From a virus: a stretch of 64,000 bases of DNA. Position numbers and translations under genes: made by a program. The notes beneath the pieces were generated by a model. The model did not search any database, was not told the DNA's origin, and saw nothing but the letters and a program-made list of their open reading frames with translations. This document shows, in pieces, positions 1 through 64,000 of this stretch. Positions within the stretch are counted from its first letter, which is position 1, and each line of letters starts with the position of its first letter. Location of the stretch: IMG/VR virus record IMGVR_UViG_3300042445_001170, positions 32,001 through 96,000 of that record, one strand, 5' to 3'.

Positions 1-202
1 GCCCCACAGGCACATTGTGGCCAGCCTTAATATGCTCTCTTATATGAGTGATCAAATGTCCATCATCATGTATCTCTTCAGACAATGAAAACAATGAGTA
101 CTCATCTGTACGTTCATTCAGCCAACATGCTTGACACTCTATCCATCCACCAACATGTGGATAAATATAGATATCGCTGTCAGAAAATCTGGCGTATGCC
201 AT
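1..202 (-). CDS. hypothetical phage protein, runs off window (MAYARFSDSDIYIYPHVGGWIECQAC...)
   Basis: Hand translation; ATG overlaps upstream TAA (TAATG); CxxC...HxxxH pattern; not in ORF track. Confidence 0.7.
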   Translation of the reverse strand, partial: MAYARFSDSDIYIYPHVGGWIECQACWLNERTDEYSLFSLSEEIHDDGHLITHIREHIKAGHNVPVG

Positions 203-303
203 TACATTGCTTTCTTTATCTTATTAATTGCTTTACGAAACTTGATATATCTAATTGGATTCTTCCAAAATTTAAGCGGAAGCTTTACTATCTTTTTTGC
301 CAT
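202..303 (-). CDS. 33-aa basic microprotein MAKKIVKLPLKFWKNPIRYIKFRKAINKIKKAM
   Basis: GGAGG SD upstream of ATG; stop overlaps next start. Confidence 0.65.
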   Translation of the reverse strand: MAKKIVKLPLKFWKNPIRYIKFRKAINKIKKAM

Positions 304-313
304 TGTATCCTCC

Positions 314-541
314 TTATAAATGTATCTTATTCACAGGCTCTTTGGACCAGTGTATGTATGATTTAATATAAACTACAGCATAAGCAATGGCTGAAAATAT
401 AAACCCGTATTGTTTAGTTATTAAAGCATATGTTATCCATAGACATTCATTAAATAGAAGAACAAACCATCCCCATTTATCTTTTCTGCCTACGAAATAT
501 ATACCCGCTACACCAATTACTGCCAATATCCATGACCACAT
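314..541 (-). CDS. PnuC-like / SemiSWEET-size small membrane protein (about 3 TM)
   Basis: W-rich hydrophobic helices, motifs KWGW and LWITYA..QYG resembling PnuC-like phage proteins. Confidence 0.55.
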   Translation of the reverse strand: MWSWILAVIGVAGIYFVGRKDKWGWFVLLFNECLWITYALITKQYGFIFSAIAYAVVYIKSYIHWSKEPVNKIHL

Positions 542-566
542 GTTATACCCTTATCGTTAGATATCT

Positions 567-598
567 ATTATAGCATTAAATATGTCAACGTAGTTGAC
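567..598 (-). promoter_or_regulatory. extended -10 promoter (TGcTATAAT) with upstream palindrome GTCAAC-N3-GTTGAC
   Basis: TATAAT at 572-567; perfect 6-bp inverted repeat at 584-598. Confidence 0.55.
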
Positions 599-666
599 TG
601 GGATCTCTCTACCGCCGCCGATTTCACTAATTGGGATCAATATTGTGTAATATAGTTAATTTACTA

Positions 667-897
667 TTAAGCTTCAGGTGAAGGAGTCGGACCTTCGTTA
701 TCAGGTTCGGAACCTGGAGTACTGCCGTTATACGAACCTGAAATATTCTTCGGAATAATTCGCTTAATCTCGTAGCAACAGTCTGGGCATTCGCCCTTAT
801 ACAACCAATTACCTGAATCTAAGACAACCATTTCGGTCAATCTGCCTGAAACATTTTTCTTGCATAGAACACAAAATGCGTCCAGCTTTATAGTCAT
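667..897 (-). CDS. zinc-ribbon protein (CxxC...CxxC, DUF5679-like)
   Basis: FCVLCKK...KGECPDC; C-terminal tail reads through the tRNA-like element. Confidence 0.6.
   Translation of the reverse strand: MTIKLDAFCVLCKKNVSGRLTEMVVLDSGNWLYKGECPDCCYEIKRIIPKNISGSYNGSTPGSEPDNEGPTPSPEA
672..742 (-). tRNA. aberrant tRNA: Gln-type body with CCG (Arg) anticodon, possibly pseudo-tRNA
   Basis: Cloverleaf TTCAGGT/ACCTGAA, D stem GTAT/GTAC, anticodon loop TTCCGAA, T arm GAAGG-TCCGACT-CCTTC, G73. Confidence 0.65.
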
Positions 898-1028
898 TCT
901 TCTAGAAGATGTTCATTTTCTTTAAAAGCTTTTAGAATAGCTTCTCTAAGCTTATCATTCTTTAGTGCATTATGTGTACCATTACATTCTGGATACGCAT
1001 CTGATAAGCCACATTTACATAGCGCCAT
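894..1028 (-). CDS. CDGSH iron-sulfur domain microprotein (44 aa)
   Basis: MALCKCGLSDAYPECNGTHN matches C-x-C-x2-S-x3-P-x-C-(D/N)-G-(S/T)-H; stop overlaps next ATG. Confidence 0.8.
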   Translation of the reverse strand: MALCKCGLSDAYPECNGTHNALKNDKLREAILKAFKENEHLLEE

Positions 1029-1296
1029 TTGTTTCAGCCTCTCTTAGCCACTGATCTTCCCATAACCCCATAAGCGATTCGTTACCAATATCATCAAAGT
1101 AGTAACGCTTATTTACAGGATTAAAGGTCCAGCCGTACCATCTATCACCTTCAGACCATGTTAGATTAGTTGGGCCTTCCTCTTTGTACTCTGACAGTCT
1201 ACGTAGCAATTCATCATTCTCATGAACAACAGCCTCAATTGCCTCTCTAAGGCGTTTAGGCCTCATGAGATATTTCTCTACAAAATTAAACAACAT
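1015..1296 (-). CDS. hypothetical protein
   Basis: ORF track; GGAG SD. Confidence 0.7.
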   Translation of the reverse strand: MLFNFVEKYLMRPKRLREAIEAVVHENDELLRRLSEYKEEGPTNLTWSEGDRWYGWTFNPVNKRYYFDDIGNESLMGLWEDQWLREAETNGAM

Positions 1297-1304
1297 ATTA
1301 TCTC

Positions 1305-1490
1305 CTAGTATGGCCCATATGCATTAAAATGAAGGTATGAATATACCTTATCCGTATTACCTGATTGTATCAGCTCCATAGGTATGCCGTCAAGGGCTGT
1401 GTTGTGTCCGTATAGCCATTTTAAAGCATTTCCTACGTTGTCTCCCACAATAGAAAATAGCATATCTACGATCTCATCTGTTTTATTCAT
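1305..1490 (-). CDS. MbcA/ParS/Xre-family antitoxin C-terminal domain protein (DUF2384-like), standalone
   Basis: A..WL...N.AL.G.P..L...G....V..YL signature. Confidence 0.7.
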   Translation of the reverse strand: MNKTDEIVDMLFSIVGDNVGNALKWLYGHNTALDGIPMELIQSGNTDKVYSYLHFNAYGPY

Positions 1491-1765
1491 TTTGGATCTT
1501 TAATTGGCGACTTATCTAAACTAAAATAATTAGTTTGATGTCCAAACTTCATCTTATTTAATCTTTTATTGATAGCCCGCCACATTCCCCATTCTGTGTA
1601 TGCAAGCCCGCCTTTACAAGCTGCTCCCCAGTAGCCGTCATTTGGCCCATCGCCCATTTGATACCATTTTTGAATATCCCAAAATCTAGCCCTTGGACCA
1701 TATTTCCAATCACGGTGAACTTTGATTATATATGCTGGACGATCTACAGATTTCTTTTTGCTCAT
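1487..1765 (-). CDS. hypothetical protein
   Basis: ORF track, overlapping start/stop with neighbours. Confidence 0.7.
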   Translation of the reverse strand: MSKKKSVDRPAYIIKVHRDWKYGPRARFWDIQKWYQMGDGPNDGYWGAACKGGLAYTEWGMWRAINKRLNKMKFGHQTNYFSLDKSPIKDPK

Positions 1766-1950
1766 CCTAACTCCTTCTCAATAGCCTGAATAACTTCTTT
1801 AACAGGAACACAGCAATGACCTTTTTTGTCTAAAAAATTACACAATTCCACTACTGCACGAAGGGCTCGCATAGATTGTGGGTCACCGTTGTAATAAGCA
1901 ACATCTAATCTGCGGTTAATTTCAATTAGCAATTCATCGTATGTCATCAT
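1762..1950 (-). CDS. hypothetical protein (start moved to ATG 1950)
   Basis: ATGA coupling with upstream gene. Confidence 0.65.
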   Translation of the reverse strand: MMTYDELLIEINRRLDVAYYNGDPQSMRALRAVVELCNFLDKKGHCCVPVKEVIQAIEKELG

Positions 1951-2162
1951 TGCTCCATCATAGCATTTATACCCTTGATTACACAAGTGTCTATGCCATC
2001 TCCATATCTATGGGTAAACTTTTTACCTACCCTCCATAGCTGATCGTCTTCTATGATTAAATAGTCATTGATTGAATCAGGATCTGTATCTCCTGCAACC
2101 CGCCCAATGTGGTATGTCTTAATTAGCCTATCGTTAACGTATATTGGAATGTGTATTGGCAT
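1947..2162 (-). CDS. hypothetical protein (start moved to ATG 2162, after tRNA-Gln)
   Basis: Longer ORF-track start lies inside tRNA-Gln. Confidence 0.65.
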   Translation of the reverse strand: MPIHIPIYVNDRLIKTYHIGRVAGDTDPDSINDYLIIEDDQLWRVGKKFTHRYGDGIDTCVIKGINAMMEQ

Positions 2163-2163
2163 G

Positions 2164-2234
2164 CTCTCCCCCAAGGATTCGAACCTCAATAGCCAGGACC
2201 AAAACCTGGAGTCCTACCGTTAGACGAGAGGAGA
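2164..2234 (-). tRNA. tRNA-Gln(UUG)
   Basis: Cloverleaf, CCAGG-TTTTGGT-CCTGG, GGTTCGAATCC, U1-A72. Confidence 0.92.
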
Positions 2235-2239
2235 CTATG

Positions 2240-2322
2240 CGGAAACAATAGGATTCGAACCTATGGATCTTTCAATCTACGATTTAGCAAACCGTTGCAT
2301 TCGACCACTCTGCCATATTTCC
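2240..2322 (-). tRNA. tRNA-Ser(GCU)
   Basis: Cloverleaf with long variable arm, loop TTGCTAA. Confidence 0.92.
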
Positions 2323-2483
2323 TTGTGTCGGGTCAGTTTATAGATTCCACACTGTAAGGCCTTTAACCGAGTCCCCCGACGAGACCGTACAGTAGACTCC
2401 TAGTTGCCCCTGTAGTTTGCGTAAACAGAAAGCTAACTTTTCGTAGCTACCGAAAGTTCCTACTGCCATACAAACGTTTCCCG
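2323..2483 (-). ncRNA. putative structured ncRNA C between tRNA-Trp and tRNA-Ser
   Basis: No ORF; multistem junction (GCAGUAGG/UCUACUGU) plus long 3' hairpin. Confidence 0.55.
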
Positions 2484-2554
2484 CACCGTCTCTAGGAGTC
2501 GAACCTAGGCTTGCCGCTTTGGAGACGGCAGTGCTACCATAACACTTAGACGAT
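2484..2554 (-). tRNA. tRNA-Trp(CCA)
   Basis: GCCGT-CTCCAAA-GCGGC, GGTTCGACTCC. Confidence 0.92.
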
Positions 2555-2685
2555 ATGTGATCAATAGGTCTACGAGCAGACTAACCTAATGATCGTGATA
2601 TATGAGGATTTACTATCGCTCGTTGTCCTCCAGTTGTCCCCGTCGGGAGTCAGTCTCAATTACCTGAAACTCAACTTTAATATCG
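2555..2685 (-). ncRNA. putative structured ncRNA B with 6-bp kissing loop, between tRNA-Leu and tRNA-Trp
   Basis: No ORF; nested stems; loop ACGAGC complementary to loop GCUCGU. Confidence 0.62.
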
Positions 2686-2759
2686 TACATCAGGTAGGAG
2701 TTGAACCTACAACAATTAGTTCCTAAGACTAACGCCTCTACCAGTTGGGCTACTGACGC
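2686..2759 (-). tRNA. tRNA-Leu(UAG), short variable loop
   Basis: TTAGT-CTTAGGA-ACTAA; 74 nt. Confidence 0.88.
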
Positions 2760-2929
2760 AAATGCTAGCCACGACTTGGGTTCTTAACCTAAACCATCTG
2801 CTAGCTGTTATACCTAGTTACGACCACAGAGCCTATCCATCAGCCTGAACGCCTTCATAAGATGCAGGTAACAGTGCTAAGTTCGGTATAACTATCTCCG
2901 TACAGGTTGTTCAGACCTTATACTTTGAG
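2760..2929 (-). ncRNA. putative pseudoknotted ncRNA A between tRNA-Met and tRNA-Leu
   Basis: No ORF; 9-bp GGUCUGAAC/GUUCAGGCU enclosing loops complementary to downstream GGUAUAACAG; 3' hairpin. Confidence 0.6.
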
Positions 2930-3004
2930 TGGCGGATATGGGATTTGAACCCATGACCTAAAGCTTATGAGGCTTTCGAGCTAACCGAACTGCTCTAATC
3001 CGCT
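2930..3004 (-). tRNA. tRNA-Met(CAU), initiator-like
   Basis: A1xC72 mismatch, A11:U24, T loop TTCAAAT; anticodon stem AAAGC/GCTTT. Confidence 0.88.
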
Positions 3005-3014
3005 GTGGAGATTA

Positions 3015-3043
3015 AGTATAGTACAGAACTAAATCCCTGTCAA
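3015..3043 (-). promoter_or_regulatory. SigA-type promoter of the tRNA/ncRNA array
   Basis: TTGACA-17-TATACT. Confidence 0.8.
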
Positions 3044-3340
3044 CTATATTTGAATTGCCATTACACTCTTGGCATTAAGTAATAGATACTTAGTGTTGTC
3101 ATCATCTTCAACTTCCGTCCCAGAATGCTCTGGATAAAGGATTACATCTCCCACATTGATTCCGCCAATCGGGATCAGGTCGCCCTTGTAGTTGTATTCA
3201 CCTTCGCCCATGCTAATTACTGTAGCTTTATTTGGGCCTTGATCTGAGAACGTGGCAGATAGCACTAAGCCTGTAGCCGTTGTCTTTTCGCCTGTTTCAA
3301 TCTTCTTGATAAGCAACATTCCACCTATAGGTTTAATCAT
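3044..3340 (-). CDS. groES: co-chaperonin GroES
   Basis: IKP.G...T.TG.VL...G.V...G.G...GD.I.Y...GTEV...YLLL. Confidence 0.9.
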   Translation of the reverse strand: MIKPIGGMLLIKKIETGEKTTATGLVLSATFSDQGPNKATVISMGEGEYNYKGDLIPIGGINVGDVILYPEHSGTEVEDDDNTKYLLLNAKSVMAIQI

Positions 3341-3553
3341 TGTCTATGCCTTTTCTTATTTCCATAACGAGCCTTGACTTCTGCCTTAGCTTTATCTACA
3401 ATAGATTGCGTTAAAACATCTACATTAAATTCATCATCAAACTGCTGTTCGTTCATCTGGATCCTTTTCCCATGTAAGTTTTCCATCTTTATATACAGGC
3501 CAATATCCTAATGAACGCCAGTCCATTTTCATAATCTTTGGCTCTCTTGGCAT
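3337..3553 (-). CDS. two coupled microproteins (3437-3553, 38 aa; 3337-3456, 39 aa)
   Basis: Hand translation MPREPKIMKMDWRSLGYW... and MNEQQFDDEF...; second overlaps groES ATG. Confidence 0.55.
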
Positions 3554-3563
3554 ACCACACACC

Positions 3564-4193
3564 TTAACCACGCATATATGGAAACAGTATGTAAGAGTAT
3601 AAATCATAGTTATCAAGAAGTGCTGGGTTGTCAGCCATATTACCTAAATTCATCTTCATAAGTGTCTTGTAATCAACCGTTATCATCATTGCTGGCTCTT
3701 TTTGATTTATATTTCCATACTGGTCTACTGATGGGAATGTTCCAGTAATGCATGCAGAGGCATTCTTATCCCACACTATTTCTTTATACTCAGTAAGGAT
3801 AGCAATCATATCTCTTTGACCACCACGAATTCTTGAGTCTTTGAATAAGTTATCAGAGATTGGAAACTTTACGAGTACGCAATCAGATTTACTATAACTT
3901 ACGTAGACATCTACATCTAACTCAGACTGAACATTTTTTCTAAATTCCTTAATGGGGTCTTTATTTTCATTCTTTGGATCTTCTAATACAGACTGAACTT
4001 CTTTTGCTGTTGTCTCAACAATCTTTTCTTTTTCTACTGTTGGTGGAAGTGTAGCACCAATTGCAATAAAAAGAATTGTGGGCAGAACTACTGCAAATGC
4101 CAGTAGTGATTTAGAGATAGTCTTTCTTTTAACAATTGCTACAACCATAGCAATTAAACTTAGTAGGTACAGAATAATAAATAAATCCGACAT
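3564..4193 (-). CDS. membrane-anchored protein (2 N-terminal TM, soluble C domain)
   Basis: Hydrophobic N-terminus; own promoter TTGACG-17-TATACT at 4272-4244. Confidence 0.75.
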   Translation of the reverse strand: MSDLFIILYLLSLIAMVVAIVKRKTISKSLLAFAVVLPTILFIAIGATLPPTVEKEKIVETTAKEVQSVLEDPKNENKDPIKEFRKNVQSELDVDVYVSYSKSDCVLVKFPISDNLFKDSRIRGGQRDMIAILTEYKEIVWDKNASACITGTFPSVDQYGNINQKEPAMMITVDYKTLMKMNLGNMADNPALLDNYDLYSYILFPYMRG

Positions 4194-4249
4194 TTTAATC
4201 CTTTGTTTAGATACATTGTCCGCCCGACCCTGTATATACCTAAAGTATA

Positions 4250-4399
4250 CTATATATGATGGGACCCGTCAATAGTCTTTTGGCCCGCCTGACTCTCATG
4301 ATACTGTAAATGAAAATCCATTAGCTGATACGTGACCGCACAGAAGCATATTGAACAATGTGTGAGCCATTGGGACTTATCTTCCCAGGCTTTAGCCAA
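4250..4399 (-). CDS. 49-aa C2H2-type zinc-finger microprotein
   Basis: TTG start; HCSICFC...FHLQYH. Confidence 0.5.
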   Translation of the reverse strand: MAKAWEDKSQWLTHCSICFCAVTYQLMDFHLQYHESQAGQKTIDGSHHI

Positions 4400-4488
4400 C
4401 TACTTGTTGCCCCTTAATTTCTTATACTCTTTAATAAAAGCAACTATGGTCACTATCAATACAAACACACACATAATAAAATAAAGGA

Positions 4489-5100
4489 TCATAGGAATTC
4501 ACCAGTAAAATTAACATTTGCGCTTAATCTAAATTGAGATGTATGGGGGTAGCTCCAACTATGAAACCTATCTGAGTAGAAAATGGCGCATGCTCCAGCT
4601 TTAGGGTGTATCTCTTTAATTATACTAAGATCTTCTACCGTTGTCTTTTTGCCATCGTACATCTTGTTGTAAAGGGTTGTAGGGCCTTCTGAGTCATTGA
4701 TATAGTACATGAAAGAGAACCCTCCGAACCTTCCATTAAGGTCTGTATGGATGGGAAGAGTCCTTTGATCGCTATTTTTTACTGTTAGGTTGACTCTTAC
4801 TCTTAAAAATTTATCAACACGAATCTTATACTTATCTGCAAAGGCATTCAATATCTCTGATAAGATAGGGGTAGATAGACTTGGCATTCCTAGAATTGAC
4901 TTATCTCCAAGAAGTATCAATCCATCCTGTGTTTGATCGGTATCTATACCAGATAGTCCATCAGTTTCTGCCCCAACAGTTTCCTGCATATAGTAGGGCA
5001 TATTCATAAATATTTTTTTATATTTCTCTATTTGTTCTTTGCTAAATATGTCTTCATCATAGATATACCCTGGGTCTACCAAAAGGTGTTCGTTGCTCAT
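4489..5100 (-). CDS. 2OG-Fe(II) oxygenase superfamily protein
   Basis: HTD...YYIN..EG.T...H...R.S.N; leaderless (TAGGAT-6-ATG). Confidence 0.75.
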   Translation of the reverse strand: MSNEHLLVDPGYIYDEDIFSKEQIEKYKKIFMNMPYYMQETVGAETDGLSGIDTDQTQDGLILLGDKSILGMPSLSTPILSEILNAFADKYKIRVDKFLRVRVNLTVKNSDQRTLPIHTDLNGRFGGFSFMYYINDSEGPTTLYNKMYDGKKTTVEDLSIIKEIHPKAGACAIFYSDRFHSWSYPHTSQFRLSANVNFTGEFL

Positions 5101-5137
5101 GTATATATCCTACTATTTCTATTAGTTTATTGCAATA

Positions 5138-5275
5138 CTAGCTGACGTAAAAGTTTCTCATATGAGTCTTACATACGGAAATTATTGTTGCCCCTAGCTG
5201 ATCCCAGTAAATACCTGGCTCACTACAAAAATGACATTTGTCATCGTATGGCTTATTAACATCAGTCGTGTTCAT
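5138..5275 (-). CDS. small Cys/His zinc-binding protein (start ATG 5275)
   Basis: KCHFC...VCKTH. Confidence 0.55.
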   Translation of the reverse strand: MNTTDVNKPYDDKCHFCSEPGIYWDQLGATIISVCKTHMRNFYVS

Positions 5276-5483
5276 ATCTATCTTTAATTCTCCTCCACCT
5301 TCCCCATTGGGTAGGTACATCGAGTCCAATATACTCCTGGCCAGTTTCTAAGTCAATAAGAAGCCATTTCCCAGGAGCTTTTGTATGAATTGTTAAGTTA
5401 ACAGCCTCTTCAAATTCGTGAACTTCTGCTCCTTGATACATTTTAGGTAAAAAGGTATAGACATTGTTAAGTAATTTTCTCAT
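5262..5483 (-). CDS. hypothetical protein
   Basis: ORF track; TATAAT upstream. Confidence 0.7.
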   Translation of the reverse strand: MRKLLNNVYTFLPKMYQGAEVHEFEEAVNLTIHTKAPGKWLLIDLETGQEYIGLDVPTQWGRWRRIKDRYEHD

Positions 5484-5504
5484 ACAGATACTATTATATC
5501 TTAT

Positions 5505-5648
5505 TTAAACTGCTAATTCCCTTGGTAACATTATTTCGCATTTGTCACAGTAATCATAAATAGATCCAGTGTACGGACATTGCCCAGCTTCAATTAAATT
5601 ATGCCCATTAAAATAACATTTAATTCTGTTAAAGTAATGACTAATCAT
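5505..5648 (-). CDS. small Cys/His protein (DUF1660-like; start ATG 5648)
   Basis: KC.F.GH......C.......C..C. Confidence 0.55.
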   Translation of the reverse strand: MISHYFNRIKCYFNGHNLIEAGQCPYTGSIYDYCDKCEIMLPRELAV

Positions 5649-5772
5649 CTTGCTTTTCTTTATCCCAAGGCGGAGGTTCAACTGGAGGTCTGCCGTGTGA
5701 CCCATCGCATACTGGATAGGACAAAGACCTACCGCATTGACACATTACTACTGCTGGATATTTGGTAGCCAT
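5641..5772 (-). CDS. CDGSH iron-sulfur domain microprotein (43 aa)
   Basis: MATKYPAVVMCQCGRSLSYPVCDGSHG is an exact CDGSH motif; ATG overlaps ahpD TAA. Confidence 0.88.
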   Translation of the reverse strand: MATKYPAVVMCQCGRSLSYPVCDGSHGRPPVEPPPWDKEKQDD

Positions 5773-6284
5773 TATGCTGAAAGTATCTTTGATAAAGCGT
5801 TAATTGTTGCAGATATTCTACCGATATCTCTTAACTGCTCCACTGTGTACCCCTCTTCTTTTAATGTCTCATAATGTGCTTTTACACAAAAATGACACTT
5901 TCCTATAATAGATGAGGCTAGCGAGTAGGCTTCAAACTTTGCCTTTGTAGTTCCGCCATGAGTTGCAATAGCATTCATTCTTAGCTGTGCTGGCAATCCT
6001 TTAAGATTTGCATCGTCTGCCATTTCTATAAATGGATACCAAACATTATTTTGTGCCATGATTGCGCCAGCAGTAAGGGCTGCATTTTTTTCAACTTCGT
6101 CCGTTGCATTTGCAACAATAAAAGTTAGCAACTTAGAATTGCCAGTAGAAAAAGCAGCAGCTATTGAAAGATACAATGCATGTTCTGGATCAATAGTTGA
6201 TCTGTTTATCACAGCATCAAGATTTAATCTAATATCTTTTGCATACTCTGGAAGATTTTCGTTTAGCTGTCCTACCCAAGACAT
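5772..6284 (-). CDS. ahpD: alkyl hydroperoxide reductase AhpD
   Basis: LPEYAKDIRLNL, MAQNN, CHFCVKAH (CxxC). Confidence 0.93.
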   Translation of the reverse strand: MSWVGQLNENLPEYAKDIRLNLDAVINRSTIDPEHALYLSIAAAFSTGNSKLLTFIVANATDEVEKNAALTAGAIMAQNNVWYPFIEMADDANLKGLPAQLRMNAIATHGGTTKAKFEAYSLASSIIGKCHFCVKAHYETLKEEGYTVEQLRDIGRISATINALSKILSA

Positions 6285-6820
6285 TATAGCGTTTCTCCGC
6301 CAAGAGGTCTATTGCATGCACAAAGCTCACCAGTTTGGAGGGCATCTAGAACACGCAATGCTTCTCCTGCATTACGACCTACATCTAAGTTGTTGCATGT
6401 TACATGCTGAATAATGTTATCTGGATCTATAATAAATGTTGCACGGTATGTGACGCCAGATGAGTGATGTACTCCTAGATCGTTTGCTAAAGCGTGTGAT
6501 GTGTCTGCAAAAGACCATGAGTTAGTTTTCTTAAGATCTTCATGGGCATTTCTCCATGCAATTTTGCAGAACTCATTGTCCACTGATCCAGTCATAAGCA
6601 CTGCATCTCTGTCATTAAAGTCATTTACTAATGCATCGTAGGCAACAATTTCTGTTGGGCAAACAAATGTAAAATCTTTTGGATAGAAAGCAATGATCTT
6701 CCATTTTCCTGGGAATGAGTCTTGTGTCAACACTTCAAATGAGCTATCTTCATAAGATAAAGCCCCTGGCTTAACTCCAGTTACTGCGAAGTTGCCTAAT
6801 TTCTCTCCTACTGTTTTCAT
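6284..6820 (-). CDS. ahpC: peroxiredoxin AhpC
   Basis: FYPKDFTFVCPTE, VGRN, GELCACN. Confidence 0.95.
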   Translation of the reverse strand: MKTVGEKLGNFAVTGVKPGALSYEDSSFEVLTQDSFPGKWKIIAFYPKDFTFVCPTEIVAYDALVNDFNDRDAVLMTGSVDNEFCKIAWRNAHEDLKKTNSWSFADTSHALANDLGVHHSSGVTYRATFIIDPDNIIQHVTCNNLDVGRNAGEALRVLDALQTGELCACNRPLGGETL

Positions 6821-6906
6821 ATTACTACCGAATCTAATACAATGTCTACAGCATCATCCAATGATGTAGTGTGTTCTTTGGAACAATTACCGCATTCTTT
6901 ACACAC
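6817..6906 (-). CDS. 29-aa Cys peptide MCKECGNCSKEH...
   Basis: GTG start; TGA overlaps ahpC ATG. Confidence 0.55.
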   Translation of the reverse strand: MCKECGNCSKEHTTSLDDAVDIVLDSVVI

Positions 6907-6908
6907 GG

Positions 6909-7115
6909 TTAAACTTTCTTTCTGCCGCTTTTCTTTGGAGGTCTAGGTACTAAGCTAGTCTCTCTTCGTATCCCATGTTTATTTGTATCAATCTTAACAC
7001 CTTGTCTTGGATACCTTTTAGGTGTACTTGTGCTTGTGACAGCACCAGCTGGTGCACCAGCATTTGCTGGTGGCACCATGCCAGTACCATCTTCTTTTTT
7101 TAAACTATCTGACAC
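6909..7115 (-). CDS. 68-aa low-complexity basic peptide
   Basis: ORF track; GTG overlaps upstream TAG. Confidence 0.65.
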   Translation of the reverse strand: MSDSLKKEDGTGMVPPANAGAPAGAVTSTSTPKRYPRQGVKIDTNKHGIRRETSLVPRPPKKSGRKKV

Positions 7116-7246
7116 TAATCTATGTCCTGTCCATTTGCGCCTTTTGGCTCTGACATTTCGTGTGTCGATGATTCTTCTATTTCCACAGACATCATTCCTG
7201 ACGCTGATCCAATAGAGTTAGACTGACAACCGCATTCAATACACAT
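7115..7246 (-). CDS. 43-aa peptide with N-terminal MCIECGC
   Basis: TAATG coupling upstream, TAGTG coupling downstream. Confidence 0.6.
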   Translation of the reverse strand: MCIECGCQSNSIGSASGMMSVEIEESSTHEMSEPKGANGQDID

Positions 7247-7425
7247 TAGTTGCAGTTCTCACAATCTTTTATTGCACATTCGGCATCGCCTCTTGTGTCT
7301 CTAGTGCATTCTGCTCCAGACTTAGCTGGGGCTGCAACTGGTGCAACTGCAGGTGTTGCTACTACTGCGGCTACTGCTGCTTCTACTGATGCAGCAACAA
7401 CTTCTTCTTTATCAAATAGACCCAT
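7246..7425 (-). CDS. 59-aa Ala/Val-rich peptide with C-terminal 4-Cys cluster
   Basis: MGLFDKEEV...ECTRDTRGDAECAIKDCENCN. Confidence 0.6.
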   Translation of the reverse strand: MGLFDKEEVVAASVEAAVAAVVATPAVAPVAAPAKSGAECTRDTRGDAECAIKDCENCN

Positions 7426-7427
7426 TT

Positions 7428-7577
7428 TTACTTTGGGCCCTGTGCTGATGCTTGGTTAGAAACATCTGTTGCTGGAAATGCGGCTGCTGGCGCCTCTGTG
7501 TAGTTCTCTGTTGCCCATGGTGATGATCCTGCTGGCTTTGTTTCATTAAATCCTTTTAAATCTTTTCCGTCTGACAT
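7428..7577 (-). CDS. 49-aa low-complexity peptide
   Basis: AGGAG SD; upstream TGcTATAAT promoter near 7634-7642 and 5' hairpin. Confidence 0.65.
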   Translation of the reverse strand: MSDGKDLKGFNETKPAGSSPWATENYTEAPAAAFPATDVSNQASAQGPK

Positions 7578-7658
7578 GTTGTGCTCCTATAGGTTATTTA
7601 TTTAAACGGGACTAGTATTCCGCTTATGGATCTATTATAGCATTTGGTTGATTAAAAC

Positions 7659-8477
7659 CTACTCGTTGCTATTTTCCCAGCCATACCATGGCTTTACTCC
7701 ACTATCAGATTTATTGTCCAAGACTATGCCCTTTGAGACAGATTCCTCTAGCATTTCTTTTGTTATTTCCACTTCTGTTTCATACATTGGCCTTACTCTA
7801 GGCCTCATCTTGTCCCGCTCATGATAAAGGAATGAAATCATATTAATTCTTTCGCCAGACTCAACTTTTTTTACTCCATGTGGTAGGCTGTAGTCGCCTT
7901 CAAAAAAGACTAAGGTTCCTGTTTTTGGCTTATATTCAAAATCTTGGAATGGGAAAAACAGCTCCCCACCAGTATACTCTTCATTTAAATATAAAAGTGC
8001 CGCTCTATCTTCGTATTCATGCTCTCTTATTTTAAGCCCGCCTTCTGAATCAACATAGTGGTTGTCCATGTGAAGCTTATTTTCTGCTCCTGGCTTCATG
8101 TGACTATAAAACATGCTTTTTGCAACAAATGGAGTTCCATAGAAATCTGAAACCGCTTTAACCATTGAAACCGATATCAATTGAAATAGATCTAGGCTTA
8201 AATCATATGCTGGGTCACCAGTATATTTAGAAACATATTCGTATGGGGTAACGGCATTTCCAGACAATCCGCCAGATATATATTGATTATGCGGTGTCAC
8301 TGTAAGGTATTGATTTTGTATTGCTGTTAGCATTTTTGCTGTATGTGGTGATATAAAGTTTTCAACAACATGTATTTTATCAAAATAAGTTTTTACTTCT
8401 TTAAAGTAATATCTATCTGGGTCCTCAAGAAAAGGTCTATCTTGATCTAACATATTTATTCCTCTATCTGTGCCCAT
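7659..8477 (-). CDS. prolyl-4-hydroxylase-like 2OG-Fe(II) oxygenase
   Basis: HMD...LYLN.EYTGGEL.F...HGV..V.SG.R. Confidence 0.85.
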   Translation of the reverse strand: MGTDRGINMLDQDRPFLEDPDRYYFKEVKTYFDKIHVVENFISPHTAKMLTAIQNQYLTVTPHNQYISGGLSGNAVTPYEYVSKYTGDPAYDLSLDLFQLISVSMVKAVSDFYGTPFVAKSMFYSHMKPGAENKLHMDNHYVDSEGGLKIREHEYEDRAALLYLNEEYTGGELFFPFQDFEYKPKTGTLVFFEGDYSLPHGVKKVESGERINMISFLYHERDKMRPRVRPMYETEVEITKEMLEESVSKGIVLDNKSDSGVKPWYGWENSNE

Positions 8478-8704
8478 GGCGTTGCTCTATGCATGCCAGA
8501 ATATTTACAAGGGCAAGCAATTCTGAATGGCCCTTCGAACTTAAGTCTTGTTTTAATATCAATTTGAGTTAAGCAGTCTGGACATATAAAAGTTGCAGAT
8601 ATCCAGTGCCCAGCTATCGGGTTATTTTCTTCTGTTTCTTTTTTATACTTTTCGTTTAGTTCAACTGCTAGCTTAACTTGACTTTCAAGACTATCTTTTT
8701 TCAA
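8456..8704 (-). CDS. zinc-ribbon protein
   Basis: CPDC...CPC. Confidence 0.6.
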   Translation of the reverse strand: MKKDSLESQVKLAVELNEKYKKETEENNPIAGHWISATFICPDCLTQIDIKTRLKFEGPFRIACPCKYSGMHRATPWAQIEE

Positions 8705-8823
8705 TTTTTATACTTTTCGTTATAATGTTCCTTACAGATCTCTATCATTTTAGAATCTGTCGTGGTTATATACTTAGGCTCTTGTTCACAATCTTTAATC
8801 TCACAAGTGTTGCTAATCATTAA

Positions 8824-8964
8824 TTACTTTGAACCTTGTGCTTTCTGTCCACGGTAACCAGTTTTTTTAATATTCATTGATCCTGGCTTTTTTTGACCGC
8901 TGGCGTATGTGGCAGCCTGTCTTTGTGCTAATGCACGTTGCATTTTTTCTAAATGTTTTCCCAT
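8824..8964 (-). CDS. 46-aa basic peptide MGKHLEKMQRALAQRQ...KKPGSMNIKKTGY
   Basis: ATG overlaps upstream TAA. Confidence 0.6.
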   Translation of the reverse strand: MGKHLEKMQRALAQRQAATYASGQKKPGSMNIKKTGYRGQKAQGSK

Positions 8965-9182
8965 TATTTAACCTTATGTCCAAACTTTGACCAAAGTCTT
9001 TCATGTAAAAAATAACCGATCATTTCGCATGCCGTGTAAATAATAGCAAATGTACCAGCATACTCCCAATGAGCTTCGCCAGTTATAGCCTTTTCAAAGA
9101 AATAGACCATCGTGCCAACAAATCCAATATGAACTGCTGGCCAAGTAATTGACTTATATAAACTTCTTTTGTTTGATTCCAT
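8964..9182 (-). CDS. DUF2061-like small membrane protein
   Basis: MES.KRSL.K.ITW...Y..HER.W; leaderless. Confidence 0.75.
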   Translation of the reverse strand: MESNKRSLYKSITWPAVHIGFVGTMVYFFEKAITGEAHWEYAGTFAIIYTACEMIGYFLHERLWSKFGHKVK

Positions 9183-9204
9183 AATCCAATTCTATCATTT
9201 AAGT

Positions 9205-9240
9205 ATTAAAGGGGCAAGACCTAAGTCCTGCCCCTTTAAT
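9205..9240 (-). terminator. intrinsic terminator after surface-protein gene
   Basis: ATTAAAGGGGCA(G/A)GAC inverted repeat. Confidence 0.75.
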
Positions 9241-9249
9241 TGAAGCTAT

Positions 9250-10350
9250 TTACTTCTTTAATGCTACCTTCAACTTAGGGAACTTCTTGTTCCACTTAGT
9301 TGCAAGCGCATTGTATTCCGCCTTGTACTTTGCTGCTGCTGTTGCAGTAGCAAGATCCGATGCAACCTTTGCGGTTACTGTTGCTGAGTCAGATGCTGCC
9401 TTTGCGTCTGCAAGTGCCTTATCTGCTGCAACCTTATCGGCTGCACGTCCAGCCTTTTCTGCTGCAAGAACATTAGCTGCTGCTTGTGCATCAAGTGCAC
9501 GTCCAGCCTTTTCTGCTGCAAGCTGTGCAGTAAGAGTTGCAACTGTTCCATTAAGATCAGATACTGTGAATGCAGCCTGTGCTGCCTTAACTGGTGCTGT
9601 AAGACCAGTTACTGTTGCTGCTGATGAAGCACCTGTTACTACTACTGTAACTGTTCCTGCTACGCCAACTGCTAATGAGGCTGTCTTAGAGCCTGCTACT
9701 AGTGTTGTGTCTGCAGTTGCTTCTGCTGTTGTTGATGTAACGAGTGTCTTTGTAACTGTTCCATCAGAGAATGTTGAACCAATTACTGTTGCTGTAATTG
9801 TTTCTCCTGTCAGAATTGCGTTACCAAAAACGTCTGATGCTGACACTGTGATTGTAGGGATTGTTCCAACTGCTGATGCTGCTGGCACTGCAACTGCAAC
9901 ATTTGATGCTGCTCCTGCTGTTCCCTTGATGTATACGACTGTTGAATATCCGCCGTTAGTAATTGTAACTGTTCCAACCTTTACGCTTGTTGTATAAGCG
10001 TAAACTGTTAGCGCTGAGCCAGCAGAAGTTACTGAGAGTGTTGATACACCTGACGCAATTGTCTTTGGTGCATCTGTTGTGTGTAGAGCAGTTACAAGCT
10101 TAATTGTATCTGATGCTACAAAAGATACTACTGTTCCAGTATCTGCTGTTGCTGCTAATGCCACAGATGTTCCAGATGTGATCTGGTTAGCTGAAGGTAC
10201 CGCCACTGTTGCAGGCGCTGCAGATGTTGTTGCGTTAGTTACTGTTGCTACTGTAACGGCTAAAGGTGCTGCCGAAACTGGTGCTACAGAAACGCTGATG
10301 ATTGCTAGAGCTGCAGCAGTAACAATCGATAGTTTCTTAAATGACTTCAT
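9250..10350 (-). CDS. secreted Ala/Thr/Val-rich S-layer-like surface protein
   Basis: Signal peptide MKSFKKLSIVTAAALA, Ig-like beta region, coiled coil, C-terminal YNALATKWNKKFPKLKVALKK. Confidence 0.7.
   Translation of the reverse strand: MKSFKKLSIVTAAALAIISVSVAPVSAAPLAVTVATVTNATTSAAPATVAVPSANQITSGTSVALAATADTGTVVSFVASDTIKLVTALHTTDAPKTIASGVSTLSVTSAGSALTVYAYTTSVKVGTVTITNGGYSTVVYIKGTAGAASNVAVAVPAASAVGTIPTITVSASDVFGNAILTGETITATVIGSTFSDGTVTKTLVTSTTAEATADTTLVAGSKTASLAVGVAGTVTVVVTGASSAATVTGLTAPVKAAQAAFTVSDLNGTVATLTAQLAAEKAGRALDAQAAANVLAAEKAGRAADKVAADKALADAKAASDSATVTAKVASDLATATAAAKYKAEYNALATKWNKKFPKLKVALKK
9442..9522. repeat. 27-bp exact direct repeat (9442-9468, 9496-9522) encoding LAAEKAGRA
   Basis: tgcacgtccagccttttctgctgcaag twice, 54 bp apart. 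Confidence 0.85.
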
Positions 10351-10397
10351 TTAATTTATTCTCCTTATTTCCTCTGCCTCTTGATGAGAACAGAAAT

Positions 10398-10598
10398 TTA
10401 GTTTAGTTCTATTACTTTTACTTGGAATGAGCACGGATCTCCGCCTTCATCCCATTCTTGCATTTCTTCTTCTGTCATTGGCGGACCATCATGTGTATTA
10501 CAAAATACATCTGATATCCAGCCTCTGTCATAACCATTCTTGAGCCATATTTCAAACTCTACATGATTAATGTATCCTTCATCAGGGTCTAGATCCAT
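10398..10598 (-). CDS. hypothetical protein
   Basis: ORF track; C.THDG...GGDPC. Confidence 0.7.
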   Translation of the reverse strand: MDLDPDEGYINHVEFEIWLKNGYDRGWISDVFCNTHDGPPMTEEEMQEWDEGGDPCSFQVKVIELN

Positions 10599-10891
10599 TC
10601 TGAAAGCTCCTCTAAAATGAGATGCTTAGGCTTGGCGCCAACAATAGTTTTAATTGGCTTCCCAGACTTAAATAGTACCATATACGGGATAGTGGTTACA
10701 GAGTATTCTGCTGACTTGATGGGATTCTCATCAACATTTAACTTTCCAATCCATAATCCACGCTCATTTGATATCTCGTCTAGTATTGGAGATACCTTTT
10801 TGCATGGACCACACCATGGGGCCCAAAAGTCGATAAGAACTAAGTTGTGTGACTCAAGAACTTTATCAAAACTTTCATCTGTAACGATCAA
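10589..10891 (-). CDS. trxA: thioredoxin
   Basis: DFWAPWCGPCK. Confidence 0.95.
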   Translation of the reverse strand: MIVTDESFDKVLESHNLVLIDFWAPWCGPCKKVSPILDEISNERGLWIGKLNVDENPIKSAEYSVTTIPYMVLFKSGKPIKTIVGAKPKHLILEELSEWI

Positions 10892-10892
10892 C

Positions 10893-11102
10893 TTACTCTC
10901 CCTTTAATTCATCCGCTGCTTTATTAAATTTATTCATAAATGTTTGGATTACCCAAACTGCGGTTTCTCCTGCATTAACTGACATCGCTTTTGAAGCATC
11001 TTCAGTTCTATCTTCGATAGCAAGGGCGTTGTACCATTTCTGGTACAACTCCTCACCAATCTCTTTAATAATTTCTTCAAGTACGGTTAGCTTGTTATCC
11101 AT
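10893..11102 (-). CDS. hypothetical protein
   Basis: ORF track. Confidence 0.7.
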   Translation of the reverse strand: MDNKLTVLEEIIKEIGEELYQKWYNALAIEDRTEDASKAMSVNAGETAVWVIQTFMNKFNKAADELKGE

Positions 11103-12240
11103 TTAGTCGTGCTAACTGCGCTGATTTATATGCAGCAAGTTTATCTGCTGCTGCTTTTACTGTAGCATCATATTCTGCTTGTGCTACTGCAATCGCTTTG
11201 TCAATCTCAGCCTTTAAAGCTGTCTGTGCTGCAGCTTTTGCTGCTGCATCTGCTGCTGCTTTTTGTGCAGCAAGTTCTGCTGGTGTGGGGCCAACTGCAA
11301 CAGGCTTGTATGCAAGTGCTCCGTTGATATTGATCAGTTTATTAAACTTACCCTGTCTTCCAACTGTAGAAGATGTAGTTGAACGAAAAGCATTTAGCAA
11401 TTGATCATATGTATATGAAGGATTTGCTGACTTTAGCTGAATCCATTGGGCTCCCGCTACTTGAATTGAAGCAGATGATCCTGAGATATTTTTTGCAACG
11501 TTACCAACTCCAGGAACTGTAAAGAAGCCTGGTGCAAAGAAATCTAGCTTTTCAGTGTCATTATTGCTATTAACTGAAATTTCATTTTGCTGGTCTACAT
11601 AACCGACAGAAATTGATTCATCTAAACATGCTGGCCAATCGATGCGCTTGTAGTCACGGCCATTTCCTGAAGGGAAAAAGGTTGGAATACCAATAGAAAT
11701 CAAATCTTTAACCGACTGCTGTGTTGTTGGAGTTTTTGGACAGTAGTCAGTTCCTACTGGACCAAGATTATGCATTCCTTGAGACATTGTGACGGCTTGA
11801 ATATTGTACTTAGAAGCATTGGCCTTTACCCAGTTAAGTGCATTGTACACTGCTGCTTCGCCAGCATTTTGTCTCATTCCAGTTGCTGTGTTACCAATAA
11901 TCTTAATAAAAACAATATTTACGTTTGGGTTTGTTTTTACAAAAACAGATGTCATGAGTGTTCCGTGATCAAATCCGCCAAGAGCTATTAGGTTTGCAGG
12001 CATTGAAGCCGCACCCTTGCCCTCCATAAATGATTGTCCATTTGGACATGTTGTCCACTCTAGAATACAAACTTCTTGAATAATTTTACCTTGAAATGCT
12101 GGTAGCGATGTGTCAATTGCTGTATCTAGAACAGCAACTGCTGGTGTTGAACCTGTACGGTTCTGTAGTCCCGCTGCATGAGCGGTTGTAGGTACTGCTA
12201 GTGTGATTGCGATTAACGCAGCTATTAGTTTTTTATTCAT
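11095..12240 (-). CDS. secreted subtilisin-like S8 peptidase
   Basis: Signal peptide, VAVLDT, HGT, SGN, SGSS; Ala-rich C-terminal helix. Confidence 0.85.
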   Translation of the reverse strand: MNKKLIAALIAITLAVPTTAHAAGLQNRTGSTPAVAVLDTAIDTSLPAFQGKIIQEVCILEWTTCPNGQSFMEGKGAASMPANLIALGGFDHGTLMTSVFVKTNPNVNIVFIKIIGNTATGMRQNAGEAAVYNALNWVKANASKYNIQAVTMSQGMHNLGPVGTDYCPKTPTTQQSVKDLISIGIPTFFPSGNGRDYKRIDWPACLDESISVGYVDQQNEISVNSNNDTEKLDFFAPGFFTVPGVGNVAKNISGSSASIQVAGAQWIQLKSANPSYTYDQLLNAFRSTTSSTVGRQGKFNKLININGALAYKPVAVGPTPAELAAQKAAADAAAKAAAQTALKAEIDKAIAVAQAEYDATVKAAADKLAAYKSAQLARLNG

Positions 12241-12246
12241 GCCTTA

Positions 12247-12274
12247 ATTCTACTAAATATCAGCAGGATGTCAA
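12247..12274 (-). promoter_or_regulatory. SigA-type promoter, leaderless
   Basis: TTGACA-16-TAGAAT-6-ATG. Confidence 0.75.
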
Positions 12275-12450
12275 GGGGTTTCTGTGGTTCTTTTATACCA
12301 TTTTCCGCTATCTAGCGATTCTGTAGGCTGCATTGGAGCCATTCCTTGTGTTTCTAATAAATTAGATATACTTAAAGTAAGCAACTCAATATGCATTTCC
12401 ATTCTAACAACAGTCAGTTCAAGCTGCCTTAATCTTTCCGACTTTCTCAT
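12271..12450 (-). CDS. 59-aa hypothetical protein MRKSERLRQLEL...
   Basis: ATGA coupling with upstream gene. Confidence 0.6.
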   Translation of the reverse strand: MRKSERLRQLELTVVRMEMHIELLTLSISNLLETQGMAPMQPTESLDSGKWYKRTTETP

Positions 12451-12803
12451 TCCTGTATCTCTCTATCTAGTAGTGTTGGTGCTGTTGCCATGCTTCCGCA
12501 GTTGGCACATTCCATATCAAGAAAGTATGTTGCTATTTCAAACTCTTCAAATATAACCTTTACGTTCCAGATGTTACATCCGCATGGACATAAATGTGTT
12601 GGAGCCCCTCTTAAATCCATTGCATGATCATAGTTTTCTGGCTTAAGATCCATAATGTCTATAGGGTATTTTCTTTGTTGGGACTGCTCTTCTATCTCTT
12701 CTAATTTATTTATATAATAAATTCCAACACTGTACCTAGCTTTTACCCACTTAATTGCAGATATGATTGAAAAAGCTATAAGTATGTACGCAACAGTCTT
12801 CAT
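12447..12803 (-). CDS. TM plus zinc-ribbon protein
   Basis: HLCPCGC...ECANCG. Confidence 0.7.
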   Translation of the reverse strand: MKTVAYILIAFSIISAIKWVKARYSVGIYYINKLEEIEEQSQQRKYPIDIMDLKPENYDHAMDLRGAPTHLCPCGCNIWNVKVIFEEFEIATYFLDMECANCGSMATAPTLLDREIQE

Positions 12804-12817
12804 GAATCAATTATACA

Positions 12818-13375
12818 CTAAACTTGAATATATGTATAGGGTGCTGCCACGCTCATATTAAACTCAGTTGCTGCTTCTAATGCCGCCTTTAGGCGTAAGC
12901 GTGGATTCTTCTGATTCTTAGTAGCGTATAAAGCTCCTAGGGCTATCATTCCACCGCTACCTTCTGCCATATAGTTTACAACATTTTCTCCAACATGAAA
13001 GTCTTCATCTATAGTAAAGATTCTTCCGCATACACCGACAATAAAAATTCCACCAGTATCTTCTTCTGATGAGGAGCCAATGCTTCCATATCCATTATCC
13101 TTAAACGCAGCTTTAACTGAATCAATAAATTTAGTTCTCATAAATTTATCTAGGCCAGAATTTGTTTTTGTTGGAGTATACTTTGGTGGTGTCCAAGAAT
13201 ACTGTAGTATTTGTCCCATGCGAAACGAGTCTGTAAAAGCAACTCCGTATTGCCCAACTTTAAAAACCTTTGGTTCTTTTCGTGACAGGATCCACCCAGT
13301 TTTATCATCTGATGCGGCATGGTCTGATCCCATGTAGACGACACCATTTTGGGCAATAGCAACAATACAAGTCAT
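12818..13375 (-). CDS. HslV/proteasome-like Ntn-hydrolase
   Basis: MTCIVAI..G.D......K...A.GSGG..ALGAL. Confidence 0.75.
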   Translation of the reverse strand: MTCIVAIAQNGVVYMGSDHAASDDKTGWILSRKEPKVFKVGQYGVAFTDSFRMGQILQYSWTPPKYTPTKTNSGLDKFMRTKFIDSVKAAFKDNGYGSIGSSSEEDTGGIFIVGVCGRIFTIDEDFHVGENVVNYMAEGSGGMIALGALYATKNQKNPRLRLKAALEAATEFNMSVAAPYTYIQV

Positions 13376-13407
13376 GCTATTAGTATACTATTTCTATATT
13401 TGTAGGG

Positions 13408-13716
13408 CTAGTCCTCATTGGAATGAATTTCTATATGTGTCAATTTAAGCATAGTTCCCTCTAGCTCTGCCTTTACCTGAATTAATTCCTGCAAGGCTTC
13501 AAAATATTTATCTTTCCATTCATTCAGATCTTTCTCTAATTTATAGAGCTTAATCTGAAGGTCCTTAATTTCTAATAAGAGCTGATCGTGTGCTTTGTCT
13601 GCTAATTGTGCAATTTTATCTTTTTTTACTCGCCTAGAGTTCACCCACGCAGTAAATACACCACTTATAGATGCAGCGAACAGAGTTATTAATATCTGAA
13701 TTATAGAGATCTTCAT
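13408..13716 (-). CDS. TM plus coiled-coil membrane protein
   Basis: N-terminal TM, heptad repeats. Confidence 0.7.
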   Translation of the reverse strand: MKISIIQILITLFAASISGVFTAWVNSRRVKKDKIAQLADKAHDQLLLEIKDLQIKLYKLEKDLNEWKDKYFEALQELIQVKAELEGTMLKLTHIEIHSNED

Positions 13717-13746
13717 TATACCTATAATTATACCTTATTATTTATG

Positions 13747-13983
13747 TTAAATTAATAACTCAGATGCCGTTATGTCTAGTCCGATATACTTCTTTTTTGC
13801 AATATATTCTTTAACATGCTCAGCGCCATATTGTCTGCCAGCCAAAATAATTATCCATCTTGGCTCAATTTTATTTTCCGTACAGGATTTGCAAAGAAGT
13901 AAATTAATTGGCATAAGCAATGATTTTTTTGCAGCGAGCTCATTCTTGCTCTTATTACATGAGTAACATAAAACTTTATCCAT
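13747..13983 (-). CDS. zinc-finger protein (start ATG 13983)
   Basis: CYSC...CKSC. Confidence 0.7.
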   Translation of the reverse strand: MDKVLCYSCNKSKNELAAKKSLLMPINLLLCKSCTENKIEPRWIIILAGRQYGAEHVKEYIAKKKYIGLDITASELLI

Positions 13984-14296
13984 TATTTTTTCCCCCAGGC
14001 TTTCCTTCAAGCTCTACTCTAACACCATATGATTCCAAAATATTTTTTACCATTTCTACATACTCTATAACTCTGACTCTCATTGAGCCGTCGTATTGTG
14101 CAAAATTATCTTCGTAAAGCCTTATTGCTAGGAACTCTGGATACTTTACAATGTCCATCTGCAAGTTGCCGTCTGGCTTTTTCAGCTCCCTTATTTTAAG
14201 TGCCATGTCCTTATTATAAAATGTTGGCTTATTTGGTTCACCAGTCCACTCATTGACACCGTATTTAAAATGATCTTTATTCTTATCAATAAACAT
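13976..14296 (-). CDS. hypothetical protein
   Basis: ORF track. Confidence 0.75.
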   Translation of the reverse strand: MFIDKNKDHFKYGVNEWTGEPNKPTFYNKDMALKIRELKKPDGNLQMDIVKYPEFLAIRLYEDNFAQYDGSMRVRVIEYVEMVKNILESYGVRVELEGKPGGKNNG

Positions 14297-14597
14297 GCTT
14301 TTCCTTTATTCTTTTCCATACTTCTTTTGTCTTATGTGCATTTCTAACTTTGTCATGAGACCCAGAATTTAAATAAACTCCACCCCATACTCCATAATCA
14401 CTATTTGATACCCCGCTGTCATAGCATAACTTAATGACTGGGCACGATAGGCATGCCTCGTCTATGCTTTTTGCTATATTGACATCTGCTTCATACTTAT
14501 CAAAAAAAAGATTAGTGTCCATTCCCAAGCAAAGGGCTAGCTTGTACCAATCTAAATTATCTTCATCTACATTTAAACTATTTAAAATATTTGACAT
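14286..14597 (-). CDS. whiB: WhiB-family Fe-S transcription factor (start ATG 14597)
   Basis: W...A.C......FF...C..CPV...C......GVWGG. Confidence 0.92.
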   Translation of the reverse strand: MSNILNSLNVDEDNLDWYKLALCLGMDTNLFFDKYEADVNIAKSIDEACLSCPVIKLCYDSGVSNSDYGVWGGVYLNSGSHDKVRNAHKTKEVWKRIKEKHVY

Positions 14598-14811
14598 ATC
14601 GTTTTGGCAGTTCCCAGATTCCTTCACGGCTGACAGAAATCTTTTCTGCCTTACCCCAAGCATCTTTCCTATACATGCCTTTTACATCAGTATAGCCGCC
14701 ACTATCTTTTTTCCAAATTACAAGATCATAGTTATTCCAAAACGATTCTTGTAACTTTGTTTGAGATCTTTTAATAAAAACCTCAACACCTTTCTCCGTT
14801 AGATGTAACAA
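14578..14811 (-). CDS. hypothetical protein (TTG start 14811)
   Basis: Longer ORF-track N-terminus overlaps tRNAs. Confidence 0.65.
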   Translation of the reverse strand: MLHLTEKGVEVFIKRSQTKLQESFWNNYDLVIWKKDSGGYTDVKGMYRKDAWGKAEKISVSREGIWELPKRYVKYFK

Positions 14812-14831
14812 ATTACTTTTACCTTTTCTAG

Positions 14832-14913
14832 TACCCGAAGTCGGACTTGAACCGACATGCGATGAAGCAACAAATTTTAAGTCTGTCGTGTATACCGATT
14901 CCACCATTCGGGC
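14832..14913 (-). tRNA. tRNA-Leu(UAA)
   Basis: ACAGA-CTTAAAA-TTTGT, long variable arm. Confidence 0.92.
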
Positions 14914-14918
14914 GTACG

Positions 14919-14991
14919 CTGGTCCACCAGGTCTCGATCCTGGGACATCCAAATTAACAGTTTGGCGCTCTACCAACTGAGCTATGGACCA
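14919..14991 (-). tRNA. tRNA-Asn(GUU), T loop ATCGAGA
   Basis: CCAAA-CTGTTAA-TTTGG, U1-A72. Confidence 0.9.
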
Positions 14992-14997
14992 CTACGC

Positions 14998-15048
14998 ACA
15001 AAACCGCTGTACTATGTAAGTATACACGGGAAACAGCGGGTTTGTCAA
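14998..15048 (-). promoter_or_regulatory. tRNA promoter with -10 inside a 13-bp inverted repeat
   Basis: TTGACA-18-TATACT; ACAAACCCGCTGT...ACAGCGGTTTTGT. Confidence 0.7.
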
Positions 15049-15051
15049 CGA

Positions 15052-15195
15052 CTATTTAGTTGTTATTTTAACGATATTAACTTTTTTAATTTCGTCATCT
15101 ATATTAAAAATATCATGAATATATTCTGATGCATCTTCGGTATTAAAGGCTTCTACTTCAACCTCAACATCTAATTTAATGCGATATTTATTCAT
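15052..15195 (-). CDS. 47-aa microprotein MNKYRIKLDVEVEVEAF...
   Basis: Leaderless TGaTATAAT-6-ATG. Confidence 0.65.
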   Translation of the reverse strand: MNKYRIKLDVEVEVEAFNTEDASEYIHDIFNIDDEIKKVNIVKITTK

Positions 15196-15210
15196 AGTAT
15201 AATTATATCA

Positions 15211-15501
15211 TTACTTAGTAGCTTTTTTATCTACTGCTGAAAATGCTGCATTAATTTCTGCTACAGTTAATTTGCCATCATCTAGGAAACCTCGTGCAAG
15301 CCTTTCAACTACGGTGGCAACGCCAAGAGTCCCAGCTAATATTACTGCTTTAGCTGTGCTAATTCCTACTACTGCACCTGCTCCAATTACTGATAATCCA
15401 GATGCTGCAAATACTGCAATTATTCGCATAATAATATTATTAATGCTTGCAATTGCTCCTGATCCTACCTGTGTTGGCTCTTCAATATATGCCTTTGCCA
15501 T
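15211..15501 (-). CDS. small membrane protein, holin-like
   Basis: Two hydrophobic segments, LDDGKLT..EIN. Confidence 0.65.
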   Translation of the reverse strand: MAKAYIEEPTQVGSGAIASINNIIMRIIAVFAASGLSVIGAGAVVGISTAKAVILAGTLGVATVVERLARGFLDDGKLTVAEINAAFSAVDKKATK

Positions 15502-15503
15502 TT

Positions 15504-15683
15504 TTAATCCTCTCTATTTCTGATCGGACTTGTAATTATCCAAAGAGCAGTAGTTGCCATGATTCCATAACCAACTACAGTCTTTGCACTTCCGTCCAGA
15601 ACTACCCAAGCAATAAACATACCGAGAAGCGTCCATGCTTGGTCTACCATATCTTTTAGGATATTCTTTATTATTCTTACCAT
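15504..15683 (-). CDS. 59-aa two-TM membrane protein MVRIIKNILKDMVDQAWTLLGMFIAWVVLDG...
   Basis: Hand translation; start overlaps end of upstream gene. Confidence 0.75.
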   Translation of the reverse strand: MVRIIKNILKDMVDQAWTLLGMFIAWVVLDGSAKTVVGYGIMATTALWIITSPIRNRED

Positions 15684-18133
15684 CTTCTTCCTCCTCGTGA
15701 ACCTGGTGAATTGGCTCCTGAGCCTCCACCAGAACTTCCTCCGCCTCCTGTGCCACCCCCTGTGGCTCCTCCTGTGGCAACTGCTGCTGCGTTAATTGCA
15801 GCACCTGCTGCAACTACTGTTGCTACAACCATATCGGTTGCCTCTTCTCTTTCTTCATCTGACATATCTGCGCCCACGCTACCTAATGCCTGTAATGCTG
15901 CACCTGGATCTGAAAAAGCTGTCTCTAATAATGCTCCTGGGTCCTGAAGCAACTCAACCTTTGCTGCCGTTTCCGCTGTAATCACAACGGCATTTCCATT
16001 TTCATCCTGTCTAGTTTCTACTGGTGTAGCAGGTGGTAAATCTTTATATTCAATTCCAGATGATTGGATTTGTTGTGCAGTAACAGCCTGTCCTGACTCT
16101 AATGCCTTTTCAATTAATACTGCCGCAACTTCTGTCTTTTGATCTTTTGTTAATTCTTTTCCCGATTCGGTAGCTTTTTTAGCATCTTCAATTGCTTTAT
16201 CTTTAGCTGCCTGCTCTGCTTCTTTAGCTGCTTTTTCTGCTGCTATCTTGTCCTCAGCTGCCTGCTTTTTATCTGCTTCTGCTTTAGCGTTAGCTTCTTC
16301 TTGTGCTTTCTTTTCTGCTTCTGCCTTTGCTATTGCTTCTTCATTAGCCTTCTTTTCCGCTTCTAGCTTAGCATCAGCCTCTGCTTTTTCTTTTGCAGCC
16401 TGCTCTGCAGCTAATTTTTCTGCTTCTGCTTTCTCAGCATCAGCTTTTGCTTGAGCATCTTTTTCTGCTTGAATTCTTGCTTCTTCTTCTGCTTTAGCTT
16501 TTGCAGCTTCTGCTTCTTTTGCAGCTTGCTCTGCAGCTATACGTGCATCTTCTGCAGCTTTAGCTTCTGCTGCTGCCTTTTCTTGTGCAGCTTTTTGTGC
16601 AGCAATTGCTGCTTCTGCTGCAATTCTATTTGCTTCAGCTTGTGCTGCTAACTCTGCTGCTCTTGCTGCTCTTGCTTCTGCTGCTGCAGCTTCTTGAGCT
16701 GCTTGGGCTGCTGCTTCTTCTGCAGCTCTTTGTGCAGCTAACGCTGCTGCTGCAGCTGCTGCTTGCGCTGCTGCTTGTTGCTCTGCATAATAATTTGTAG
16801 TAACCTGAGCAGCATTTGTCATTGCAGTTACTGCTTCATCAACCTTTGTTGCTGCTGTATTTGCAAGAGTATTTGCCGCTTGAACTGTTGCTGTTGCAGT
16901 TTCTGTTAGCTGAGTTAATGTAACCACCTCAACTGCTTTAACTTCAGTCTTATCAACAACTACTGCCTCTGCTGCAGTTTTTTGAGTAGTTAACGTATTA
17001 AGAACTGTAGTGTCATTATTAAGAGTTGTTTGTGCTGTAGCAACCGCTGCAACCAACACTGGATCTTTTGTTATTATTGTAGTTGCAAATGCTCCCTGTG
17101 TTGGGGTTGTGAAATATCCAGTTCCATCTGCTCTTGTTATTCCATAACCAAGTATGACCTGTGATCCTCCACCGTTTTCGTAATACCAGATTACAAAGTC
17201 CTGCTGCTTATCTGTAGTTGTATTGTAAGTTGGAGAATACTGACTCCAGCCACCACCCTTATCAATCCACTCATTTATTGCAAGCTGTCCATCTATATAC
17301 ATCTTTGCGCCATCGTCTGAATGTATGGCATACTTTACTGCCACGGCTTCTTCTGGAACAGTAATAGTTCCTTCAAATTTAACAATTACATTATCTACCC
17401 GTCCAGAGTTAAGAACTTGTCCACTGCCAAAAGTATGAGCAACATATGGAACTGTAGTAGTTGAAAGCGGTGTAGCATTTTCTGCTGGGATAGCTGGAGA
17501 TGCACCTCCAGGTGAGGCATAAGTTGTTGCATTAACCCCATTGGTTGTTGTCTCTACAGCTGAATTATCTGCAGCAGTTTGAGCTGCAGTTAAATTAACC
17601 ACGTCTGTGGCAACCACAGCAGTTTGCGATTCAACCTGTTGAGTAACTGTATTTAAATTAGTTTGAGCAGTATTAAGATTTGTTGTCGCCTGTGCAACTA
17701 CTGCAGTTTGTGATTCAACTGCTACCTGAGCTGTTGCTGCAACTGTTACAGCTGTTGTGGCAGACTCTATTGCTGTTGTGGCTTCTTGAACCTTGACTGT
17801 AGCATCTGCAACTGCTGTTGCAATAGGTTCTTGTGTTGTAGCAATTGTTGCTGCCTGTTGAGGTGTTGTGTCAGGAACATTTGCTTGAACTGTTGCTATG
17901 ATCGCATTGCCTTGAGTCTGAGCTGCTGCCTGCAATGTATCTGCTGCTGCTTCAACCTTATCTGCAACTATCTCAACTGTAATAGGAGTGGTTGCTGTGG
18001 CGGTATCTGAAGAAGGATTTGCTGGAGTTACTTGAACTGTTGGCTCATCAGCATTTGCTATACTGGGCCCAAAAAGGAAAAGCCAGCCGATAATAAAAAG
18101 GCTGGTTAAAAAATACTGTAACTTTCTAGTCAA
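15677..18133 (-). CDS. large secreted PA14-domain protein with long Ala/Glu/Lys coiled coil and C-terminal hydrophobic anchor
   Basis: Signal peptide; SDDG..MYIDG...W.D.GG...YYENGGG; AEK-rich repeats. Confidence 0.8.
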   Translation of the reverse strand: MTRKLQYFLTSLFIIGWLFLFGPSIANADEPTVQVTPANPSSDTATATTPITVEIVADKVEAAADTLQAAAQTQGNAIIATVQANVPDTTPQQAATIATTQEPIATAVADATVKVQEATTAIESATTAVTVAATAQVAVESQTAVVAQATTNLNTAQTNLNTVTQQVESQTAVVATDVVNLTAAQTAADNSAVETTTNGVNATTYASPGGASPAIPAENATPLSTTTVPYVAHTFGSGQVLNSGRVDNVIVKFEGTITVPEEAVAVKYAIHSDDGAKMYIDGQLAINEWIDKGGGWSQYSPTYNTTTDKQQDFVIWYYENGGGSQVILGYGITRADGTGYFTTPTQGAFATTIITKDPVLVAAVATAQTTLNNDTTVLNTLTTQKTAAEAVVVDKTEVKAVEVVTLTQLTETATATVQAANTLANTAATKVDEAVTAMTNAAQVTTNYYAEQQAAAQAAAAAAALAAQRAAEEAAAQAAQEAAAAEARAARAAELAAQAEANRIAAEAAIAAQKAAQEKAAAEAKAAEDARIAAEQAAKEAEAAKAKAEEEARIQAEKDAQAKADAEKAEAEKLAAEQAAKEKAEADAKLEAEKKANEEAIAKAEAEKKAQEEANAKAEADKKQAAEDKIAAEKAAKEAEQAAKDKAIEDAKKATESGKELTKDQKTEVAAVLIEKALESGQAVTAQQIQSSGIEYKDLPPATPVETRQDENGNAVVITAETAAKVELLQDPGALLETAFSDPGAALQALGSVGADMSDEEREEATDMVVATVVAAGAAINAAAVATGGATGGGTGGGGSSGGGSGANSPGSRGGRRW

Positions 18134-18199
18134 TTAGGATCTCCTAAGTAATGCAATATTTTTGCTTACTTAGTAATTATAGCAGAATGTTAGTTTAAA

Positions 18200-18388
18200 C
18201 TACTTAGGATTATCTGTTTTATAAAATCCATTACCTTTAAACTGTATGCCAAATGGTGTAAAGTGTCTAGTCATTTCAGACTCGCATTCTACACATGTAT
18301 ATCCTGGATCGTCATCAACAATAGACCTATGCACTGACATTGTTGCATGTGCATCGTCGTATGAGCATTTGTATTCGTATACTGGCAT
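18200..18388 (-). CDS. FmdB-family zinc-ribbon protein
   Basis: MPVYEYKC...C..C...FKG.GFYKTD. Confidence 0.85.
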   Translation of the reverse strand: MPVYEYKCSYDDAHATMSVHRSIVDDDPGYTCVECESEMTRHFTPFGIQFKGNGFYKTDNPK

Positions 18389-18442
18389 AAGATAATCCCT
18401 TAATTTTAGTAGGCAGTTTTTGGACGTACCCAGGTCTCAATG

Positions 18443-18859
18443 TTATTTGATCTTTAGTATTTTGGGTTGTTTTTCTTTAGGTAGATTTCTGATTACACGG
18501 ATATGTAGCATACCGTCTTTTAGCTCTACACTTGAAACTTCCATGTATTCACTGAGTTCAAAGATCCTTGTAAACTTACGTGCAGCAATTCCTTTATGGA
18601 CAACTTCTCCATCTGTTACTGACGTAATTTCTCCTGTTATCCATAGACTTCCGTCCTCAATTGATACAGTTAGATCTTCTCTTGTGAATCCAGCAACTGC
18701 CAGCGATAGCTGGTAGTTGTCATCGTCTAGTTTTAATAAATCATACGGCGGAAAAGCTGTATTGTTTACCTTGCTTAGACTGTTAAAACGTTCCAACTCT
18801 CGGTTGAAACCAATAAAAAATGGATCCTTGAAAAGATCCATGGCGAATTGTGTTACCAT
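18443..18859 (-). CDS. small heat shock protein Hsp20 (IbpA-like)
   Basis: FPPYD...LAVAGF...HKGIA.R.F.R.F.L...L.DGML. Confidence 0.95.
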   Translation of the reverse strand: MVTQFAMDLFKDPFFIGFNRELERFNSLSKVNNTAFPPYDLLKLDDDNYQLSLAVAGFTREDLTVSIEDGSLWITGEITSVTDGEVVHKGIAARKFTRIFELSEYMEVSSVELKDGMLHIRVIRNLPKEKQPKILKIK

Positions 18860-18864
18860 TTTTG

Positions 18865-18909
18865 CTCCTTTTAAGCGAGTTAAATTAGTACCCCCTATAG
18901 GCAGGTACT
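18865..18909 (-). promoter_or_regulatory. ROSE-like RNA thermometer in hsp20 leader
   Basis: 5' hairpin then CUCGCUU-AA-AAGGAG: UCGCU opposite SD. Confidence 0.55.
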
Positions 18910-18945
18910 GATCTATTATATCATTTAGACAACCAAGATTGCAAG

Positions 18946-19353
18946 TTATTTTTTAGACTTTGCTCTTGCTTTGGCAAGTGCTTCAAAGTCCTTTACTTTA
19001 GTGTCTCCCAAGTATCCCCAAGCATATCCATCTGCAATCATTTGTTCGTTTACTGATACTGTCTGGTCGTCAATAAATAGCCAACCTAAGATTCTTCCAT
19101 ACTTCTCGGAAGAGTCCATCTTTTCAGTTTTTATTTTTACAGACTTGGAATCCTTTAATTTATACTTTAAGTATTCCTTTGCTTCAAGCCCTAGCTTTTT
19201 TTCTGCCAGATCTTTTGTTCTTGATTCTGGCGTATCGATTCCAGCAAGTCTTACTCTAGATGCAAATAGTATGTCAAAGCCTAGATCGATGAGGACATCA
19301 ATTGTATCCCCATCGACTACACCTTCTACTTTTCTAACATAATATTCGTACAT
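18946..19353 (-). CDS. staphylococcal-nuclease (SNase) family nuclease
   Basis: VVDGDT, VRLAGIDTPE, KYGRIL. Confidence 0.92.
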   Translation of the reverse strand: MYEYYVRKVEGVVDGDTIDVLIDLGFDILFASRVRLAGIDTPESRTKDLAEKKLGLEAKEYLKYKLKDSKSVKIKTEKMDSSEKYGRILGWLFIDDQTVSVNEQMIADGYAWGYLGDTKVKDFEALAKARAKSKK

Positions 19354-19964
19354 TACTTAATCTTCTTAGGTGCTACTTTTTTTGCAGCTGGCTTAACTGT
19401 TGCTGCTTTCTTTACTGGTGCGGGTGCCAACTTATTTAAAAGAGGTGCATTTTCTTCTCCAGCATATACTGGTCTACCCCAACCAACAACTGCATTAAGT
19501 AGTTTCTTCTTGTTGTCCTTCACATACGCACGAGTTTTTTCAACACACATTCCGCCATTGCGCTGATCTCCTTTTGCTGTTCCAGAAGTATTTCCTTCAA
19601 TAACCTGAATTGTTCCGTCTCCATTATTTTTAATGCATAGACCAACATGCGAAATTCGATTTACGCCATCATCTGGAAAATCAAAATAGATCCAGTCACC
19701 CGCCTGTGGGTCATCATTACGTGCATCTGACCAACGTCCTTCTTTCTTAAACTGATCAGAAGCTGCTACTGTTGATGCTGACTTTGGAAACTTTGCTACA
19801 CCAGCTGTGAAAGCGCACCAAGAAACGAACGATTGACACCATGGCTGGAAGTTAACCTTCATCCATGCACCATACTTTGTTTCATTGTCTTTTGGACCTT
19901 CAATTGTTCCAATTTCTTTTTTTGCAACTTCGATGATTGCCTCTAAACTTCCTTTTGCTGCCAT
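19353..19964 (-). CDS. CHAP-domain endolysin
   Basis: PWCQSFVSW...GD...F...HVG...IEGNT. Confidence 0.88.
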   Translation of the reverse strand: MAAKGSLEAIIEVAKKEIGTIEGPKDNETKYGAWMKVNFQPWCQSFVSWCAFTAGVAKFPKSASTVAASDQFKKEGRWSDARNDDPQAGDWIYFDFPDDGVNRISHVGLCIKNNGDGTIQVIEGNTSGTAKGDQRNGGMCVEKTRAYVKDNKKKLLNAVVGWGRPVYAGEENAPLLNKLAPAPVKKAATVKPAAKKVAPKKIK

Positions 19965-19977
19965 TTTATTTCTCCTA

Positions 19978-20661
19978 TTATCTACTTAGATTATTTACAT
20001 GTAAAATTGATAGTGTTTCTATATTTACATGCTCTGGTACCATTAAAGCCCATCTAATTGCATCTGCTACATCTTCTGGGTTTAAACAATTATTCCTATC
20101 ACGATCACCACGGCTATTTACATTGCCTGGTGCTATCTCTGTTACTCTAATATTCTTGTCAAACAATTCAAATCTCAATATCTCTGCAAGCGCTACTTCT
20201 GCATGCTTTGCAACTGTGTAGCTGCTTCCTCCACGATAAACAAAGTGGCCTGCCATTGATGTAATTAATACAACATTGCCTCCACCATTTTTTATCATTG
20301 ATGGCGCTACAGTTTTTGTCATATTCATTGCGCCAACAACATTTAAATCATAAGCTTTTTTCCAGTTGTCAACATCATCATTTAATATGTTGTTAGGCAA
20401 ATTAAATCCACCACCTGCGTTATTAACCAATGCATCTATTTTTTTGTCGTAGATATATTTACTAAACTTTGCTACTTCTATATTATTAGTAATGTCCATT
20501 TGATAGACCTCTATATTGTCTGACTCTATGGACTTAAGCTCATCTATACTTCTTGCAATTGCTATAACATGAAAATTATTTTCTGCAAGCAGCCTTGCTG
20601 TTGCCTTGCCTATGCCAAAGGAGGCTCCAGTCACTACTACGGTCTTCTTTAAATTTTCCAT
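19978..20661 (-). CDS. short-chain dehydrogenase/reductase
   Basis: TGASFGIG, NNAG, YTVAK. Confidence 0.92.
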   Translation of the reverse strand: MENLKKTVVVTGASFGIGKATARLLAENNFHVIAIARSIDELKSIESDNIEVYQMDITNNIEVAKFSKYIYDKKIDALVNNAGGGFNLPNNILNDDVDNWKKAYDLNVVGAMNMTKTVAPSMIKNGGGNVVLITSMAGHFVYRGGSSYTVAKHAEVALAEILRFELFDKNIRVTEIAPGNVNSRGDRDRNNCLNPEDVADAIRWALMVPEHVNIETLSILHVNNLSR

Positions 20662-20690
20662 AAATCCCAGTATACCATTTCTATTAATTA

Positions 20691-21437
20691 TTATATAGTC
20701 TTTGCTATATGCTTGACTATCTTTTCATAGTACTTTTGAGTCATATGGTCATTTAATAAAATCTTTAAAGGTTTTTTAGGCTGCATGTATGGCTCAATCA
20801 TGTCTGTACCTAGTATTTCGTCTACCCTTATAGGGGCCTCCAGCCCTCTTTCTAAGCATTGTTTTCTAAGCTCCTCTACAAACACTAGGTGCTGTTCATA
20901 TCTCCGCTCAAACTCAATGTCTGGGTCACTTGAATTTATTCTCCACCCATTAGTTATGATGCATATAAACTGTGGCAGTGGTTCCATAAATACTATACGG
21001 CATTTATCAAACTTATTTAAAACATTATCCATGTATTGAGATACTACATCTGCAGCAGATTTATAATTATTTAGATGTGTTTGTGGTAGCCAATTTCTAA
21101 TGTCTATGTATCCAAGCCAAGGTATAACAACATTTCCATCCTGATTCCAATTATCAAGAATATATTTCTGTGTTCCGCTTGCAAAGTTTTCAAAATCATA
21201 ATTAAGGGCAGATCGTCCTGGATGTGAGGACATCCATATTTTTATATCTGAGTCTTCATACATTCTTAATGAGTCTCTAAGCCAAACTTCGTTACCGTTT
21301 TCTATGTATCTGGTTACGTAATTCTGATCGGAGTCTTTAAACTCCAACGCAACGTTCTCTCTAAGAAAAACATCTGGCACACAGTTGCCAAGCTTTGCTG
21401 TGTGTGAGTCTCCAACTATTAATATATTTCTCATCAT
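20691..21437 (-). CDS. SGNH/GDSL-like protein
   Basis: ILIVGDSH at N-terminus, DH near C-terminus. Confidence 0.55.
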   Translation of the reverse strand: MMRNILIVGDSHTAKLGNCVPDVFLRENVALEFKDSDQNYVTRYIENGNEVWLRDSLRMYEDSDIKIWMSSHPGRSALNYDFENFASGTQKYILDNWNQDGNVVIPWLGYIDIRNWLPQTHLNNYKSAADVVSQYMDNVLNKFDKCRIVFMEPLPQFICIITNGWRINSSDPDIEFERRYEQHLVFVEELRKQCLERGLEAPIRVDEILGTDMIEPYMQPKKPLKILLNDHMTQKYYEKIVKHIAKTI

Positions 21438-21457
21438 ATCTCCATTATACTATTTTG

Positions 21458-21530
21458 TGTCCCCAGATGGTATCGAACCATCGACCCGCAGATTAAAAGT
21501 CTGCTGCTCTACCAGCTGAGCTATAGGAAC
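21458..21530 (-). tRNA. tRNA-Lys(UUU)
   Basis: GCAGA-CTTTTAA-TCTGC. Confidence 0.92.
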
Positions 21531-21531
21531 G

Positions 21532-21603
21532 TACCCCTGGCTGGGATCGAACCAGCGACCTACAGATTAGAAGTCTGTTGCTCTTCCGCTGAGCTACAAA
21601 GGT
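21532..21603 (-). tRNA. tRNA-Arg(UCU)
   Basis: ACAGA-CTTCTAA-TCTGT. Confidence 0.92.
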
Positions 21604-21604
21604 G

Positions 21605-21678
21605 TGCAACAGGTAGGACTTGAACCTACGATTACCGAATTATGAGTTCGGGGCTTTAACCAACTAAGCTACTGTTGC
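21605..21678 (-). tRNA. tRNA-CAU (elongator Met or lysidine-modified Ile2)
   Basis: CCGAA-CTCATAA-TTCGG; promoter TTGACA-18-TATACT at 21717-21688. Confidence 0.88.
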
Positions 21679-21703
21679 CTAGTTGAAAGTATACCTAATA
21701 TAC

Positions 21704-21937
21704 TTAATTTTTGTCAATAGATTGTTCGACTATTTGCTGCACATACTCAGAAAAATGTTTTCTAATTGATCCCATTGGTCTTGACCCAAAAGACTCCCAG
21801 AGTCTTTTATACTCAACAATATTTGAAAATGTTGTTGGGCACACTACAGTTCCATTATACTCCCTAAGTACGGTTGGTAGCGGAACATGCTTGCTGCAGC
21901 ACTTACACTCTTTTGCTTTTTCTTGGTATTCGCTCAT
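21704..21937 (-). CDS. small Cys-containing hypothetical protein
   Basis: CKCC..H...CPT. Confidence 0.7.
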   Translation of the reverse strand: MSEYQEKAKECKCCSKHVPLPTVLREYNGTVVCPTTFSNIVEYKRLWESFGSRPMGSIRKHFSEYVQQIVEQSIDKN

Positions 21938-23736
21938 ATTATTTGCATCCTGTCCATTGCTTCTCTTAAGTCTTCAGGCATTCTTGGCGCCCTAATCATA
22001 TTATAACTTGTTGTTTCAGGATCATCTTTTGATCCAAAATCATTATCGTAACTCATTGATTCATATGTATGTATATTTATCTCTTGGTTATTATCAAACT
22101 TTGTTCTGCTTATTGAATTAAATATAGCGCCACATGTAGCATCTGCTAAGTCCTTAGAGCCTTTTCTTGGGTGGTCCACCCTGTCTCTCATAATTCTAAG
22201 CTGGCAGAGTTCGTCAATAAGCAAAGGTATATGTGGGCCAATCAATCTTTCTTCCGCAACGATCATAGCCATATCATCATAATGTTTTTTAGCGACAGAC
22301 AGAATCTCTGTATTGATGCCATATTGTTTTAGTTGTTGCATCATATCATGAGAGTTCCATCTGTCAAAGGTACATACTGCTATATTGAATCCCCTTGTTT
22401 TAAGAGACAGAATATAGTCTTTTACTTCAGTAAAATCTACAGATTTATCTGGGGTCGGGGTCCAGTATCTAACAGCGTCAATCTCCACAATTGGAGCAGG
22501 CTGTGAATATGTGTCTGTTACTTTAACATTGACCCACCTATTAACGTGTGCCATAGTAACGGCACAATGGTCATGCTTCTGCGCTAAGTCTACATGGATA
22601 TAATATTTTTTATCTGGGTCTGGAAGAAACCACTCCTCCAGTCTTCCAAATGTATCTACTGCTATTTGTCCTACGCTAAAAGCTTTTTCTACTTTTTCTC
22701 TTGATTTAAAAAATGCATCAACTGCGTCAGGTGGCATGCAAGCAAATCTTGATAAAGCGTCTGTTGGGTTTGTATAGAAGGCTGTCTTAAAGTCATCAAT
22801 TTTTCTAACTGGGTTGATCTCCCAAGTCGGGCGCTTAATAGCATATACTTTAGGTATCTTGTAAGATATGATATGGTCTTCTTCCCACTGTATTTCAAAC
22901 TCATTGCCATCCGTCCCATCAGGAATCTCTTCATACATTTTAAACTTATGTTCCCTGATTACCGTTTCCTTTTCGCCAATTACAGCATCATATCTTTGCT
23001 GAATATAATCATTCTTAAATCTAGGAAATGAAAGCAATATAACTTTGCCAAAATCTGGGAAACGTGAGTCAACGGATGCCCTGTACATGTCATAAACTGC
23101 ACTACCAGTTTTTGCTTGATCATGGCCAGTTGTATTTTCAATTGCAAATCCAGATATCTCGTCAAGAATAACAACTATAACGTTGTATCCTTCCCACGCC
23201 TCTCTTTCCGAGTGCCCAGAGTGAACTGTGATTGCCTTGTCAAACTGTATTTCAGATGCCTTTGCATAGTATTTACCAACAAACCATGGAGACTTGTCTA
23301 TTCGGCTTCTAAAGCCTTTAAAAAACACATTGCTTGCTTGCTGCGAGTTTATAGCAATATTAATTATATCAATTGAGTCACCAGGAGGCTTGCCATAATA
23401 TGTTGCTGGGTCTTTTAAACATAGTAGTAAATAAACTATGTAGGCTACAGCAATTGTTGAGCAATAATCTTTTCCAGAGCCTTTACCTAATTGTGCTACA
23501 ACTTCATTAGCGGTTTGTTTAAATCTAATAGCACCTTCTTCTTCACCAAATAATTTTTTTAGCGTAGACTCTTTATAAATCTGAGAGCTTTTTTCAATTA
23601 AAGTATACTGATACTCTGATAGGGGCGGCAAGCCCAAGTAGTTTGGATCATTTACAAATGTCCTTAAATCTACTGGCTTTTCTTCAAACTCTTCACCGTC
23701 CAGAATATCTATTAAGTCAGAAAAATCAAAGGTCAT
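21934..23736 (-). CDS. terL: terminase large subunit
   Basis: Walker A GKGSGKD, Walker B VVILDE, nuclease HVDLA...FDRW...SKDLADA. Confidence 0.92.
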   Translation of the reverse strand: MTFDFSDLIDILDGEEFEEKPVDLRTFVNDPNYLGLPPLSEYQYTLIEKSSQIYKESTLKKLFGEEEGAIRFKQTANEVVAQLGKGSGKDYCSTIAVAYIVYLLLCLKDPATYYGKPPGDSIDIINIAINSQQASNVFFKGFRSRIDKSPWFVGKYYAKASEIQFDKAITVHSGHSEREAWEGYNVIVVILDEISGFAIENTTGHDQAKTGSAVYDMYRASVDSRFPDFGKVILLSFPRFKNDYIQQRYDAVIGEKETVIREHKFKMYEEIPDGTDGNEFEIQWEEDHIISYKIPKVYAIKRPTWEINPVRKIDDFKTAFYTNPTDALSRFACMPPDAVDAFFKSREKVEKAFSVGQIAVDTFGRLEEWFLPDPDKKYYIHVDLAQKHDHCAVTMAHVNRWVNVKVTDTYSQPAPIVEIDAVRYWTPTPDKSVDFTEVKDYILSLKTRGFNIAVCTFDRWNSHDMMQQLKQYGINTEILSVAKKHYDDMAMIVAEERLIGPHIPLLIDELCQLRIMRDRVDHPRKGSKDLADATCGAIFNSISRTKFDNNQEINIHTYESMSYDNDFGSKDDPETTSYNMIRAPRMPEDLREAMDRMQII

Positions 23737-24326
23737 TTTACACCCAATGGGACATCAATATATACAAAAATTTTATTAGAGTGTGTATATCTTATATCAC
23801 TCTCTAAGGCCAGCACCTCATGAGATATGTCTGATCTATGAATTAGCATATCACCCTTTTCTGGTTTGTATTGCATTCCAATCTCTGGGTACGATATCTC
23901 TGCGCCATCATAATCATTAAAATAAAATATAACGCCATGGGTAGTATATTCAGCTGGGTATACGGTATCGCCCTCTTTTACACTTAAGTTAGCTTCAAGC
24001 AAATGAATTGAGTCATGGTTATCTTTATGAAGATTCCATGTCTGGCCTTTTATAAATTTTACAAGGCTAAGGTTTTCTCCAAGATAAAAATCTTTTTTTA
24101 AAATAGATTTTAAATGGTTGTGCACTGGGAGTAAATGGCTTATTTGTTTCTTGGTAGATTTATACCAATCTCTTTCAAACCACATGTTGTCTGGGACGCT
24201 ACTTGCAACACCAGTAATAGAATCACAATCCTGATCAGAAATAAATTTTTTATACACCCATATGCCATCACTTAATTTTTTAAAATTGTCTACGCTTGCA
24301 GAAAATGGAAATGTATTAGACAGCAT
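23733..24326 (-). CDS. 2OG-Fe(II) oxygenase
   Basis: HKD...YFNDYDG.EI...H.V.....R. Confidence 0.8.
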   Translation of the reverse strand: MLSNTFPFSASVDNFKKLSDGIWVYKKFISDQDCDSITGVASSVPDNMWFERDWYKSTKKQISHLLPVHNHLKSILKKDFYLGENLSLVKFIKGQTWNLHKDNHDSIHLLEANLSVKEGDTVYPAEYTTHGVIFYFNDYDGAEISYPEIGMQYKPEKGDMLIHRSDISHEVLALESDIRYTHSNKIFVYIDVPLGVK

Positions 24327-24852
24327 CTGACTCGTGAATCAGAACGCTCTCAACAATACCTGTTATTTGAGATAATCTTTTTGCAACATCTAGTTTGCAT
24401 TTAGGGCACCCAGCAGTCACTTCTTTTAGGATTCCAACAAGGATGTCTTGCTTCCTTTCAGTTTCGGCAATTTGAGATGCAATCTGAGTATTCTCAAGAA
24501 CTCCGACTGACTGTAGCATTGCTATTCTTTTTGTTTCAATGTCTGCAATTAATTTAAGGGCGCCAGCCTTTACACTAAGCTGTCCCTGTGTATCAGCATC
24601 TTCTACTGTTTTCCAGGCTTCTTTAATTAACATTGCATAATGCTCATCCGCACCAGATATTGCCTCTCTTGCACGGTCTCTTAAGTTGGTATCATTATGG
24701 ACCACGGACTTCCATTCATCAACATACTCAAGAACCTCTTTTCTAGAGAATCCAGTAAGTGTTGCTATTTGTGTTGCCGAGTTACCCTTTAATAATTCCT
24801 GAACAACCTTGTTCATTCTGTCAAAGTGTACGGCAGGCTCTAATTCGCTCAT
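24316..24852 (-). CDS. HTH protein, probable terminase small subunit
   Basis: N-terminal HTH, helical oligomerisation region, position upstream of terL. Confidence 0.6.
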   Translation of the reverse strand: MSELEPAVHFDRMNKVVQELLKGNSATQIATLTGFSRKEVLEYVDEWKSVVHNDTNLRDRAREAISGADEHYAMLIKEAWKTVEDADTQGQLSVKAGALKLIADIETKRIAMLQSVGVLENTQIASQIAETERKQDILVGILKEVTAGCPKCKLDVAKRLSQITGIVESVLIHESDAV

Positions 24853-24879
24853 ATATAAATTATACCATGTTTTAGTTGA

Positions 24880-25206
24880 CTAAGACTTATTGGCAATTTT
24901 AAGAAGAATCAGATACCCAATTAAATCATCTATGTCATTATCTCCTGGAAAAGCTTGATCATTTTGAATCCTATTTAGCTTATCATCAATACGAACTCTA
25001 ATCTGCTCTGTTGAATCCGCCTTTGAAAATATACGGATTGGATCAAGAGCAGAGTTGCCATAGGACACATTTTTTTTAATTAGCATTTCTGCCATCTCTA
25101 AGCACTCTACAATTATCTTATGTCCAGAAGGAGCATCTGTTGCTATTAGCTGTAGGTCTGTTATCCAAGCCTGGTATCCGCCAGCCTTGTTTGGATAATC
25201 TGTCAT
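24880..25206 (-). CDS. nucleotide-modification-associated domain (DUF1599/Nmad1-like) protein
   Basis: KKN..YG....R..DK..R......DL.GY. Confidence 0.7.
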   Translation of the reverse strand: MTDYPNKAGGYQAWITDLQLIATDAPSGHKIIVECLEMAEMLIKKNVSYGNSALDPIRIFSKADSTEQIRVRIDDKLNRIQNDQAFPGDNDIDDLIGYLILLKIANKS

Positions 25207-25207
25207 T

Positions 25208-25741
25208 TTATTCCTTTGGCTTTAATACTGCAATGAACTGCTCATTATTGTTTAGATCAGTATTTGTAGTTAGTATGTCAATGATAAAATATCTTTCGAG
25301 AATTGTCAAGATGTCTTTATTTCCATCATCCATGAGTCTGCGTCCGTGAACCACAAATCTGTTTGACATATTAACAATATCTTCTAGGTATGGAACTAGG
25401 TACTCTTCTTCAATATGGTCTAGTACAGAAAGAGCAAGTATCGCATCAAACTTTTTTGTCTTTAAGCTATCCCAGTCAGATGTGTATTTTACCCTAGATT
25501 TATCAAATAGTCCATCAAAGTTGTCTACAAGATCTACAACATTGGGTATATCGTATGCTGTTACATGGTTGAATGTCTGAAGAATAGAGTCTAGGTTTCT
25601 TCCAACTCCCGCACCAAATTCAAGAGCAGATTTTCCTTCTCTCATTGCATCAATAACTTCATTGTATACAGAGGTTTTGTTTAGCTCAGTAAAATAATCT
25701 ATGCCATTTTGCCCAACAAGAGCATCCCAAAAATCTTTCAT
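25208..25741 (-). CDS. class I SAM-dependent methyltransferase
   Basis: ALEFGAGVGRN, FDAI....VL.HI. Confidence 0.8.
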   Translation of the reverse strand: MKDFWDALVGQNGIDYFTELNKTSVYNEVIDAMREGKSALEFGAGVGRNLDSILQTFNHVTAYDIPNVVDLVDNFDGLFDKSRVKYTSDWDSLKTKKFDAILALSVLDHIEEEYLVPYLEDIVNMSNRFVVHGRRLMDDGNKDILTILERYFIIDILTTNTDLNNNEQFIAVLKPKE

Positions 25742-25884
25742 TTTTTTCTAACCAACCCGAATTCCTGTAAATATCTCTGTATAGTCATAGCAGAGACCCC
25801 GCATTCTTTTCCTATTTCAGTAACAGTTTTCTTTTGAACAATATATTTTCTATACAGCCAATCTTTACTTTGATATAATTTCAT
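25738..25884 (-). CDS. 48-aa HTH DNA-binding microprotein
   Basis: MKLYQSKDWLYRKY...TEIGKECGVSAMTIQRYL; ATGA overlaps at both ends. Confidence 0.8.
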   Translation of the reverse strand: MKLYQSKDWLYRKYIVQKKTVTEIGKECGVSAMTIQRYLQEFGLVRKK

Positions 25885-26447
25885 CTTTTTGTAAGCACCT
25901 GGTTGCTGTAGTGTGCTATGCCAAAACTATCTGCAACATCAAAATCTGAAATCTGTAGGGAATACTTTTTATTAAAGTAGTCTACAGTTCTTTGCTTACG
26001 CATATTCCTTAATTGATTCTTGTACCATGAGTCTGCATACCCTGGGTTTGCCAACCTTATTGCAGACTTTTCATCTTTTGTAGGATTTTTGTTGCCAATG
26101 TAGGCCTGCCATGCGGATGGGCTAATGGTGATAACCTTAGCGCCAGTAGACATTAGCTCAGCAATAACAACTCCATAGACATATGATAATTTTATCACAG
26201 CATCAGGTGATCTGACAAGTATGGCACCTTCAACTACTATATAATCACTCTTAAGCTCATCTAACATCATTGCCATTTTATTTTTTGCATCGTAAATTTT
26301 TTCATATATGTCTTCACCGACTAGGTTGATCTTACCCCACTTAAGAGGTACATCGCCTTCCATTAAACAAAAGGCTATAGAGTTTGTTGAAGCATCTATG
26401 CCCAAAACCCTATTTGCTTTTGTTTTTACAAGGCTAGCTAATTTCAT
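25881..26447 (-). CDS. RuvC-like Holliday junction resolvase
   Basis: VLGIDAST, VVEG, D.AD. Confidence 0.85.
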   Translation of the reverse strand: MKLASLVKTKANRVLGIDASTNSIAFCLMEGDVPLKWGKINLVGEDIYEKIYDAKNKMAMMLDELKSDYIVVEGAILVRSPDAVIKLSYVYGVVIAELMSTGAKVITISPSAWQAYIGNKNPTKDEKSAIRLANPGYADSWYKNQLRNMRKQRTVDYFNKKYSLQISDFDVADSFGIAHYSNQVLTKR

Positions 26448-26712
26448 CGAGGATGTCCTGCAATAACTTTCTGGCCTTGGAGTTAGTCTCTTTTAGACAT
26501 GAAGAGCAAATGTCGTCTGAATTATATCTGCTTAGCTGCGATTTACATTTTTTGCAAAGTCTTACTGCGCCCTTTTTGATAGCCTTTTTCTCATAATACT
26601 TTTGCATAATTCTTTTATTAGTTGCAACTCGGCAACATTCGTCAGAACAATACTTTTGATTATGTGTTTTTGAATCAAACTCTTTGGCACATTCGGTATT
26701 AGCGCAAATCAT
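26434..26712 (-). CDS. Cys-rich zinc-binding protein
   Basis: C...C...YCS..C...CKKC...CSSC. Confidence 0.75.
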   Translation of the reverse strand: MICANTECAKEFDSKTHNQKYCSDECCRVATNKRIMQKYYEKKAIKKGAVRLCKKCKSQLSRYNSDDICSSCLKETNSKARKLLQDILDEIS

Positions 26713-27500
26713 ATTTTGGGCACCTTATATAAATCTATTTCAACTGTACCGACTGGACCAGACTTGTCATAGCAAGCTTTTTTAACTGGGCAATACGTGC
26801 AAGGCATCTTAGACTTTGTAGATCCTGCTGGCCTTACTGGAAGTTCTCCATTTTTAAAGTTATCCCAGACTTGCTCCATCCATGCGAAAGCTTCTTCAAT
26901 TATTGCCTTGTTCTTTTCATTCATTGAAATTGGAATAATTAATATCTCTTGGGTGTTCTTGTTTTCATATAGAAAGAACCCCTCTTTAGCATTCTTTAGC
27001 TTCATATAGGTTAACAGCTGAAGCATGTGGTTAGCTGATGACTTCATCTCCGACTGTCTGGTATCCCAAACCTCTTGCTTTGCCGTTTTAATTTCACCAA
27101 TTACAGTTTCGCCATCATACTCCATAATTAGATCGATAAACCCTCTGATAGGTGGATATTCGTTAACAATCTCTTCTTCCTCAGCTTTCCACTCAGGCAT
27201 TGTGCTGATGAGCTTCTGGAGTCTTTCGTGGGCCTGTGTGCCTTGAGCCATGTTTGCAACTGCTACGGCGTCATTATCATCAATAAATACAGCACCAGAA
27301 AAAGCCATGTACCAATATCTTGGGCATGTGCCATGACCGTATCCAAGGGAGCTTGGGCTAAATGACTTCTTGGTCATCTCTCCATCTGCTCTTTTGGTAT
27401 TGCGATAAGACTCATCAAGTAATGCAGCAAATTTTTCTGGGTCGAAGAATTTTCCAGTGTGCTTTTTAAACTTAAGGTTCTTTACAATATCTCTAGCCAT
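26709..27500 (-). CDS. Cas4-like PD-(D/E)xK exonuclease
   Basis: CPR, G...H, G.ID, EIKT, Q...Y, C..CP....C. Confidence 0.85.
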   Translation of the reverse strand: MARDIVKNLKFKKHTGKFFDPEKFAALLDESYRNTKRADGEMTKKSFSPSSLGYGHGTCPRYWYMAFSGAVFIDDNDAVAVANMAQGTQAHERLQKLISTMPEWKAEEEEIVNEYPPIRGFIDLIMEYDGETVIGEIKTAKQEVWDTRQSEMKSSANHMLQLLTYMKLKNAKEGFFLYENKNTQEILIIPISMNEKNKAIIEEAFAWMEQVWDNFKNGELPVRPAGSTKSKMPCTYCPVKKACYDKSGPVGTVEIDLYKVPKI

Positions 27501-27839
27501 TTATGAGTTATACCTAACGACATACTTAAGTGCATCTACAAGTTTGTCTATGGACTCCTTTACTGAGTAATATACATTTTTCTTATTGTTATTTACGGTT
27601 CCTGCTTTGTCCTTAGCAATTGTTGAATATACTGAAGACATCACTGCAAACTTAGTAGACATAGCCTGAAGCTCCATTATAAGCATTGGGGCCTTTGCTG
27701 ATGGTACATCTGGAGTCATTAGTAGCTTAACAACAATAGCAAGTGCCTTATCAAGATGCTCATCTTGCATATATTCATGCAGATCATTGAACTCAGTGAT
27801 ATCACTAATTAGTTGAAGTGTATTTTTATCTTCCGCCAT
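27501..27839 (-). CDS. conserved hypothetical protein (start ATG 27839)
   Basis: Helical; core replication-region gene. Confidence 0.7.
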   Translation of the reverse strand: MAEDKNTLQLISDITEFNDLHEYMQDEHLDKALAIVVKLLMTPDVPSAKAPMLIMELQAMSTKFAVMSSVYSTIAKDKAGTVNNNKKNVYYSVKESIDKLVDALKYVVRYNS

Positions 27840-27930
27840 CTTTAATCCTTTTGTCCCACTTGTCAATGAATAGCCCAATTGGGTACCCTAATGTAAATCC
27901 TACCATTAATCCTAAAAGAAAGATAGTCAT
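27826..27930 (-). CDS. 34-aa single-TM microprotein
   Basis: MTIFLLGLMVGFTLGYPIGLFID...; ATGA overlap. Confidence 0.55.
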   Translation of the reverse strand: MTIFLLGLMVGFTLGYPIGLFIDKWDKRIKDGGR

Positions 27931-28898
27931 CTTAATCTTCCGTCAACATATATATGATTTTCTTTTGCAACTTCAACTTTAATTGAAGGGTTTACATCTT
28001 GCCACACGGTTCCTTCAATACGAACTTCACGGTCATATATTCCAGTAGAAACCTTTGCCTGCACATCTTCATCTACTAAACGCAGCCATTCTTCTTCACC
28101 ATACTTGGCAATACCATCTGCCCATTCTTGTGATCCTGGGTAGTCCCACTGTGCAAAAACTCTTACAAAAACTTTTTTGTTTCCTTCGGTTACTGCTTTT
28201 GCTGAATGGAAATATGGTATTCCTGATGGGAATACTGTGACGTCGCCTACACCTGGCTTATATGTAACAACATTTGGGATCTCATCAATTTCATTTAAGA
28301 ATTCCACTTCTCCACCAGTATAGTCATCATTCACGTATATCGTGATTGTGATAATCTGCTGGGCTCTTGGCTGACCAACTCTGTGCTTATGTGCGTCAGT
28401 GTGAAACGTAATTGCAAGATTTTTCTCTGCATGTATGTCGTGCTTTAAAACCTCAATGACTGAGTAGTGCATTCTTGTTGAGCCAGGTCCATTAAGCTCC
28501 CAATTATCAATATACTCTGGCCAGTATCCAGACTCTGACCACTCATTAATATAGTCATCAAAAACTATTTTAAATATAGAATACAGCTTTTCTCTGAAGT
28601 CATATAGAAACTTAATGTTTTCATCTTCAATTACATTTGGTCTATGCTTAAAATTAAAAAATGTCTTTTTGCCAAATGTATGCCATGGGACCCATTTATT
28701 TATAGGCGAATTATCTCTTTGCTCTATCGGTAGAGTTCCATGATTGTCTCCTCTTGTCGAGTCTTCCTCATGCACAATCTCAAACTCACTAGTATCATTT
28801 TCATATAAGTCCATTAAGTCATAAAACCTCTTTAGCTCATTTTTATCAAAAAGATCTCTATATATAACAACCTGCGGCATAACCTGATATTTATTCAT
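27927..28898 (-). CDS. 2OG-Fe(II) oxygenase
   Basis: HTD...YVNDDYTGGE...FPS..PYFH...V..G.K. Confidence 0.85.
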   Translation of the reverse strand: MNKYQVMPQVVIYRDLFDKNELKRFYDLMDLYENDTSEFEIVHEEDSTRGDNHGTLPIEQRDNSPINKWVPWHTFGKKTFFNFKHRPNVIEDENIKFLYDFREKLYSIFKIVFDDYINEWSESGYWPEYIDNWELNGPGSTRMHYSVIEVLKHDIHAEKNLAITFHTDAHKHRVGQPRAQQIITITIYVNDDYTGGEVEFLNEIDEIPNVVTYKPGVGDVTVFPSGIPYFHSAKAVTEGNKKVFVRVFAQWDYPGSQEWADGIAKYGEEEWLRLVDEDVQAKVSTGIYDREVRIEGTVWQDVNPSIKVEVAKENHIYVDGRLR

Positions 28899-29196
28899 TG
28901 TGTTCCTCCCAGAACTGTATTAACTCTTCTAAAACCGACCACTCTATTATTCCCAGCCTAACCTTAGACTCAGAACCAATAATAATTTTTAGCGCTGGGT
29001 GCATGTCCCTGTTTACCTTAAAGGTATCTGTGCATATCTTTGCCCAGTTATCTTTATTCAAAGTAAAAGAAACGCCAGCTTCTTTATAGTCTACAAGGAA
29101 TTGCTTCCACTGTGCATCACCCTTTTGATAGTCACCTCTACCAGAATTTTTTTGTGCTTTTGCGCCATCTCTTTTAACTTCAGCTCTCTCAGACAT
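28891..29196 (-). CDS. Holliday junction resolvase-like PD-(D/E)xK nuclease
   Basis: E......NSG....KGD......D.KE. Confidence 0.7.
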   Translation of the reverse strand: MSERAEVKRDGAKAQKNSGRGDYQKGDAQWKQFLVDYKEAGVSFTLNKDNWAKICTDTFKVNRDMHPALKIIIGSESKVRLGIIEWSVLEELIQFWEEHNE

Positions 29197-29405
29197 TATC
29201 CAACCGAATACCTTGTCTCATGTCCATCTTTACATTTCCAATACATTTCCATTGTTTGATTATTAAATTGATATGTATCAACATATAAATCACACTTAGA
29301 ACAGGGTCTCATTTGTTCTATAACTTCAACCCTTTCATCAAGAGGCACTGTTTCAATAGTAGATTTGCTTAAAAACTCATCAAGATTTGGCACTGATATC
29401 CTCAA
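29196..29405 (-). CDS. small zinc-ribbon protein
   Basis: CSKC...WKC..GH. Confidence 0.7.
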   Translation of the reverse strand: MRISVPNLDEFLSKSTIETVPLDERVEVIEQMRPCSKCDLYVDTYQFNNQTMEMYWKCKDGHETRYSVG

Positions 29406-30384
29406 TTAGACTGTCAACAACCTCTGGGTTATCACGTAAATATTGAACTGCCTTTGCACGTCCTTGAAGTCTTTCTCCATTAACAGTATACCAAGCGCCG
29501 CCCTTTTCAATTGCTCCGACCATTTCTGCAACATCAAGAGTTTCCCCAACTAAGTCTACTCCTAGTGAGTCTCCTTGGTAGTAGAAATCGTATTGTCCAG
29601 ATAAGTTAGGGGGGCCGAGCTTGTTGTAATCAATAATCCAATTGACTGGTCTGCCAACCCTTTGTTCAATAATTTTGTCACCGACCCTAATGCCAGCTTT
29701 GATAGCATTAGCCTCAGCCTCAGAAGACCAAAGCTTAATGACGGTGGAAGAGAAGAACTTGACTGCCATTCCTCCTGTCGGTATATGGGAGGCATGCATA
29801 GATCCAAACTGATTTCTCTGTTGTGAGATGAGTACCAATAATGTGTTCTTGTTTGCATAGTTTAACATTTTGACTGCGTGAGTCATATCCTTTGCTTCAG
29901 CGCCGATTTGCTTTGTGTCTTGCAAATCTTTCATTTCATTTCCATCTTTTTCAAAATAAATAGCTGGCAAGAGTGCTGAAATAGAATCAACAACAATAAT
30001 ATCTACACCAGCATCCATTAGCTTTGTTGCTACATCGACCATATCGTTAACGGTTTTTGCTGGTGAGTAAATAAGGGAAGAAGAATCTACTCCAAGCATT
30101 TCTGCCCATGACTGATCGTACGATGCCTCTGCATCAATCCACGCACAAGTTTTACCTTCTTTTTGTGCGAGGGCAATCATCTGCAAACAAAATGAAGACT
30201 TTCCTGCAGATTTGTTTCCCCAAACAAGAACTTGTCTACCATAGCCTAATCCACCTTTGAGGGCCATGTTTAAGCCAATGCTAGGTGTCTTTTGCTTTTC
30301 AACTTTTACATCTTGTGCTGCTTTTACTCTTGCTCTTGTTTTTGGATCTAATCCCGCTAGGATGTCATCAATCGCTATAGTCAT
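29380..30384 (-). CDS. recA: RecA/UvsX-like recombinase
   Basis: GNKSAGKS, IDAE, VVDSI, TGG.A.KF. Confidence 0.92.
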   Translation of the reverse strand: MTIAIDDILAGLDPKTRARVKAAQDVKVEKQKTPSIGLNMALKGGLGYGRQVLVWGNKSAGKSSFCLQMIALAQKEGKTCAWIDAEASYDQSWAEMLGVDSSSLIYSPAKTVNDMVDVATKLMDAGVDIIVVDSISALLPAIYFEKDGNEMKDLQDTKQIGAEAKDMTHAVKMLNYANKNTLLVLISQQRNQFGSMHASHIPTGGMAVKFFSSTVIKLWSSEAEANAIKAGIRVGDKIIEQRVGRPVNWIIDYNKLGPPNLSGQYDFYYQGDSLGVDLVGETLDVAEMVGAIEKGGAWYTVNGERLQGRAKAVQYLRDNPEVVDSLIEDISAKS

Positions 30385-30416
30385 TTATTGTCTCTCTCTT
30401 TGATACAATTATATCA

Positions 30417-30806
30417 TTAAAATAAATTGCCGTGAAGCTTTGGTCTAGCCTTATTTTTTTCCATTTTTTTAAACAAAACTTCGTCAAGGCTGTGTTCTAC
30501 GAATCCGCCATTTCTCATTGATGCATAAAGATCAAGAGTTCTAATTAAGATGTCAACCATCTCTTCTACAATTTCTTCCGACCCTTTATTTTTTCTAATA
30601 GCCTCCAGCACCTCTGTTACTTCAGAATGCACTAATGCCAACTTATTCCCAAACACATCAAAGTTTTTTGGTTGATCCCAAAAACCTTTTTCAATTGCAG
30701 TTTCATGAAGCAGCGCAGAAAGAACATCAAGTCCATAATCTGTTGCTAGCTCTATTTCTTTATTCGAAACTTTCAATGAGCTGGTTGTTATTAAACCCTG
30801 ATCCAT
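30417..30806 (-). CDS. MazG-like NTP pyrophosphohydrolase
   Basis: LVHSEVTE..E...EEMVD...N..R. Confidence 0.85.
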   Translation of the reverse strand: MDQGLITTSSLKVSNKEIELATDYGLDVLSALLHETAIEKGFWDQPKNFDVFGNKLALVHSEVTEVLEAIRKNKGSEEIVEEMVDILIRTLDLYASMRNGGFVEHSLDEVLFKKMEKNKARPKLHGNLF

Positions 30807-30993
30807 CTTTATCCTTTAGTTTAAATTTAAAAGATTGACTATCTGAATCGTAATCAACCTGCAACTCCTTATCTTCTGTTGCTGCATCAATAAATGATGC
30901 TGAGGGAATAGATATTTCTTTTTGAACTTCTAAAATTGCCACTAAAATCTTTGAAACATTTAGAGATGCAAAAATATCCTGCTCTTCTGTCAT
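30760..30993 (-). CDS. hypothetical protein, LN(A/V)S family copy 3
   Basis: LNVSKILVAIL. Confidence 0.7.
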   Translation of the reverse strand: MTEEQDIFASLNVSKILVAILEVQKEISIPSASFIDAATEDKELQVDYDSDSQSFKFKLKDKDGSGFNNNQLIESFE

Positions 30994-31418
30994 TTAATTT
31001 CTCCTTGAACTGGCTTAATGCTATGGACGTTCCATGGCCTTCTAATTGAAAAGAAACCCATTGTTTCTCTTTTTTTCTGAGCCTCGATGCCATCTTCATG
31101 GCTGACTAGGTTCATTGAAACTTTATCTGTTTGGGGGTCAAACTTAACAACAACGTGTCCGCCTAGATCTTTGATGTAATCAAAAAAATCTGGGTCGTAT
31201 GGGTTTACTGCTGTGTCATTAGGAGGCAAGTCATACTTATTTAAATGAGTAACCTGATCTCTATCAAAAACAACCTCTCCAAAATTTTGAAATATCAAGG
31301 TTAGCAATGAAGATGCGTTCAGTCTATGAAAGAAATCTTCAACCTCATTGCTTCTTCTTTCGCATTCTTCTCTGCTTACTGTTACTCCGTCATCCATAAA
31401 GACATCATGAGTGTGCAT
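30990..31418 (-). CDS. hypothetical protein, LN(A/V)S family copy 2 (start ATG 31418)
   Basis: RLNASSLLTLIF...DYIKDLGG. Confidence 0.7.
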   Translation of the reverse strand: MHTHDVFMDDGVTVSREECERRSNEVEDFFHRLNASSLLTLIFQNFGEVVFDRDQVTHLNKYDLPPNDTAVNPYDPDFFDYIKDLGGHVVVKFDPQTDKVSMNLVSHEDGIEAQKKRETMGFFSIRRPWNVHSIKPVQGEIK

Positions 31419-31764
31419 ATTGGTTCCACCTAGCTCTCGTACAAACATAACCCATGTCACCTATTTGACCAAGGGTTCTTTCTCCTTCTTCTTTTGACAC
31501 TAACTTTAATTTAAATTTATCTCCATCAACAATAGTTACATTTACGTAACCACCATTTTCTTTAATGTAGTCCATAAATGTATCTACATAAGTTGACTCT
31601 GCATTTAGATCCATTAGATCTTCTGGCTTTTGATACTTTAGAATTCCTTCAAGCTCTGCAATTGGGATCTCTACTGGACCAGCGGTTTTTAAAATTGCAG
31701 TAAGCATGTTAGAGGCATTAAGCCTACCCATTACTTGCTGCAGTAAATTTTGTTCTTCTACCAT
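31405..31764 (-). CDS. hypothetical protein, LN(A/V)S family copy 1
   Basis: RLNASNMLTAIL...DYIKENGG. Confidence 0.7.
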   Translation of the reverse strand: MVEEQNLLQQVMGRLNASNMLTAILKTAGPVEIPIAELEGILKYQKPEDLMDLNAESTYVDTFMDYIKENGGYVNVTIVDGDKFKLKLVSKEEGERTLGQIGDMGYVCTRARWNQYAHS

Positions 31765-32126
31765 TTTTTTATAACACCTTCATCTTGAACCCATTTTTCA
31801 TTTGGATCGTTTCTTATAAAATATTGCAATACATCGTTTGTAATGCAAGCATGACAACTGCACTTATCGCTATGCGAACCAATATGTGGAATTATTCTAG
31901 ATAGCACATCCTTGATTAAAATTTCAGAAGTATATTCATGAAAATTAGTATCCATTCTTCCAGCAAGTACAAATTTTAATGCAGAAATATAACCATCTAA
32001 ATAATGCCATTCTGCTATTTGAGAATCTTCAAGCGGCATGTGATCAAGATAATTCATCTCCATATTTTTTTTATTTTCAATTGCTTTTAATAATTGATCT
32101 TCTATAAAATACTTTGTACTTGTCAT
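31758..32126 (-). CDS. hypothetical protein
   Basis: ATGA coupling to dnaE; H...C.C..C. Confidence 0.65.
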   Translation of the reverse strand: MTSTKYFIEDQLLKAIENKKNMEMNYLDHMPLEDSQIAEWHYLDGYISALKFVLAGRMDTNFHEYTSEILIKDVLSRIIPHIGSHSDKCSCHACITNDVLQYFIRNDPNEKWVQDEGVIKKW

Positions 32127-35100
32127 AGCACTTCCTTAATATTCAAGGTCCCATCATCAAGTTTTGCTAATGTAACCCTGCATTTCATTCCTTCACGCAT
32201 TTTGGCCAATGTCATTTTATACATAGCTGGGAATGCGATGGCTCTAGTTAAATTCTTATCTTTATCTGAGAGAACGATGTGACTCATTTGCTTGCCAGCC
32301 TTTGTTGTGTATGGAGTAAAGTTTACCACAATGTACTCGTCTTCTTCAAGGTCATACTTCTTCCTATACAGGTAGTCTACAAATAGGTCGCTAGAGTCTG
32401 GATTGATATCTGAAACCTTAATATACCTTGCAATTCTATTATCTCCGACAAGAATAAAATACATTTGACCTGTTTCAATCTGTGTCTGCTCTGTATGGAA
32501 TAAGCCTATCGATCCAGTCTCATCTACTAGTTCTACTCTGGCCCACCCATTTCCACGCTTAATAGACTTAACCATTCCAAACATTACAAATGAGCCCAAG
32601 TCATCAAACTCTTCAATTGGTCTCGCCTGAGCTTTAATTCTTGGAGGAATTCCTTCAAGATTAAATGTCGGTATACCTAGGTATTCGTAGTAATTGTCTT
32701 TTTCATTTCCTTGCCTTTTGTTATCAGTAAACGCAGCACCGCCGATGGAGTTAAGAGCAGCAATAGCACGGCTATTAATGCCAGAACCCTTTTTCGATGC
32801 CTTATCAATAAAGTCAGCATAGTCACTGAACGGTCTTCTTTCTATGATCTTGTTTGCAATACTATCTGAAATAAATTTTACTTCAGCTAGACCAAATCTA
32901 ATTGCATTTTCTTGTAATGAAAAATATACCTGAGACTCATTAATGTGTGGTAGCAGCACCTTTAGACCAAGTCTCTTAGACTCAATTAAATATTCTGTTC
33001 TCGCATCTTTATCATTTTCATTTTTAAGAATTGAAAACATGAACTCAAGTGGGTAATAGAACTTAAGCCAAGCAGTATAATAACTAAGCATAGAGTAAGC
33101 AACAGCATGGGAGCGGTTAAAAGAATAACCAGCATGCGCTTCAAAATCATGCCATAGTGCTTCTGCCTTTTTCTTAGTAATGTGTTCTGAAGCCCCAGCA
33201 ATAAACTTATCCTTGAACTGGTCAAATTCTTTTGCATCTTTTTTCTTTCCAATAATCTTGCGGACCTTATCAGCCTCTGCCCAAGTCATACCGCCCAAGT
33301 GTACACATGCCTGCATAACCTGCTCTTGATATATAATAACACCGTATGTGTTCTCGGTAAACGGCTTCATGATTGTATGCATATAGTCTACCGCCTCATT
33401 ACCATTTTTACGATTAATGTAAGCTGCACCGACTGTATTCATTGCTCCAGGACGAACAAGGGCATTGGATGCAGCAAGATCTTCAAACTTGTCTATACCC
33501 ATTTTAATCAAAAGGTTTGTATAAGGCGTTGCTTCTGCCTGGAACACACCCTTTGTATACCCGTCGTTCAACATCTTGTAAACATTGGCATCGTCCAGGG
33601 TCATTTCAGAAAGATTAATTGTCTTTCCATGCCTATCTTTAATAGACCTTATAGTGTCAGAGATCACAGATAAAGTCTTAAGACCTAGTGCATCTAGCTT
33701 AATAAGACCTATATCTGCAACCGTATCCATGTCGTATGCGACGACTGGAATTCTTCCTGAAACTTTATCTTGAGAATCTTCACGAGATTCAACTGGCGCA
33801 AATTTTCTTAAATCATCTTTTGCGACAACCACGCCAGCGGCGTGTACGCCAACTGATCTTATTCTTCCACGAAGCCTGTCGGCAAGCCAAACAACTTCTG
33901 GATAGCGCATTCTAAATTCTTTTGTATTTGGTGAATCAATAAAGTCCTCAAAAGTATCTACGGATTTTAGTGCACGGTTAACTTCTTGCAGAGGAACCAT
34001 GAAAACACGAGAAGCATCTCTAACTACACCCTTGTCTTTAAAGTATGTATATGTTGAAATGGATGCAACGTGCTTAAACTTCTTCTTCAAATAATCTTTA
34101 ACTTCTTTTCTACGGCGGTCTTCAAAGTCGGTATCGATATCTGGAAAGTCGTTGCGCTCTTCATTAATAAATCTAAAGAACAGAAGATCGTATTTAATAG
34201 GGTCAACATCAGTAATTCCTAATGTATAACAAACTAAAGATCCAGCAGCCGAACCACGGCCTGGACCAACCATAATATTATTTTCTTTAGCCCAATTAAT
34301 CATGTCTCCAACAACAAGGAAGTATGAGGCAAAATTTTTCTTGGCAATAATCCCAAGCTCTTCGTTAAGCCTATCGATATAAATAGGGTCTGAAGCCTTC
34401 TGAAGCCTCTCTAAGCCCTTTTCAGCCAACTCCCTTAGTCTTTCATCAGCATCGGTCTTTGGAACTGGCAGGAGGTCTAGGCCCTGATAGAAGTCATATT
34501 CCCCAACCTTATCAGCAATTTCCATTGTATTCTCATAGATGTCTGTTCGATTAATGCCAGCCTTATTAAAGTCTGCTTCTATTTCGGAACGGCTCTGAAT
34601 AAATAAATTCATATCTTGAAATGATATTCTTCTATCAGGATAAAGATAGTTAAATCTATCTAACATATCCTTCATGTTTCTAGACATATCAAAATCCATA
34701 TCCTTATCAGCCTTTGGAGATGTTGATAGGATTAGCAATGCTTCTTCTAGTATTCTATCTTCTTCTTTAGCAAAGTGAGCATCTCCTGTTGCCACCGCCT
34801 TAATTTTAAGTTCATCTGCAAGCCTTAGTAGCGCTGAGTTAATTTCCATAGGGTTATGTGATTGGACTTCCACATAAAAATCATCCCCAAACATTTGCTT
34901 AAAGCTTTTGAGCAAAATCTTAGCCTCATCATCATTGCCCTTTTCAATAGCCTTACTAATAAGACCGTTAAGACATCCACTGAGTACGATAATGCCTTCT
35001 TTATAATCATTAAGAATTTCCCTATCAATACGTGGCTTATGATAAAAACCTTCATTCCAAGCAAGCTCTTGCAAAGCATTAATATTTTCCAACCCCTTTT

Positions 35101-35392
35101 TATTTTTCGCTAGCAAAATAATATGGTTATAGGCCTGAATAGATTTGTCTGTTTTAGATGATCTGTCAAACCTATCGGTTGGAGAAATGTACGCCTCAAC
35201 ACCAAGAATTGGCTTAATGCCAGTTTCCTTTGCGGCAATCTGCATATCTCTGTGTGAAGAGAGAGTACCATGGTCTGTAATTGCAATCGCAGTTTGCCCA
35301 GCATCTAACGCTGCTTGGCATAATTCTTTAGGTGAATTTAGTCCATCCATTAATGAATAGTAGGAGTGAACATGTAGGTGTGTAAAGCTCAT
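32123..35392 (-). CDS. dnaE: DNA polymerase III alpha subunit (family C)
   Basis: PHP HLHVHS..SL.DG, GRGSAAGSLV, FPDIDTDF, GYSFNRSHA. Confidence 0.96.
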   Translation of the reverse strand: MSFTHLHVHSYYSLMDGLNSPKELCQAALDAGQTAIAITDHGTLSSHRDMQIAAKETGIKPILGVEAYISPTDRFDRSSKTDKSIQAYNHIILLAKNKKGLENINALQELAWNEGFYHKPRIDREILNDYKEGIIVLSGCLNGLISKAIEKGNDDEAKILLKSFKQMFGDDFYVEVQSHNPMEINSALLRLADELKIKAVATGDAHFAKEEDRILEEALLILSTSPKADKDMDFDMSRNMKDMLDRFNYLYPDRRISFQDMNLFIQSRSEIEADFNKAGINRTDIYENTMEIADKVGEYDFYQGLDLLPVPKTDADERLRELAEKGLERLQKASDPIYIDRLNEELGIIAKKNFASYFLVVGDMINWAKENNIMVGPGRGSAAGSLVCYTLGITDVDPIKYDLLFFRFINEERNDFPDIDTDFEDRRRKEVKDYLKKKFKHVASISTYTYFKDKGVVRDASRVFMVPLQEVNRALKSVDTFEDFIDSPNTKEFRMRYPEVVWLADRLRGRIRSVGVHAAGVVVAKDDLRKFAPVESREDSQDKVSGRIPVVAYDMDTVADIGLIKLDALGLKTLSVISDTIRSIKDRHGKTINLSEMTLDDANVYKMLNDGYTKGVFQAEATPYTNLLIKMGIDKFEDLAASNALVRPGAMNTVGAAYINRKNGNEAVDYMHTIMKPFTENTYGVIIYQEQVMQACVHLGGMTWAEADKVRKIIGKKKDAKEFDQFKDKFIAGASEHITKKKAEALWHDFEAHAGYSFNRSHAVAYSMLSYYTAWLKFYYPLEFMFSILKNENDKDARTEYLIESKRLGLKVLLPHINESQVYFSLQENAIRFGLAEVKFISDSIANKIIERRPFSDYADFIDKASKKGSGINSRAIAALNSIGGAAFTDNKRQGNEKDNYYEYLGIPTFNLEGIPPRIKAQARPIEEFDDLGSFVMFGMVKSIKRGNGWARVELVDETGSIGLFHTEQTQIETGQMYFILVGDNRIARYIKVSDINPDSSDLFVDYLYRKKYDLEEDEYIVVNFTPYTTKAGKQMSHIVLSDKDKNLTRAIAFPAMYKMTLAKMREGMKCRVTLAKLDDGTLNIKEVL

Positions 35393-35598
35393 TAGTATCC
35401 GCCTGTGCATTCATTTCTAGTATGATATAACCTAATTTTAGTTAATATCTTTTTTGTTGGTGCATATAAATCTTCTTCACAGCATCCACATTTCATATGC
35501 CATTCTCTAGCAAAGAAATCGTATACTGCACCTACATAATTTTTATACTTATTTGAAACAAATGTCTCAAATGGATCTGGTATCTCGTAGGTAATCAT
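35392..35598 (-). CDS. hypothetical protein
   Basis: Leaderless TTGACT-17-TAGAAT-6-ATG. Confidence 0.75.
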   Translation of the reverse strand: MITYEIPDPFETFVSNKYKNYVGAVYDFFAREWHMKCGCCEEDLYAPTKKILTKIRLYHTRNECTGGY

Positions 35599-35620
35599 GT
35601 TGTCATTCTACTAAATAACA

Positions 35621-35646
35621 CAGGGGCAGTCAATAGACTGCCCCTG
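35621..35646 (-). terminator. terminator hairpin after ssb, overlapping -35 of next promoter
   Basis: CAGGGGCAGTC-TATT-GACTGCCCCTG. Confidence 0.75.
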
Positions 35647-35658
35647 CTATTTAATTAT

Positions 35659-36330
35659 TTACCAGTCTAAGTTGCTGCTTGTGGCTGAAGGCTCATCTGC
35701 ATGAGTACTTTCTCCAGCAAAGAAAGCTTCTTGTTCCGTGTAAGGCATGTCACGAACTGCTGCAGTTTCAAGTTCAAACAGTTCTAACGCTGAGGCGTCG
35801 AATGGCGCTTCATCTTTTGCTAGTGGAATGATTGTATAGCTTGTATCTGTTTTTGTTCCAGAGCGCTTAACACGCCACATCAGATTAGTGATGCTTCCCA
35901 TTTCGCCAGCATATTCAATAAGTGTTGGTGTAATTGTCTTGCCGCTTGACCCCTGAGAAAGAATGGCCACATATGGATCTTCCTTGCCATCGTCAACAAG
36001 AACATTAATGTAAAGTCGTGAACGACCCTTCCATCCCGCCTTGTAATCCTTACGATGTTGCTCGCATCCGTAGCACTTGCCTTGATCTTCCATTGTGCAA
36101 AGACCCTTACGGCGATAATCTTTTGGATTTGTATGCTCTACAGCAATAAATCCAAGTCCAGCCTTTTCGCTGTATGTCGGTGAGTCTGGATCCAGTTCCT
36201 GCAAGAAACGAATCTTTACGCTCTCTGTATCCTCTAGCTTTACCCAGCGACCCTTTGTACCTTCGCCACCAGTTGACTGTGGCTTGTCCATAACTTTATT
36301 AAGATCTTTTAGACCTTTTACTATTCCCAT
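35659..36330 (-). CDS. gp32-like single-stranded DNA-binding protein
   Basis: IRFL, H..C....C..C zinc site, R.G...DT.Y, acidic tail ending LDW. Confidence 0.75.
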   Translation of the reverse strand: MGIVKGLKDLNKVMDKPQSTGGEGTKGRWVKLEDTESVKIRFLQELDPDSPTYSEKAGLGFIAVEHTNPKDYRRKGLCTMEDQGKCYGCEQHRKDYKAGWKGRSRLYINVLVDDGKEDPYVAILSQGSSGKTITPTLIEYAGEMGSITNLMWRVKRSGTKTDTSYTIIPLAKDEAPFDASALELFELETAAVRDMPYTEQEAFFAGESTHADEPSATSSNLDW

Positions 36331-36336
36331 ATATTT

Positions 36337-36366
36337 CTCCTTTATAGTTGATGGTATAAATCCATC
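36337..36366 (-). promoter_or_regulatory. H-type pseudoknot abutting the ssb SD
   Basis: GAUGG-A-UUUAUA-CCAUC-AAC-UAUAAA-GGAG. Confidence 0.65.
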
Positions 36367-36372
36367 TGTTTA

Positions 36373-37377
36373 TTATTTTTGATGGGTCCAAGATTGATAT
36401 TCAATATTGGAAACTGCGTTTTTAATACAGGCTTTAATTTCCTCTTCGGTCATGTCGCCAGCATCTTTTGCATCATGTGGATATATCTTACCATATTCGT
36501 ACGAAGCCCACAAGAGGTCTTTATTCTTTAGTCTAGAGGCTATGCTGTTAGCAAGCTCACGCCCAGCGTGGTCAGCGTCTGTCATTAAAGTGACTTTATT
36601 AAAATATCTATTTATTAGTGCTAGGTTTTCTGTAGATATATGTCCTCCAAGTGTTGCAATAACATTGGGGAATCCAGCCTGATGCACACGGATTGCATCA
36701 AAGCTAGACTCTACAATAATAACATTATCTCCTATTTTTTTAGCACGGTGAATGTTAAACATAGTTTTGCTTCTGGGAAGGTTGGTGCTATTCTTAAATT
36801 TCTTTTCCGATATTGATCTGCCAACAATTCCTACTGGTAGTCCATCTGGACTATGCACTGGAACCGTAACCATGTCCTGCTTAGGTGAATATCCTAGAGA
36901 AAAGTGTGCTATTGCAGACATATCGATTCCTCTAGATTTAAAATAGTTTTGTGCTTCTTGACTTGCAACTAGGTCATTATGTAAATTCTTTAGTATCTCT
37001 TCTGGAAACTCTACGAACTCTGGCTTATCTTCTAGCATATCGTTTAAAAGGTCGTCAAAGTTTTCTAGGGTCTCCGCTTCTTTTGAGTAAACATATCTCA
37101 TAGCTTCAAAGTCATTCTTATGTAAAACTCTTTTAACTAATTCTATTAGCGATCCAGTTTCGCCACATGATGGATTAAAGCATAGCCATGCCCCAGTTGT
37201 TTTACTTATGCTACAACTTGCGCTGTGTCTGTTGGAATGAAATGGGCAGTAGAAAGAGATCTCTATATCTGTTTCACCAGCTACCTGTAAGCCAAGGCTT
37301 TTTACTATTGCCTTTATATGTTGCTTAGAGTATTGCGTGGTATCAGCTTTCCTTGCGTAATTGCTTCGTGCCGCCAT
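36373..37377 (-). CDS. dnaG: DNA primase (start ATG 37377)
   Basis: CPFH...C....C zinc finger, TOPRIM VES.FD, DAD.AG. Confidence 0.92.
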   Translation of the reverse strand: MAARSNYARKADTTQYSKQHIKAIVKSLGLQVAGETDIEISFYCPFHSNRHSASCSISKTTGAWLCFNPSCGETGSLIELVKRVLHKNDFEAMRYVYSKEAETLENFDDLLNDMLEDKPEFVEFPEEILKNLHNDLVASQEAQNYFKSRGIDMSAIAHFSLGYSPKQDMVTVPVHSPDGLPVGIVGRSISEKKFKNSTNLPRSKTMFNIHRAKKIGDNVIIVESSFDAIRVHQAGFPNVIATLGGHISTENLALINRYFNKVTLMTDADHAGRELANSIASRLKNKDLLWASYEYGKIYPHDAKDAGDMTEEEIKACIKNAVSNIEYQSWTHQK

Positions 37378-37604
37378 GCCATCTTCTTTCCTACGTAAGT
37401 CCCATAGAGTGTCATTAGGAACATCCATGTTGTACCGTCAAATTCTACCGAAAAGTTAGTATCTATGTCAAGTACCCTAAGATAACCTTTGTCTCTCATC
37501 TGGTGAGTAAGCATACTTTCATATTGATGCTTAATGCGAACCATATCAGAGTCGTCTAAAAATTCAACTCTAACCTGAAATCTTTTTATCGGTTTGTGAT
37601 TCAT
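37314..37604 (-). CDS. hypothetical protein (start ATG 37604)
   Basis: Between dnaB and dnaG. Confidence 0.7.
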   Translation of the reverse strand: MNHKPIKRFQVRVEFLDDSDMVRIKHQYESMLTHQMRDKGYLRVLDIDTNFSVEFDGTTWMFLMTLYGTYVGKKMAWRHEAITQGKLIPRNTLSNI

Positions 37605-38832
37605 TATTCTGGAATGGATTCTCATAAATCTCTTTTACGATACCTCTGTTGATATCCCAATCTAAGTATAAACCAAATTCGTGTCCATGTCGATTCTTAC
37701 GTGAAACAATCTCAATCATATTAGTTCCTGGGTATCTGTGCACAGCCATAGCCATATCTGCATCGTACTCGATAGCCTTTGACCATGCCACCTGCGACAT
37801 CATTGGTGGGTTATCTTGGTCGGATACATCATCTGCGGTTGCTGCAGTGATATCAATAATAGGAATGTTGTTAGAGACCGCTAGCATTTTAAATTCACGA
37901 GAAACGTTTCTATTTCTTTCTACTTCAGAGTTGCTGCGCTTGTTATCATTAAACAACTGATGGTAGTCAAGGATAACTAGGTCTGGCTTATGCTGGTCAA
38001 TCTTACCCTGAATAGTTGCTGGTGTGACTTCTGTATTGCCCTCATTTGAAATAAGGATAAAGCTATTCTTGTCAGCAAACTTCTTTGTAGACCATGAACG
38101 GAAGTCGTCAATATTAATATCTCCCTTTGAAAAGTCAGAAGCCTTAAATAGTCCAGAGCCAAGCATTGTATAAATACGATCACGCATATTCTCTGGTGAC
38201 ATTTCAAGAGAAACAATCATTGGCTTAAACCCTTGCTCCCATGCCTTACATGCAAGGTAGGAAGTAAACCATGTCTTACCACGCCCTGGCCAGCCGATAG
38301 CAACGATAAGGTGTCCTGGAGCCATACCTGTTGGGTATGCCAAGTCTATGGCCTCAAAACCCGTCTTGATGCCTGGAGAACCGCCCATCTCGGCAGAGCG
38401 TACTCTCAACAACTCCATATGTCTAATTGCTGCTTCGGCATCTGTAATGTCTAGATCTCGAACATTGTTAGTAAATCTACTTAGGCCTGCTAGTTGTGAC
38501 TGCATGTTTTCAAGAACTCTAGATGCAGCATCTTCTTTAAGTGATGATCCTGCACGAAGAATAATAGTCTTAAGTTTATTTGAAATAAATTCATTCTTAA
38601 GTGTATCAAGGTAGTAACCAGTTTGACCCTTGACATCAACTGGCTCGAAGTCCTTAAACTTCTCCTGCAAGATTCCAGCCTCTGGCACAGCTTTAAATTT
38701 ATAGTAATAGGATTTTAGCCCATCCCAAATATCTTTATGTGATGTAAATAGGTCGTCTACGTTGTCTGCAAGTAGTGTGCTTATGTCCTTATTCTTACAT
38801 ACTGCTGAGATTAGTTCCGCTTCTGTATTCAC
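37570..38832 (-). CDS. dnaB: DnaB-like replicative helicase
   Basis: GWPGRGKT, SLEMS, LDY, KNRHG. Confidence 0.93.
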   Translation of the reverse strand: MNTEAELISAVCKNKDISTLLADNVDDLFTSHKDIWDGLKSYYYKFKAVPEAGILQEKFKDFEPVDVKGQTGYYLDTLKNEFISNKLKTIILRAGSSLKEDAASRVLENMQSQLAGLSRFTNNVRDLDITDAEAAIRHMELLRVRSAEMGGSPGIKTGFEAIDLAYPTGMAPGHLIVAIGWPGRGKTWFTSYLACKAWEQGFKPMIVSLEMSPENMRDRIYTMLGSGLFKASDFSKGDINIDDFRSWSTKKFADKNSFILISNEGNTEVTPATIQGKIDQHKPDLVILDYHQLFNDNKRSNSEVERNRNVSREFKMLAVSNNIPIIDITAATADDVSDQDNPPMMSQVAWSKAIEYDADMAMAVHRYPGTNMIEIVSRKNRHGHEFGLYLDWDINRGIVKEIYENPFQNNESQTDKKISG

Positions 38833-39152
38833 TCTACTCCGCCTTGCTCTACCATCTTCTTCGTTTCTTCTAGTAACAAACGACGCTTCTCTTTATCTTT
38901 TTCAATCTCAGTCCTTACTGTATCCATTTTATCAAAGTTATATAGGAAGAACTGTATCGTGTGGCCGTGTTTTGTTAAATGGAAATAGTATTCCAGCAAC
39001 TCTTTTGCACGGTTAAATCCTACACTATCAATGACGTCTTGCATAGCCCACTTCTCACGGAATTTATTAATCGATGCCTCTTTGCCATATTTCTCTTTAT
39101 ACAAATTTTGAAATAGGCTAAGAAGGATGTAGGGCTCTTTATTATTTGCCAC
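38829..39152 (-). CDS. hypothetical protein
   Basis: ORF track; coupled to dnaB. Confidence 0.7.
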   Translation of the reverse strand: MANNKEPYILLSLFQNLYKEKYGKEASINKFREKWAMQDVIDSVGFNRAKELLEYYFHLTKHGHTIQFFLYNFDKMDTVRTEIEKDKEKRRLLLEETKKMVEQGGVE

Positions 39153-39345
39153 GCTTTAGCTCTTCCTCGACCTCTTCTGTTTTTTGAATTAGCTTATTCT
39201 CAACAAAAGCATATACTCGTTCCGTGGCAGCATCTACTGTTTCGCCTTGCCTTACGTCATCTTCAATGCCCACGCCAATTTTAATACTCTCATAGTTACC
39301 AAGGTTTCTAGTAAATGAAAGATCTACCTTTACTCTCGTTGTCAT
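39142..39345 (-). CDS. hypothetical protein
   Basis: T.NLGNYES motif. Confidence 0.75.
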   Translation of the reverse strand: MTTRVKVDLSFTRNLGNYESIKIGVGIEDDVRQGETVDAATERVYAFVENKLIQKTEEVEEELKRGK

Positions 39346-39455
39346 TTATGTTCCGCCTTCTTGTGTCTACTCAATGTATCGCTGGCAAAAATGCCCCAAC
39401 GAACTTCTATGTCCCGCTTACAGATATCGCAAGTAACAACCCTACTTTTTTCCAT
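39342..39455 (-). CDS. 37-aa C2H2 zinc-finger microprotein
   Basis: CDIC...RHKKAEH; ATGA overlap. Confidence 0.65.
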   Translation of the reverse strand: MEKSRVVTCDICKRDIEVRWGIFASDTLSRHKKAEHK

Positions 39456-39572
39456 CTTCCACTCTTTTCACAGTCACGGGGCCGTTCTTAGAATTCCAAT
39501 TCTCAACTTCTTTTTCTCTTTTTCTTTTCTTTGCAGCGCCAGTTTCAAGTTTATATATTGCAATATAGCTCA

Positions 39573-40058
39573 TTACTCCGCCTTCCATACTGGTACAAAC
39601 TTTCCATCTTCTGTCTTAGTATACAATACTAAGTTGTTTTTGAGAAGGGCCTGGACCTCTGCTTTTGAAGGAATTTCTTTTGAGTGTCCTGAATCTAATA
39701 TATGTTGGTGTATATCCAATATGTTCTTTTGATTAAACATATACTGAGACCAATTTTCGCTATCTGGTTGTCCTATTGGATATATCTTTTGAGGGGTGGC
39801 AACCTTTTCATTTAATATATATTCTTGTATAGTTACCCTATGCTTGTTAAGCATAGAGGCAACTTCTACAACAGTATAGGCTGTTTCCATATTCTTTTTA
39901 ACTTGAGAATATGAATACATGACTCTCTTCTTGTCTGGGTAACACCAAGCAATCATTTCATCCTTTGATCTGGATGCCTTTAAAACTTTATGTATCTTAT
40001 CGTTTAAGAAGAAATACCGTAAGCTTTTTGATTTGCCGTCTCTTTTGATTCCAGCCAT
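39573..40058 (-). CDS. HTH DNA-binding protein
   Basis: YT..EVA..LN.H..TI. Confidence 0.7.
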   Translation of the reverse strand: MAGIKRDGKSKSLRYFFLNDKIHKVLKASRSKDEMIAWCYPDKKRVMYSYSQVKKNMETAYTVVEVASMLNKHRVTIQEYILNEKVATPQKIYPIGQPDSENWSQYMFNQKNILDIHQHILDSGHSKEIPSKAEVQALLKNNLVLYTKTEDGKFVPVWKAE

Positions 40059-40189
40059 TTTCCGAAAGCACTCGTTTCTTTATTGCACATCCAGCGTTTG
40101 CCGCACATGATACAGAATAATTCCATATGTAGTTTTTGAGAGAAAACTCTATCTACAAAAACTCGTCCATTACATTTTCCGCACCACAT
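40004..40189 (-). CDS. zinc-ribbon protein
   Basis: CGKC.G...CIMCG. Confidence 0.75.
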   Translation of the reverse strand: MWCGKCNGRVFVDRVFSQKLHMELFCIMCGKRWMCNKETSAFGKWLESKETANQKAYGISS

Positions 40190-40989
40190 TATAGTGTAAA
40201 CAACTTCCCGTCAACAACACATGAATAGTCAGGAGCCACATGGATCATCTGAATATGCGGGTAGTCGTTAACAATGTGAGCAATTGCAAATCCCTTTTGC
40301 CAGTCATGGTGTTGCATATATTTCATTCCTGGGCCCTTCTCATCACACATATGCCCAAGCTCGTAGCCACGAAGTGTTTCTCCCTCACCATTATTTCTTA
40401 GTTCATAAGTAACTAGGTGTGAGGCAATTCTATGAGAGTGTCCTCTAATCAATGAAATCTGAAGGTCTTCCATGTCTTTACGAACAGATCCAGTTGCTGC
40501 AATAGAGAGTCCATGGTGTACGTGAATATCTCCAAAGCGACGCTTTGGCAATTCGTTATAGTGAATATATTCATATCCTAGTGAGTCAAGTCCCCATAAA
40601 GCTTCTGGTGTTACTTCATTTATGTAGTCTGGAAGTTTTGCATCGACATAATTGAAGATTCTTACATCATGATTACCAAGCGCTGAAAATAATTGAGCCT
40701 CTGGTAGCATGTCTCTTGTCTTTGCATAAAAATCTCTTGCGCCTTTTGCTTCGTGACGCATCATTGGAACAATAAGATCCCTGCTATCTGTTTTATGAAG
40801 GTTTAAAAACTCTGCTGATCGACCTTCTGTGTACTTGCTGTAGCAAGCCTGATCGTCTGTGTCACCAAGGTAGTCAACGACATCTGGCTTAAACCACTTC
40901 ATTACCTTAAACCAAAGTGCAATCATTTTATCATCCTGATATGGGAACTGCTGGTCGGATGAAATCATCCACTTTAAATCGTTACTCAT
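40189..40989 (-). CDS. calcineurin-like metallophosphoesterase
   Basis: SD.Q, LGD..D, GNHD, HHG, GHSHR. Confidence 0.88.
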   Translation of the reverse strand: MSNDLKWMISSDQQFPYQDDKMIALWFKVMKWFKPDVVDYLGDTDDQACYSKYTEGRSAEFLNLHKTDSRDLIVPMMRHEAKGARDFYAKTRDMLPEAQLFSALGNHDVRIFNYVDAKLPDYINEVTPEALWGLDSLGYEYIHYNELPKRRFGDIHVHHGLSIAATGSVRKDMEDLQISLIRGHSHRIASHLVTYELRNNGEGETLRGYELGHMCDEKGPGMKYMQHHDWQKGFAIAHIVNDYPHIQMIHVAPDYSCVVDGKLFTL

Positions 40990-41006
40990 TGTCTACCTTA
41001 ATATGT

Positions 41007-41071
41007 AAAAAAGTCACGGGTACGTGACTTTGATGTTACAGTAATTGTAACATATTGATATGGCTTGTCAA
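41007..41071 (-). promoter_or_regulatory. promoter, palindromic operator and terminator hairpin at the structural/replication junction
   Basis: TTGACA-16-TACAAT; ATGTTACA-N5-TGTAACAT; AAAGTCACG-TACC-CGTGACTTTTTT. Confidence 0.7.
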
Positions 41072-41079
41072 TAGGCTAT

Positions 41080-41526
41080 TTAAGCCTGTGTGTTGTTATC
41101 TACGTTTCCTACTGCTATCCATCTTATAACCAGTCCGTCGGTTCCTGTTGCAATCGACGATGGGATCAGCAAGCACTTAAAACCAAGCTTTGTTGATTCT
41201 GTCAAACATACTGTATGCAAAGCCTTTACGCCAGCATTAGGATTTTCAATTTGTAGCGATACTGAAGGAATGTCGGTGAATGTAACATTACCGTATTCGA
41301 CTGTATATGGGACAGCTTTCTTTGGCTCTGCCTTTGCTGGAAATGAGCTATGTATTGTAGTATTTGCAGACCTCAGACTAGGAGCTCCAGTTGTATTTGT
41401 AATATTAATTACAGTAATTTTTTCACCAAGAGCAACCTTAGCAATATTTGAATTCATTCTTTGGATGACTTCAGCAGATACTGGGTCTCCATCATTTATT
41501 ACTACTGGGTCTATGTTGATAGCCAT
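41080..41526 (-). CDS. minor tail / fibre-associated protein
   Basis: F...P.V......F.......WIAVG C-terminal fold. Confidence 0.65.
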   Translation of the reverse strand: MAINIDPVVINDGDPVSAEVIQRMNSNIAKVALGEKITVINITNTTGAPSLRSANTTIHSSFPAKAEPKKAVPYTVEYGNVTFTDIPSVSLQIENPNAGVKALHTVCLTESTKLGFKCLLIPSSIATGTDGLVIRWIAVGNVDNNTQA

Positions 41527-41528
41527 TA

Positions 41529-41672
41529 TTACTCCTTAGCGTCTTCCGCATTCTTTGTATCTGTTAGCGTAGTCATTTCTGCACGTAGTATAGCGATATG
41601 TGTCTCATATTGTGAGACAATTTCTCCAATGCGCTGTTGTAGTGCTTGAACTACAAGTTCTAATTTTTCCAT
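41529..41672 (-). CDS. 47-aa coiled-coil microprotein
   Basis: MEKLELVVQALQQRIGEIVSQYE... Confidence 0.65.
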   Translation of the reverse strand: MEKLELVVQALQQRIGEIVSQYETHIAILRAEMTTLTDTKNAEDAKE

Positions 41673-41705
41673 TATTTTTCCATTCTATTCATATAAAGAA
41701 TACCA

Positions 41706-44489
41706 TTAAGCCTGGATTCCGTCAAGTCTTTCCTTAAGTGTATCTACTTCATCTTTTAATTCTTGTATTGCTAATACCAATAGGGCAGACATTCTGTCAT
41801 AGCCTATGCTTATTGGATCCCCCTGTAAATTGTAGTTTACAACTCCCCTAAATTCTGGAATTAGGGCGAGATCTTCTGCTATAAGTCCAGATTGTATTGG
41901 CTCAATGGCAAGCACATCATCGTTTATATAATTAAAGTTAACTGGCTTAACTCTTAAAGTCGCATCCAAATATCCAGACTTAGGTATTTCAACTATATTT
42001 TCCTTAAGGGTTCTGCTAGAACCCAGTACTTTTAGGTAGCCGCTTGAATTTTGAACAACAGATGTTCCAGAAGTATTTCCAGATCCAGTTGCTGAGTTCA
42101 ATGAATTGGCAAATATTCTTCCGTCTGACCAGATTTTGGTAAGATCACCAGCATTAAATGAAAGAGTGCTTGTGCTTGCATATCCAAGAAAAACTGATCT
42201 ATTTGCGTAGATAGTTCCGCTTCCCTGATTTTGCATATATAAATGTATTTGACCTGTGTCTGTTGATAAAACTAAAGAGCCATCATTTATTCCACCCGCA
42301 GAGCTTCCAGAATAGATATATGATGTTCCGCCTCCAGTGCTCATTGTCAAGCTTCCAGCGTACAGATAAGATTTTTGCATTTGATTGAATAGGTTGGAAG
42401 ACTCTATCTTTACTCCTGGGCTATTAAACCAATCATTTCCGCTTGAGACTAGCTCAACATTTCCTTTAAATGTTCCGCTTGCTCCTGTTATATTACCCTT
42501 AAAATAACCATTATCTGCATACACATCGCCTCTAAATATTGCAGTTCCAGTAGATGCATCTAGTAGTATTGAGTATAGTCCAGTAGATGGATTTGTCATG
42601 TATAAACCAGTGTCATCTAAATAGACTGGCCTGGTTCCGCCAGAACTTATTTTCATATTGTTGCTTGCTTGCAAAGCATTAATAACTCTTGTAGTTGGAT
42701 CTACGCTTAGCCCATTACCAGATTGAACTGCTGTCGCACCTTTAGCAGCATTTCCTCTTACAGTTGATGCTGCAACTCCGTCTACAGTTCCGCTAACATT
42801 ACCAGTCAATGTTCCATTTGGCTGTAGCGCATTATCGGCAGCAGTTTTTGCTGCAATAGTGTCATCTAAAATTTGTTGTGCTGTTTTTGATGTACCGAAT
42901 GTACTTCCAAGGCCAATGCTTCCACTAATAATCGCATTGGTTGCTCTTAGTACTCCAGAGGAGTCAACGCTGAAAGATGCATTTGCTGGATTATTGTTTC
43001 CAGACCATAGCTTATAATATGTTCCAGGCATTCCAGCAACACCCCAAGTTGTAGTTCCATCTATATAAACACTTGTAGCTAAAGAAGATCCAGCACGAAT
43101 TTGTCCAGCGCTATCTAGGGATATATTATTTTTTGAAAGGGTTGTAGGCGACAGGGTCCATCCGCCAATAGTTCCTGCATTTGCAGTTATTGTTCCGTCT
43201 GCTGCATTTAATGTCACAGAGTTGGTGCCATTAGCAATTTTGAGTCCTGTTGAGTTTAAAGCAAAACCGTTCCCAGTTAATGTTCCTGCCGTATTGATTG
43301 TTCCATTATAAATAGATGCGCCAGATGTAGAAAGATTTATATTTCCGCCAATTGTTGCAGTTCCTGTTGCACCGATATTTCCATCTATGTTTAAGGTTGA
43401 GCCATCCCATTTAATGTAATTGCTGGTTGGTCCACCTACTTTAAATTCTGCTGTGCTGCCTGAGTTTATATACCAGTAGTTGCTTGAGTTAAAAAGTAAA
43501 CCACGTTTTCCAGAAACAACTCCATCCCCAAATTTAAACGCTCCAGCAGATATATATCCATTCATGACTGGTGTTCCTGGTATTGCTAATGTGCCACCAG
43601 AGACATATCCAGAAGTTGTATTGTTGTATTGATCATATGTCGCTACTGCAAACTCGTATGTTACTCCAACGCCAAGCCCTTCTAATTTGTATGATGTACC
43701 AGAACCAGGAGAATCGGCATATGAATATACAGAGTCTCCAACAGGCTTAAACCTTATCCTGTATCCTCGAATGTCTCCAGATGTTACTGCGCTCCATTGT
43801 ATTGTGGCATAGCCATTAAATCCAAGATAGGCAGATGGATCAATTCCACCACTTACTGTTGCTGAGCCAACCGCAGGTGGCCCATCAATATCAACAATAA
43901 CTGGGTCTGTGGGTTTTATAACTCCACTTATGTAGTATTTGTTTGCACTTGTTGTATCGGCATGAAAAAATTTATCTCTGTGTAAAACCTTTATATATCT
44001 ATCTGCTGTAGTTGATGTAAGAATATTTGCCTGTGTGGAATTTCCAACCCACACAACTGGCTCTGATCCAGTAAATGTTGAGGAGGTTCCTTCCCATATG
44101 ATTGTATCTACATAGTTTTCCCAGGTTGGCTTATCCCATTTAACTTGATAAGAAAGGAGGCCAGAGGTAACAACAACATTTGCTGGCGGCTGTGTGTAAT
44201 CTGGAACAGCTGCGGCAATCTGCTGTCTAGTTACAATAAATCTTGGTGATGGTGGACCAAATACAACAGTTTTATCTGCTGGGTCGTCGTTAGTTAATAT
44301 GTATGAAAATATAAATGCGTAGTCTTTAAATAAGTTTAAGTCTATATTTTCTATGACTAAATCATAGGAGCTCTGGCTAGTAGATGATACAGCTTTAGCA
44401 GCAGCTGCTGCATCGGAAGATAGGTCTGGTGCTGCATCTTGTGGTGAAGGTTGATACCCACCAGAATCTAGGTAGTCAGCTTTTGCCAT
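41706..44489 (-). CDS. tail fibre/spike with FN3 domain and C-terminal intramolecular chaperone (S74)
   Basis: Y...GL..G.TYEF.V; IGGW repeats; SS..LKENI...GLIAE...AIQEL. Confidence 0.85.
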   Translation of the reverse strand: MAKADYLDSGGYQPSPQDAAPDLSSDAAAAAKAVSSTSQSSYDLVIENIDLNLFKDYAFIFSYILTNDDPADKTVVFGPPSPRFIVTRQQIAAAVPDYTQPPANVVVTSGLLSYQVKWDKPTWENYVDTIIWEGTSSTFTGSEPVVWVGNSTQANILTSTTADRYIKVLHRDKFFHADTTSANKYYISGVIKPTDPVIVDIDGPPAVGSATVSGGIDPSAYLGFNGYATIQWSAVTSGDIRGYRIRFKPVGDSVYSYADSPGSGTSYKLEGLGVGVTYEFAVATYDQYNNTTSGYVSGGTLAIPGTPVMNGYISAGAFKFGDGVVSGKRGLLFNSSNYWYINSGSTAEFKVGGPTSNYIKWDGSTLNIDGNIGATGTATIGGNINLSTSGASIYNGTINTAGTLTGNGFALNSTGLKIANGTNSVTLNAADGTITANAGTIGGWTLSPTTLSKNNISLDSAGQIRAGSSLATSVYIDGTTTWGVAGMPGTYYKLWSGNNNPANASFSVDSSGVLRATNAIISGSIGLGSTFGTSKTAQQILDDTIAAKTAADNALQPNGTLTGNVSGTVDGVAASTVRGNAAKGATAVQSGNGLSVDPTTRVINALQASNNMKISSGGTRPVYLDDTGLYMTNPSTGLYSILLDASTGTAIFRGDVYADNGYFKGNITGASGTFKGNVELVSSGNDWFNSPGVKIESSNLFNQMQKSYLYAGSLTMSTGGGTSYIYSGSSAGGINDGSLVLSTDTGQIHLYMQNQGSGTIYANRSVFLGYASTSTLSFNAGDLTKIWSDGRIFANSLNSATGSGNTSGTSVVQNSSGYLKVLGSSRTLKENIVEIPKSGYLDATLRVKPVNFNYINDDVLAIEPIQSGLIAEDLALIPEFRGVVNYNLQGDPISIGYDRMSALLVLAIQELKDEVDTLKERLDGIQA

Positions 44490-45467
44490 TTAAAAACTAA
44501 GTCCTAGTCTATATTCTATATCCATTTGCTTACCAGCAACCTTAACAATTTCAGAAGACAAAACAGATCGACTTATCAATCCGTATATTGGATCAAATGA
44601 ATCCTCATCATTAATTCTTAAACCATCCATATATACTGTTGTGCCAGATGTTGTTTTTGACTTAGCCCCAACAAGTATTTTATTTATTGAGCTAGCGTCT
44701 GGCGTTCCAGATTTATACGAAGACCCTAGAAGCTCAGAAAGCGTTTTACTTTTAATTTTATCTGGTGTCTGCGGTGATGTTATTGATACGTCACCTGTAA
44801 TTCTAGTTTCAAAATAATCAGTATCTCCGCTATAGAACCTTATGTACACATAGTCAAGATTAGTGTCTGCCTGTCTGAACGCAAGTGTTAGGCTGTCGTA
44901 TATGCTGTAGCCAGACAAATCAAATGTGGCATTAAACCAATATTCTTTTGTAGAGTAAGTCGCTGGTGATGTTACTGCTGGTGCAGTTACTTGAAATAAG
45001 TATGATCCAAGCCTTGGTGTTGGAGTAGAAACAAGTGTTGGATTATTGCCAGATGAGTCTACCCATGGCAAAGCATTTTCAAAAGAGCTTATGTATCTAT
45101 TAGAATAGTCTGACTTGCTTGTTGATTGTGATGGAAACAGTCCAACTTCCTTTATTGATCCAGCCACGTCATTAGGTAGTGAAGTCTTGTATATGACAGA
45201 GTATGTTGATATTCCAGTAACTGGGTCTGTTTCAATATTAGGCGAGTTCAGATCAACTGGGACTTTATAAAATTCAAAACCAAGTCTTGTATCATCGACT
45301 GTTGGGGTTTCAGACCCTATGCCAATAGCTATCGCCTTGCTGCTAAAACCTAGGGTGCCAGCTAAATAGTTTGTTAAGAATCTTTTTCCAAACTTAGTTA
45401 AAATATTATCCTGTCTATGAAGCTCTACGCCATCTTGATAAAAGATATAAGTGCCTTTCATCTCCAT
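44490..45467 (-). CDS. minor tail protein
   Basis: Position in tail module; I.EVGLF motif. Confidence 0.7.
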   Translation of the reverse strand: MEMKGTYIFYQDGVELHRQDNILTKFGKRFLTNYLAGTLGFSSKAIAIGIGSETPTVDDTRLGFEFYKVPVDLNSPNIETDPVTGISTYSVIYKTSLPNDVAGSIKEVGLFPSQSTSKSDYSNRYISSFENALPWVDSSGNNPTLVSTPTPRLGSYLFQVTAPAVTSPATYSTKEYWFNATFDLSGYSIYDSLTLAFRQADTNLDYVYIRFYSGDTDYFETRITGDVSITSPQTPDKIKSKTLSELLGSSYKSGTPDASSINKILVGAKSKTTSGTTVYMDGLRINDEDSFDPIYGLISRSVLSSEIVKVAGKQMDIEYRLGLSF

Positions 45468-45847
45468 TATCCACCACCCCCTTGTACGCCACGAACGGCA
45501 TCTCCTGAATTATTTTTTACATTAAAATTAAATTTTAATTTAGCATTTCCATTAATATCATTAACTACATCTATTTTCTTTAATGTTATATCTGCTAATG
45601 TTGGAAATGGCTTCTGACCAGTTCCATCATCTGGTATTGTGTACTCTTCGCCTTTTTTATAATTGCTGGTTGGTGGCTTTGAGTTTGGCAGTGTTAGTAT
45701 TACACTTCCATCTAGTTGTGCTGTCACAACCAGGTCGTAATATTGACTTTTAAGAATGTCTACAAGCGGATCATCTGCTGGTAGCTGAATTTTCTGCTTA
45801 GTAGTAAAACCACTAAACTTTATCTTATTATTATCTACAGTTGCCAT
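45467..45847 (-). CDS. hypothetical tail-module protein
   Basis: Position; leaderless TAGAAT-6-ATG. Confidence 0.6.
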   Translation of the reverse strand: MATVDNNKIKFSGFTTKQKIQLPADDPLVDILKSQYYDLVVTAQLDGSVILTLPNSKPPTSNYKKGEEYTIPDDGTGQKPFPTLADITLKKIDVVNDINGNAKLKFNFNVKNNSGDAVRGVQGGGG

Positions 45848-45864
45848 TTTATCATTCTACCATT

Positions 45865-48800
45865 TTATCCAGTATAAATCGACCTGCATTTTACTGAGGT
45901 TGATAGCCCATTGTCCCAGGAATGACCTATATCTAATACAACATATTTGCTTGCAGATTTGCCAGATGGAATTGTATCGTCTGAAGCATATACTGAGTTT
46001 AGGGGATATGATATCTCAACCATATCTCCTACTTGAATTAGAGGGTTTGGAAAGCATTGTATATCTATTGATGTCTGTTGTCTAGACCATTGGTCTTTCA
46101 TCCATGTAGATAGCTCTTTTGCTTCCCGCTCTTTTTGTATCCAGGTTGAATCAAATCCAATAATTTCAATATCTTTTAACTTTGCTATTTCTGGGTCTAT
46201 GTATTCAAATGGATCCGTTGCAACTATTTGATCTCCTACTACTTGAAAGCTTCTTGTCTGACCATCGGCAAGTGGAACAAAGGTTCCAGCATTATTTAAA
46301 ACATATGCCTCTATGCCAAAAGAATTTACCGATGATCCAATAAGTGTAACAAATGGATTTAAAGTTATTTGTGCAAATCTTGGCTGGCCTGGTCTTTGTG
46401 CATACTTAGCACTTATATATTTTAGCTCTCTGGCTACTGGACCAAACTCTTTAAAGAAGGTTGGAGATGAAACCTTCGACCCCTTTGTTAAAACAAAGTC
46501 TCCAAAAGATTGAGATAGGTATGACTGTGAACCAAGCATTCCGCTATACGGATTATAAGGTGTAGTAGAAGCAAACTGAGATTCTGAAATTGCATTACTG
46601 TACAGGTAGTCGTAGCTAATTGAGCCCTTCTGTGAAAATAGGCCAACTTTTTCTGTTATAGGCAACACATAGCTAGCGCCGTTGTCTGTGGCTACAATTG
46701 TAGTGTTATCAAATTTAATTTTAAAGGTTCTTCTTGTTGTATCATAATTAACCTTAACGTCTAGGTTATATAGCTGACCACCAGAAACACCAGTTACAGT
46801 TGTTGTGTCTCCCTTTTGAGAATCTGTTATTGCAACTTGATAGGGCTTGGAGCCCTTTTTAAATCTCCACAATCTTATATTCTTGTCAGTCAATTTACCC
46901 GTGGCGGTTGTCTGTTCTGTTTTAATTTCAATGTAGTAACCAGTAGCTCCATTGTCCGATAGGCATATTGCAAGTCCACCTATTACCTGATCTGCGCCAG
47001 TTAATCGTCCAGCAGAGTCTTTCATTAGTGGAAAGTAGAAGCTCGTTCCAACAGAAAAGTTTTTTGTAGTTGAATCTATAAATTTTGCATCTATAGTTGC
47101 AACTGTATAGTTTTTATTTAATGACACGGTGCCTGGCTGTGATACTGTAAGCATAGATCTTGGCACACTTTTGCCAAAGCTATCAGAAGCCTCTATAGAT
47201 ATTTTAGAGTTGTCTATAGAAGGAGTGCCAGTAGACTGTGTGGCCTCTGTTAACAACCTTACCTCAAAGTCATCTTTGTAGTCCGCTATATCTACACTGT
47301 GTGAAGATACGGGAGTGCCGAATGCTCCTCTAGTTTTAATTCTATATTCTCCAGTTGGCTTAAAACTATTTACTTGACCTAGAGCCTGATACTTTTGAAG
47401 GTCTATGTCTGACTCTATCCATTGGCTCTGAGGGGAGCCAGCAAGGTCTGTATACGAATACCTGATTGCATCATACTCTATAACTTCATCATTTAAAACT
47501 AGGTACCCAGTTTTATTTAAAGCTCTTAGATCAAGCCCGTCCATTGTTGTTATTAAATTTATCCACAGAGAGGATCCAGCCAAAGAAGATGCTGCTAAAT
47601 TCTTTACCAATGCGCCTGCTCCAAGAGAATACACTGGTGATTGCCATAGTAGATCAGCACCAGCATTATAAGAAGAACTCATTTGTGGTCTATAAAGAAT
47701 TTTAACTCCCTGCACTGACGGCAAATCTTCTTTAGACATTGATATAATATTTGCTTCTTCTTGAGTAACTCCACTAGAAACAAGCGGGTTGTATCTAAAA
47801 GTAAAAGATTTAGTTTTATTTTTGTTATAAATCCATTCTCTTGTATAGAACTGAAGGATATTATTCTCATCAAATGTAGCTACCATTTGTGTGTCTTTAC
47901 ATAAGTCCTGTATACACTCCCAAACAGTTTTTGTATCGTCTGTATACCAGTAGTACGGAGTTATTGCAGATTTATCATTACCGTCTGGCGATAGGTTAAA
48001 GTTATAATTTGTAAACCCTATCCCATCCAGCAGTCTTTTAATAATAGCAGGTGACGGGGCATCTTTTATCAAAATATCTGGCGCTACTATTTTTTGCAAT
48101 AACAAAGCCTGATCTAGTGCTTGCAAATCAACTTGACCAAATTCATCTACTGTCCAAGAATCTGCATAGAAGTATCCTTGCTGAATCTTTTCAATAGTGT
48201 TGTCTGATTTAGTTATATTGTAGTATGGTTTAAAAAGAACATTGTTATAAAAATATGACTTGGTTTTATCAAAAACAAATGTTTTGTCGTAAGAAATTCC
48301 AGACCTATCTTCAAAAAACAACCTAGCATTTAAAGAATTTGCAGTAACATTTCCTACTGGGGTTAGGCCGTTAGATGAATCAGATGCTTTTTTTTGTGTG
48401 CTAAATGACATTATCTTATCTGACATATCCTTTACATATCTAGCGGATATCTCAATTACACCCAAGTATGTGTCTGATACATTTATTGAATTGATCTCAA
48501 CTACAATAGAGTCTATGTCTACTGGCTCCGTAGGAGATGTTGTCCATTCTGTTGTGGACCAGGTTGTTCCACCCTGATAGTATAGGTTAACAACACCAGT
48601 TGAATCAACGCTACCATTTGTTAAAACAGTTGTTGTTGTTCCGCCTTTTGTAATTTTTACTGTCCACGTTACTGGCTTTACATATGTCATGTCAGACCAG
48701 ACTTTAGAAGTTCCATTGTCTGACACTAGGCTTCTTATTCCGTATGATGTTTCAAACTTAATAGATATCTTATTTGTAACTGTATTCTTGCCAGATGGAT

Positions 48801-49224
48801 AGGAAACTGTTAATTTACAATTTGATAGAGATGTACCGCTTGATTTTGGCGTTACCCAATACTGATACTTATTCTTTGATCCAGCGTAATACATTCTGTA
48901 TGGCTCTTTAATTAGTGTGTTGTACGGCAACAAAGCGTTATAAGTTATACCAGAATTACTTGTACTATTAGATATAAAGTATTTAATTCCAGCAGAAGAT
49001 GGTCTCTTGGGGCTTATAATACTTGCAAGCGGGAATAGCTTTAAAAATGGTTTGTACTCTACGCCAGCAGAGTCTTTTAGCGTTACTGTTTCCCCACCAA
49101 GATTTTCAACAGTCACTCCAGCAATAAGGTCGTTCATGTTATATTCAGCCCACAGCCCTGGTGACATTGATAAAGTTGAAGACTTTTTAATTTGATTTAA
49201 AATGTCTGTTGATGAGCTTAACAT
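45865..49224 (-). CDS. large minor tail / baseplate hub protein
   Basis: 1119 aa after Dit; NP.IQ.GD.V C-terminal motif. Confidence 0.75.
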   Translation of the reverse strand: MLSSSTDILNQIKKSSTLSMSPGLWAEYNMNDLIAGVTVENLGGETVTLKDSAGVEYKPFLKLFPLASIISPKRPSSAGIKYFISNSTSNSGITYNALLPYNTLIKEPYRMYYAGSKNKYQYWVTPKSSGTSLSNCKLTVSYPSGKNTVTNKISIKFETSYGIRSLVSDNGTSKVWSDMTYVKPVTWTVKITKGGTTTTVLTNGSVDSTGVVNLYYQGGTTWSTTEWTTSPTEPVDIDSIVVEINSINVSDTYLGVIEISARYVKDMSDKIMSFSTQKKASDSSNGLTPVGNVTANSLNARLFFEDRSGISYDKTFVFDKTKSYFYNNVLFKPYYNITKSDNTIEKIQQGYFYADSWTVDEFGQVDLQALDQALLLQKIVAPDILIKDAPSPAIIKRLLDGIGFTNYNFNLSPDGNDKSAITPYYWYTDDTKTVWECIQDLCKDTQMVATFDENNILQFYTREWIYNKNKTKSFTFRYNPLVSSGVTQEEANIISMSKEDLPSVQGVKILYRPQMSSSYNAGADLLWQSPVYSLGAGALVKNLAASSLAGSSLWINLITTMDGLDLRALNKTGYLVLNDEVIEYDAIRYSYTDLAGSPQSQWIESDIDLQKYQALGQVNSFKPTGEYRIKTRGAFGTPVSSHSVDIADYKDDFEVRLLTEATQSTGTPSIDNSKISIEASDSFGKSVPRSMLTVSQPGTVSLNKNYTVATIDAKFIDSTTKNFSVGTSFYFPLMKDSAGRLTGADQVIGGLAICLSDNGATGYYIEIKTEQTTATGKLTDKNIRLWRFKKGSKPYQVAITDSQKGDTTTVTGVSGGQLYNLDVKVNYDTTRRTFKIKFDNTTIVATDNGASYVLPITEKVGLFSQKGSISYDYLYSNAISESQFASTTPYNPYSGMLGSQSYLSQSFGDFVLTKGSKVSSPTFFKEFGPVARELKYISAKYAQRPGQPRFAQITLNPFVTLIGSSVNSFGIEAYVLNNAGTFVPLADGQTRSFQVVGDQIVATDPFEYIDPEIAKLKDIEIIGFDSTWIQKEREAKELSTWMKDQWSRQQTSIDIQCFPNPLIQVGDMVEISYPLNSVYASDDTIPSGKSASKYVVLDIGHSWDNGLSTSVKCRSIYTG

Positions 49225-49685
49225 TATACTTGTTCCAGTGTTAGGCTAACATCCCAAAATTCTTGTGGATCTACTCCGCTTACCATTTTGACATTTCTTT
49301 TATTTAGGCTAAAGCTGCAATTGGTAAACATGACTGTTATTATTTCATCTCTTGCTGAGACTCCGTTGTAAGATATTTTTAATTTAAATGAGCCTATTCC
49401 TTTTGCTTTATAGAATGCTCTAATTTGTTCTGCGCCGTAGCCGCCATCGACAGTCATTGTGCTTGTTGAAGGCAATGTATTCCATGAGCACTGAATAGAA
49501 TACTTATCCGCAATAAATATTTTACGCATAGTTCCATTAGCCATACGCTCTGCTCTTTCAATTCTATTTGTATCTAAGGATACTGGCTGCCTATTGTGCT
49601 CGGACAGCTTAGTCCAGGTAGGGGTAGTTGCATCTGTTCCAGTGTCAATAAACAGTAGTGATCCTACAGGTAAAGTTAGCGCCAT
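49224..49685 (-). CDS. distal tail (Dit-like) protein
   Basis: Follows tape measure; RMANGTMR. Confidence 0.7.
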   Translation of the reverse strand: MALTLPVGSLLFIDTGTDATTPTWTKLSEHNRQPVSLDTNRIERAERMANGTMRKIFIADKYSIQCSWNTLPSTSTMTVDGGYGAEQIRAFYKAKGIGSFKLKISYNGVSARDEIITVMFTNCSFSLNKRNVKMVSGVDPQEFWDVSLTLEQV

Positions 49686-52600
49686 TATGTCCTCTTTGTT
49701 CCTACCATTTTAGCATTAAGCTTTGCATCTTGTCCAATAGCTTGCTTTGTCATTGTTACAACCTGTCTTACAAACGATTCCGTATTCATTCCATCAGATG
49801 GATAAATGTTTTGTGTTAAATTAATTGTGCTTCCTGATCCAACATTGAATGCCGCTGCTTGGAAATTAGACTGTGGAACAGAATACTGCATGTTGTTAAT
49901 TCTTTCAAGAAGTGGAAGTATTCCTGGTTGTCTTACAGCTTGGGCGTTTACAACAAACTCTCCATTTGAAACATATGCTCCAGAAGCATACTTGCCTTTT
50001 GGCATCATTGGCATATAAATAGAATCAGATGTACCAGTTCCTGGTCCAGAAAGTAGACCGCCATCTTTATAGGACTTAACCCTTCCACTCTGATCTCCCA
50101 TGGCTGCAAGCCATGAACCAATTATTTTTCCATCTTGCATTACCATTCCATTAGAAGTATAAGTAGTGTCACCCTGTAGCCAGGAAGATTTATGAGCCTT
50201 ATAAAATGCTCTCATTGCTGCATCTCTGCTTGCGAACTCTTTACCGCTTAGCTTAGAATCTGGGATTATATATGACTGGGTCTGGGACGGAGATCCTACT
50301 GGCATAGATTCATATTCTTTTTTAGTGACCTTCTTGCCAGACTGTGTAAAGTATTGGATAGGGTCTCCAGTTGCTCCTGTACCAGTTTTCTTTCCAGCAA
50401 TTTTTCCAGGATCTGCCAGTGTTGCTGTCTTTGAGCCAGCGTTACCAAGATCTATTTTCTTGCCATTAATAATTACATCACCGTTTACAACAATTCCTTG
50501 TTCTTTTAGCGATGCCTCAAGGCCAGATGATACTGAATCGAATAGAGCCTGCCCTGCAGCAATTCCAACATTTCCATCTTTATCTTTTGGAAGCCCAGAC
50601 ATATCTACCTTTGCATCTGTCGCTGCTTGAGTAATTGCTGCAAGCATTCCCTTAGCTTCATCTGTTGTCTTCCACTTCTTAAGGTCATCCTTATGAATCT
50701 CAATGGCCAGTCTATATGTAGTCATGGCTTTATTTAAGGCTTCAATTTTACCTTCATTAGTTTCAATTTCTTTAGTTACGTCGCCAAGCTTTTCTCCTGC
50801 GTATGCAGCTGCATCGCCAAGATCTTGCTGCTTTTTAGCCATGGCTTCTGCCGCTTTTTTAAGAGGGGCATTTGCTTTTTCTGTTGCTGCGTCGATGGCC
50901 TTAATCTGTGCGTCATACTGCTGTGTAGCAACCAGGCCTTCAAGATCAAGTCTTGCTTGCTGTGCACCAGCTGTGTTTCCAGTAGCCTCTGCATTTTGAA
51001 GCTCAAGTTTTTTAGCCTCAATTGCTCTTCCAGAATCTTGCTCATTCTTTTTATCCTGGAGTGCTTTCTTTCTTGCATCCGCTAATTTATTGTTGGCATC
51101 AATTTGCTTGTTAATTGCAGCAAGTCTATCTCTATCAGATATTTGTTGTGCTACTGACTGTCCCTTTAATGCCTTTTGATATTTTTCTTGCAATCCCTTA
51201 AGTTTATCTAATGCAACATATTGCGCCTTTAGTATTCCGCCTCTGTTTGTTGTTTCAACGCCCTTTGCAACGGCGCTTTGCAAAGCATACAGAGCATTTG
51301 TTTGTGCAGCAGAAAGTCCAGATAGATCTCCAATAAATCCTCTTGCTTCAATTCTAGTTTTTTTCCAAAGAGTTAGCGCAGTATCTTGCTCAGAGGCAAT
51401 CTTTCTTAATGCAGGATTTTGTTTTTCCATTTCATCAAGTGTTTCTTTGCTAAGTCTTTTCTGTCCTTCTAGCTTACTTGAGATCTGATCTAGTGCCTGT
51501 TTTTCTGCATCCCATTTAATCTTATCTGACTCGGCTGTACTAATAAATGAAGGCTTGCTCTTATCTTTTTTACGTGCCTTCATTGCATCAGACTCTTTAT
51601 CTGCAATTGCAGTATCAATTCCCATTGCTGCAGTGTTAAGAGCATTTGCTTGTTCAGTTGGGTCTAAATCTTTTCTAACTGCATCGCTGTACGTGTTAAG
51701 TGCTTCACGGGCTGCATCAACAGAAGTTTTAATATTCATAAAGGCTTTAGATGAAGTTGTAAAAGCTGATGTGTTATTTGATTGATTGGAGGCTTTATAC
51801 ATTGCATAAATTTTTGCTGTGGCGTCCTCTGCAGACATACCCATAGCCATAAGTTGCTCTTTTAATCTTATAGCAAGGTCTGCCTGATCATCATAGCTTG
51901 TCTTATTGATAAGCGCTATCTGATCTTTATATACAGAATTAACTTCTTTCTTTAATTTTTTGTATTGCTCTATAGTTAATTTTAGTGGCGTTCCAGATGT
52001 AGTCATGCTCTCATACATCATTTGATTTCTTTCTTTAACAGCTTGAGCATCCGCTACAGTTTCTTTTAATTTTTTATTAAAGTCGGTAAATCTAAGCCCA
52101 GCCTTCTTTGCTGCCTCCGCTGTCATTCCATAGCCTAGTGCATTTAATCTCATGCTTTCTTGATGATTTTTCCATAGTTTAATTCCAAGAGTTACCGCTG
52201 TAACAGCTCCGAAAGCGATTAGATTAAATCTAGTCATTGCAAGTCCAAGCTTTCCAATAACTGCCTGGAACTTCTTGCCGCTGGTTGCCATCTCTGTTAT
52301 TGCAGTTCCATACTTAGTTAGGCCACCAGTTTTTCCAGATATAACTCCTACTGGTGTCGTCATCGATGCAGGAACTTTTGACATTAGCTTGCCCTTACCT
52401 CCGCCGCCCATCATCGCAGCAGATTGCATCATCATGGGTAGCATAAAGCCAACTTGTTGAATTATCATAGATATGATTGGGTTTGCAACCTTGCTAGCAA
52501 TAAATTGTGCTCCTGCTGCGACTGCCATACCTCCAGCAATCTGTCCGCCAATTCCGTATTTATTATTTGGAACTATGCCACCAGAAACTCTAGGAACAAA

Positions 52601-55600
52601 AAGTTCAGGTCCTTTTTCTCCAACAATATAGGCCTGTCCTCCATTAACTGGGCCGCCCTTTTCTCTTCCCTCTAGACCAAATATGATCTTCTTTAAAGAT
52701 TCTGTAAGCGGGGTATCTTTTTTAGATTCCCAGTTTAAATACTTTTGTCTTAAAATATCTTTATCTATTGGCGATAGTTGTTTTAATACAGACCTATCTC
52801 CAATCAAATCTGATGCGGCTGATCTTACTACTGCGTCTAAAACGTCTGGTTCCAGTGCATTCTTTAAAGATCCTTTTGCATCCTTGACATATCCATAAGG
52901 CTTTTCTTTAGCAAGAGCTGCTGCAAATTTATCATAGAATAATTTTTGAGTATGCTTTCTTAATCCAGTATTTGCAAATAAGGTGTTAGCCATTTCAATA
53001 GATAATGAGTTTACGCCCCATGGCGCTGACTCATACATGCTTGGCTTTGGTGCACCTGTTGGTCCAAAGCCTGCACCGATTCTATGCATTGCTTTGCCTT
53101 TTAATACATTACCAATCATTCCGCCAATAGCAAATCCATTTGCTGAGGATTTAAATCCAGCATCCGATAGGCTAACAATATGTCCAGACTGTCTTCTCTT
53201 TAGTTCTTCTGCTGCTGCAATCTTAGCAAGTGCCGCTGGTGTAAGGTTAGTTTCTTTTGAAGGAACTACTGCAGAGTGTACTCCGTGAAGTTCTCTCCAC
53301 TTTACATCTCTTGCATCTTCAAGTCTTTTAATCATTTTTGCATAGACAACTTTTTCTTGCTGATTTAGATCAAAGCTTCCAATAGTTTTTTTCAGTCTTG
53401 GCAAAGTTGCTTCAATTTCTTCAAGCATTCTTGAATTATAAGCGTCTGGGGTCATACCCTTTGGAATGTCCATTGTAGACTCAGCAAAAAACTTCTTTGC
53501 TCCGCTTCCCTTAATTCCAAGCAAATTAACCATTGCCTGATCTCCAACTGAAGGCATGAATCCAGCATAATCTCTTAAGCCAGATGCTGTTGAGAATACT
53601 CCAGCAGTTCCTACATCTGATAATACATTTCCAGATAAGTTTCCTCTGCCTAAATCTTTATCTCCACGAAGAGATGACGCAAGAAGCTGTCTAAAATACT
53701 CATCTGTAGTAAATTTACCATCTTGCACAGTAAGGGCTTTATCGAATGGTGATTCGAGAACTAGTAGCTTTCTCAATCCCTTTGGATCGGTTGGATCACG
53801 CATTACATTAAGAGTTTGTTTTGGAGCCTTTAGTCCATGTGCTTCACGAGCAATTTGTGTTGCTCTCATTTCAGCAAGTGCTGCCTTTTCATCAAGCATT
53901 GGTTTAACAAAAACCTTTTCGCCGTTTCTTGTATATACGCCACCAATACCAGGAACTGGGAAGCTTCTTCCAGATGTTGGCTCTAGCAAATCTCCATATT
54001 CTGTTACTGGATGCTTTGCAAATCTAGAATCTTTAACTGCAATGTCTGCCTTTTCCATTGCTGCTTTCATTGCTCTTTGTTGTTCTACCTGCTTAATTGT
54101 TTTAGGCATACCAAGGAACATTGCTTTTCCTCCGCCAAATAATCTTTGTGCAAACTGTCCTGGAATTTCTCCGCCTGAATTTGCTGCAATTTCCTTTGTT
54201 AGCGGAAGAGCTCTGCCTCTTGTAAGGAGAAGTCTCATCATCTGAGTAATCATGTGACCTCTTTGAATTACAGGCATTCTCTTAATAAGGTTTTGTGCAT
54301 TTCCATACTTAAGCTCTTTTGCTAATAGATCTGCAGTTTCTCTTGCAGCGTTACCAGTCAATGGGACTCTGTCTACAAATTTACCCTGCGTCATAGAAGC
54401 CAGCCAGTTTGTAAAGTTATTAACCTTACTGCTTCCAGCCATAGCTAAGTATGCGTTTCCTCTTGTTCTGTTACTCTTTATGTTTCCATTCTCTTCAGTA
54501 AAGAAATTTCTATCTTGATCTAGGTGCTCTGATGCGTAGTCAAGCTTTCCATTTGCTGTAAATGTATTCATCACTCTCTGTAGAGAAACTTGGTCTATAT
54601 CTGCTCTAGCCATCAGCGCAGCAACTAGGCTTCTAGTTGGTTGAATTCTTGCATTAGCAGATGGTCTTCCTCCAGGCTTTAGCTCTTCGGCTTTGTCCTG
54701 CCATAATAGGTCTTTGTATTTTGCTTTTGAAGTTGACCCATCTTTATTTACTACTGTTCGCCCCATGCCTTGCATGTCAATATACTCTTGCATACGTCTG
54801 GACTGTTGTATTCTAAATCTATTAAAAGCTTTTCTATCTACCTGACCAGTTTTTGGATCTTTAGTTCTTTGCATAGCTTCTTCAAAATCTCTTTTTGCCA
54901 TAGAGACTGCTTCGTCTTCACTAAATCCTAAATGATTTAATACTGCTGCATCGTGTAATATGACTCTATTTTTTAAAGATGCGTCATAGCTAGGATCTGA
55001 ATTTCTTGTTAGCCAGCCCTTTAATCCAGTAAATAAGTTTTCTGAAAGCCCTCCTCCAAGATTTCTTCCAAGGCCAGATGTATTTCCAGGCCCACCATTT
55101 AATGCATGCATTAGTGGCATATTGTCCTGTGCAATATCTGCTGGAATGACTGCTTCGCCAGGTGTTAGAACTACTGGTACTTGCCCTCCATCTGCAAATG
55201 CTGGGGTTCCGCCAAGAAGATTGCTTATGATTGGCATATTTTCTTGTGTTGATTTTTTATTAATTACAAATGATCCAGCCTCAGCTGTTGTATGGTATGT
55301 ATCGCTATTTCCTGTTCCAGGGACTATTCCGCCATCTGCAAACTTAGGTTTTGTTGTTTGAATATTATATCCTGCGCCCGATGTTCTAACTCCACCAAGT
55401 GCTCTTGCAATCTTGTCAACAATATCTTTTGTTGTTCCTTTATGGAACATTTCCTTCATGTTTGATTTTCCAGTTAAAGGATCTACAACTGGTTGTGACG
55501 TCAATGGGACTGTAGTTAGATTTGCAACTCTTCCCATACCAGCTGCAGTTGCTGCTGCAGTTTCGGCAAGCATTGCCTCTACTGTCGCATTCATCTGCAT

Positions 55601-58045
55601 AACTTTTGCTCTCGCTTGATCTACAGTTATCTTGCTAGCCTGCAGCTGTGCAACTATTGCTTCTGTTTCGGCAGCAGCTAATTGTGTTATTTCAGAAAAT
55701 TGTGGTAGTAATGCTTGATAAGAATCTGCTAGGCTTGATGTAACTGTGCCAGTTGCCATTACTTCTGCCTTTAATATCTTTATTTCTGCTTCGGACTGCA
55801 TCGCTATTGCTGCTGTCATTGCATGCCATTTTGCTGCCTCTTGTGCAACGATACCAGTTGAAGTTCCGTTAACAGATGTAACTCCTGGAATCTTTGGCAT
55901 ATCTTGATTCATGTATGCTTGTGGATTTTTTCCAATTCTTACATTTACTGGACCAGCTCCAGGAACTGTTCCAAATATTGTTCCCATCTGCTGGCTCTGT
56001 GCTGGTATAAGGTGGGACATATCTCTTGAATATGGTGCTCCAATTAATGGATTATCTTTATCTACAATTCGTTGTCCTGCTCCGCCTGCAGCAATTACTC
56101 CACCTGCAATTGTTGATATAGCTGGCTGAACTGCAACTTTTGCTGCATTCGCTTTTAGCTCAAGGTTATTAAAAGACTGTGTTAATGTATTTACTGCATT
56201 TGATAAAACAATTGTTGCTTCTGAGTCTGAATAGAACGAAGTTGCTAATCCTTTTGCTGCTGCTTCTGCAGCCATGATTTCTGGGGTAAGTAGCTTGAAT
56301 CCTTGGCCACCTTTAGCAAGTTGTCTTAAATGGAATATACCCTTTACAACATATCCAATAAAGTTGCCCATCACACCAGCCATCATAATAAGAGGACCAG
56401 CAATTGCTGTTAGGCCTCCTAATGCATTCAAGAATGTTTTAACTGGGCCTGGAAGGTGCTGGAAGAACTTGATGATTGAATCTACAACTTTTAATACTTG
56501 TGTGCTTATTCTTAAGAACTGCTCACCTGTTTGTGCTAAATCTGCCTGTACTGATGCCCATGCTCTTTTAAATTGTCCAGATGCTGACTCTGTCATCATC
56601 TTTAATTCTCGCTCAGATATCTGTGCAAGATCTACTGCGCTTGCCTTCATTAAGTCCATGACTTGAAGTGTCTGCGATCCTTGCTTTCCTAGGTTTTCAA
56701 ATAGTGCAGACATTCTTGCAAACTGGAACTTACCAAATAGCTGCTCAATTGCTCTTGACTTATCTAATGGGTTTAGTTTGTCTAGCGCTGCCTGCAACGC
56801 CATAATAGTTCCTGTTAAGTCACCAGCGTTACTATTTACAATACCCTTTAAATCGATTCCAAATCCTGCAAACTGCTCGGTTGCAACTTTAGTTGGGTTA
56901 ATAAGAGAAGCCATTGCTGACTTAATTGCGTTAGCGCCTTCAGCAGCATTTACTCCACCTTCTTTCATGGCAGTAAGGTAAAGTGCTAAATCTTTTACAT
57001 CTCCGCCAAGCGATTTAATTACTGGTCCTGCTTTAGGGATTGCTTCAGTTAAATCTGCAAGGCTTGTTGATGTCTGGTTTTCAACTGCGTTGAGGAAGTC
57101 GATTGACTGTGTAAGCTCTTCTGTATTTTGCTTAAATGCATTTTGAATAGCAAGCGTTGCTTTCATAGCATCTTGTCTATCTACTTCACCAAGAACTGCA
57201 AGTCTTGTTGTTTGCTGGGTAGCTTGAATTAAATCATTTCCCTGCTGACCAGTTGCTGCAAGGTCAGCTGCTAATGCAATTGTTTCTTTGTATGCAACTC
57301 CGTATGAGCTAGCAATCTCTTTTGCTGTAGCCTTTACGTCTTTTCTAACCTGAGCTAAGTCTGCTGAAGATGTCGCTGCAAGACCGCCATAAACTTTTGT
57401 AAGTCTTACTAGCTCTGCATCTGCTTCTCTAAATGCTTTTTGTGCAGCCATTCCAAATGCTGCAAGAGGTACAGTTAAACCAACAGTTAACTGACGACCA
57501 GCCCACTGTGTATTCTTACCCCAGTTAATAAGCTGATTAGATCCATCAAGCATAACCTTGTTCATGATTGCTGCTTCTTGGCGAGCAAGTGCCATCTTGT
57601 TCTTTACTTCATCTAAGCCTTTTGCAACCATTACGTTGTACTGCATTAGGCCTTGTGCATTTTTACCAACTGGCTGAACTATTGCTTGCTGAAGCATTAC
57701 TTGCTGCTTTGCAAGATCTCTAATTAAGTTGCTAGTTTTCTTTGTGTGGCCGTTCCAAGCATTATAGTAATCGTTGAGCTTTAAACGGCCTCTATCTAAG
57801 TTCTTGCCGAACTTGTCTACGTCTGAAGATAGTGATACAAAGTGTGAAGAGAACTGGCCAGTTGAACGCATCGTTTCTGCAAACGACTTGTTCATCACTG
57901 CAATTTGATTTGCAAGCTTGGCGTTAGTTCCCGCTGTTGTTTCTTGTAATTTTACGAGTTGGGCAGTAACCGCAGCTAGTTGAGTTCTTAAACTCGTGAA
58001 GTCTGCGTGGGCGGTAATATTGGTCGTGATTAAATTATCTGCCAT
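49685..58045 (-). CDS. tape measure protein (2786 aa) with internal cargo domains
   Basis: TP901-type core in N-terminal third; position after tail chaperones; internal kinase-like domain. Confidence 0.92.
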   Translation of the reverse strand: MADNLITTNITAHADFTSLRTQLAAVTAQLVKLQETTAGTNAKLANQIAVMNKSFAETMRSTGQFSSHFVSLSSDVDKFGKNLDRGRLKLNDYYNAWNGHTKKTSNLIRDLAKQQVMLQQAIVQPVGKNAQGLMQYNVMVAKGLDEVKNKMALARQEAAIMNKVMLDGSNQLINWGKNTQWAGRQLTVGLTVPLAAFGMAAQKAFREADAELVRLTKVYGGLAATSSADLAQVRKDVKATAKEIASSYGVAYKETIALAADLAATGQQGNDLIQATQQTTRLAVLGEVDRQDAMKATLAIQNAFKQNTEELTQSIDFLNAVENQTSTSLADLTEAIPKAGPVIKSLGGDVKDLALYLTAMKEGGVNAAEGANAIKSAMASLINPTKVATEQFAGFGIDLKGIVNSNAGDLTGTIMALQAALDKLNPLDKSRAIEQLFGKFQFARMSALFENLGKQGSQTLQVMDLMKASAVDLAQISERELKMMTESASGQFKRAWASVQADLAQTGEQFLRISTQVLKVVDSIIKFFQHLPGPVKTFLNALGGLTAIAGPLIMMAGVMGNFIGYVVKGIFHLRQLAKGGQGFKLLTPEIMAAEAAAKGLATSFYSDSEATIVLSNAVNTLTQSFNNLELKANAAKVAVQPAISTIAGGVIAAGGAGQRIVDKDNPLIGAPYSRDMSHLIPAQSQQMGTIFGTVPGAGPVNVRIGKNPQAYMNQDMPKIPGVTSVNGTSTGIVAQEAAKWHAMTAAIAMQSEAEIKILKAEVMATGTVTSSLADSYQALLPQFSEITQLAAAETEAIVAQLQASKITVDQARAKVMQMNATVEAMLAETAAATAAGMGRVANLTTVPLTSQPVVDPLTGKSNMKEMFHKGTTKDIVDKIARALGGVRTSGAGYNIQTTKPKFADGGIVPGTGNSDTYHTTAEAGSFVINKKSTQENMPIISNLLGGTPAFADGGQVPVVLTPGEAVIPADIAQDNMPLMHALNGGPGNTSGLGRNLGGGLSENLFTGLKGWLTRNSDPSYDASLKNRVILHDAAVLNHLGFSEDEAVSMAKRDFEEAMQRTKDPKTGQVDRKAFNRFRIQQSRRMQEYIDMQGMGRTVVNKDGSTSKAKYKDLLWQDKAEELKPGGRPSANARIQPTRSLVAALMARADIDQVSLQRVMNTFTANGKLDYASEHLDQDRNFFTEENGNIKSNRTRGNAYLAMAGSSKVNNFTNWLASMTQGKFVDRVPLTGNAARETADLLAKELKYGNAQNLIKRMPVIQRGHMITQMMRLLLTRGRALPLTKEIAANSGGEIPGQFAQRLFGGGKAMFLGMPKTIKQVEQQRAMKAAMEKADIAVKDSRFAKHPVTEYGDLLEPTSGRSFPVPGIGGVYTRNGEKVFVKPMLDEKAALAEMRATQIAREAHGLKAPKQTLNVMRDPTDPKGLRKLLVLESPFDKALTVQDGKFTTDEYFRQLLASSLRGDKDLGRGNLSGNVLSDVGTAGVFSTASGLRDYAGFMPSVGDQAMVNLLGIKGSGAKKFFAESTMDIPKGMTPDAYNSRMLEEIEATLPRLKKTIGSFDLNQQEKVVYAKMIKRLEDARDVKWRELHGVHSAVVPSKETNLTPAALAKIAAAEELKRRQSGHIVSLSDAGFKSSANGFAIGGMIGNVLKGKAMHRIGAGFGPTGAPKPSMYESAPWGVNSLSIEMANTLFANTGLRKHTQKLFYDKFAAALAKEKPYGYVKDAKGSLKNALEPDVLDAVVRSAASDLIGDRSVLKQLSPIDKDILRQKYLNWESKKDTPLTESLKKIIFGLEGREKGGPVNGGQAYIVGEKGPELFVPRVSGGIVPNNKYGIGGQIAGGMAVAAGAQFIASKVANPIISMIIQQVGFMLPMMMQSAAMMGGGGKGKLMSKVPASMTTPVGVISGKTGGLTKYGTAITEMATSGKKFQAVIGKLGLAMTRFNLIAFGAVTAVTLGIKLWKNHQESMRLNALGYGMTAEAAKKAGLRFTDFNKKLKETVADAQAVKERNQMMYESMTTSGTPLKLTIEQYKKLKKEVNSVYKDQIALINKTSYDDQADLAIRLKEQLMAMGMSAEDATAKIYAMYKASNQSNNTSAFTTSSKAFMNIKTSVDAAREALNTYSDAVRKDLDPTEQANALNTAAMGIDTAIADKESDAMKARKKDKSKPSFISTAESDKIKWDAEKQALDQISSKLEGQKRLSKETLDEMEKQNPALRKIASEQDTALTLWKKTRIEARGFIGDLSGLSAAQTNALYALQSAVAKGVETTNRGGILKAQYVALDKLKGLQEKYQKALKGQSVAQQISDRDRLAAINKQIDANNKLADARKKALQDKKNEQDSGRAIEAKKLELQNAEATGNTAGAQQARLDLEGLVATQQYDAQIKAIDAATEKANAPLKKAAEAMAKKQQDLGDAAAYAGEKLGDVTKEIETNEGKIEALNKAMTTYRLAIEIHKDDLKKWKTTDEAKGMLAAITQAATDAKVDMSGLPKDKDGNVGIAAGQALFDSVSSGLEASLKEQGIVVNGDVIINGKKIDLGNAGSKTATLADPGKIAGKKTGTGATGDPIQYFTQSGKKVTKKEYESMPVGSPSQTQSYIIPDSKLSGKEFASRDAAMRAFYKAHKSSWLQGDTTYTSNGMVMQDGKIIGSWLAAMGDQSGRVKSYKDGGLLSGPGTGTSDSIYMPMMPKGKYASGAYVSNGEFVVNAQAVRQPGILPLLERINNMQYSVPQSNFQAAAFNVGSGSTINLTQNIYPSDGMNTESFVRQVVTMTKQAIGQDAKLNAKMVGTKRT

Positions 58046-58054
58046 ATACTTATA

Positions 58055-58719
58055 TTACTCTATTCGGTATCCTAATCCTGCTCCGACGCCAAAACCAGCT
58101 TCGCTGGCAAAAGATCCTTGTAATGAAACAACATCATCTGCTGCTGCATTTATACCAAGCGCTCTTCTTCTAACATCTTCGAAGGAGGAACCCTCCTCAT
58201 TTTCATTACTGCTTTCATTTAAATCTACTCCCTGAATTGAAGCTAAGAATCTTCTTTTCTCCGATTCAGTCTTTTGCATTGATTTAAAAGTCTGGATTAA
58301 CTCTGGCATTGAAAGATTATCTTCTAATTGTTCGTAATTTATCCAATTACCAAGAAGAAAAACTTCCCCTTCTAAAGCGGCTAGATCTAGTTCTGACCAG
58401 CCAGTACTGCTGCCGCTAGTAGGTTTGGGTCGTCCATCTTAATTCCTCCGCAAACTTCTAGAATGCGATTGATAGTTGGAACGTCAAGTGTGTCTTCAAA
58501 TGCGTCTTTATCTGCTACTAGGTCTGGGAGTTGCTTTTGTAGTGCCACTCCGCATGCCTCAATAAGAATTGTCAATGTCTCATCTTCTGATGTTACTTCT
58601 TGTGTTCTCTGAATGACTTTCATAAACTCACGAAGCTCTTTAATTGTTAAAGGCTTGAGTTTAACTGTTGCGCCATTTTGTAGTTGAATTTCTTCAACAT
58701 CATATACTGTAGTTGCCAA
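58055..58719 (-). CDS. tail assembly chaperone G (58387-58719) and -1 frameshift product GT (to 58055)
   Basis: Slippery C CCA AAC at 58429-58423; -1 frame open (PTSGSSTGWSELDL...) into 58055..58309. Confidence 0.82.
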
Positions 58720-58780
58720 TTTAATCCTCCTAGGATTTCGTCTTAATTATTGTATCATATCGGAAATATCATAGCAATAG

Positions 58781-58806
58781 AAAACCCCCTAATTTCTTAG
58801 GGGGCA
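58781..58806 (-). terminator. terminator after major tail gene
   Basis: GCCCCCTAAG-AAA-TTAGGGGGTTTT. Confidence 0.75.
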
Positions 58807-58828
58807 ATCTATTAATTAATTATATTAA

Positions 58829-59542
58829 TTAGGCTGTCTTGTTAAGAACACGGTCTACGATGAAACCATATTCCTGACCTGACTTTGAGCCGTCTGGAAG
58901 CAAACGGAATGTAACTGGGAATGTTGATGCTGCGTTACGAGCCAAAGAGAACTGTGACTGTTGTACAGAAAGAACACGACGTGCATAGTATACACGCTCT
59001 GCCTTTGATACACCTGCTCCAGAAGTTGGAGCCTGACCTACTGCAACAAGCTGACGCTCTGTTGGAGCCTCGCCGAGAGCACCACCAGCAAGACCAAGCT
59101 TGTCTACTGTTGCTCCTTCTGTGAGTGTGCTTGAGCTCTGGCCGAATACTGTAAGAACATTCTCTAGAGTACCTTCTGCCATTTCTGTAGCGATCATAAC
59201 TTCCATTGACTCCTTGAAAAGCTTTGCTGTATCAAGAAGCTGATCTACTGTAACTGAACCGTATGAAGGGTTGTATGTTACCTGAAGACCATTGTTTGTG
59301 TAACCAACGTTTCTGTAATAGAATGCTGGTGTAGTTGTGCTAGTTACCTCATTCAAGGTATCTGTGTAAGACTTTCCGTCTGCTGATGCTGTTGGTGCTG
59401 AAAATGCTGGTGCTGTTGAACCAACTTCTCCAGGTGCAAAATTCTCGACGTATCCTGATGTTGTAACGTCTAAGTTTGTGATAAATAGTGGTGAAGCACC
59501 AACTAGAATATTCTTAGCATTACCTGCAATTTGATTTGCCAT
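58829..59542 (-). CDS. major tail protein
   Basis: VGYT..G, VDQ, E.TLEN; strong AGGAGG SD. Confidence 0.85.
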   Translation of the reverse strand: MANQIAGNAKNILVGASPLFITNLDVTTSGYVENFAPGEVGSTAPAFSAPTASADGKSYTDTLNEVTSTTTPAFYYRNVGYTNNGLQVTYNPSYGSVTVDQLLDTAKLFKESMEVMIATEMAEGTLENVLTVFGQSSSTLTEGATVDKLGLAGGALGEAPTERQLVAVGQAPTSGAGVSKAERVYYARRVLSVQQSQFSLARNAASTFPVTFRLLPDGSKSGQEYGFIVDRVLNKTA

Positions 59543-59665
59543 TTGTAAAACCTCCTGTTAAATAAACATATATATATATTGACTTACATTTTAAATCTAA
59601 TCAAAGCTGGCTAGGCTCTCTTTTTCCTCTTAGCTAATTTTACTGGATAACTAGACTAAAAGCAA

Positions 59666-60175
59666 CTAGTTGAATCTGCCCTTGGAATCGGTGGTCCTTG
59701 AATACTTGACCTCTAGGATGACATCTGTGGATATAAAACCCTGAAGTTCTGCTGAAGGCTCTATGGGTGATGTCTCGACCACATGAATGCTGTGGAATAT
59801 TAATTTATCTGTATCTCTGGCATTATTGGCATCCCTGGCTGACTCATCCATTCTGCGGAATAGGTCCATCATGAGGTTTCTTATTTCATATACCTCTGTG
59901 ATATCTGTAGAGTAAATTGTAAATAGGACCTTTTCGCAGGCTATTAGCCAGATGTCCTCAAATGACATTCCGATCTTATCGTACACAATATGTTTTTTGC
60001 CATTTAGGAATTGATCCATTTCTGGTGACTGCTGAACGGGGATAATAGGAATTATTTCTCTTCCTAGATTATCTGAATAGTAGTCATACGGATCAAATAT
60101 TCCAGCGTCTTTTAATTCTTTCCACAAAAATTTACGAAGCTCAAACATTGCGTCTATTTTATAGTCTACCGTCAT
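59666..60175 (-). CDS. tail terminator-like protein
   Basis: Synteny. Confidence 0.6.
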   Translation of the reverse strand: MTVDYKIDAMFELRKFLWKELKDAGIFDPYDYYSDNLGREIIPIIPVQQSPEMDQFLNGKKHIVYDKIGMSFEDIWLIACEKVLFTIYSTDITEVYEIRNLMMDLFRRMDESARDANNARDTDKLIFHSIHVVETSPIEPSAELQGFISTDVILEVKYSRTTDSKGRFN

Positions 60176-60960
60176 AGTGAGCCTCCAAATGCTGCCTGTA
60201 GTGATGCGTCCGCCTGTGTTCTTATTTTACCAGGACTGAAGCTATATTGCACCTTCTTTATACTAATTGGAATATTTAATGCTTTTGTCATTTTTGAGTT
60301 AAATATTCTTTGTAGTCCTGATGACTTTATGGATGAATTTACTAGCTGCCCGCCAAAAAATCTTCCGTAAGATAATGCGAATTGATTTGTTACCTGTGCT
60401 CCTCCTGGCCTCTTGACGGTCACTGACGTGCCTTTAGGCATAAACACTGTTTCACCATCTAGTTCAAATACTAGGCGCTCAGCGGACCTTGGGCGGATTA
60501 CTACGGGCATCCCAGTCTCCATCACAAGAGCTTTATTTGCAAATATGTATTTCTTCTTTTGTTTTTTATTTTTAGATGGGACTGAAGATTTAGATAATTT
60601 AAAATCATAATTGATTCTAAAAGAAAGTCCGTCAGTATCAAATCTAGATAGCCTAAATAGTCTCGATGTTGGAACGCCAACCTTGTTCCATTCATAAACG
60701 TGATGCAATGATCTTGGTCTTACCCTTGCCTGTGAATCAATATATTCGCCAAAATCTTTTTCTATTTGATTAAATATTGTTGTTTTAAATAAATTCTTAA
60801 ACTCAGCATTTGTTGTTAGCTTTGAAAGCACCGCTGCTTCATAATACAAGAATGCAGATACTTGTGCCACTGTACTATCCCTAAGAACTCCTGGGGCTGA
60901 ACCTGCCATTAATCTTTCAAGTCCGCTGGCAGTTTGAATTAAGGCTACGCTAGAATCCAA
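60172..60960 (-). CDS. neck/tail completion protein (TTG start 60960)
   Basis: Synteny; LHHVYEW motif. Confidence 0.6.
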   Translation of the reverse strand: MDSSVALIQTASGLERLMAGSAPGVLRDSTVAQVSAFLYYEAAVLSKLTTNAEFKNLFKTTIFNQIEKDFGEYIDSQARVRPRSLHHVYEWNKVGVPTSRLFRLSRFDTDGLSFRINYDFKLSKSSVPSKNKKQKKKYIFANKALVMETGMPVVIRPRSAERLVFELDGETVFMPKGTSVTVKRPGGAQVTNQFALSYGRFFGGQLVNSSIKSSGLQRIFNSKMTKALNIPISIKKVQYSFSPGKIRTQADASLQAAFGGSL

Positions 60961-61375
60961 TTTCCTGGTTCTCCGATCTCTTTGCAACAGAGTTGTATGC
61001 AAGAACATTACCAAATGGATCGGTAATCGGGGTAGAGCTTATTACCTCAAATACTGTTGGTGTATTGTTTGGATAATTTATTTCTTTCCATATTACATTG
61101 CCAGACATATCTCTAACATTAGTAATCTTTTCTCTATATGTTATCTGGTCTGGTGTTCTGATTTCAAGCATTTGTTCATTTATGTATCTATTGTTAAATA
61201 TCTGTTTATCTCCGCCTCGACCAGAACCAGAATTTGAAATTATTCCTTTTGCCGCACATGGCACGGACCTAGTAAATATCCATTCCTTTTTAATAGCCCC
61301 AGTATTCTCATCCTGAGTGTCTAATTGAAGATAGATGTCTAGCTTCATTGGCATTAATGAAGTTGCTAGGCTCAT
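60950..61375 (-). CDS. head-to-tail stopper
   Basis: Synteny; Q...TG..K.W. Confidence 0.65.
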   Translation of the reverse strand: MSLATSLMPMKLDIYLQLDTQDENTGAIKKEWIFTRSVPCAAKGIISNSGSGRGGDKQIFNNRYINEQMLEIRTPDQITYREKITNVRDMSGNVIWKEINYPNNTPTVFEVISSTPITDPFGNVLAYNSVAKRSENQEIGF

Positions 61376-62353
61376 TTAAATTATAACCATGCCGTTTGTG
61401 ACATATGGTGCAAGTAATTGATCTGCATATAGACTTCCAGTTCCTTTATGTGCACTATCCATAAATTCAAACTTCCAGTCAAATGTACTTATGTTTTTTA
61501 CGTATCTATCTTTCCAAGTACGATCTTTTTCAAAGTACTGCTGCATTAATGTCAGGCAAGCTTCAGACACATTATCTGGCACACGCTCCCAACCGTACCA
61601 TCCAGTAACAACATATTTATAATCTTTTTTAAAAGCTCCAAAGTAGGATCTATCATTAATGCTTGGAGGAACTAGCCCATTAGCTGTGTATACTAAATTG
61701 TCATACATATCTTGTTTATTTACTGCAAGACCATAATTTGATTCAGATATCTTTAAATCATAGGGCCAATTATTAATTTGTGACGGATAATCTTTTAGCA
61801 CAATGTCTTCTTCTTTAAGAACGGTAATCCCAATAATTCTTGTTTTTAATGGAAGTATGTCTGTTCCATTGCCATACTGCGTCTCTGTCATATATCTTTG
61901 TGAAAAGAATTGATTTGTATAAGCATCAATTAGTTTTCTTGCATATCGTTCTGCATTTTTTAATTCATTATATGACCTATAGTTTGGATCAGATACGTCT
62001 GTTCCAACATTTAGTCTATCAAGAGATTCAGAAATGCTGACGTATGGTCTAACAACATCTAGTATTTGCTTGTGTGTTGTTGGTGTTCCATTTACAGAAT
62101 AGCTCCATGTAATTTCTAATGTTGGCTCATTAAAATTAGATGCGGCTTGTGGAATTATAATTTCATAAGTTCCAAAATCTGAATCCAACTTTGTTGCAGT
62201 GTAGGAGGCTGACGGCAGGCTACCAAACGGTGCTCCGTCTGGGTTTGATCTTTTAACTAATGCAGTGACTGTTCCATCTGCATCGGTTATTTCACCTGCC
62301 CAGTAAATTTTAGTTATTACTCTTGAGGCTTGATCTTTATATATTTCTGCCAT
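61376..62353 (-). CDS. head-to-tail adaptor
   Basis: A...ID.YT, G.YGW..VP..V..A, TG...AD.LL..Y. Confidence 0.75.
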   Translation of the reverse strand: MAEIYKDQASRVITKIYWAGEITDADGTVTALVKRSNPDGAPFGSLPSASYTATKLDSDFGTYEIIIPQAASNFNEPTLEITWSYSVNGTPTTHKQILDVVRPYVSISESLDRLNVGTDVSDPNYRSYNELKNAERYARKLIDAYTNQFFSQRYMTETQYGNGTDILPLKTRIIGITVLKEEDIVLKDYPSQINNWPYDLKISESNYGLAVNKQDMYDNLVYTANGLVPPSINDRSYFGAFKKDYKYVVTGWYGWERVPDNVSEACLTLMQQYFEKDRTWKDRYVKNISTFDWKFEFMDSAHKGTGSLYADQLLAPYVTNGMVII

Positions 62354-62369
62354 TAACTTATGTTAACGT

Positions 62370-62762
62370 TTAGTTATAGAAGTCTTGAACTTCCTTTGGT
62401 GTCGCTAAACGAAAACCCTCCTCTGTATCAAAGATTTTTTGAGCATCTTCTTCTGACATAGCCACAAAAGGATGGTCCTTTGTAAAAGTTTTTCCATGAA
62501 TATCGTATCTCATGTTCTCTCTTGTCATTCTAACTAAGATTGTATCTTCAGCCTGTGCCTTTGGGTCAAACTTTGGAAGAATTTCAATTTCTTCTGTGTC
62601 CTTCTCAATTGCATCTAATGTGCTTTGATATACGCTCCAAGTAACGCCTTCTTCTGCTAGAGCAGCAATAATGTCTTTTTTATTCTTTAGGCCTTCTGTA
62701 TCAACCGCAAAATCTGTTGCAATTATTTTTAATTCAGCTACCTTTAATGTGTCAAACGACAT
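62370..62762 (-). CDS. hypothetical head-module protein with Rho-N-like N-terminus
   Basis: LKVAELK.IA.......K.DII. Confidence 0.65.
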   Translation of the reverse strand: MSFDTLKVAELKIIATDFAVDTEGLKNKKDIIAALAEEGVTWSVYQSTLDAIEKDTEEIEILPKFDPKAQAEDTILVRMTRENMRYDIHGKTFTKDHPFVAMSEEDAQKIFDTEEGFRLATPKEVQDFYN

Positions 62763-62817
62763 ATTCTATTTCTCCTTTTTCTAGGTCCTTTAATTATAGC
62801 ATTGTTAAATTTAAATG

Positions 62818-62848
62818 AAAAGCCCCCAAAATTAATTGGGGGCCTTTC
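62818..62848 (-). terminator. terminator after capsid gene
   Basis: GGCCCCCAA-TTAATT-TTGGGGGCTTTT. Confidence 0.78.
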
Positions 62849-62869
62849 GGTAGTTTAATTCTTAATTAA

Positions 62870-63919
62870 TTAAGAAGCAACCTTAACGTTCTTTACAACT
62901 ACCCAAGCGTCTGCCTGCTCGATTTGAACGCCAACACGAGTATACATTGTGTACTCGATTGAGTCCTTACGTGGCCAGAAGAAGCGGTAAACAGTAACAT
63001 CACGCTTGATACCAATAACAACGTTATTTGGGAATGTCAAGTGGATATCTCCGTGTGAACCTGATGGGCTTGCGTATGTACCTGTCTGTGTCTCAGGAAG
63101 CAATGGAACTTCAACGATTGGAATACCAAATGCGTATGGAGCGACATAACCTGCTGGACCACCAAGAACTGGAACATCTCCACGGATGATGCCTGAAGCA
63201 ATGTCCTGTGGGTTAACATTCTGAATGTTTGTTGATGTTGAGTATAGGTAATCTTGGATCAAGTTTGATCCTGCAAGGAAGCGAAGGTCTGTACGACGTT
63301 GCTTGTACTTACGTGGAAGAGCCTTAAGAGCTGAGTTAAATACTGCACGAGAAACTGCAGCACCTGCAGCATCGACAACGTGACCGCTTGTCTTTGCCTT
63401 CTTAACTACACCGTCAAAAGACTTGTATAGTGCATCGCTTGAAAGTGATGTATCACCGTTAAGAATAACATCTTCGATGTCATTTCCTGCCTGTGTTGCC
63501 ATCATACGTGCAATGTGATCTTCTAGATCTGCACCTTCAATGTTGTCTTCTAGAGACTCTGTTGAAAGCTCCCAGTCCATGCGAAGCTTCTTAGTTGTGA
63601 GAGAAATTTTTGAGAAAGTAACACCTGAGTTAGCTCCTGTGTTTTCGCCTTCAGATGCAAGCTTTACAAGCTTCTCTCCTACGGACATACGATCAATTTC
63701 TGTTGTGTCAGCTTTCATGCGGACTGTACGTGCAACCTTACCAATTACGGTAGCATCGAACATATAGTCCAAGAATCGTGCTGATTGTTCTGGGTTTAGA
63801 AGTCCACCGTTGCCATTTTCTGAAGCAACATGAACGCCTGAACCACCTGTTGAAGAACCGAACCCAGTTGATACTGTTGCACCAGCTGCTGCGGCCTTTT
63901 CTAATAATTCATTACTCAT
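62870..63919 (-). CDS. major capsid protein (HK97 fold)
   Basis: GG.L.PEQ..RF, LEDNIEG, NGD; highly biased codons. Confidence 0.92.
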   Translation of the reverse strand: MSNELLEKAAAAGATVSTGFGSSTGGSGVHVASENGNGGLLNPEQSARFLDYMFDATVIGKVARTVRMKADTTEIDRMSVGEKLVKLASEGENTGANSGVTFSKISLTTKKLRMDWELSTESLEDNIEGADLEDHIARMMATQAGNDIEDVILNGDTSLSSDALYKSFDGVVKKAKTSGHVVDAAGAAVSRAVFNSALKALPRKYKQRRTDLRFLAGSNLIQDYLYSTSTNIQNVNPQDIASGIIRGDVPVLGGPAGYVAPYAFGIPIVEVPLLPETQTGTYASPSGSHGDIHLTFPNNVVIGIKRDVTVYRFFWPRKDSIEYTMYTRVGVQIEQADAWVVVKNVKVAS

Positions 63920-63941
63920 TTTTATTTCACCTACCTTATTT

Positions 63942-64000
63942 TAGTTAAAGATTTCATTTACGGAACCGAGGAAAGCTCCAGACCATTTTGATTTTGATTT
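63942..64000 (-). CDS. 3' end of scaffold/maturation protein (...SKSKWSGAFLGSVNEIFN)
   Basis: Open frame ending TAA just upstream of capsid gene. Confidence 0.55.

What the first reader, a model, noticed from the sequence alone, without database searches (positions are those of the whole stretch)
2164..3043. tRNA-punctuated array of three orphan structured RNAs
Seen: one consensus promoter (TTGACA-17-TATACT) drives tRNA-Met, a 170-nt spacer, tRNA-Leu, a 131-nt spacer, tRNA-Trp, a 161-nt spacer, tRNA-Ser and tRNA-Gln. The other tRNA pairs in this window are only 1-5 nt apart, and the genome otherwise packs genes with overlapping codons. The three spacers lack ORFs, differ in sequence, and fold extensively by eye, each as a multi-stem 5' domain with tertiary-type complementarity plus a long 3' hairpin. 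Known: RNase P and tRNA 3' processing cut at tRNA ends. Inference: host tRNA maturation would release three discrete phage ncRNAs. This would be a tRNA-punctuated ncRNA cassette of unknown function (decoys, antitoxin-like RNAs, ribozymes or a GOLLD-like ornate RNA).
Basis: partly seen in the sequence, partly recalled or inferred. Interest (0 to 1): 0.88.

Follow-up and report, generated by a model that had tools for sequence, protein, structure and literature searches.

The report
Folded RNA genes inside phage tRNA array
The three long gaps between tRNA genes of this uncultured lake phage are genes for three different, tightly folded small RNAs that recur in the tRNA clusters of dozens of related phages and match no catalogued RNA family; what they do is unknown.

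Summary
One promoter-like site (11/12) precedes Met, 169 nt, Leu, 130 nt, Trp, 160 nt, Ser, Gln on the minus strand. All other neighbouring tRNAs lie 0-4 nt apart.

The spacers (S1, S2, S3) are not filler. I found 20, 48 and 31 distinct copies in 58 related loci fetched from IMG/VR and metagenome contigs. They almost always lie flush between two tRNAs, but the neighbouring tRNAs differ from phage to phage. Gaps in these arrays are bimodal: 0-12 nt or 111-200 nt.

Each family has a covariation-supported fold (20/40, 11/34 and 23/45 pairs with compensatory changes; slid controls 0-7). Each also has a long-range contact: loop-loop pairing in S1 and S2, an H-type pseudoknot in S3.

Rfam 15 reports only tRNAs. 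There is no conserved ORF, no terminator and no similarity to T4 rnaC/rnaD or rRNA. The phage genome encodes no Ro60, RtcB, CCA-adding enzyme or reverse transcriptase.

Best reading: stable small RNAs co-transcribed with the tRNAs and released by RNase P and tRNA 3'-end processing, as in T4 species 1 and 2 RNAs. Expression and function are untested. An earlier scan note flagged an S2-like tract in another genome.

The parts
3015..3043 (-). Sigma-70-type promoter-like site (-35, 17-nt spacer, -10). Its -35 hexamer directly follows the stop codon of the GroES-like gene.
   Evidence: 11 of 12 matches and the only such site in 1800-3400. It is not conserved in the relative L004.
2929..3004 (-). 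tRNA-Met(cat)
2760..2928 (-). S1 RNA, 169 nt. It has a 5' hairpin with a 7-nt loop, a multi-stem central domain closed by a long-range helix, and a 3' hairpin (2764-2805).
   Evidence: Alignment A8 (17 sequences): 99.3% of cells paired; 23 of 45 pairs have compensatory changes, against 10.9+-1.9 in shuffles and 0-6 when the partners are slid. There are 20 distinct copies, all between two tRNAs.
2909..2913 (-). S1 loop-loop contact, 5' side (RNA positions 16-20). It pairs with 2846-2850 (RNA positions 79-83).
   Evidence: 5 pairs, 100% paired, with one C-G to U-A double change in L043 and L069.
2685..2759 (-). tRNA-Leu(tag)
2555..2684 (-). S2 RNA, 130 nt. P1 (2680-2684 with 2597-2601) closes a junction of P2 (with two inner hairpins) and P3. 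A 12-bp 3' hairpin, P4 (2559-2594), follows.
   Evidence: Alignment A5 (31 sequences): 99.0% of cells paired; 20 of 40 pairs compensatory, against 6.2+-1.6 in shuffles and 3-7 when slid. There are 48 distinct copies. It is the only spacer whose single-sequence folding energy stands out (z -2.53).
2618..2623 (-). S2 P3-loop hexamer, complementary to the P4-loop hexamer at 2572-2577. This is a candidate kissing loop, within one molecule or between molecules.
   Evidence: helix 6: 6 pairs, 100% paired. Five never vary. The sixth alternates A-U (17 sequences) and G-U (14). There is no double change, so the contact is inferred, not proven.
2483..2554 (-). tRNA-Trp(cca)
   Evidence: No CCA is encoded.
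2323..2482 (-). S3 RNA, 160 nt. It has a 5' helix (2471-2475 with 2415-2419) around a variable hairpin, a hairpin at 2388-2414, and a 3' pseudoknotted domain at 2327-2386.
   Evidence: Alignment A7 (23 sequences): 95.5% of cells paired; 11 of 34 pairs compensatory, against 1-3 when slid. There are 31 distinct copies, 24 of them directly after tRNA-Trp.
2375..2380 (-). S3 pseudoknot, 5' strand, lying in the loop of the hairpin 2370-2386. It pairs with 2327-2332 at the 3' end of S3.
   Evidence: six different sequence versions of the 6-bp helix, each fully complementary (one using a G-U pair), and eight versions of the enclosing 4-bp hairpin, each 4/4 paired; helix 4 is 100% paired.
2239..2322 (-). 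tRNA-Ser(gct)
2163..2234 (-). tRNA-Gln(ttg). Its 3' end abuts the ATG (2150) of the next small ORF, with no terminator between them.

Best explanation
S1, S2 and S3 are three separate genes for compact small RNAs with tertiary folds. They are built into the phage's tRNA array as modules equivalent to tRNA genes.

Shown: each belongs to a conserved family. Each has a strand-specific secondary structure supported by covariation. Each has a long-range pairing. Each sits 0-5 nt after one tRNA and 0-3 nt before the next, while the neighbouring tRNAs vary between phages.

Inferred: the array is one transcript, started at the promoter at 3043 and/or by read-through from the GroES-like gene. Host RNase P cuts at the 5' end of the downstream tRNA and so makes the 3' end of each S RNA. 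The endonuclease that trims CCA-less tRNAs (RNase Z, or RNase E plus exonucleases) makes its 5' end. The terminal helices (P1 at the first nucleotide of S2, 3' hairpins or the pseudoknot near the last nucleotides) then protect the released 130-170-nt RNAs.

Speculative: the conserved loops are used for intramolecular contacts rather than left free as antisense seeds. The RNAs therefore more likely act as globular binders or decoys of a host protein or RNA of the translation or RNA-processing machinery, or as self-assembling RNA particles, than as base-pairing sRNAs.
For: Anatomy:
- tRNAs and spacers.
- One promoter-like site and no terminator.

Conservation and modularity:
- An 18-mer from S2 hits 30 viral contigs, each time inside a tRNA array.
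- Census: 20, 48 and 31 distinct copies, with 7, 9 and 5 kinds of upstream tRNA and 5, 12 and 9 kinds of downstream tRNA.
- Flush ends.
- Bimodal gap lengths: 127 gaps of 0-12 nt, 104 of 111-200 nt and only 13 of 13-110 nt.

Structure:
-.

Strand:
- 70-105 G-U cells per alignment would be C-A mismatches on the other strand.

Not coding:
-.

Not a known family:
-.

Precedent:
- T4 rnaD (119 nt) lies 1 nt after tRNA-Arg, and rnaC (139 nt) lies 6 nt further on.
- Both are expressed small RNAs of unknown function (PMC9697503).

Processing logic:
- RNase P and tRNA 3'-end cleavage are established knowledge. They were not tested here.
Against:
- Single-sequence folding energies of S1 and S3 are no better than shuffles.
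- In some relatives the module lacks a tRNA on one side. S2 follows a protein gene in L036, L043 and L215. It ends the array in L033 and L044. S3 abuts S2 directly in L070. tRNA processing therefore cannot define every end.
- No partner protein was found in the genome or next to the arrays.
- The sets of homologues were collected with conserved motifs, so the invariance of those motifs is partly built in.
Confidence: 0.6

Rival explanations
1. One or more of the S RNAs is a self-cleaving ribozyme of a new class. It would cut at its own 5' end and so mature the 3' end of the CCA-less tRNA upstream, as the HDV-like theta ribozymes of gut phages do.
For: - Theta ribozymes sit with their cleavage site within 5 nt of phage tRNA 3' ends, and 95% of those tRNAs lack CCA (PMC10879173).
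- The S RNAs start 0-5 nt after a tRNA.
- The tRNAs here encode no CCA.
- All three RNAs have pseudoknot-type contacts and highly conserved cores.
Against: - No hit to any ribozyme family of Rfam, even at E<=10.
- The covariation-supported helices do not give the HDV nested double pseudoknot. S2 has no 3' strand for P2. S3 has no P3/L3 between the two 5' strands, and its pseudoknot lies 96 nt from the tRNA end.
- The S RNAs are 2-3 times larger than theta ribozymes.
- In the same arrays 127 tRNA pairs only 0-12 nt apart are matured without any such element.
- S2 also occurs without an upstream tRNA.
- The central domain of S2 is replaced in some members.
Confidence: 0.1
2. The spacers act in cis. 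They would be riboswitch- or attenuator-like sensors, antitermination RNAs, or folding and processing insulators that set the output of the downstream tRNAs. They would not be products in their own right.
For: - An aptamer-like 5' domain followed by a 3' hairpin just upstream of a gene resembles a riboswitch.
- The modules lie inside one transcription unit.
Against: - The hairpins have no U-tract, and no terminator-like site lies in the region.
- The loop of the S2 3' hairpin is invariant and complementary to the P3 loop, not to an alternative antiterminator strand.
- The downstream tRNA varies: 12 kinds for S2. S2 can end an array with no tRNA behind it.
- Three different folds for one task would be odd.
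Confidence: 0.1
3. The modules are selfish or neutral passengers. They would be small elements that spread among tRNA arrays by recombination at conserved tRNA ends, and their RNAs would have no role in infection.
For: - The same module appears between different tRNAs and in different orders.
- Arrays gain and lose modules.
- Arrays lie at different genome positions in related phages.
Against: - Compensatory changes, many through G-U intermediates on the transcribed strand only, show selection on the RNA fold.
- No transposase, endonuclease or reverse transcriptase is linked to them.
- tRNA genes are shuffled in the same way, so shuffling alone does not indicate a selfish element.
Confidence: 0.07
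4. The spacers encode small proteins, or are decayed tRNA genes.
For: - S3 has a 43-aa ORF in the window.
- The spacer lengths are close to those of two tRNAs.
Against: - The reading frame is not kept among S3 copies, and many lack a start codon.
- The longest ORFs in S1 and S2 have a median of 28 aa and fall on either strand.
- The tRNA model gives no hit in the spacers at E<=10.
Confidence: 0.02

Closest known systems
Phage T4 species 1 and species 2 RNAs (rnaC, rnaD)
   Same: - Small RNAs of 139 and 119 nt.
- Same strand as the phage tRNA cluster and flush with it: rnaD lies 1 nt after tRNA-Arg.
- No own terminator-bounded unit.
- Expressed, with function still unknown (PMC9697503).
- From my own knowledge: they are cut out of the tRNA precursor by host tRNA-processing enzymes.
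   Different: - No sequence similarity to S1-S3.
- The T4 RNAs lie at the 3' end of the cluster, not between tRNAs.
- The fold of rnaC ends in a T-arm-like hairpin, whereas S1-S3 show no tRNA-like part.
- S1-S3 are shuffled as modules among many phages.
Theta (minimal HDV-like) ribozymes next to tRNAs of gut phages (Kienbeck et al. 2024, PMC10879173)
   Same: - A non-tRNA structured RNA placed directly at the 3' end of CCA-less phage tRNAs.
- Pseudoknotted.
- Confined to uncultured tailed phages.
   Different: - Different fold, and no Rfam ribozyme hit.
- 130-170 nt rather than a minimal ribozyme.
- Lake phages with a likely actinobacterial host rather than gut Bacteroidota phages.
- Self-cleavage is untested.
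GOLLD and ROOL large ornate RNAs
   Same: - Encoded by phages and prophages, often near tRNA islands.
- Function unknown.
- GOLLD can carry tRNAs inside it.
- Both assemble through RNA-RNA contacts (PMC12286853).
   Different: - Those RNAs are more than 500-800 nt long.
- Their Rfam models do not hit here or in 10 related loci.
- S1-S3 are three independent small modules that also occur singly.
tRNA-operon spacer RNAs of E. coli (3' external transcribed spacer of leuZ) that sponge sRNAs
   Same: A functional RNA released as a by-product of tRNA-operon processing (listed; the mechanism is from my own knowledge).
   Different: - Those are short, largely unstructured, Hfq-dependent base-pairing RNAs.
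- S1-S3 are globular folds whose conserved loops pair internally.
tRNA-linked small RNAs of murine gammaherpesvirus 68 (tRNA-like units followed by pre-miRNA hairpins cut by tRNase Z), and the mitochondrial tRNA punctuation model. Both are cited from my own knowledge and were not checked here.
   Same: tRNA structures serve as processing signals that free neighbouring RNAs.
   Different: - Eukaryotic or organellar systems.
- The released RNAs are miRNA precursors or mRNAs.

Membership tests
T4 rnaC/rnaD-type small stable RNAs of phage tRNA clusters | Lies in the tRNA cluster, on the same strand, within a few nt of a tRNA | tested here: met
   (0-5 nt and 0-3 nt). For T4.
T4 rnaC/rnaD-type small stable RNAs of phage tRNA clusters | Sequence or profile similarity to rnaC or rnaD | tested here: not met
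   nhmmer profiles of S1-S3 against the T4 locus give no hit at E<=10.
T4 rnaC/rnaD-type small stable RNAs of phage tRNA clusters | Accumulates as a discrete stable RNA during infection, cut out by tRNA-processing enzymes | not testable with these tools
No cultured phage carries S1-S3 at blastn sensitivity.
HDV-like / theta self-cleaving ribozymes | 5' end (cleavage site) within about 5 nt of a tRNA 3' end | tested here: met
   This is a positional criterion only.
HDV-like / theta self-cleaving ribozymes | Nested double pseudoknot (P1, P1.1, P2, P3, P4) with a catalytic C in J4/2 | tested here: not met
   The helices supported by covariation give other topologies. No HDV-family hit at E<=10.
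HDV-like / theta self-cleaving ribozymes | Self-scission in vitro | not testable with these tools
   A bench assay is needed.
GOLLD / ROOL | Match to the Rfam covariance models; length above about 500 nt | tested here: not met
   The modules are 120-170 nt.
Transcription-terminating riboswitch or attenuator | Expression platform: a terminator hairpin with a U-tract and a competing antiterminator | tested here: not met
   No terminator-like site. The P4 loop pairs with the P3 loop instead.
tRNA or tRNA-like RNA | Cloverleaf recognised by a tRNA model | tested here: not met
   ARAGORN and the Rfam tRNA model find nothing in the spacers.
phi29-type packaging RNA | Match to the Rfam model | tested here: not met
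   No hit to the Rfam model.
phi29-type packaging RNA | Two loops complementary to each other that link molecules into a ring | tested here: inconclusive
   S2 has two mutually complementary 6-nt loops, but whether they pair within one molecule or between molecules cannot be told.

The most novel reading that the evidence does not exclude
The long gaps in these tRNA arrays are a reservoir of undescribed functional RNA classes. At least one of S1-S3 would then be either a new self-cleaving or trans-acting ribozyme, or an RNA that assembles without protein into dimers, rings or cages. The assembly contacts would be the mutually complementary P3 and P4 loops of S2 acting between molecules, or the palindromic loop of S3. 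The tRNAs would serve as the processing signals that release it.
Probability: 0.12. Interest if true: 0.85.

Novelty: new variant of a known kind. Interest (0 to 1): 0.64.

Why it matters
Small stable RNAs made together with phage tRNAs have been known in T4 for decades without a function. Large RNAs such as GOLLD and ROOL also gather at phage tRNA islands. This finding shows the same logic as a modular system. In one group of lake phages, likely of actinobacteria, tRNA arrays carry interchangeable 120-170-nt RNA genes of at least three unrelated, well-defined folds. The sequences give three clean, short targets with testable tertiary contacts. These can be used for structure work, for processing assays with RNase P and RNase Z, and for partner pull-downs. 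They suggest that gaps in phage tRNA arrays are a productive place to look for new RNA classes. They also matter for annotation, because these stretches would otherwise be read as empty spacers.

Tried and rejected
- **Rfam.** At gathering score and at E<=10 on the region, and at gathering score on 10 related loci, only tRNAs were found.
- **Cultured phages.** blastn of the region matched the tRNAs only.
- **Prokaryote genomes.** An exact scan of 185,579 genomes with the S2 18-mer gave 5 hits. All are chance matches without shared flanks.
- **Loose S1 pattern.** It returned mostly chance hits; only L167 and L192 are real. Four of the 43 hits to the P4-loop 17-mer are chance hits in coding DNA.
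- **T4 and rRNA.** No homology to T4 rnaC/rnaD. No resemblance to E. coli 16S, 23S or 5S rRNA (E 0.2-0.6 only).
- **Small-protein reading.** Rejected.
- **Anticodon-loop decoy for S1.** Its 7-nt loop looks like a Phe anticodon loop, but that loop is engaged in the loop-loop contact.
- **Partner proteins.** The genome has no TROVE/Ro60, RtcB, CCA-adding enzyme or reverse transcriptase. The recurrent neighbours of the arrays are 2OG-Fe(II) oxygenases, a CHAP lysin, Hsp20, an SNase-like nuclease, CMD and AhpC. None is an obvious RNA partner.
- **Covariance models.** None were built. blastn and nhmmer already recovered the families, and the only collections a model could search were sequences already held.
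- **Literature.** Searches found no description of these RNAs.

Full report
**Observation**

On the minus strand, ARAGORN and Rfam agree on five tRNAs: Met 2929-3004, Leu(tag) 2685-2759, Trp 2483-2554, Ser(gct) 2239-2322 and Gln 2163-2234. Between them lie spacers of 169, 130 and 160 nt. I call these S1 (2760-2928), S2 (2555-2684) and S3 (2323-2482). The other neighbouring tRNAs in the window are 0-4 nt apart.

The promoter-like site at 3043..3015 matches the consensus at 11 of 12 positions. It is the only such site in 1800-3400, and no terminator-like site lies there. The tRNAs encode no CCA. The window is part of a 112,167-bp virus record rated complete. That record carries a WhiB gene, which fits an actinobacterial host.

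**One sequence alone proves little**

Folding energies are ordinary for S1 (z -0.13) and S3 (z -0.59). Only S2 stands out (z -2.53). Rfam release 15 gives only tRNAs, even at E<=10.

**Relatives**

- The GroES-like gene upstream (3044-3340) led to a relative, L004, with 75% protein identity. It has Gly, 151 nt, Leu(tag), 128 nt, Trp, 140 nt, Gln, and its spacers align with S1-S3.
- An 18-mer from the S2 core hit 30 viral contigs. Every hit lies in a tRNA array, but with different neighbours.
- Further motifs and one metagenome scan added more loci.
- Clustering of all inter-tRNA spacers gave three main families and several small ones.
- A profile census found 20 (S1), 48 (S2) and 31 (S3) distinct copies in 58 loci. 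S1 has 7 kinds of tRNA upstream and 5 downstream. S2 has 9 upstream and 12 downstream. S3 follows Trp in 24 of 31 copies but also follows Asn, Asp, Glu and Leu.
- The modules start 0-5 nt after the upstream tRNA and end 0-3 nt before the next one.
- Gap lengths in these arrays are bimodal. There are 127 gaps of 0-12 nt, 104 of 111-200 nt, and only 13 of 13-110 nt.
- Each family occurs once in this genome.
- The 18-mer has only chance matches in 185,579 prokaryote genomes. No cultured phage record matches beyond the tRNAs.

**Structure**

*S2 (31 sequences).* A 5-bp P1 starts at nucleotide 1. It closes a junction of P2, which carries two inner hairpins, and P3. A 12-bp hairpin, P4, follows.
- 99.0% of cells are paired.
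- 20 of 40 pairs have changes on both sides, against 6.2+-1.6 in shuffles and 3-7 when the partners are slid.
- In three members the inner part of P2 is replaced by a single hairpin, while P1, P3 and P4 stay.
- The P3 loop and the P4 loop carry complementary hexamers. These are invariant except for one A/G position opposite U. The contact is plausible but has no double change.

*S1 (17 sequences).*
- 99.3% of cells are paired.
- 23 of 45 pairs are compensatory, against 10.9+-1.9 in shuffles and 0-6 when slid.
- This includes a 5-bp loop-loop contact (positions 16-20 with 79-83) with one C-G to U-A double change.

*S3 (23 sequences).*
- 95.5% of cells are paired.
- 11 of 34 pairs are compensatory, against 1-3 when slid.
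- Its 3' domain is an H-type pseudoknot. The loop of a 4-bp hairpin pairs with the last nucleotides of the RNA.
- Across all copies this 6-bp helix appears in six sequence versions, from GUCGGG/CCCGAC to GAGAAC/GUUCUC. All are fully complementary (one using a G-U pair). The hairpin appears in eight versions, all paired (alignment).

Between 70 and 105 G-U cells per alignment would be mismatches on the opposite strand. The folds therefore belong to the strand that also carries the tRNAs.

No reading frame is conserved.

One caveat applies. The homologues were found with conserved motifs and are related to one another, so the shuffle controls overstate significance. The slid-partner controls and the many independent pair types are the stronger evidence.

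**What it is**

These are three families of small structured RNA genes that behave as modules of phage tRNA arrays. Three features fit release of discrete RNAs by RNase P (3' end) and by the enzyme that cuts CCA-less tRNA trailers (5' end):
- the flush borders;
- the absence of terminators and of further promoters;
- helices at both extremities.

That release step is inferred from established tRNA processing.

Some relatives show that tRNAs cannot define every end. S2 directly follows a protein gene in L036, L043 and L215. It is last in the array in L033 and L044. S3 abuts S2 in L070.

**Function**

The most conserved loops are engaged in internal contacts, so a base-pairing sRNA seems less likely than a globular binder or decoy, or a self-assembling RNA.

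I found no partner. The genome lacks Ro60, RtcB, a CCA-adding enzyme and a reverse transcriptase. The recurrent neighbours of the arrays are stress and redox genes, a lysin and a nuclease. There is no resemblance to rRNA.

**Comparison with known systems**

- *T4 rnaD and rnaC.* This is the closest precedent. The RNAs are 119 and 139 nt, they lie 1 and 6 nt after the preceding gene at the end of the T4 tRNA cluster, and their function is still unknown (PMC9697503). There is no sequence similarity. The fold of rnaC ends in a T-arm-like hairpin, which S1-S3 lack.
- *Theta ribozymes.* They sit at phage tRNA 3' ends (PMC10879173) and are the main rival. The supported helices do not form the HDV fold, no ribozyme model hits, and most tRNA junctions in these arrays need no such element.
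- *GOLLD and ROOL.* They share the association with tRNA islands (PMC12286853) but not the size or the models.
- *A riboswitch reading.* It fails for lack of an expression platform and because the downstream genes vary or are absent.

**Verdict**

The feature is real and conserved, and it is absent from Rfam 15. It is best filed as a new variant of the known kind 'small RNAs embedded in phage tRNA clusters'. Expression, processing and function remain open.

The wider pattern therefore seems to recur.

Noticed in passing
L040:1746-1806, L047:532-592, L057:1967-2026, L062:3527-3587: Four S2 copies are 190-191 nt long. An extra 62-nt hairpin module follows P4 before the next tRNA.
   Followed up: no
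related loci, e.g. L069:1037-1158, L039:4774-4907, L041:560-736, L048:3719-3859, L088:922-1046: About nine further small families of 75-335-nt inter-tRNA spacers match none of S1-S3 (22 of 115 distinct long gaps). They may be more RNA classes. The family in the 281-283-nt gaps holds a DUF7455 small protein gene.
   Followed up: partly
window 2399-2406 (S3 RNA positions 78-85) and the same loop in relatives: The loop of the central S3 hairpin always holds a short palindrome (CUAG, CUGCAG or CUAGCUAG in different subgroups). Such a loop could kiss a second copy of itself.
   Followed up: no
window 2632-2653 (S2) versus 2327-2337 and 2397-2410 (S3): S2 and S3 share two short motifs in swapped order. 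This may be chance, a shared binding site, or descent with rearrangement (seen by eye).
   Followed up: no
window 14376-14549 (-): A WhiB-family gene (42 bits, above the Pfam cut-off) lies next to the Leu/Asn tRNA pair. It fits an actinobacterial host.
   Followed up: partly
window 3044-3340 (-) and 2150: The gene just upstream of the cassette looks GroES-like (by eye from its translation; not scanned against Pfam); its stop codon directly precedes the -35 hexamer. The ATG of the next small ORF abuts the 3' end of tRNA-Gln. The tRNA/RNA cassette therefore sits inside a longer operon without terminators.
   Followed up: partly
window 4489-8477 and array flanks in relatives: The arrays sit among stress and redox genes: several 2OG-Fe(II) oxygenases, AhpC, CMD, and Hsp20 and an SNase-like nuclease in relatives.
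   Followed up: no
L204:1909-2047 (T4 rnaC): The predicted fold of T4 rnaC is far more stable than shuffles (z -4.57) and ends in a T-arm-like hairpin. rnaD is unremarkable (z -0.83).
   Followed up: no

What the first reader, a model, noticed from the sequence alone, without database searches (positions are those of the whole stretch)
2555..2685. Spacer RNA B: multi-way junction locked by a perfect 6-bp kissing loop
Seen: closing stem GAUAU/AUAUC; a three-way junction (AGUUG/CAACU, AGUUUCA/UGAGACU, UCCC/GGGA); hairpin GAGGA/UCCUC whose loop holds ACGAGC (2623-2618); and a 3' hairpin whose 6-nt loop is exactly GCUCGU (2577-2572). Almost every nucleotide is accounted for. Inference: a selected RNA structure. 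The kiss could be intramolecular or drive multimerisation, as in phi29 pRNA.
Basis: partly seen in the sequence, partly recalled or inferred. Interest (0 to 1): 0.72.

Follow-up and report, generated by a model that had tools for sequence, protein, structure and literature searches.

The report
Kissing-loop RNA gene in phage tRNA operon
The 131-base gap between two transfer-RNA genes of this uncultured phage is a real, strongly conserved gene for a folded RNA that matches no catalogued family; its two complementary loops are kept in every relative found, but what the RNA does is unknown.

Summary
Real feature. The spacer (window 2555-2685, minus strand) lies between tRNA-Leu(UAG) and tRNA-Trp in a 112-kb uncultured virus whose nearest cultured kin by DnaE are Streptomyces phages. 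I found 55 copies (48 distinct) in viral and metagenome contigs, one per contig, always 4-5 nt upstream of a tRNA or of an extra hairpin module that precedes one.

Homologues support helices P1, P3, P4, P5 and P6 by compensatory changes (99.7% of cells paired; 0 of 500 shuffles reach the observed scores). P2 is always paired but varies on one side only.

The 6-bp loop-loop match ACGAGC x GCUCGU is exact and unlikely by chance (about 1%). It is pairable in 48 of 48 distinct homologues. The only change is A/G opposite U, so there is no compensatory proof. The loops are frozen while the neighbouring P6 stem covaries at 9 of 10 pairs, so their sequence itself is under selection.

No Rfam match, no homology to T4 rnaC/rnaD or phi29 pRNA, and absent from 27 related viral records.

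Best reading: an accessory small RNA released by tRNA processing and locked by an intramolecular kiss. Function unknown. The scan noted the same family in one other genome, and analogous RNAs in other phage tRNA operons.

The parts
2555..2685 (-). Predicted mature spacer RNA B (131 nt). Its 5' end lies 1 nt after the tRNA-Leu discriminator; its 3' end abuts the tRNA-Trp 5' end.
   Evidence: tRNA bounds. CM R1 match at 2554-2686(-), 147.5 bits. The ends are inferred from tRNA processing, not measured.
2680..2684 (-). P1 5' strand GAUAU (closing stem)
   Evidence: Pairs with 2597-2601. U-A to C-G double change in 15-20 homologues.
2597..2601 (-). P1 3' strand AUAUC
2672..2676 (-). P2 5' strand AGUUG
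   Evidence: Pairs with 2632-2636. 100% paired, one-sided A-U to G-U only in the main family. GGCUG/CAGCU and GGAUG/CAUCU in divergent members.
2632..2636 (-). P2 3' strand CAACU
2651..2666 (-). P3 hairpin: conserved base CAG(G)U ... ACUG with a variable top.
Evidence: Three covarying pairs.
2637..2648 (-). P4 hairpin UCCC-GACG-GGGA
   Evidence: C-G to U-A double change in L069 and L073. Absent in divergent members, whose 5' arm is a single hairpin.
2604..2630 (-). P5 hairpin GAGGA / UCCUC with the 17-nt loop L5 (CA-ACGAGC-GAUA-GUAAA)
   Evidence: The closing pair covaries A-U, C-G, U-G, G-C, U-A. Loop flanks are invariant; the central 4 nt flip as a block, GAUA or UUAU.
2618..2623 (-). L5 kissing segment ACGAGC (ACGGGC in 28 of 48 homologues)
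2559..2594 (-). P6 3' hairpin: 10-bp basal stem, UUAG bulge (2581-2584), 3-bp UCU/AGA and a 6-nt loop
   Evidence: 9 of 10 basal pairs have double-sided changes. The bulge, the apical stem and the loop are invariant apart from C/U at one apical-stem position, which still pairs with G.
2572..2577 (-). L6 kissing loop GCUCGU
   Evidence: Invariant in 48 of 48 distinct homologues, also when left as N in the search pattern.
2686..2759 (-). Upstream tRNA-Leu(UAG), no encoded CCA
2484..2554 (-). Downstream tRNA-Trp(CCA)
3015..3043 (-). Promoter-like site TTGACA-17-TATACT just upstream of tRNA-Met, the first gene of the array
   Evidence: a consensus match only; 11 of 12 positions

Best explanation
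Spacer B is a gene for a small structured non-coding RNA that rides in the phage's tRNA operon.

Maturation (inferred): it is transcribed from the promoter upstream of tRNA-Met, together with tRNA-Met, Leu, Trp, Ser, Gln and two other spacer RNAs. Host tRNA-processing enzymes free it: RNase P cutting at the 5' end of the downstream tRNA makes its 3' end, and 3' trimming of the upstream CCA-less tRNA (RNase Z type) makes its 5' end.

Fold (shown by covariation): a three-way junction of P1, a variable P2 arm and P5, followed by a long 3' hairpin, P6.

Tertiary contact (inferred): the fully complementary 6-nt P6 loop pairs with ACGRGC inside the 17-nt P5 loop of the same molecule. This docks P6 alongside the P1-P5 stack. 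P1 (5 bp) plus P5 (5 bp) plus 2 loop nt is about as long as P6 (10 bp, bulge, 3 bp).

The loop-loop helix, the invariant UUAG bulge and the invariant CAAC and GUAAA flanks would form the conserved functional surface. The P2 arm and the P6 stem are only scaffolds.

Function (speculative): the RNA acts in trans during infection by binding a protein or another host factor. It is an accessory function, like the tRNAs around it.
For: Gene-like conservation:
- 55 copies, 48 distinct, one per contig.
- 86% identity between two phages, against 88-91% for the flanking tRNA-Leu and tRNA-Trp, 73% for the neighbouring protein gene and 62-65% for spacers A and C.

Structure:
- 99.7% of cells paired, 12 pairs with double-sided changes, 0 of 500 shuffles as good; slid controls give 30-42% paired.
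- P6 covaries at 9 of 10 pairs and P1 at 3 of 5.
- Many G-U pairs fix the strand as that of the tRNAs.

Processing context:
- It always sits 4-5 nt before a tRNA, or before an extra 62-nt hairpin module that precedes one.
- It usually starts 1 nt after a tRNA discriminator, while the identity of both neighbour tRNAs varies.
- In four contigs it follows a protein gene instead of a tRNA but still precedes one.
- Promoter-like site upstream, no terminator-like site within 1500-3600.

Kiss:
- Exact 6 bp; chance about 1%.
- Duplex energy -10.8 or -9.2 kcal/mol.
- Pairable in 48 of 48. The only substitution is A/G opposite U, with at least 4 switches on the tree.
- The loops stay unchanged in members whose 5' arm is remodelled.
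- The two loops always co-occur.

Accessory status: absent from 27 related viral records, two of them at least 92% complete, and the five relatives checked still carry 2-6 tRNAs.

Precedent: T4 rnaC and rnaD are stable RNAs placed directly after tRNA-Arg.
Against:
- No compensatory double change in the kiss, although the neighbouring helices covary freely. The loops could therefore be conserved for a partner other than each other.
- Nothing in the sequence says which factor it binds. No RNA-partner gene (Ro60/TROVE, RtcB, CCA-adding enzyme) is in the phage.
- Intramolecular docking rests on helix-length arithmetic, not on a model.
Confidence: 0.55

Rival explanations
1. The two loops do not pair with each other. 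Each is a sequence-specific contact for an outside partner (a protein, or a host or phage RNA), and their mutual complementarity is incidental or reflects a symmetric partner.
For: Both 6-mers are frozen, with zero double changes in 6 pairs, while P6 covaries at 9 of 10 pairs and P1 at 3 of 5 in the same sequences. That is the signature of sequence-specific rather than merely pairing constraint. The flanking CAAC, GUAAA and UUAG are invariant too.
Against: - A full-loop 6-bp complement arises by chance in only about 0.1-1% of shuffles.
- The single variable position uses only A and G, both of which pair with the fixed U.
- No 16-mer target for the P6 apex in the phage genome at up to 3 mismatches.
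- The 18-nt apex occurs once, by chance, in 185,579 prokaryote genomes.
Confidence: 0.17
2. The complementary loops pair between molecules, building dimers or rings as in phi29 pRNA.
For: The complementary loops sit on two different arms of a junction RNA, the topology pRNA uses. Conservation alone cannot separate cis from trans pairing.
Against: - No match to pRNA or to any other Rfam model at E up to 10.
- The phage is a 112-kb tailed virus with a 2,786-aa tape-measure protein and a DnaE polymerase, not a phi29-like podovirus.
- The RNA is an accessory element missing from close relatives, unlike an essential packaging part.
- Arm lengths allow the loops to meet within one molecule (sequence).
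Confidence: 0.07
3. It is a self-cleaving ribozyme or another cis-acting processing element that helps to separate or mature the adjacent tRNAs. HDV-like theta ribozymes next to phage tRNAs are a precedent, cited from my own knowledge.
For: - It starts 1 nt after the discriminator of a CCA-less tRNA in most copies.
- Compact pseudoknot-like core with invariant junction and loop nucleotides.
Against: - No hit to any ribozyme model in Rfam at E up to 10, and none in 12 related tRNA islands at gathering scores.
- Other tRNAs of the same arrays lie 0-5 nt apart without such an element.
- Four copies follow a protein gene, not a tRNA.
- Relatives keep tRNAs without it.
Confidence: 0.1
4. It is a passive structured spacer: filler or insulator between tRNAs, or a decayed tRNA or intron remnant, with no function of its own.
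For: The function is unknown. The element is dispensable in related phages.
Against: - Conserved as well as the flanking tRNAs and far better than the other spacers or the neighbouring protein gene.
- Invariant unpaired nucleotides.
- It moves as a discrete cassette between different tRNA pairs.
- No tRNA-like T arm, and no tRNA call by ARAGORN or Rfam.
Confidence: 0.06

Closest known systems
Phage T4 stable RNAs species 1 and 2 (rnaC, rnaD) of the T4 tRNA gene cluster
   Same: They are small (139 and 119 nt) non-coding RNAs encoded on the tRNA strand directly after a tRNA gene in a phage tRNA operon. As established for T4 (own knowledge), they are released with the tRNAs. Their function is still unknown.
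   Different: No homology: the best R1 score on rnaD is 4.7 bits (E 2.4) and there is nothing on rnaC. rnaC carries a tRNA-type T arm (GGUUCGAAUCC); RNA B has none. B's fold is different: a three-way junction, a 3' hairpin and complementary loops.
phi29 pRNA (packaging RNA)
   Same: A phage RNA of about 120 nt built on a three-way junction, with two loops that are complementary to each other.
   Different: - No match to the Rfam pRNA model at E up to 10.
- Different phage type and genomic place: a tRNA operon, not the genome end.
- Accessory, not essential.
- 6-bp rather than 4-bp complementarity, and the geometry here allows pairing within one molecule.
Junction RNAs tied by a loop-loop helix (purine, lysine and cobalamin riboswitch aptamers; TAR-TAR*-type kissing complexes with fully paired 6-nt loops)
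   Same: A multi-helix junction whose distal loops pair to lock a compact fold. A 6-nt loop that pairs over its whole length has structural precedent (own knowledge).
   Different: No Rfam match. It is not upstream of a regulated ORF and sits between tRNAs. No ligand is implied by its context.
tRNA-punctuated release of non-tRNA RNAs (plant tRNA-snoRNA units, MALAT1 mascRNA, MHV68 tRNA-miRNA units)
   Same: These use RNase P and RNase Z cuts at flanking tRNA structures to define the ends of an unrelated RNA (own knowledge). That is the maturation route inferred here.
   Different: They are eukaryotic or herpesviral systems with unrelated RNAs. Processing of RNA B has not been measured.

Membership tests
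T4 rnaC/rnaD-type stable RNAs | Encoded within a phage tRNA operon, abutting tRNA genes on the same strand | tested here: met
T4 rnaC/rnaD-type stable RNAs | Sequence or structure homology to rnaC or rnaD | tested here: not met
   R1 with filters off on the T4 tRNA region: 4.7 bits (E 2.4) on rnaD, nothing on rnaC.
T4 rnaC/rnaD-type stable RNAs | Accumulates as a discrete stable RNA after RNase P-dependent processing | not testable with these tools
phi29 pRNA | Match to the pRNA covariance model | tested here: not met
   No match to pRNA or to any other Rfam family in 2100-3100 at E up to 10, apart from tRNAs and noise.
phi29 pRNA | Intermolecular loop-loop pairing that forms a ring on the packaging motor | not testable with these tools
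   Sequence cannot separate cis from trans pairing. The phage type differs.
Any Rfam 15 family (4,227 models), including hammerhead, HDV-like, twister, pistol, hatchet, Y RNA/YrlA and riboswitches | Score at or above the gathering threshold, or any suggestive sub-threshold hit | tested here: not met
Bacterial or phage Y RNA (YrlA) | Co-encoded Ro60 (TROVE) protein | tested here: not met
   PF05731 is absent from the 112-kb genome.
RNA anti-CRISPR (solitary repeat mimic) | The hairpin matches a CRISPR repeat present as arrays in prokaryote genomes | tested here: not met
   The 18-nt P6 apex gave one single-copy chance hit in 185,579 genomes. This is an exact-match test only.
tRNA or tRNA pseudogene | Cloverleaf with T arm and anticodon arm | tested here: not met
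   No call by ARAGORN or RF00005 in 2555-2685. No T-loop motif in the sequence.

The most novel reading that the evidence does not exclude
RNA B, perhaps together with the other spacer RNA families that fill these tRNA arrays, is a new class of phage accessory effector RNA. The frozen L5-L6 kissing core would be a specific binding or catalytic site. It could be a decoy or inhibitor of a host tRNA-directed defence nuclease or of a translation or RNA-processing factor, or a new self-cleaving ribozyme class. That would give a function to the 50-year-old puzzle of non-tRNA stable RNAs in phage tRNA clusters.
Probability: 0.12. Interest if true: 0.85.

Novelty: new variant of a known kind. Interest (0 to 1): 0.55.

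Why it matters
Non-tRNA stable RNAs inside phage tRNA operons have been known since T4 species 1 and 2, and still have no assigned function. This family is a second, unrelated and much better constrained example.

- It is a compact 130-nt fold with a fully specified secondary structure.
- It has a sharply defined invariant core: two complementary loops, a bulge and A-rich flanks.
- It behaves as a cassette between shuffled tRNA neighbours.
- It shows clear presence or absence among close relatives.

These properties make it a tractable object for structure work and for pull-downs. The presence-or-absence pattern, and the several co-resident spacer RNA families (A, C and others), suggest that phage tRNA islands carry a wider RNA cargo than tRNAs alone.

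Limits: the family is narrow (one clade of uncultured, probably freshwater actinophage-like viruses), no host is in culture, and no function can yet be named.

Tried and rejected
- Rfam at gathering scores and at E up to 10 gave only tRNAs and noise. Twelve related tRNA islands also gave only tRNAs.
- blastn of 2100-3100 against 50,697 GenBank phage records hit only the tRNAs.
- The T4 rnaC/rnaD region showed no homology.
- Streptomyces phages BillNye and WhereRU, the nearest cultured kin by DnaE at 56-58% aa identity, have no R1 or R2 match. BillNye's 107-153-nt inter-tRNA gaps are unrelated, and at least the one after tRNA-Trp shows an SD plus ATG.
- A broader model, R2, found nothing in 27 related viral records.
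- Hunt for loop variants: patterns that left both loops as N, and patterns that fixed only one loop, never returned a member with a changed loop.
- One viral scan was wasted on a mis-spaced pattern.
- Antisense target of the P6 apex in the phage genome: none at up to 3 mismatches.
- CRISPR-repeat or host-RNA mimicry of the apex: one chance hit. The P5/L5 motif is absent from prokaryote genomes.
- No Ro60, RtcB or CCA-adding enzyme genes in the phage.
- Peptide coding is rejected: no ORF on the RNA strand, and indels are not in threes.
- The IMG/VR csRNA catalogue paper (PMC10690425) holds no searchable supplement, so prior listing there could not be checked.
- An 8-nt identity (GUUAGUCU) between the P6 apex and the anticodon arm of the adjacent tRNA-Leu is judged chance.

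Full report
**Where it is.** The window is bases 32001-96000 of a 112,167-bp IMG/VR virus record. The record encodes a 2,786-aa tape-measure protein, a DnaE-type polymerase, a DnaB helicase and a primase. By DnaE its nearest cultured relatives are Streptomyces phages of the BillNye group, at 56-58% amino-acid identity.

The finding lies on the minus strand between tRNA-Leu(UAG), 2686-2759, and tRNA-Trp, 2484-2554. The array reads: promoter-like TTGACA-17-TATACT (3043-3015), tRNA-Met, a 169-nt spacer, tRNA-Leu, the 131-nt spacer B, tRNA-Trp, a 160-nt spacer, tRNA-Ser, tRNA-Gln. No terminator-like site was found in 1500-3600. The tRNA-Leu gene encodes no CCA: the discriminator A is followed by C and then by the first base of P1.

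**Checking the observation.** The plus strand is unremarkable (z = -0.42). ACGAGC (2623-2618) and GCUCGU (2577-2572) are exact complements.

Shuffling the loop letters gives a Watson-Crick match of 6 bp or more between any two loops in 1.1% of trials. A match that consumes the whole 6-nt loop occurs in 0.1%. The loop-loop duplex is worth about -10.8 kcal/mol, or -9.2 for the common G variant.

**Homologues.**
- Neighbouring-protein searches found only two related contigs with the tRNA island.
- A 20-nt core pattern found 30 viral contigs.
- Further patterns and one metagenome scan raised the family to 55 copies, 48 distinct, always one per contig.
- Six copies (four distinct sequences, L095-L100) are clearly more divergent, at 78-130 bits against about 150.
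- No copy exists in 50,697 GenBank phage records at blastn sensitivity or in one genome for each of 185,579 prokaryote species.
- No copy exists in 27 related viral records, two of them at least 92% complete, or in two Streptomyces phages.
- The five relatives checked still carry 2-6 tightly spaced tRNAs.

The element is therefore an accessory cassette of one clade.

**Context across copies.** The element always ends 4-5 nt before a tRNA. In four contigs it ends before an extra 62-nt hairpin module that itself precedes tRNA-Trp. It usually starts 1 nt after the discriminator of another tRNA.

The neighbours are shuffled. Upstream lie Leu(UAG), Leu(UAA), Glu, Ile, Lys, Gly or Arg. Downstream lie Trp, Glu, Gly, Tyr, Ser, Leu, Lys or Arg. 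In four contigs it follows the stop codon of an AhpD-like gene but still precedes tRNA-Lys, and there P1 is rebuilt as UAAUAC/GUAUUA.

Between this phage and contig L005 the element is 86% identical. The flanking tRNA-Leu and tRNA-Trp are 88-91% identical (tRNA-Gln, further down the array, 99%), the adjacent GroES-like gene is 73%, and spacers A and C are 62-65%.

**Secondary structure.** RNAalifold on a MAFFT alignment of 30 distinct sequences gave the consensus. Pair counting was done on that alignment, on a 43-sequence alignment and on a 48-sequence alignment.
- 99.6-99.8% of cells are paired, against 30-44% when partners are slid by 1-3 columns.
- There are 10-13 pairs with changes on both sides.
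- No shuffle of 500 reaches the observed percentage paired, double-change counts or covariation score.

Per helix:
- P1: 5 bp, 3 pairs covary.
- P2: 5 bp. Only A-U to G-U in the main family. In divergent members it reads GGCUG/CAGCU or GGAUG/CAUCU (L095, L100), and the alignment is less sure for L099 and L096.
- P3: C-A-G, a bulged G, U ... A-C-U-G; 3 pairs covary.
- P4: UCCC-GACG-GGGA; one C-G to U-A change.
- P5: 5 bp; the closing pair has five pair types.
- P6: a 10-bp basal stem (9 pairs covary), a UUAG bulge, then 3 bp and a 6-nt loop.

Frequent G-U pairs fix the strand. It is paired in 57% of cells and is no better than controls, and a 99%-identical copy (L002) already breaks it.

In three of the four divergent sequences (L096, L099, L100) the whole P2-P3-P4 arm is replaced by one long hairpin; L095 keeps shortened P3 and P4 hairpins. 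The general architecture is thus a three-way junction (P1, a variable arm, P5) followed by P6.

**The kiss.**
- The six proposed pairs are formable in 48 of 48 distinct sequences.
- Five pairs never vary. The sixth is A-U in 20 sequences and G-U in 28, with at least four switches on a tree built without those columns.
- When both loops were written as N in the search pattern, every member found still had the same two 6-mers.
- Baiting with P5/L5 alone, or with the P6 apex alone, returned the same set. The apex bait added one new true member and one chance hit in a coding region.

The complementarity is therefore universal in the family.

The contrast with P6 (9 of 10 pairs covary) and P1 (3 of 5) in the same sequences shows that the loops are constrained in sequence, not only in pairing. 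Their immediate surroundings behave the same way: CA before and GUAAA after the L5 segment, and the UUAG bulge and UCU/AGA stem under L6, are invariant except for C/U at one apical-stem position. The four central L5 nucleotides flip as a block between GAUA and UUAU.

My reading is that the loop-loop helix and these flanks form one conserved tertiary core. Simple helix arithmetic (P1 5 bp, P5 5 bp and 2 nt, against P6 10 bp, a bulge and 3 bp) lets the loops meet within one molecule. Fully paired 6-nt kissing loops have precedent (own knowledge). Pairing within or between molecules cannot be told apart here.

**What it is not.**
- No Rfam family matches, even at E up to 10, and none matches in twelve related tRNA islands.
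- It is not homologous to T4 rnaC or rnaD, which sit directly after tRNA-Arg in T4 and of which rnaC carries a tRNA T arm.
- There is no pRNA match.
- The phage has no Ro60, RtcB or CCA-adding enzyme gene.
- The P6 apex is not a CRISPR repeat or a host RNA segment at exact-match level.
- The phage genome holds no antisense target for it.
- It is not coding: there is no ORF on the RNA strand and indels are not multiples of three.

**How it most likely works.**
- Shown: a selected, discrete, structured RNA on the tRNA strand, with tRNA-grade conservation and a frozen pair of complementary loops.
- Inferred: co-transcription with the tRNAs; release by RNase P (3' end) and tRNA 3' processing (5' end); a compact fold locked by an intramolecular L5-L6 helix.
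- Speculative: action in trans on a protein or another host factor, as an accessory function of the tRNA island.

Rivals, in order of weight: loops that each bind an outside partner; a ribozyme or processing role; pRNA-like multimers; an inert spacer.

**Comparison and novelty.** It works like the T4 species 1 and 2 RNAs in genomic logic, but it is not a member of that family or of any other catalogued one. I rate it a new variant of a known kind.

Earlier notes of this scan report the same family in one other genome (e1-5961813). They also report unrelated kissing-loop RNAs in other phage tRNA operons (e1-5322999, e1-5864961, e1-5826326). I did not test those, but they suggest a recurrent theme.

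Interest is moderate. The RNA is real, clean and experimentally tractable, but the family is narrow and nothing points to a function.

Noticed in passing
window 2323-2482 (-) and 2760-2928 (-); loci L036-L083: The other two spacers are also conserved cassette families. Family A has 25 copies of 138-164 nt, always directly after tRNA-Trp. Family C has 20 copies of 151-169 nt. At least eight smaller inter-tRNA module clusters (51-335 nt) occur in related contigs. None matches Rfam.
   Followed up: partly
L043, L050, L060, L065 (about 62 nt after the P6 hairpin of B): Four contigs carry an extra hairpin module of about 62 nt (GCCCUA...UAGGG) inserted between RNA B and tRNA-Trp, so that spacer is 190-191 nt long.
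   Followed up: no
window 2609-2625 (-), L5 centre (alignment A6 columns 70-73): The four central nucleotides of the P5 loop switch as a block between GAUA and UUAU, about half of the family each and with few intermediates. No partner column covaries with them.
   Followed up: partly
window 1947-2189 (-): The 80-aa ORF listed from TTG 2189 overlaps tRNA-Gln. Homologues match only from residue 10, and an ATG at 2162 preceded by GGGAGAG lies just after the tRNA, so the real gene probably starts at 2162. In relatives this gene has no tRNA island upstream.
   Followed up: partly
window 3044-3340 (-): A 98-aa GroES/Gp31-like co-chaperonin gene sits immediately upstream of the tRNA operon promoter. 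I assigned it by eye from the translation. It has homologues in 23 viral contigs at 55-100% identity.
   Followed up: no
window 2578-2585 (-) versus tRNA-Leu anticodon arm, about 2718-2728 (-): The P6 apex shares the 8-mer GUUAGUCU with the 5' side of the anticodon arm of the adjacent tRNA-Leu(UAG). About one such match is expected by chance among these comparisons.
   Followed up: no
L087-L093 (Streptomyces phage BillNye, NC_042105): BillNye also has 107-153-nt gaps between tRNAs, including 141 nt after tRNA-Trp. These are unrelated to families A, B and C. The gap after tRNA-Trp shows a Shine-Dalgarno sequence plus ATG, that is, a micro-ORF.
   Followed up: partly
L039, L046, L075, L080: In four contigs RNA B directly follows the stop codon of an AhpD-like (CxxC) gene and precedes tRNA-Lys, with P1 rebuilt as a 6-bp UAAUAC/GUAUUA stem.
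   Followed up: partly

What the first reader, a model, noticed from the sequence alone, without database searches (positions are those of the whole stretch)
2760..2929. Spacer RNA A: candidate double pseudoknot
Seen (minus strand): GGUCUGAAC (2917-2909) pairs GUUCAGGCU (2850-2842). Inside are two small hairpins, AGUU-AUACCG-AACU and GCA-CUGUUACC-UGC. Their loops are complementary to adjacent halves of one downstream strand, GGUAU (2814-2810) and AACAG (2809-2805); alternatively an 8-bp GUUAUACC/GGUAUAAC helix forms. A long 3' hairpin is closed by GCUAGC/GCUAGC. Inference: a compact tertiary fold of the kind seen in ribozymes and riboswitch aptamers.
Basis: partly seen in the sequence, partly recalled or inferred. 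Interest (0 to 1): 0.7.

Follow-up and report, generated by a model that had tools for sequence, protein, structure and literature searches.

The report
New kissing-loop RNA between phage tRNAs
The 170-base gap between two tRNA genes of this uncultured phage, whose host is probably an actinobacterium, is a gene for a compactly folded RNA of an uncatalogued family, found in about 60 related phage contigs; selection keeps its shape, including a loop-to-loop "kiss", but its function is unknown.

Summary
The spacer (2760-2929, minus strand) fills the gap between tRNA-Met and tRNA-Leu in a 112-kb WhiB-encoding phage. It belongs to a conserved RNA family of 150-172 nt: at least 46 distinct sequences in IMG/VR and metagenome contigs, one copy in this genome. 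About 40 of 46 members fill a whole inter-tRNA gap exactly, between many different tRNA pairs.

Covariation supports these helices:
- A 5' hairpin P1 with loop CUGAACA.
- P3.
- A 3-bp stem P5 capped by GUUCAG.
- The 3' hairpin P7.

One of its pairs changes C-G to U.G to U-A, in two separate clades. The two small hairpins and the CUGUU/AACAG pairing are not conserved.

There is no Rfam match, no match in T4, two Streptomyces phages or 50,697 phage records, and no ORF.

Best reading: a stable RNA cut from the tRNA operon transcript, analogous to T4 RNAC/RNAD. Its function is unknown, and ribozyme activity is untested. The scan has noted analogous, unrelated RNAs in other phage tRNA arrays.

The parts
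2760..2929 (-). Whole RNA gene ('spacer RNA A'), 170 nt, filling the gap between tRNA-Met and tRNA-Leu(tag)
   Evidence: Covariance model R1 scores 2760-2928 at 153.5 bits, E 4e-31. It is the only copy in the 112-kb genome. No ORF longer than 28 aa.
2895..2928 (-). 5' domain: P0 (p2-3 with p34-35) enclosing hairpin P1 (p7-15 with p23-30, A11 bulged)
   Evidence: P1 is 98.9% paired with 6 of 8 pairs changed on both sides. The P0 pair is U-A in 38 sequences and A-U in 6. RNAalifold finds both helices on its own.
2908..2914 (-). Loop L1, CUGAACA; its first six bases kiss L5
   Evidence: Invariant apart from C to U at the sixth base, which co-varies with L5.
2885..2892 (-). P2 5' strand, GUUAUACC
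   Evidence: Pairs with 2807-2814. 98.9% paired, 5 pairs changed on both sides.
2807..2814 (-). P2 3' strand, GGUAUAAC
Evidence: Same as above.
2868..2872 (-). P3 5' strand, GUUAC
   Evidence: Pairs with 2817-2821. The four modelled pairs (p58-61 with p110-113) all show changes on both sides and are 97.8% paired. The fifth pair, C62-G109, is read from the window's sequence only.
2817..2821 (-). P3 3' strand, GUAAC
2826..2865 (-). Conserved core arm. In this window: P4a (p65-67 with p102-104), P4b (CUUAU p69-73 with AUAGG p94-98), internal loop GAA / GAUGG, and P5-L5 at the tip
   Evidence: The closing pair is G-C in 35 sequences, G.U in 8 and A-U in 2. The pair p73-p94 is U-A in the window and L118 and C-G in L036. 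This pairing is about 10 kcal/mol better than the three-way-junction alternative in the window clade and about equal elsewhere.
2842..2853 (-). P5 (GGC with GCU) capped by loop L5, GUUCAG (2845-2850)
   Evidence: All three P5 pairs show changes on both sides and are 100% paired. L5 pairs with L1 in 100% of sequences.
2764..2805 (-). P7, the long 3' hairpin closed by GCUAGC/GCUAGC, with a variable distal part (short and long forms in the family)
   Evidence: 100% paired, 5 of 6 closing pairs changed on both sides. Three further inner pairs co-vary.
2760..2763 (-). 3' tail AUUU, then the first base of tRNA-Leu (inferred RNase P cut)
   Evidence: A conserved A plus 3-4 variable bases precede the next tRNA in nearly all members.
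3015..3043 (-). Promoter-like site TTGACA-17-TATACT just upstream of tRNA-Met
   Evidence: 11 of 12 consensus matches, the only such site in 1900-3400. No terminator-like site within the array.
2930..3004 (-). tRNA-Met(cat), upstream flank; CCA not encoded
2686..2759 (-). tRNA-Leu(tag), downstream flank

Best explanation
The spacer is a gene for a stable, non-coding, compactly folded RNA of a family not in Rfam.

Expression (inferred): it is transcribed from the promoter in front of tRNA-Met as part of one precursor: tRNA-Met, RNA A, tRNA-Leu, RNA B, tRNA-Trp, RNA C, tRNA-Ser, tRNA-Gln. It is then released by the enzymes that mature the flanking tRNAs. Cleavage or trimming at the 3' end of tRNA-Met would define its 5' end. 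RNase P cutting at the 5' end of tRNA-Leu would define its 3' end.

Fold (shown by covariation):
- A 5' hairpin P0/P1.
- A central domain closed by P2 and P3, carrying a long irregular arm (P4a/P4b/P5).
- A 3' hairpin P7.
- Six Watson-Crick pairs between the P1 loop CUGAAC and the P5 loop GUUCAG tie the 5' hairpin to the tip of the central arm.

The terminal hairpins would protect both ends from exonucleases (inferred).

Function (inferred): the many invariant unpaired bases around the core (GAA/GAUGG, CUAGG, ACAG, RAGAU) most likely form a binding surface for a host or phage factor, or an RNA-only active site, used during infection. What it does is not known. It works like the T4 tRNA-cluster RNAs RNAC and RNAD but is not their homologue.
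For: Family:
- Pattern scans and model R1 give 45 aligned members at 118-185 bits, plus L183/L186.
- The window scores 153.5 bits and the genome holds one copy.

Context:
- About 40 of 46 members fill a 150-172-nt gap exactly. The upstream tRNA is Met, Gly, Asn, Asp, Arg, Leu, Ile or Glu; the downstream tRNA is Leu, Trp, Thr, Asp, Met, Ile, Gly or Ser.
- Other tRNA pairs in this genome lie 0-4 nt apart.
- Promoter with 11 of 12 matches at 3043-3015 and no internal terminator.

Structure:
- 99.2% of cells paired, 27 pairs changed on both sides, covariation score 0.416 against 0.165 in shuffles (0 of 500 reach it) and at most 0.077 when partners are slid.
- RNAalifold recovers P0, P1, P2, P3, P5 and P7 on its own.

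Kiss:
- The pair at columns 21 and 84 is C-G in 40 sequences, U.G in 2 and U-A in 3.
- The U-A forms lie on both sides of the deepest split, which has 100% support, in a tree built without those two columns. That means at least 2 independent events.
- A scan that required only L1, L5 and GAUGG still returned only members with the same core.

Other:
- Non-coding: the longest ORF is 28 aa.
- G+C is 0.44 against 0.36-0.43 for the genome.
- Analogy: T4 RNAC and RNAD sit directly after tRNA-Arg and their function is unknown (PMC3014915; PMC9697503).
Against: - Transcription, processing and stability are therefore inferred.
- Single-sequence folding energy is not better than shuffles (z = -0.62).
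- Four to six members lack a tRNA on one or both sides (L048, L070, L056, L050), so excision by tRNA enzymes cannot be the only route.
- Five of the six kissing pairs never vary. The kiss could also form between two molecules rather than within one.
- The pairing of the conserved core (long irregular arm against three-way junction) is decided only by the window clade.
- Members were found by exact patterns, so sequence invariance is partly inflated.
- No partner or activity is known.
Confidence: 0.8

Rival explanations
1. The L1/L5 complementarity acts between molecules. Reciprocal kisses (L1 of one RNA with L5 of another) would build homodimers or larger RNA-only assemblies, as kissing loops do in the phage-associated ROOL and GOLLD RNAs.
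For: Covariation cannot tell contacts within a molecule from contacts between identical molecules. ROOL and GOLLD are encoded in phages and prophages 'often near tRNA islands' and use kissing loops as bridges between chains (PMC12286853).
Against: The RNA is 4-5 times smaller than ROOL or GOLLD and shows no similarity to them in Rfam searches. P1 is tethered only about 7 nt from P2, so the central arm could plausibly fold back to make the contact within one molecule. There are no data on oligomeric state.
Confidence: 0.2
2. It is a new self-cleaving (or otherwise catalytic) RNA that helps to cut the tRNA precursor or itself.
For: Its size, the pseudoknot-type contact and about 46 invariant positions, many of them unpaired, are typical of small ribozymes. 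It sits at sites where RNA must be cut.
Against: No hammerhead, twister, twister-sister, pistol, hatchet, HDV-like or other Rfam ribozyme model matches at E <= 10. The flanking tRNAs already supply RNase P and 3'-end processing sites. No cleavage data exist.
Confidence: 0.1
3. It is only a cis-acting spacer: a folding insulator or nuclease entry site that improves maturation of the neighbouring tRNAs and has no role once released.
For: It is nearly always inside tRNA operons, and the P7 hairpin ends 4-5 nt before the next tRNA.
Against: There is one copy in this genome, whereas the other tRNA pairs are 0-4 nt apart without such an element. The flanking tRNAs differ from phage to phage while the element is kept. 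Some members have no flanking tRNA. An insulator would not need 46 invariant bases and a co-varying tertiary kiss.
Confidence: 0.08
4. It is a decayed or stretched tRNA (pseudogene or tRNA mimic), or a chance fold in junk spacer.
For: It lies in a tRNA array. L1 is a 7-nt loop with U at its second position, like an anticodon loop (GAA). P7 followed by a conserved A resembles an acceptor minihelix.
Against: No tRNA-clan match at E <= 10 and none by ARAGORN. The 5' and 3' ends do not pair with each other. The base at the position corresponding to tRNA position 37 is a pyrimidine. A true tRNA-Phe(gaa) co-occurs in four arrays. The strong covariation excludes junk.
Confidence: 0.02

Closest known systems
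Phage T4 RNAC and RNAD (species 1 and 2 RNAs; rnaC 139 nt, rnaD 119 nt; NC_000866 70908-71171)
   Same: These are small stable RNAs encoded inside a phage tRNA cluster, directly abutting a tRNA gene, co-transcribed with the tRNAs, and of similar size. Their function is still unknown (PMC3014915, PMC9697503).
   Different: There is no detectable homology: model R1 finds nothing in the whole T4 record at E <= 1. The phage lineage and host phylum differ. The fold found here (L1/L5 kiss, P2-closed core) was not compared with that of the T4 RNAs.
ROOL and GOLLD RNAs (Rfam families; phage and prophage RNAs 'often near tRNA islands')
   Same: They are phage-encoded, lie next to tRNA genes, are elaborately folded with conserved kissing loops, and have no known function (PMC12286853).
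   Different: They are 500-800+ nt against 150-172 nt here. No Rfam match even at E <= 10. Multimer formation is not shown here.
Six-base-pair loop-loop kissing complexes such as HIV TAR-TAR* and ColE1 RNA I/RNA II (from general knowledge, not tested here)
   Same: Two 6-7-nt hairpin loops pair through all six bases, which shows such a contact is sterically possible.
   Different: Those complexes form between separate molecules or were engineered. Here the two loops lie in one 170-nt RNA, and whether the contact is within or between molecules is open.
Other structured RNAs in phage tRNA arrays noted by this scan (e1-5401735, e1-5826326, e1-5696935)
   Same: The setting is the same (the whole gap between tRNA genes), the size is similar, several have loop-loop pairs, and none is in Rfam.
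   Different: They come from other phage lineages. A look-up by sequence found no look-alike outside this genome, so they are analogues, not relatives.

Membership tests
New family defined here (model R1) | Full-length match to the covariance model with P1, P2, P3, P5 and P7 | tested here: met
   Window 2760-2928 (minus strand): 153.5 bits, model positions 1-168. The window was in the seed alignment, so it matches partly by construction. Independent members found afterwards score 132-171 bits.
New family defined here (model R1) | L1 CUGAAY complementary to L5 RUUCAG | tested here: met
   The window has CUGAAC and GUUCAG. All 45 aligned sequences keep six pairs, with C-G, U.G and U-A at one position.
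New family defined here (model R1) | Fills the gap between two tRNA genes | tested here: met
   Window: between tRNA-Met and tRNA-Leu. About 40 of 46 members do the same. It is typical but not universal.
tRNA (Rfam RF00005, clan CL00001) | Cloverleaf match to the model; ARAGORN call | tested here: not met
   No tRNA-clan hit inside the spacer at E <= 10 and none by ARAGORN.
Any Rfam 15 family, including the self-cleaving ribozymes, riboswitches, YrlA, ROOL and GOLLD | Covariance-model match | tested here: not met
   Nothing in the spacer at E <= 10, either for the window or for the consensus-like member L060.
T4 RNAC/RNAD | Sequence and structure homology | tested here: not met
   R1 finds no match in NC_000866 at E <= 1. 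The reverse test, a model of RNAC/RNAD against the window, was not done.
T4 RNAC/RNAD | Stable RNA species processed from the tRNA cluster transcript | not testable with these tools
Riboswitch | Aptamer in an mRNA leader followed by an expression platform and a regulated ORF | tested here: not met
   A tRNA gene follows 4 nt after P7. No terminator-like site and no ORF.
Self-cleaving ribozyme (any class) | Site-specific self-scission | not testable with these tools
   This needs an in vitro transcription and cleavage assay.

The most novel reading that the evidence does not exclude
The RNA is a new functional class. One reading is a new small ribozyme. The other is an RNA-only assembly in which reciprocal L1/L5 kisses join copies. 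In either case these phages would release it from tRNA operons to act on host tRNA-directed processes, for example as a decoy for tRNA-targeting defence nucleases or a modulator of tRNA processing.
Probability: 0.15. Interest if true: 0.8.

Novelty: new member of a known kind. Interest (0 to 1): 0.55.

Why it matters
Phage tRNA clusters have been known for fifty years to carry extra stable RNAs (T4 RNAC and RNAD) whose function is still unknown. The large ROOL and GOLLD RNAs also sit near phage tRNA islands.

This family adds a small and well-defined example. It has a secondary structure supported by covariation, a tertiary contact supported by two independent compensatory changes, and natural single and double variants that amount to ready-made controls for experiments. 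It occurs in a lineage of roughly 95-120-kb phages from environmental samples that appear to infect actinobacteria. Two further conserved RNAs (B and C) sit in the same operon.

If a function can be found for one such RNA, it may explain why phages so often place structured RNAs among their tRNAs.

Tried and rejected
- Single-sequence folding gave no signal (z = -0.62).
- Megablast and blastn of the region against 50,697 phage records matched only the tRNAs. The consensus-like member L060 gave no match at all.
- Rfam at the gathering threshold and at E <= 10 found only tRNAs plus noise outside the element.
- Scan of genome contigs (185,579 species): all 33 pattern hits lack flanking tRNAs and fail the model, best E = 0.37. 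No copy was therefore found in a cellular genome, but this was only an exact-pattern test.
- Pattern TCTGAACAA...TACCTGCATC gave mostly chance hits; only L036 was new.
- The 16-mer GATGGAGATTGCTCTG gave 23 extra loci, all chance.
- Paralogy with spacers B and C: R1 finds one copy only in the window.
- The closest cultured relatives by DnaE (58% identity), Streptomyces phages BillNye and WhereRU, have no copy.
- 'Anticodon-loop mimic replacing tRNA-Phe' (L1 holds GAA, L5 holds UUC): dropped, because tRNA-Phe(gaa) co-occurs in four arrays and the base corresponding to tRNA position 37 is a pyrimidine.
- Ro (TROVE), CCA-adding enzyme and RtcB as possible phage-encoded partners: none in the genome.
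- The three-way-junction version of the core (CAUC/GAUG plus GAG/CUC) is about as good as the long-arm version in most members, but it is broken and about 10 kcal/mol worse in the window clade. It is kept only as an alternative.
- A search of papers for the conserved core strings found no paper. The catalogue of 10,006 viral candidate RNAs (PMC10690425) could not be checked because its supplement is not held.

Full report
WHAT IS THERE

The stretch 2760-2929 (minus strand) is exactly the gap between tRNA-Met(cat), 2930-3004, and tRNA-Leu(tag), 2686-2759. The window is part of a complete 112,167-bp IMG/VR virus record.

The phage encodes a WhiB protein, and its DnaE polymerase is 58% identical to those of Streptomyces phages of the Stanwilliamsviridae. 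An actinobacterial host is therefore likely, but this is inferred.

A near-consensus promoter (TTGACA-17-TATACT, 11 of 12 matches) lies at 3043-3015, just upstream of tRNA-Met. No terminator-like site follows within the array. The spacer has no ORF above 28 aa. Elsewhere in the genome, neighbouring tRNA genes are 0-4 nt apart.

CHECK OF THE OBSERVATION

Taken alone, the sequence folds no better than shuffled versions (z = -0.62). The case therefore rests on homologues.

HOMOLOGUES

The neighbouring GroES-like gene (3044-3340) led to related contigs. One of them (L005) carries a diverged copy of the spacer between tRNA-Gly and tRNA-Leu.

Pattern scans built from the conserved blocks then gave many more copies in IMG/VR and in metagenome contigs. 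A covariance model (R1) confirmed 45 aligned members at 118-185 bits, plus L183/L186. It rejected every pattern hit in bacterial and archaeal genomes and the chance hits of the looser patterns.

In about 40 of 46 members the element fills a 150-172-nt inter-tRNA gap from end to end. The loop GUUCAG lies 73-78 nt after the upstream tRNA. The flanking tRNAs differ widely, so the element behaves as a unit of its own inside tRNA arrays.

A few members lack a tRNA on one or both sides (L048, L070, L056, L050). The genome holds one copy. The contigs that carry the element, where long, are 95-120 kb, which points to a single phage lineage.

STRUCTURE

Positions are given as p = 2930 - window coordinate.

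| Element | Position (p) | Note |
|---|---|---|
| P0 | 2-3 with 34-35 | |
| P1 | 7-15 with 23-30 | loop L1 CUGAACA (16-22) |
| P2 | 38-45 with 116-123 | |
| P3 | 58-62 with 109-113 | |
| P4a | 65-67 with 102-104 | core arm |
| P4b | 69-73 with 94-98 | core arm |
| Internal loop | | GAA / GAUGG |
| P5 | 77-79 with 86-88 | loop L5 GUUCAG (80-85) |
| P7 | 125-130 with 161-166 | inner stem follows |
| Tail | 167-170 | AUUU |

On the 45-sequence alignment, 99.2% of cells are paired and 27 pairs show changes on both sides. The covariation score is 0.416, against 0.165 in column shuffles (0 of 500 reach it) and at most 0.077 when partners are slid by 1-3 columns. That alignment was fitted to the model, which favours the structure. 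The plain MAFFT alignment gives the same picture: 96.6% paired, 22 pairs, 0.356 against 0.153. RNAalifold also finds P0, P1, P2, P3, P5 and P7 unaided.

- The hairpins AGUU/AACU and GCA/UGC are paired in only 55% and 61% of cells.
- The three outer pairs of the 9-bp long-range helix form in only 42-61% of sequences. Those bases belong to P1 and P5.
- CUGU/ACAG never shows a compensated change. In the L005 clade the G changes and the compensation is found in the P3 partner instead.
- The 3' hairpin is confirmed.

THE KISS

CUGAAC in L1 and GUUCAG in L5 are perfectly complementary. My first scans required GUUCAG, so its invariance in that set proved nothing.

A scan that left L5 free brought in L150, L151, L152 and L153. 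In these, L5 is AUUCAG and L1 is CUGAAUA. Two further members (L123, L127) have the intermediate U.G. The pair is thus C-G in 40 sequences, U.G in 2 and U-A in 3 distinct sequences.

In a tree built without those two columns, the U-A forms lie on both sides of the deepest, fully supported split. That means at least two independent compensatory events. The other five pairs never vary. Covariation cannot say whether the contact forms within one molecule or between two.

THE CORE

Two pairings fit most members about equally well: a three-way junction, or one long irregular arm.

The window, L118 and L036 carry a variant core (CUUAU...AUAGG, and CUUAC...GUAGG in L036). It forms five contiguous pairs only in the long-arm model, and it includes a U-A to C-G exchange between the window and L036. 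In these three sequences the long-arm model is better by about 10-13 kcal/mol. I therefore prefer the long arm, on thin evidence.

WHAT IT IS NOT

- No Rfam family matches at E <= 10, either for the window or for a consensus-like member.
- It is not a tRNA.
- R1 finds nothing in T4 or in two related Streptomyces phages.
- blastn finds nothing in 50,697 phage records.
- No paper holds the core strings.
- The genome encodes no Ro, CCA-adding enzyme or RtcB.
- The idea that L1 mimics a tRNA-Phe anticodon loop was dropped.

HOW IT PROBABLY WORKS

Shown here:
- A conserved family.
- A fold supported by covariation, with a loop-loop contact.
- An exact fit between tRNA genes.
- One promoter in front of the array.

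Inferred:
- Co-transcription with the tRNAs.
- Release by the enzymes that mature the flanking tRNAs: RNase P at the 3' side, and 3'-end processing of the CCA-less tRNA-Met at the 5' side.
- Protection of both ends by P0/P1 and P7.
- A role in trans through the invariant unpaired core.

The closest analogues are T4 RNAC and RNAD, which directly follow tRNA-Arg and still have no known role (PMC3014915; PMC9697503). ROOL and GOLLD are more distant analogues: they are phage RNAs 'often near tRNA islands' that use kissing loops (PMC12286853). This scan has also noted unrelated structured RNAs in other phage tRNA arrays. None is a sequence relative of this one.

VERDICT

This is a real RNA gene of a new, well-supported family. 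Ribozyme or aptamer activity is untested. Expression data could not be obtained.

Noticed in passing
window 2555-2684 (-) and 2323-2482 (-): The two other long spacers of the same operon (RNA B and RNA C) also have homologues at 78-99% (B) and 73-100% (C) identity, in about 10 and about 8 of the loci that carry RNA A. They are not paralogues of A. A is the most widespread of the three.
   Followed up: partly
L048 about 10490-10527 (-) and L067, downstream of its tRNA-Gln: A 38-nt block (GUGCAAA.CUCUCCGACCU.GGUCACGUCGUUAAAAAC) is shared by these two loci at 36 of 38 positions. In L048 it lies in non-coding sequence just upstream of a copy of RNA A that has no flanking tRNA. It may be part of yet another conserved RNA.
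   Followed up: no
L036 5878-6045: This member looks mosaic. Its P0/P1 are of the L055/L141 type, but its P3 and core are of the window type, and the tree places it away from the window. This suggests recombination within the RNA gene.
   Followed up: no
L050 1778-1936; L070 1761-1970: Here RNA A is separated from the nearest tRNA by a further 159 nt (L050) or about 210 nt (L070) of unassigned sequence. These stretches may hold other RNA modules.
   Followed up: no
window 14376-14549 (-): A WhiB-family gene (42 bits, above the Pfam cut-off) supports an actinobacterial host for this 38% G+C phage.
   Followed up: partly
window 3044-3340 (-): A 98-aa GroES-like co-chaperonin gene (phrog_3188, E 3e-16) lies directly upstream of the tRNA/RNA operon. 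Its promoter-proximal position is kept in L002 and L005, but not in most relatives.
   Followed up: partly
window 2930 and 2686: Neither tRNA-Met nor tRNA-Leu encodes CCA: the discriminator is followed by CUC and by CGA respectively. Their 3' ends must therefore be cut or trimmed and then extended by host enzymes. The phage has no CCA-adding enzyme.
   Followed up: partly
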